A stretch of DNA of 10,032 nucleotides from a bacterium (lineage in GTDB: Bacteria; Zhuqueibacterota; Zhuqueibacteria; Oceanimicrobiales; Oceanimicrobiaceae), in contig JBHHXT010000183.1 in NCBI GenBank assembly GCA_046757165.1, forward strand, positions 1 to 10,032, given 5' to 3'. The notes beneath the pieces were generated by a model. It searched no databases. It worked only from the letters and a program-made list of their open reading frames with translations, and was not told the origin of the DNA. Of this stretch, positions 1-10,032 are shown in pieces (the first letter of the stretch is position 1; each line of letters starts with the position of its first letter). A program made the translations under genes and the position numbers.

Positions 1-55
1 CGCGGGTTTCATATTTGGCTTCGTCCAACACCTGGTTCTTGATGCCAAAACTGTA
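1..55. repeat. Exact 55-bp direct repeat, copy at the window start (identical to 1576-1630)
   Basis: cgcgggtttcatatttggcttcgtccaacacctggttcttgatgccaaaactgta occurs at 1-55 and 1576-1630. The offset is 1575 nt (525 codons) and the first mismatch is at 56/1631. Confidence 0.97.
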
Positions 56-422
56 CGTGCCATTGCCGGCGATGACCGAGGTGACGTCAAGCTCGGCGAA
101 GCTTCCGGCTGTCACATCTCCAAGAACGCCAACCGGACTGCCCTCGAGCTCGGGCGCATTGCTAAAATTCAGAATCCCCTCCGTCCACGGCCCGCCGCCG
201 GAAAAGTCGTTTGACACCAGATACACCGCGCCGCCGTCAATGCTGCTGCCTGCAACATAAAGGCGCAACCGTGCAGCTCGCACAGCGGAGGTCAAACCGC
301 TGACCTCGAATTTGAAGAAGGAGCGAAACGTGTTCATCTCCACTTTGCAGGTGGTTTTCGTGCCATAATTTTTGAGAGGCGCGGTCACTTTCACCTGGCC
401 GTCATGGGTCGGCTGAAAGGTG
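1..422 (-). other. Domain: DNRLRE/CBM96-like module, copy 3 (end cut by the window edge)
   Basis: FQPTHDGQVKVTAPLKNYG...SFFKFEVSGL...ARLRLYV...DGGAVYLVSN...WTEGILNFSNAP...LDVTSVIAGNGTYSFGIKNQVLDEAKYETR, a close paralog of copy 2. Confidence 0.8.
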
Positions 423-3400
423 AGACCGCCACTGCCACCGGATTGGACGAAGATCGCCGTGACATTCTTGTCGGAGTTCATGGTGACCGTGACCGGATTG
501 GCGTTGCCGCTCAAGTCACCGCTCCAGCCAGCCAGCTGCCAGCCTGAACCTGGCACAGCAGTCACTTGCACGACCGTCCCGTCCAAATATTCGCCGCCTG
601 GAGGGTTCAAATCGACGCTGCCTGTCCCCTGCTTCGTAACGGCCAATGTCCAGGGTCCCGCCGCCGGCTCAACTGTAATGGTGCCCATCATGCCGCGATC
701 TTTGTGACCCGGAATCGTACAAAGAACGTCATACGCTCCGGTGAGGGTCGGCACCATGAATAATTCGGTCGCGCCGCTGGTCAACAACTCAATGGCTTTG
801 AAATAGGGCACTTTGATCTCAGCGTTCGAGTCCTGAGCCTTCCTTGTCACCACCGTCTTGTAAAACTCCGGCGCGGTATAATAATGTTTGCTGCTGTTGC
901 CAGGCGGATTGACAAGATTTATCGTGTAACCGGAATCCCTGGTCAGATTCAGGTCTGCTGGATCAAATGACAGGGTCCCGTCCGCATTCTCGACCATCTG
1001 CACCGTGAGGTCCTGAGCCGTGGCCCAGACATCATGCGAGCCAGAAGTTCTGGCGTCTGTCGTGAGACCCATGTCGAACTGAGAGTCGACCTCCAAATCC
1101 AATTCAAACCCTTGTCCGCCTGTGATGGTGATTTGCCCGACCATGCCGGCGATGGCATGGCCCGGAATGGTACAAATGAAGTCATACGTCCCCGCGAGAA
1201 CCGGGACAAAGTAGATCTCGAGCTCGCCACCGATCAACAGTTCTACCCCTCTGAAATAGGGCGCCTTGTACTCCGCATCCGCCGTTTCGATCTTGCGGGT
1301 AGCAATCGCCTTGTAGAAATCCGGAAACACCTCCTGGGTGGCAAAATAGTGCTTGCTGACGTTGCTTGCGGGATTGACAATCTTGAGAACGTAGGGCTTC
1401 CCCGCTTCAAATGTGAGTTGATTGGGACTAAACGACAACGCCGCGCCCGACTCGACCATGTTCATCGTCACCACGGTTTTCTGGTCCCAATCGACATCAG
1501 CCACCCAATCCGACGCCTTCACCGGATTGTGGCCAGGTTCGGTCGCGATGATCAGCTCAGGCGGGAAGTTGCCTTCGCGGGTTTCATATTTGGCTTCGTC
1601 CAACACCTGGTTCTTGATGCCAAAACTGTAAGTTCCGTTGCCGCTGACCACCGAACTCACATCCACTTCGACATACGTGCCTTCTGTGACTCGACCGAGA
1701 TTTGCCACGGGAGTTCCCGTGATTTGCGGGGCGTTGCTGAAACTCAATATCGATTCAATCCAGGGCGTGCCGCCAACCAGAAAATTGTTCGACACCGAAT
1801 AGACCGCGCCGCCGTCTTCGCTGCTGCCAACCACGTGAAATCGCAGCCGCGCATGTTCTACGGCCACATTCAAACCGGTGACCTCAAATTTGAAAAAGGA
1901 CAGAAACTTGTTGAGGGTAACCTTGGCGGTGCCCTTTGCACCATAGTTCTTGCCGGGTTCGGTCACCTTGACCTGGCCGTCGTGGATTGGCGTAAACGTG
2001 AATGTTGTTTCTTCAGGTACTTCATCAAAAACAGCCGTGATGCTCTTGTCGCGGTCCATTGTGATCACAGCCGGATTGTCAGAGCCGGTCAAATCGCCAA
2101 CCCAGTGGCTGAACGTCCAGCCGGGGGTCGGGCGTGCGGTCAACTGTACCACGGCGCCCGCGTCATGCTGTTGACCCGCAGGGCTGATCTCTACGACGCC
2201 GTTGCCCTGTTCAGTCACGAACAGATCAAAGGGGCCAGCTTCGCCACCGCCGGTGAGCACGATCAGCTCTGGCGTGTGAAAGCCTTCTTTGGATGAGTAC
2301 TCTGCACGGTCAAAGGAGTTATTCTCGAGCGCGAAACTGTAGATACCGTCACCCGTCACAGCCTCGGTAACATCAAACTGCACAACGTCCCCCGAGGCGA
2401 CGTTGCCGGGGCTGCTGCTCAGGGCACTGCCGGCTATCGGGGGCGCGTTGTTGAATGTCAATCCTTCTTCATCCCAGGGGGTGGATGAGTTGACATGGTT
2501 GTTTGACACCAGGAACAGCTCGCCGCCATCGTCCGTGCCACTTGCGGCGTGGAGCTGTAAAGTCGCGCGGGTCACCTGGCTGCCGACACCGGTAACATTG
2601 AATTTTAGAAAGCTCATCCGCGCCGTGTTTTCCGCGTGCAGTTCGGCCTCATCGCCATAGTTGCGGTCCGGTCTGGTGGCGCGCACTCGTGTATCATCTG
2701 TGGGTTGAAAGATTGCCGGCTCGCCAAAGGGCGAGTCAAAAACGCGCAGCTCGCCGACAGAGATGAAGGGGGTGCTGCCCCCGGGCGCGCCAATGATACG
2801 GATGGCATCCCCATTTTCAGGCGAAAACAACAGGGAGGACATTTCGTAGTTCACCTCATTGTTGCCGGGGTAGGGGGGCACGCTGTTGAGGAAGTGCACC
2901 TCGCGCCAACCCCCGTCTTCGCGCACCTGCACAGCGAGGGATTCAAACCAGCCGCCATCAGCAAAATGAACGCCTTCCTGAAAAATCAATTTTGCAAATC
3001 TCTGCGTGCTGTTGAACTCATAGCCAATCCAATCCTGTGAGCGCGCCCCACCGCCGGTATTGGTGTCATACTGCTGTAGGGGATTGCTGCCGCCCGCAGG
3101 CGGGAACACATTGTCCTTTATGACACCGATGTTCGGGTTGCCATTACCTGATGGATTGGTGATGAGCGCGATGGGCGTTCCGCGGTGGGTGATGTCTGCC
3201 TCGCCTGGTGCTTTCATCACGACGTAGCCCGTATCTACACCTGTGAGTCCGGATGAATCCGTTACGCGCAGGGTCAGTTTCAAATAGATCAAATCCCAGG
3301 GGTCGCCATGGTCAGCCGGCACAATGGAGCCCGATTTCCCAGGCACCTGAAACGAGGCCGGGTGCACGTGGTCGTTATGGTGTAAATCGACCACCCAACT

Positions 3401-5158
3401 GTACTGCAGGTTTGATTCAGGTTCATCCGGGTCGACAGCGGTACCATTCAAGAGGACGGTTTCGTCGGCGAAGGCGCTGGCATTGGTCCCCGGTTGCAGG
3501 ATGGTCACCGAGGGGGGCAGGCTGCCAACGATAATCTCCGGCAGAAAAAAGCTCGATGTTGCCCCACTCTCATCCTCGACGGTCAATTTCGCCTCAAAGG
3601 TCCCGTTCTGTTGATAGGTGTAGACCGGATCGGCTCGAGTGGAGGTGTCGCCGTTGCCGAAGTCCCATGAAAAACTCAGATCATCATTGTCAGGATCGAA
3701 CGAATCGCTGCCTTTGAAATGCACGGCCAGCGGGGCGTGTCCAAACAGCGTGTCAGCGCTGGCGACGGCAACCGGGTCCTGGTTTACGGTCGCACCGGTG
3801 TACCTGATTTCGTTGACGGTTCCCCTGGTAATGTCAACATAAAAGACATTGCCCGTAAGCGGGTCTGTTTCCAGGTCCACGATCCCGTGCTCGAACCGCC
3901 CCCCGGAGAATTGCGCAAAATCCCGTACTTCGATGATGTTGTCATCGTCGTCGACTTCAAGCACTTTGATCCAGGCTTGCTCGAAATCTGCAAAGAAATT
4001 GACGTTCCAGTAGTCACGCGGGTATTTGGTGCCGGTGTAGAAAGGTCCGGCGGTTACCGAAGCGCCAATAAACCCTGACGGAGAAGATTGGCTGGCATTG
4101 GTATGATGCCAGTAGATCGATGGCGGCGTGTGTTCCGCAGGGTTTTCCGCTGTCCCAATGGTACTGCAGCCGCTGTGGTCAGGGTTTTTTCGCTGATAAG
4201 CTGACAGGGCATTCGGACCCTCAAAACAGGGCCAGCCGAAGTTCTCGCCGCCACCCACACGCGAGACGTTCAAGTCTTCCCACGTACCCCAGCCAACATC
4301 GCCGATATAGACCGATCCGGGATTCCCGTCCGCCGGGTTCGTGCTGCCATTCTGGCGCACATTGAAGCGAAACGGATTGCGCAGCCCATAAGCCCAAATC
4401 TTCGACTGTTTATCATCGGGATTGCCCGTGTAGTAGGGATTAGAAGGCAGCCCGCGACCCGTTTCAGGGTCAACGCGAAGAATTTTGCCCGCGAGACTCT
4501 TCAAGTATTGCGAGCGAAACGCGCCAACGTCCTCATCTTCCGAGAATCTGTCATCACCAAAACACTCTGGATGTCCGCCACCCGCATCGACGGTCCCGGC
4601 CAAAGAGGCCTCTCCGGCCCCGACGAACAACGTCCCGTCGGTGCCAAATCGCACGGTTCCAATCACGTGCTGAAGCCCACAGGCGATGATGCCATCGCCC
4701 CAATCGGTGCCGATCAAAACCTGGCGGGTGGACAAATCCGCTTCGTTAAGATTACCTGTTTTCGCCTGGTACCGGCTCAAACGAGAAAAAGCGTAAATAT
4801 CGTTGTCCTGGCCGCCGGTCGGATCCACCGTATACAGGAGATAAACCCAGCGATTGTTTTCAAAATCCGGGTCGACGGCGATTCCCAACATTCCGTTGGA
4901 TTCATTGCTCAGCACTTCGCTTTCCAGATCGATGAACGGATCGGCGATTTTCTCGCCATCTTGGATGACATAAACTCGACCGTTTTTCTCGGTGACAAAG
5001 ATTCGATTACCGGGTGCGAAGGCTATCCCGACAGGTAAGTTAAACTTCTTACCCGAAGCAGCATTCTTGATGACAAAATCTCTTGGGAGATTCTGTGAAA
5101 GGACGCTACTCGCGGTGAGAACCCAGAGTAAGGTCAGCATGGTTGCTTGCTTGCACAT
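1..5158 (-). CDS. Large secreted multidomain protein, 3'-truncated at the window edge: PQQ-dependent sugar dehydrogenase (GSDH-like) propeller + PKD + Ig-like + discoidin-like + 3x DNRLRE/CBM96-like + 2x InlB-B-like + 2x cupredoxin
   Basis: Hand translation of the minus strand shows no stop from 5158 to 2: MCKQATMLTLLWVLTASSVLSQNLPRDFVIK...FNLPVGIAFAPGNRIFVTEKNGRVYV...GMLGIAVDPDFENNRWVYLLYT...GKILRVDP...IWAYGLRNPFRF...YIGDVGWGTWEDLN...GENFGWPCFEG...SWDFGNG...CTIPGHAIAGM...CTIPGHKDRGM...YSFGIKNQVLDEAKYETR. The start is uncertain: in-frame ATGs lie at 5221, 5176, 5158 and 5140. 5158 was chosen for an upstream AGGA and a typical 21-aa signal peptide. Confidence 0.93.
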   Translation of the reverse strand, partial: MCKQATMLTLLWVLTASSVLSQNLPRDFVIKNAASGKKFNLPVGIAFAPGNRIFVTEKNGRVYVIQDGEKIADPFIDLESEVLSNESNGMLGIAVDPDFENNRWVYLLYTVDPTGGQDNDIYAFSRLSRYQAKTGNLNEADLSTRQVLIGTDWGDGIIACGLQHVIGTVRFGTDGTLFVGAGEASLAGTVDAGGGHPECFGDDRFSEDEDVGAFRSQYLKSLAGKILRVDPETGRGLPSNPYYTGNPDDKQSKIWAYGLRNPFRFNVRQNGSTNPADGNPGSVYIGDVGWGTWEDLNVSRVGGGENFGWPCFEGPNALSAYQRKNPDHSGCSTIGTAENPAEHTPPSIYWHHTNASQSSPSGFIGASVTAGPFYTGTKYPRDYWNVNFFADFEQAWIKVLEVDDDDNIIEVRDFAQFSGGRFEHGIVDLETDPLTGNVFYVDITRGTVNEIRYTGATVNQDPVAVASADTLFGHAPLAVHFKGSDSFDPDNDDLSFSWDFGNGDTSTRADPVYTYQQNGTFEAKLTVEDESGATSSFFLPEIIVGSLPPSVTILQPGTNASAFADETVLLNGTAVDPDEPESNLQYSWVVDLHHNDHVHPASFQVPGKSGSIVPADHGDPWDLIYLKLTLRVTDSSGLTGVDTGYVVMKAPGEADITHRGTPIALITNPSGNGNPNIGVIKDNVFPPAGGSNPLQQYDTNTGGGARSQDWIGYEFNSTQRFAKLIFQEGVHFADGGWFESLAVQVREDGGWREVHFLNSVPPYPGNNEVNYEMSSLLFSPENGDAIRIIGAPGGSTPFISVGELRVFDSPFGEPAIFQPTDDTRVRATRPDRNYGDEAELHAENTARMSFLKFNVTGVGSQVTRATLQLHAASGTDDGGELFLVSNNHVNSSTPWDEEGLTFNNAPPIAGSALSSSPGNVASGDVVQFDVTEAVTGDGIYSFALENNSFDRAEYSSKEGFHTPELIVLTGGGEAGPFDLFVTEQGNGVVEISPAGQQHDAGAVVQLTARPTPGWTFSHWVGDLTGSDNPAVITMDRDKSITAVFDEVPEETTFTFTPIHDGQVKVTEPGKNYGAKGTAKVTLNKFLSFFKFEVTGLNVAVEHARLRFHVVGSSEDGGAVYSVSNNFLVGGTPWIESILSFSNAPQITGTPVANLGRVTEGTYVEVDVSSVVSGNGTYSFGIKNQVLDEAKYETREGNFPPELIIATEPGHNPVKASDWVADVDWDQKTVVTMNMVESGAALSFSPNQLTFEAGKPYVLKIVNPASNVSKHYFATQEVFPDFYKAIATRKIETADAEYKAPYFRGVELLIGGELEIYFVPVLAGTYDFICTIPGHAIAGMVGQITITGGQGFELDLEVDSQFDMGLTTDARTSGSHDVWATAQDLTVQMVENADGTLSFDPADLNLTRDSGYTINLVNPPGNSSKHYYTAPEFYKTVVTRKAQDSNAEIKVPYFKAIELLTSGATELFMVPTLTGAYDVLCTIPGHKDRGMMGTITVEPAAGPWTLAVTKQGTGSVDLNPPGGEYLDGTVVQVTAVPGSGWQLAGWSGDLSGNANPVTVTMNSDKNVTAIFVQSGGSGGLTFQPTHDGQVKVTAPLKNYGTKTTCKVEMNTFRSFFKFEVSGLTSAVRAARLRLYVAGSSIDGGAVYLVSNDFSGGGPWTEGILNFSNAPELEGSPVGVLGDVTAGSFAELDVTSVIAGNGTYSFGIKNQVLDEAKYETR
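449..653 (-). other. Domain: InlB B-repeat-like repeat, copy 2
   Basis: WTLAVTKQGTGSVDLNPPGGEYLDGTVVQVTAVPGSGWQLAGWSGDLSGNANPVTVTMNSDKNVTAIF. Confidence 0.85.
671..1030 (-). other. Domain: cupredoxin (type-1 blue copper), copy 2
   Basis: LSFDPADLNL...INLVNPPGNSSKHYYTAPEFYK...LFMVPTLTGAYDVLCTIPGHKDRGMMGTITV. Ligands: His 884-886, Cys 719-721, His 704-706, Met 689-691. Confidence 0.9.
1124..1490 (-). other. Domain: cupredoxin (type-1 blue copper), copy 1
   Basis: LSFSPNQLTFEAGKPYVLKIVNP..SKHYF...IYFVPVLAGTYDFICTIPGHAIAGMVGQITI. Ligands: His 1349-1351, Cys 1172-1174, His 1157-1159, Met 1142-1144. Confidence 0.9.
1544..2003 (-). other. Domain: DNRLRE/CBM96-like module, copy 2
   Basis: FTPIHDGQVKVTEPGKNYG...SFFKFEVTGL...ARLRFHV...DGGAVYSVSN...WIESILSFSNAP...VDVSSVVSGNGTYSFGI...YETREGNFPPELII. 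Confidence 0.8.
1576..1630. repeat. Exact 55-bp direct repeat, internal copy (identical to 1-55)
   Basis: Base-by-base identity with 1-55, in the same reading frame. Confidence 0.97.
2027..2231 (-). other. Domain: InlB B-repeat-like (Flg_new-type) repeat, copy 1
   Basis: FDLFVTEQGNGVVEISP...GAVVQLTARPTPGWTFSHWVGDLTGSDNPAVITMDRDKSITAVF. Confidence 0.82.
2252..2714 (-). other. Domain: DNRLRE/CBM96-like carbohydrate-binding module, copy 1
   Basis: FQPTDDTRVRATRPDRNYG...SFLKFNVTG...VTRATLQL...WDEEGLTFNNAP...FDVTEAVTGDGIYSFAL...YSSKEG..PELIV. Confidence 0.8.
2735..3200 (-). other. Domain: discoidin/F5-8 type C (galactose-binding-like) fold, tentative
   Basis: QDWIGYEFNSTQRFAKLIFQEG...SLAVQVREDGGWREV...LLFSPENGDAIRIIG...FISVGELRVF follows the W-I-x-x-x-F ... 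W-x-x-V ... I-R-I ... E-L-R-V-F pattern of discoidin-like modules. Confidence 0.55.
3215..3520 (-). other. Domain: second PKD/Ig-like domain with a histidine cluster
   Basis: PPSVTILQP...LNGTAVDPDE..NLQYSWVVDLHHNDHVHP...DHGD...YLKLTLRVTDSSGLT. Confidence 0.7.
3530..3785 (-). other. Domain: PKD
   Basis: NQDPVAVASAD...GHAPLAVHFKGSDSFDPDNDDLSFSWDFGNGDTSTRADPVYTYQQNGTFEAKLTVED contains the PKD signature WDFGxG. Confidence 0.9.
3794..5080 (-). other. Domain: glucose/sorbosone dehydrogenase (GSDH, soluble PQQ sugar dehydrogenase-like) beta-propeller
   Basis: Family motifs GMLGIAVDPDF, QHVIGTVRFGTDGTLFVGAGE (His at 4667-4669), SLAGKILRVD, PSNPY, IWAYGLRNPFRF (Arg 4379-4381, Asn 4376-4378), GDVG..TWEDLN, GENFGWPCFEG, SVTAGPFYTGTKYP and FFADF. 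Confidence 0.88.
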
Positions 5159-5466
5159 GAGGCTAATTTCCTGCATTGATGTATGAATGAATAAGTCTAA
5201 TCGGGGCAGATAAACTATCATCTCAGTGTTGCAAAAATATTTTGGGGCTCAGCTATCCGTGAGCTATCAGTGGAAAGGTGCAAACCGGACATCTCAGGAG
5301 AATGATCGCAGGAAGGTATAGAATCCGCGATCAAGTATGTCACCGCAGAAGGATTTTCGCAAAGCATCTAACCCCTGATGAAACTGCATTTTCGAGCGCG
5401 GTCGGCCGCGTCAGGCTATCTCACATCTTTTTTTCGATTTTGTGCGAAAAATCAGACTATTACTTA

Positions 5467-5500
5467 AAGTATACTGGACATTGTGGCATACGGCGAAAAT
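5467..5500 (-). promoter_or_regulatory. Candidate promoter motif ATTTTCGC-N19-TATACTT upstream of the dehydrogenase/cupredoxin gene
   Basis: On the minus strand, ATTTTCGC (5493-5500) is followed by 19 nt and the -10-like hexamer TATACT (5468-5473). The same arrangement lies upstream of the CotH gene. Confidence 0.45.
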
Positions 5501-5558
5501 CAAGTTGCGTTGAGATGACCCTTATTTAGTGATTGACCGAAATCTCATTAAACGCTCT

Positions 5559-5592
5559 GTCATAGCGAGGCGTTTTTTGCCGCAGCAATCTC
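5559..5592. repeat. Degenerate REP-like interspersed element (GTCATTGCGAGG...GCAATCTC type), single arm
   Basis: gtcatagcgaggcgttttttgccgcagcaatctc resembles the widespread GTCATTGCGAG-n-CGAAGCAATC palindromic element, with an internal ggc..gcc stem. No partner arm is visible. Confidence 0.55.
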
Positions 5593-5726
5593 CAGCCGTG
5601 TCCATGAGGTAAGTTACAGCGACAGATTTTTTTCTAACCTGATTAATTCACAAATCTGAAAACTTAGCTAGTATAACAAACATACAAACAAATACTTACA
5701 GAAACTTGGTCTCAAAAACTTTTTTT

Positions 5727-5812
5727 CCACGAAGTTCACGAAGACCACGAGGGAGGTTAACAGATGTGCTTCTTACCCTGTTTTTTCTTGGTGTTCTTCG
5801 TGCACTTCATGG
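5727..5812. repeat. Inverted repeat built from 3x 9-bp CACGAAG-type units
   Basis: The left arm ccacgaagttcacgaagaccacgagg (5727-5752) matches the reverse complement of the right arm 5787-5812 (ccatgaagtgcacgaagaacaccaag) at 21/26 positions. The spacer is 34 nt. Confidence 0.8.
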
Positions 5813-5853
5813 TTCATGAATTCTCCAGGCTAAACTTTTCAGCGGGTTCAGGT

Positions 5854-5915
5854 GGTAGGGTGTTCACGCTTTAGCGTGTTTTCCCCGACCCCAAGCTGAA
5901 GCTTGAACACCGACC
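5854..5915. repeat. REP doublet (REPIN-like) hairpin downstream of the CotH gene
   Basis: ggtgttcacgctttagcgtg (5859-5878) matches the reverse complement of 5892-5911 (ggtgttcaagcttcagcttg) at 17/20 positions, and each arm is itself palindromic. Confidence 0.75.
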
Positions 5916-6030
5916 GCCCCCCGGTCAGACCGCGCACTCAGGAAAAAACATTCTGGGTTCCGGCCTGGGATAAACTGCAAAAAGGTCTGGAAATGGTCCA
6001 ACACGGTCTGTGACCGTGTTTTGGCAGACG

Positions 6031-9000
6031 CTATTTTTGCAGCAAAATCTTGCGGGCAAACGAGTGTCCGCCTGCCACCAGCCGCACAAAGTAAACGCCG
6101 GAGCTGATTTCAACACGGTGGTCATCCCGGCCGGCCCAGCGCACTTTTTTGAATCCTGCCGGTTGGAATTCGTCCACAAGAATGCGAACCACCTGGCCCA
6201 CGAGGTTGTAGATGAGCAGCCTGACTCTGGTTTCTTCAGCAAGCGCATATTCGATGGTGGTCTCCGCATTGAAAGGATTTGGGTACGCAGAGCTGAGGGA
6301 GAACCGGTCCGGAAGGCTGGAAGCAGACGGTGAGTCAGGAGCCGTTGTCACAAGCGTGTCCAATTCGACGACGAGCTGCGCCGGGAAGTTGCCCTCCTTG
6401 GCAACAAATTCGAGGGTGTCTGCCGAGGCGCTGACCACCGCAAGGGAAAGGATATCCCCCCCGGTGACGACTGCTGTGACGTCCAGGGTAGCGATCTCGC
6501 CATCGCTCAAAGCGGCAAATGAGGCTGCCGGCTCGCCGTCGACCGGAGGGGCGTTTGTCCAGACGATCTCGTTTTCCGACCAATCGTTCGCAACGGTGTG
6601 AATCGCGCCACCGTTCAGGCTGCCTTGGACAACGCACAGTCTGAGGACGGCCTTTTTGACAGGTCGTTGCAAGCCGGACAAATCGAACTTCAAGAAGGTT
6701 ATGATGTCGTGCCCGGACGGTGACGCTGCCTGCAGCGTTTGTCCATCGCCGTGGGGCGTCTCTTGCTCACCCGAATGGATGTAGGCGTCCTCGGCAGCGA
6801 AGAATTTCGTTCCTGCTGTGTCAGAAAGAACGGCAAACGTGGAATCACTCACCACCGAGTCTCTGGCCGTAATGACCGCAATCGGACCGCTTTCGGCGCC
6901 AAACGGCACTTTCGTCCGAATTTCCCCGGAAGATTCAAGGGTTGGAATCAGGGCCACCCTGCTACCAAACCGCACACGCCTCAGGTCATCGAAGTTCTTG
7001 CCTTTGATGGTGACCGTAGTGCCGGCGACCCCTTCGGTGGGCGTGAACGAAGCAATGGCGGCCGGTTCAGTCACGACAAACTCCGCGGGACTCTGCACGC
7101 TGCCCCCCGGCGTCACGACCCCGATCTTGCCGCTTTTTGCGCTCTCCGGCACGACCGCTCTGATTTCAGTTTCCGAGACCACCGAGAAGGCTGCTTGCGT
7201 GCCAGCAAATGTCACCTCCGTGGCTCCGCCGAGATGGCGCCCGAGGATGGCAATCTCCGCACCGACTTCACCGCTGTCCGGTCTGAATGAGTCGATGACC
7301 GGCGTTGGCAGGACGATCGGCTGAAAATGCGCGGTCAGGGTCTCGTCATCCCGCAGGTTCAGCTCGATGGTGCTGTTGTCCGAGGAAGCCGCGCCGCTCC
7401 AGTGCGAAAACTCGAATCCCGCCGCAGGAATCGCCTCGATTTCTACCGGCAGCCTCTTGAAGTATTTGCCGGTCCACGGCAAATCCGCATGCGCCAACGT
7501 ATTGACGCGAATCTGGCCGCTGCCCGGCGGGCTTGACTGCACGGTCAGTTCAAAGATGTTTTGCAGCCGGAAAAACGACTTGATTTGATTCCACTGAATG
7601 TCATCCCGTCTGGAGATGAAGTCCCGTACCTGCGCCAATCCAGCGAGCCAGTGCGAGCGCGGCGCTTGCCACCGGTCGAGCTCCAGCGGGATGTCCGGCT
7701 CGATCTCGCTCAGCAGTTGCTCGAACACCTGGCGGATATGGTCCGGTTGCAGGGTTGTGTTGAGCAAATCCGCAAACCGGCTGGCGAACCTTGCGTTGAA
7801 AGCCTCGTTTTCTACCAGCTTGCGCATGAAAATGGTCGCGAACAGTTGCCGTTCGGAGTCTCCGCGGGAGATGTCCGTGCGGACGGTGTCGCGTGTTGCC
7901 CAGACCAGGGACTTTATTTTGGGTTTGCGATAGGTACTTTCTGCGTCCCACAGAATCCAGCGCCACTTGCCGGTCAAACTTCGCTCGCGGTAAAAAAAGT
8001 TGTTGTTGTGCGGCCAGTCTTTGTGGCCGAGATAAATCTGTAAGATATTGTAGTCGATGAAATTATTCAGTTCCATGAGCTCCTGGACGTGCTCGAATTC
8101 ACTTTTTCGCTCGATATCATTGTCTTTGAAAAAGCGGTGCAGCTCTCGCCACGCCTGCAAGTCACCCGCTTTCACCGACGGCGTCTCGTTGAACGCCCAC
8201 TCGAGCAGGTCGGCATCTTCGACCCCATAATTTTGCGTGAGATAGTCGTCATGGATGCGCTCCCGCAGCATGTAGATGCCCCAGAGCTCGCCATTGATGT
8301 ACAAAACCACGGGCTTGTGAGCGGAAACGACGCCGCCGAACTCGGCCCACAACGTGTGATTGAGCGGGTCCCGCAGCAACGTCCATTCCTCACTGCCAAA
8401 GGTCTGATCAAAGGATCCGCCCGCATGCACGACCAACTGGTCGAACTCATCGATGTCCTTCTGCTCGAACACCTGATGGCGCAACTTACTGTCGCCGTAG
8501 TCGCTGCGAAAGTAGAGGCGCATGGATTTCTTGGGATAGGAGCGTGAATGCGCGCCATGAATCCGCACCCCCGCGTTGATTTGAAATCCGGAGCCATCGT
8601 GTTCCACCAGGTTGACGGACACCGGCCGTTCCCACTTTCGGCCCTTTTTTTCGGGATGCATGAAAATGCCCTGTCCCCCGTGCAGATTTTTTTCATCTGT
8701 GGCCATGGAGAGGACGGGTAGATGCCCCGCATAGTCAATACCGTAGAACTGACTGATGTCTTCACTCACAGGCGTATCATCGTCGAATGCGCGTGCTCGT
8801 ATGACTGTGGTGGTGGAAAGGAGAATCGGCTCGCTGTACCTGTCGCTTTCCACGGTCACCGCCGAGCCGTCCGTGGTGTAACGAAGGGTCACGTTGCCCA
8901 GGCTACTCGCAAGCTCGACTGCCACCTCACCCGCAAAGAAGCCACTGGCCAGGGAAAAACTGAGCGCGTCGCTCCCGGGGGTTTTGCGGCGGTTGGTCCC

Positions 9001-9930
9001 GCCCGGCGTCGGCTCGGCCGTTTTCTCGAACGTGCCGTCGCCGTCCGGGATGCGCGCCAGCGAGATGTCCTGCTGCTGCGCGCCAAATTTGTGGCTGTCG
9101 ACAAGCTGGCCGCCGGGGGTGAAGAGATCCACAACCTCGCCCAAAGCGCTGAGCTTGAAATTCGTATGCAGCTCACTGCCGGTGCGGTCTTTTCCGGAAG
9201 CCCAGACCAACAGATACGCTTCGGGGTGAAGCGTGACTTCAGGGAGCGTCCACCGGGCTGGTTGGTCCCTGTCGTCGGTGAGCGTGAATCCGGCTAAGTG
9301 TACGGCCTGATTGCTCCGGTTGTAAAGCTCGATCCAGTCAGAAGAGTCGCCATCTTCGTCGAAATTGATCTCGCTATTCGAGGCCAGAAGCTCGTTGATG
9401 ACAATGTCTGTCGCGCCCGGACCTGGCGCGGTAATCACGTTCGCCGCCGCTGGGGTGGGCGTGGTCGTGAATTGAAACACGCCGGCGCCATCCGGTGAAC
9501 GCGCCATCGAGATGTCGTCGGTCTGGGCGCCAAACAGCATCGTATCGACTGCGGCGCCCTGAGCATCGTACAACCCAATGAATTCGCCGCTCTTGCCAAG
9601 CTTGAAATTGGTGTGCAGCTCATCGCCTTTGCGGTCTTTTCCGGAGGCCCAGATCAGCACGTAGGTGCTCGCCTCGAGGGCAAGGTCAGGAAACTGCCAC
9701 AATGCCCGTTCCGTCGATTTGTCTGTGAGCGAAAACCCTTCCAGGTTGACCCTCGCCTCACCGTTGTTGTGAAGTTCTATCCAGTCCGAGGCGTCCCCGT
9801 CCTGATCGAAATTGGTGCTCCCGTTTCCGGCAAGAAACTCGTTGATAACGAGGGTCTGAGTCCAGGCTGGCTCCCCGAGTCCACTGAGCAAAGAAAGGAG
9901 GAGGAAGAGGCAAGAACGCGGATAGAACAA
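6031..9930 (-). CDS. Secreted CotH-family kinase with 2x lamin-tail, FN3-associated, InlB-B-like, 2x IPT/TIG, DNRLRE/CBM96-like and FlgD-Ig/T9SS type-A-like C-terminal domains
   Basis: 1299-aa ORF with a TTG start and GGAG 6 nt upstream. Motifs: hydrophobic signal peptide; two VINE..N...D.DGD.SDWIEL.N lamin-tail repeats (aa ~26-165, ~175-313); RYTTDGS...YSEPI (aa ~324-398); CotH GVRIHGAHSRSYPKKS, LYINGELWGIY..RER, DWPHNN, WRWILWDAE; PVIDSFRP/IASFTP...GTTVTIKG IPT/TIG pair; EDAYI...FLKFDLSGL...WSENEIVWTNAP DNRLRE; C-terminal YPNPFNAETTIEY...IYNLVGQVVR.LV...W.GRD...SSGVYFVRL. Confidence 0.95.
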   Translation of the reverse strand: MFYPRSCLFLLLSLLSGLGEPAWTQTLVINEFLAGNGSTNFDQDGDASDWIELHNNGEARVNLEGFSLTDKSTERALWQFPDLALEASTYVLIWASGKDRKGDELHTNFKLGKSGEFIGLYDAQGAAVDTMLFGAQTDDISMARSPDGAGVFQFTTTPTPAAANVITAPGPGATDIVINELLASNSEINFDEDGDSSDWIELYNRSNQAVHLAGFTLTDDRDQPARWTLPEVTLHPEAYLLVWASGKDRTGSELHTNFKLSALGEVVDLFTPGGQLVDSHKFGAQQQDISLARIPDGDGTFEKTAEPTPGGTNRRKTPGSDALSFSLASGFFAGEVAVELASSLGNVTLRYTTDGSAVTVESDRYSEPILLSTTTVIRARAFDDDTPVSEDISQFYGIDYAGHLPVLSMATDEKNLHGGQGIFMHPEKKGRKWERPVSVNLVEHDGSGFQINAGVRIHGAHSRSYPKKSMRLYFRSDYGDSKLRHQVFEQKDIDEFDQLVVHAGGSFDQTFGSEEWTLLRDPLNHTLWAEFGGVVSAHKPVVLYINGELWGIYMLRERIHDDYLTQNYGVEDADLLEWAFNETPSVKAGDLQAWRELHRFFKDNDIERKSEFEHVQELMELNNFIDYNILQIYLGHKDWPHNNNFFYRERSLTGKWRWILWDAESTYRKPKIKSLVWATRDTVRTDISRGDSERQLFATIFMRKLVENEAFNARFASRFADLLNTTLQPDHIRQVFEQLLSEIEPDIPLELDRWQAPRSHWLAGLAQVRDFISRRDDIQWNQIKSFFRLQNIFELTVQSSPPGSGQIRVNTLAHADLPWTGKYFKRLPVEIEAIPAAGFEFSHWSGAASSDNSTIELNLRDDETLTAHFQPIVLPTPVIDSFRPDSGEVGAEIAILGRHLGGATEVTFAGTQAAFSVVSETEIRAVVPESAKSGKIGVVTPGGSVQSPAEFVVTEPAAIASFTPTEGVAGTTVTIKGKNFDDLRRVRFGSRVALIPTLESSGEIRTKVPFGAESGPIAVITARDSVVSDSTFAVLSDTAGTKFFAAEDAYIHSGEQETPHGDGQTLQAASPSGHDIITFLKFDLSGLQRPVKKAVLRLCVVQGSLNGGAIHTVANDWSENEIVWTNAPPVDGEPAASFAALSDGEIATLDVTAVVTGGDILSLAVVSASADTLEFVAKEGNFPAQLVVELDTLVTTAPDSPSASSLPDRFSLSSAYPNPFNAETTIEYALAEETRVRLLIYNLVGQVVRILVDEFQPAGFKKVRWAGRDDHRVEISSGVYFVRLVAGGHSFARKILLQK

Positions 9931-9936
9931 TGTTTA

Positions 9937-9940
9937 CTCC
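9937..9940 (-). promoter_or_regulatory. Shine-Dalgarno-like GGAG of the CotH gene
   Basis: The minus strand reads GGAG-TAAACA-TTG. Confidence 0.6.
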
Positions 9941-9968
9941 ACTATAGGCTTTGCGAGCGATTCACCAT

Positions 9969-10002
9969 AAATATAAAGGCTAAGGGCCTCATCTGCGAAA
10001 AT
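9969..10002 (-). promoter_or_regulatory. Candidate promoter motif ATTTTCGC-N19-TATATTT upstream of the CotH gene
   Basis: On the minus strand, ATTTTCGC (9995-10002) is followed by 19 nt and TATATT (9970-9975), about 40 nt before the start codon. Confidence 0.5.
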
Positions 10003-10032
10003 GCGGGGCTTGCTATTTATTGATGAAACTGC

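Follow-up and report, generated by a model that had tools for sequence, protein, structure and literature searches.

Results and Discussion

The minus strand of the 10,032-nt stretch of DNA analysed here (the window) encodes part of a giant, probably secreted protein in which a GSDH-type propeller, scaffold modules and a pair of cupredoxins are joined in one chain. We propose, with a probability of roughly 0.4, that this protein is a surface- or matrix-tethered array of type-1 Cu carriers, exported by T9SS, built on a standard secreted scaffold and largely independent of the propeller.

Reading frame and domain order

The frame is stop-free from the ATG at 5158 to the start of window and contig (5158..2, minus strand, 1719 codons). 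Domains were called by a Pfam profile search of the translated frame, with NCBIfam recognising DNRLRE three times. We recovered GSDH (residues 40–416, E 2.8e-29), PKD_4 (459–535), three CBM96/DNRLRE (E 4e-62) and two Copper-bind domains (E 2.2e-12), with F5/8 type C at residues 707–792 staying below threshold (25.8 bits, cut-off 28.2). The single uninterrupted long frame of 1719 aa and the domains listed in the initial annotation are thus borne out. It had also been called hidden, and it is indeed missing from the ORF track used there because it runs off contig C183, but the protein database and the Atlas already contain a 1719-aa record. A second in-frame ATG is located at 5221, and the orthologue in genome G012 begins in register with 5158. 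Two InlB B-repeats, which had not been named before, are also present. The order of the features along the chain is as follows.

5093..5158, minus strand: start codon and predicted Sec signal peptide (residues 1–22; sequence inspection, G012 orthologue in the same register)
3797..5092, minus strand: six-bladed GSDH/Asd/HHIP-type propeller (residues 23–454; H164, R260 and N261 present, RxRDV absent; Pfam, alignment, structure model)
3524..3784, minus strand: PKD domain (residues 459–545; PF18911, E 1.6e-16)
3209..3514, minus strand: putative second Ig/PKD-like domain (about residues 549–650; conserved block in alignment A1, without Pfam match)
2723..3196, minus strand: discoidin-like (F5/8 type C) domain (about residues 655–812; Pfam E 1.3e-5, below gathering cut-off)
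2243..2710, minus strand: CBM96/DNRLRE module a (Pfam, NCBIfam, sequence match to 7vbo)
2015..2224, minus strand: InlB B-repeat a (Pfam, two stretches)
1535..1993, minus strand: CBM96/DNRLRE module b (Pfam)
1118..1519, minus strand: cupredoxin 1, ligands H1270, C1329, H1334 and M1339 (Pfam, sequence, structure model)
665..1018, minus strand: cupredoxin 2, ligands H1425, C1480, H1485 and M1490 (Pfam, sequence, structure model)
443..649, minus strand: InlB B-repeat b (PF18998 at residues 1504–1572)
35..415, minus strand: CBM96/DNRLRE module c, the rest of which comes from the loop junction or from contig C473 (Pfam, overlaps)

A collapsed repeat and the probable full-length protein

The frame is incomplete in the window because the assembly collapsed at a repeat. 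Positions 1–55 are identical to 1576–1630, and the last 34 nt of the frame belong to a repeat junction rather than to the genuine 3' end of the gene, which lies on contig C473. An overlap and X3 record 19 join this contig to the window, and its 662-codon frame encodes InlB, two CBM96 modules, Big_9 and, at the C-terminus, a T9SS-type domain. The following features describe the repeat.

35..1609, minus strand: 1575-nt (525-codon) in-frame unit of CBM96 tail, cupredoxin pair, InlB repeat and CBM96; a collapsed repeat with a depth of about 3x (depth, overlaps)
1..64, no strand: repeat-to-repeat junction at about 2x depth (1–55 = 1576–1630; depth)
35..89, no strand: 55 nt shared with the end of contig C473 (contig overlap, X3 record 19)
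1610..1630, no strand: 21-nt tract shared with 35–55, likely crossover region (sequence comparison)

A 3-nt variant at 1618–1620 in runs X2 and X3 cuts the perfect match to 8 nt. X1–X4 are four runs of one study, all hydrothermal vent metagenomes. In X1–X3 the depth of the unit was 67.3/84.6/77.6 compared to 24.7/28.0/24.1 for the flank (2.7–3.2x), the junction reached 50.9/53.6/49.6 (1.9–2.1x flank) and the exit contig 22.2 in X3, while in X4 pieces of the unit were found at 2.3–3.4x flank; the medians of the control contig C45 were 22.9/25.9/24.5/7.8 in the four runs. This pattern of 1:3:2:1 (flank:unit:junction:exit) makes it likely that the Cu cassette, counted once in the initial annotation, is present in about three tandem copies, a number derived from the contig depths of a single study, with three runs possibly being the assembly's own source, and which is not a strict copy number. 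The full protein is then likely to have about 3402 aa with six predicted type-1 Cu sites, the public record of 1719 aa likely being about half of it, and the locus is a likely example of intragenic amplification masked by short-read assembly. Against an electron-carrying array stands the spacing of successive Cu pairs, which at about 240 residues would be too wide for a rigid wire without folding of the chain.

The extra depth might instead come from an excised 1575-nt circle or from a mixture of strains that differ widely in copy number, the chromosomal gene having a single unit, as short-read graphs are equal for a tandem array and a circle and no listed contig spans the stretch. We regard this as very improbable, since the unit is only part of a reading frame, without a replication gene, and the junction-to-flank ratio is near 2 in three runs. 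A chimeric assembly of the fusion, a worry raised along with the initial annotation, was rejected because independent contigs of X1 overlap across the propeller flank and the Cu unit with zero mismatches.

Export and scaffold

Secretion had been proposed before and is supported by the predicted signal peptide, by the T9SS-type C-terminal sorting domain of the same gene on C473 (PF18962, 29.9 bits, cut-off 27) and by translocon genes in the genome, namely SprA (E 4e-174) and the PorV family (16 matches above cut-off). The tail motif [YF]PNPFN is found in 130 ORFs of the genome, and export by T9SS is likely. CBM96-like domains occur 63 times in 21 ORFs, the longest of which has 5815 codons, and judged from this distribution such modules are a general secreted scaffold in this genome. 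From the six basic groove residues of CBM96 alginate binders (K10, K22, K25, K27, K31, R36) only two are kept in module a. The idea that these modules dock a relay enzyme on a polysaccharide is not supported, as they belong to the general scaffold of the genome and the alginate-binding residues are mostly absent.

The copper pair and its family

As initially annotated, both cupredoxins have full His/Cys/His/Met ligand sets, all eight ligands being intact. The cupredoxin model (pLDDT 96.9) superimposes on 4hcf with Z 12.2 and rmsd 1.1 over 88 residues, and the pair is predicted as a rigid two-domain unit (pTM 0.93); the type-1 sites are presumably loaded with Cu. The pair has five histidines, four of them type-1 ligands, without a His/Met-rich extension, and the type-2/3 motifs HxH/HCH were not found in its sequence. 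A multicopper oxidase or ceruloplasmin-like enzyme was rejected on account of these missing histidines; that no solved two-domain arrangement fits is weaker evidence.

The fused pair shares 69–76% identity with three stand-alone pairs, which belong to two lipoproteins encoded on contig C45, beside two Cyc2-motif porins, a Rieske protein, a cytochrome b and a cytochrome with eight CxxCH motifs. The motif was taken from bioRxiv 10.1101/228056, and Cyc2 identity here means the motif only. A comparable respiratory neighbourhood was found at loci L024 and L034, and the family likely consists of respiratory lipoproteins. P0127 (a cluster of five) combines the Cu pair with a T9SS tail without a propeller, and G012 has the propeller orthologue without Cu plus separate pair lipoproteins.

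From its paralogues in the genome the fused pair has diverged by 24–31% with dN ~0.16, dS ~2 and dN/dS ~0.08. A dN this low relative to dS shows long purifying selection on the pair, which may be older than the fusion. A fresh copy of a C45 lipoprotein was rejected because substitutions at synonymous sites approach saturation and because the fused pair forms a branch of its own, lying further from the C45 pairs than these do from pairs of other genera.

Two other roles for the cassette have to be considered. It could buffer or detoxify copper at the cell surface, as annotated for CopI-type cupredoxins, with the amplification as a dosage response to vent metals; the Cu-binding part is what was amplified, all runs are from vents and CopI is matched weakly (NCBIfam, E 3e-6, far below cut-off). 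However, with the histidine content given above, 525 residues for two Cu would be a poor sink and the examined homologues are located in respiratory clusters, making this role quite unlikely. The pair could also be a passenger of readily recombining CBM96 modules, without joint function and with a neutral triplication, for which the abundance of CBM96-like domains, the junction within the homology of neighbouring CBM96 copies and the presence of the fusion in 1 of 125 class genomes speak. We consider such shuffling unlikely in view of the eight intact ligands, the low dN/dS at this divergence and the depth of about 3x in all four runs.

In the carrier array that we prefer, a two-cupredoxin cassette of the lipoprotein family would have been inserted into a standard scaffold protein. 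Recombination between adjacent CBM96 copies would then have multiplied it to about three copies in tandem. After export by T9SS the CBM96 and InlB modules would tether the chain at the surface or matrix, where the type-1 Cu sites could exchange electrons with Cyc2-type cytochrome-porins of the outer membrane or with donors and acceptors that are dissolved or mineral.

The propeller

The propeller model (pLDDT 95.8) supports a GSDH-type, six-bladed sGDH/Asd fold, and the catalytic His as well as the Arg-Asn dyad are present. Its best structural match is the PQQ aldose dehydrogenase 3a9g (E 9.7e-23, TM(target) 0.87), nearly equalled by human HHIP (E 1.1e-21), which is not known as a dehydrogenase; the match to AA12 structures is far poorer (E ~1e-11) and TrAA12 gave no Pfam match. 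H164 aligns with the histidine of YliI HFGG (sGDH His144) and is invariant in 90 of 90 alignment rows, and R260 (invariant) and N261 (at least 90% conserved) correspond via YliI to sGDH Arg228 and Asn229. The missing carboxylate-binding arginine motif speaks against the proposed PQQ site, as RIRDV of YliI is aligned to GIVDL (425–429) and NPQ to NPF. The YliI lysine (ALK) is aligned to E393. The whole region is loosely aligned, and R421 is nearby. We take these YliI residues to be the PQQ carboxylate anchors Arg406/Arg408 and Lys377 of sGDH. RxR[DV] is present in 3 of the 119 homologues listed. Conservation of the pocket residues makes it probable that the propeller binds a ligand or carries out redox chemistry of its own.

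As to PQQ supply, a profile search of the 99.98% complete genome found no pqqC/TENA family gene (PF03070, control positive in 6 of 14), pqqB matches stayed below cut-off and one PqqD domain was present; TIGR02111 had 0 matches, as in the control set. PQQ can also be scavenged.

Among the homologues, the four closest propellers are without cupredoxin, and P0002 and P0004 are complete orthologues without a redox module. A clade of 10 rows (support 99) has Cu in one row and pentaheme in five related rows; neither CxxCH nor PF00127 was found in the other 109 listed homologues. The subfamily is large, with 1186 long-protein relatives which are routinely labelled PQQ-dependent even though half of the canonical site is missing.

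The propeller could still be a sugar dehydrogenase with a non-canonical site for PQQ or another quinone, passing electrons in cis to type-1 Cu like cellobiose dehydrogenase and the Coprinopsis cinerea pyranose dehydrogenase (CcPDH), with the amplification as storage. The matching His and Arg-Asn residues, the top structural match and two redox modules gained in one clade favour this, and CcPDH binds PQQ despite missing several sGDH residues (PMC4133262). Of 8 haloarchaeal GSDH proteins (RefSeq) chosen by hand, 3 have a cupredoxin directly before a propeller also lacking RxRDV; together with the pentaheme sister clade this suggests that the propeller type recruits electron acceptors. On the other hand, the first Cu domain follows the propeller only after 759 residues and six domains, compared to about 35 residues in the haloarchaeal fusions. 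With RxRDV absent, no pqqC-like gene, Cu-free closest relatives and an amplified unit which contains the Cu pair and excludes the propeller, the self-contained PQQ-to-Cu relay of the initial annotation is not supported, and we consider a relay in cis somewhat unlikely. In the carrier array the propeller could be one occasional electron source. A bolder combination, improbable as a whole, would be an uncultured vent bacterium exporting by T9SS a 3400-aa Cu redox protein whose non-canonical quinoprotein head feeds electrons into a still-recombining six-site Cu array derived from Cyc2-linked respiratory lipoproteins. If true, this would be a copper-based route of extracellular electron transfer with its capacity tuned by intragenic copy number.

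Comparison with known systems

The exact whole architecture, for which the initial annotation knew no characterised protein, was unique in our searches, but the propeller-cupredoxin pairing itself is not new in databases, being present in RefSeq haloarchaea. At 945–3009 aa the only fusion among 2551 candidates was the query itself, at 3010–5000 aa 0 of 1140 candidates were found in a weak search, and the best 150 of 599 representatives all had 66–823 aa. A further search of 5 GTDB and 11 metagenome loci gave no long fused frame in the 13 translated, many of which end at contig edges (L035 and L056 yielded no frame with the pattern used, L036 was left out). A literature search of mostly open-access journals found neither a characterised PQQ-dehydrogenase/cupredoxin/CBM fusion nor a characterised haloarchaeal cupredoxin-GSDH fusion.

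The haloarchaeal fusions (WP_179270726.1, WP_049954330.1, WP_247994962.1) also have Copper-bind and GSDH in one chain and a propeller with GxRNP(W/F), but with 631–736 aa they possess a single, N-terminal, adjacent cupredoxin and neither CBM96 nor T9SS tail. With sGDH (1c9u, A. calcoaceticus), YliI (2g8s, E. coli) and Asd (3a9g, P. aerophilum) the propeller shares the six blades, the catalytic His and the Arg-Asn dyad, and differs by the missing RxRDV arginines and ALK lysine, by family-specific insertions and by its place inside a giant secreted chain. CcPDH (AA8-AA12-CBM1) and cellobiose dehydrogenase are likewise secreted with dehydrogenase or propeller, carrier and CBM in one chain (PMC6881789), whereas here type-1 Cu replaces heme b, the carrier lies at a distance and any activity is putative. 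The founding CBM96 member TM6-N4 (7vbo) is matched by sequence (E 8e-4) and by Pfam, but module a keeps only the Lys10 and Arg36 equivalents, and in modules b and c the place of Arg36 is taken by Phe.

Tandem cupredoxin domains, of which three units would give six, are reminiscent of multicopper oxidases, NirK and ceruloplasmin, the latter being a triplicated two-cupredoxin unit, but type-2/3 histidines are missing, two-domain superpositions gave rmsd 13–19 Å and the units are spaced by InlB and CBM96. The single domains resemble the rusticyanin/auracyanin/sulfocyanin/AcoP type with its C-x4-H-x4-M loop and upstream His, auracyanin B being best by sequence (E 6.6e-6) and AcoP giving Z 11.9 and rmsd 2.5 over 116 residues, with the difference that here a two-domain unit is repeated inside a secreted protein. 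To our knowledge most extracellular electron transfer runs on hemes, and a secreted, tethered multi-cupredoxin from a Cyc2-linked lipoprotein family would be a copper counterpart to these routes.

The gene and its repeat unit

The window is contig C183 in full, and one of its minus-strand frames is free of stops for 1719 codons, from 5158 to the contig start. This frame opens with a predicted signal peptide, a GSDH-type propeller (residues 23–454), PKD, Ig-like and discoidin-like domains and a first CBM96 module (a), followed by an InlB repeat, CBM96 b, cupredoxins 1 and 2 (the pair), a further InlB repeat and CBM96 c. Both cupredoxins possess complete His/Cys/His/Met sets, and the initial annotation described frame, domains and ligands correctly. 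The whole architecture is real, so far unique and larger than reported there, with a putative enzyme mechanism.

Window positions 1–55 are identical to 1576–1630, and 35–89 match exactly the terminal 55-mer of contig C473 of the same genome, which carries the frame on through an InlB repeat, two CBM96, a Big_9 and a T9SS sorting domain to a stop. The repeat graph was resolved from Logan contigs of four vent-metagenome runs (X1–X4) of one study. Depths in X1, X2 and X3 were 24.7, 28.0 and 24.1 for the unique flank, 67.3, 84.6 and 77.6 for the unit (35 to about 1630) and 50.9, 53.6 and 49.6 for a short link from unit end to unit start, that is 2.7–3.2 (unit) and 1.9–2.1 (link) times the flank. 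The exit contig matching C473 showed 22.2 in X3, and for the control contig C45 the medians of eight long contigs listed per run were 22.9, 25.9, 24.5 and 7.8 (X1–X4). In the shallower X4 the unit pieces lie at 2.3–3.4 times the flank and the link is absent from the rows listed.

On depths from this single study, three runs of which are possibly the source of the assembly, the simplest reading is that the flank leads into three in-frame 525-codon units and then into C473, where three could be a population mean; a circle or a strain mix might also supply the extra depth, which we consider very improbable. The three-unit form has 3402 codons, six cupredoxins and seven CBM96, the one-unit form 2352 codons. 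The copies are near-identical, their identity being unproven because rare variants are dropped from contigs. The unit junction falls within a 21-nt match common to CBM96 b and c, and flank positions 1618–1620 carry three different letters in X2 and X3, which suggests continuing recombination. The first 55 nt of two other contigs of this genome, C365 (two Ser/Thr kinase-like frames) and C241, are found again inside them at 2758 and 4203, respectively, possibly as further collapsed repeats.

The copper pair

Structure prediction gave a rigid unit of two domains for the pair (pLDDT 96.9, pTM 0.93); taken singly, the domains match cupredoxins, e.g. 4hcf and AcoP. Two-domain superposition of the model with NirK and multicopper oxidases gave an rmsd of 13–19 Å, and inspection of the pair sequence revealed no type-2/3 histidines. 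Its relatives (599 representatives at E<=0.001) are stand-alone with one or two pairs, the best 150 of the 599 spanning 66–823 aa. The pair is present in 4 of 125 genomes of the class and in a long frame solely in this one, one frame of genome G013 ending at a contig edge. The fused pair is 74–76% identical to the closest lipoprotein pairs and forms its own branch relative to them, dN being about 0.16 and dS saturated or close to 2, and is therefore an old, conserved lineage. In P0127 (409 aa, a cluster of 5 members) a secreted stand-alone pair carries a T9SS tail but lacks a propeller. By eye, the 823-aa P0194 combines a related pair with DOMON-looking domains and a C-terminal membrane segment.

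Genes for Rieske, cytochrome b and cytochrome c lie upstream of two lipoprotein-type C45 genes, in which three pairs reside. This contig also bears two genes with the Cyc2 motif, as defined in bioRxiv 10.1101/228056, one with Trp for Phe:

C45 587–1858: Cyc2-motif cytochrome-porin gene (motif match)
C45 10665–11915: Cyc2-motif cytochrome-porin gene (motif match)

Loci L024 and L034 have such genes near the pair as well. The C45 cluster (L044, L022; about 29 kb) contains two two-component systems, cupredoxins, a flavoprotein, Rieske, a split cytochrome b, an 8-CxxCH cytochrome and, last, lipoproteins with 2 and 4 cupredoxins; as a whole it is a candidate for an envelope-spanning electron-transfer chain. 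Copper buffering by the cassette, with its relatives beside respiratory genes, appears improbable.

The secreted scaffold

The genome encodes SprA and many PorV, 130 ORFs with the tail motif [YF]PNPFN and 63 CBM96-like domains spread over 21 ORFs. CBM96-type modules accompany a wide range of unrelated heads, one of them the neighbouring CotH kinase:

Window 6031–9930, minus strand: secreted CotH-kinase protein, 1299 aa; two lamin-tail, TIG, CBM96, T9SS tail

Contigs C1 and C120 hold giant secreted CBM96-rich frames (3916–5815 codons), and window 5520–5970 harbours several families of short intergenic repeats that recur many times in other parts of the genome. Compared with the six basic alginate-binding residues given for TM6-N4 in PMC9971899, CBM96 a keeps two of six, and the essential Arg is missing from b and c. 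As these residues are mostly lost and the modules occur with unrelated heads, the proposed docking on a particular polysaccharide is not supported. Neutral shuffling of modules seems rather unlikely.

The propeller and the proposed relay

Among the best 119 of 1186 long propeller relatives none carries PF00127 and five carry a five-CxxCH domain, these five being the sister group of the query clade (45-row tree, support 99). They (P0006, P0008, P0013, P0014, P0015) also possess LamG, CBM96 and T9SS-type or FlgD-like tails. In P0006 about 270 residues lie between propeller and heme domain, and such fusions are arguably better relay candidates than the window gene. The four closest of the best 119 (65–68%; two complete, two partial) share the head and CBM96 with the window protein, carry TIG domains and have no Cu domains, and genome G012 has a Cu-free orthologue plus separate pair lipoproteins. 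Two more GSDH propellers of the studied genome (C191:870-2462 and C200), neither with RxRDV, end in a dockerin-like tail in one and a T9SS tail in the other.

The propeller model (pLDDT 95.8) matches Asd, HHIP and sGDH about equally. In alignment with E. coli YliI, neither the RIRDV motif of the last blade nor the lysine is present; on these we place Arg408 and Lys377, which are PQQ carboxylate anchors according to PMC6881789. H164, R260 and N261 are retained in the same alignment, and their counterparts His144, Arg228 and Asn229 are those described in PMC6881810. Such losses are still compatible with PQQ, as CcPDH shows (PMC4133262), and an AA12-like bacterial family is wide and marked by a different signature (bioRxiv 10.64898/2026.07.10.737718). 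Profile searches of the genome found no pqqC-like gene and pqqB matches below cut-off. The initial annotation suggested that a PQQ propeller may feed electrons to the fused Cu sites; with PQQ compatibility on one side and the missing anchors on the other, we regard this as unlikely, if the strongest of the alternatives.

The reading we favour, with a probability of about 0.42, is an exported and tethered array in which type-1 Cu carriers would work mostly apart from the head, because the pair occurs elsewhere without the propeller and the head without the pair, the two are far apart in the chain and the amplification covers the pair only. Cu loading, export, partners and the direction of electron flow we infer.

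Comparison with known systems

In three of eight haloarchaeal matches hand-picked from 166 plasmid records, a cupredoxin directly precedes a GSDH propeller, RxRDV being missing there too, and our literature search found no characterisation of these fusions. The propeller–cupredoxin pairing is therefore already in RefSeq, which lowers the novelty of the window fusion and makes it likelier that propellers of this type are redox enzymes. Cupredoxins can be reduced by GSDH-family proteins, as stated in PMC6657660.
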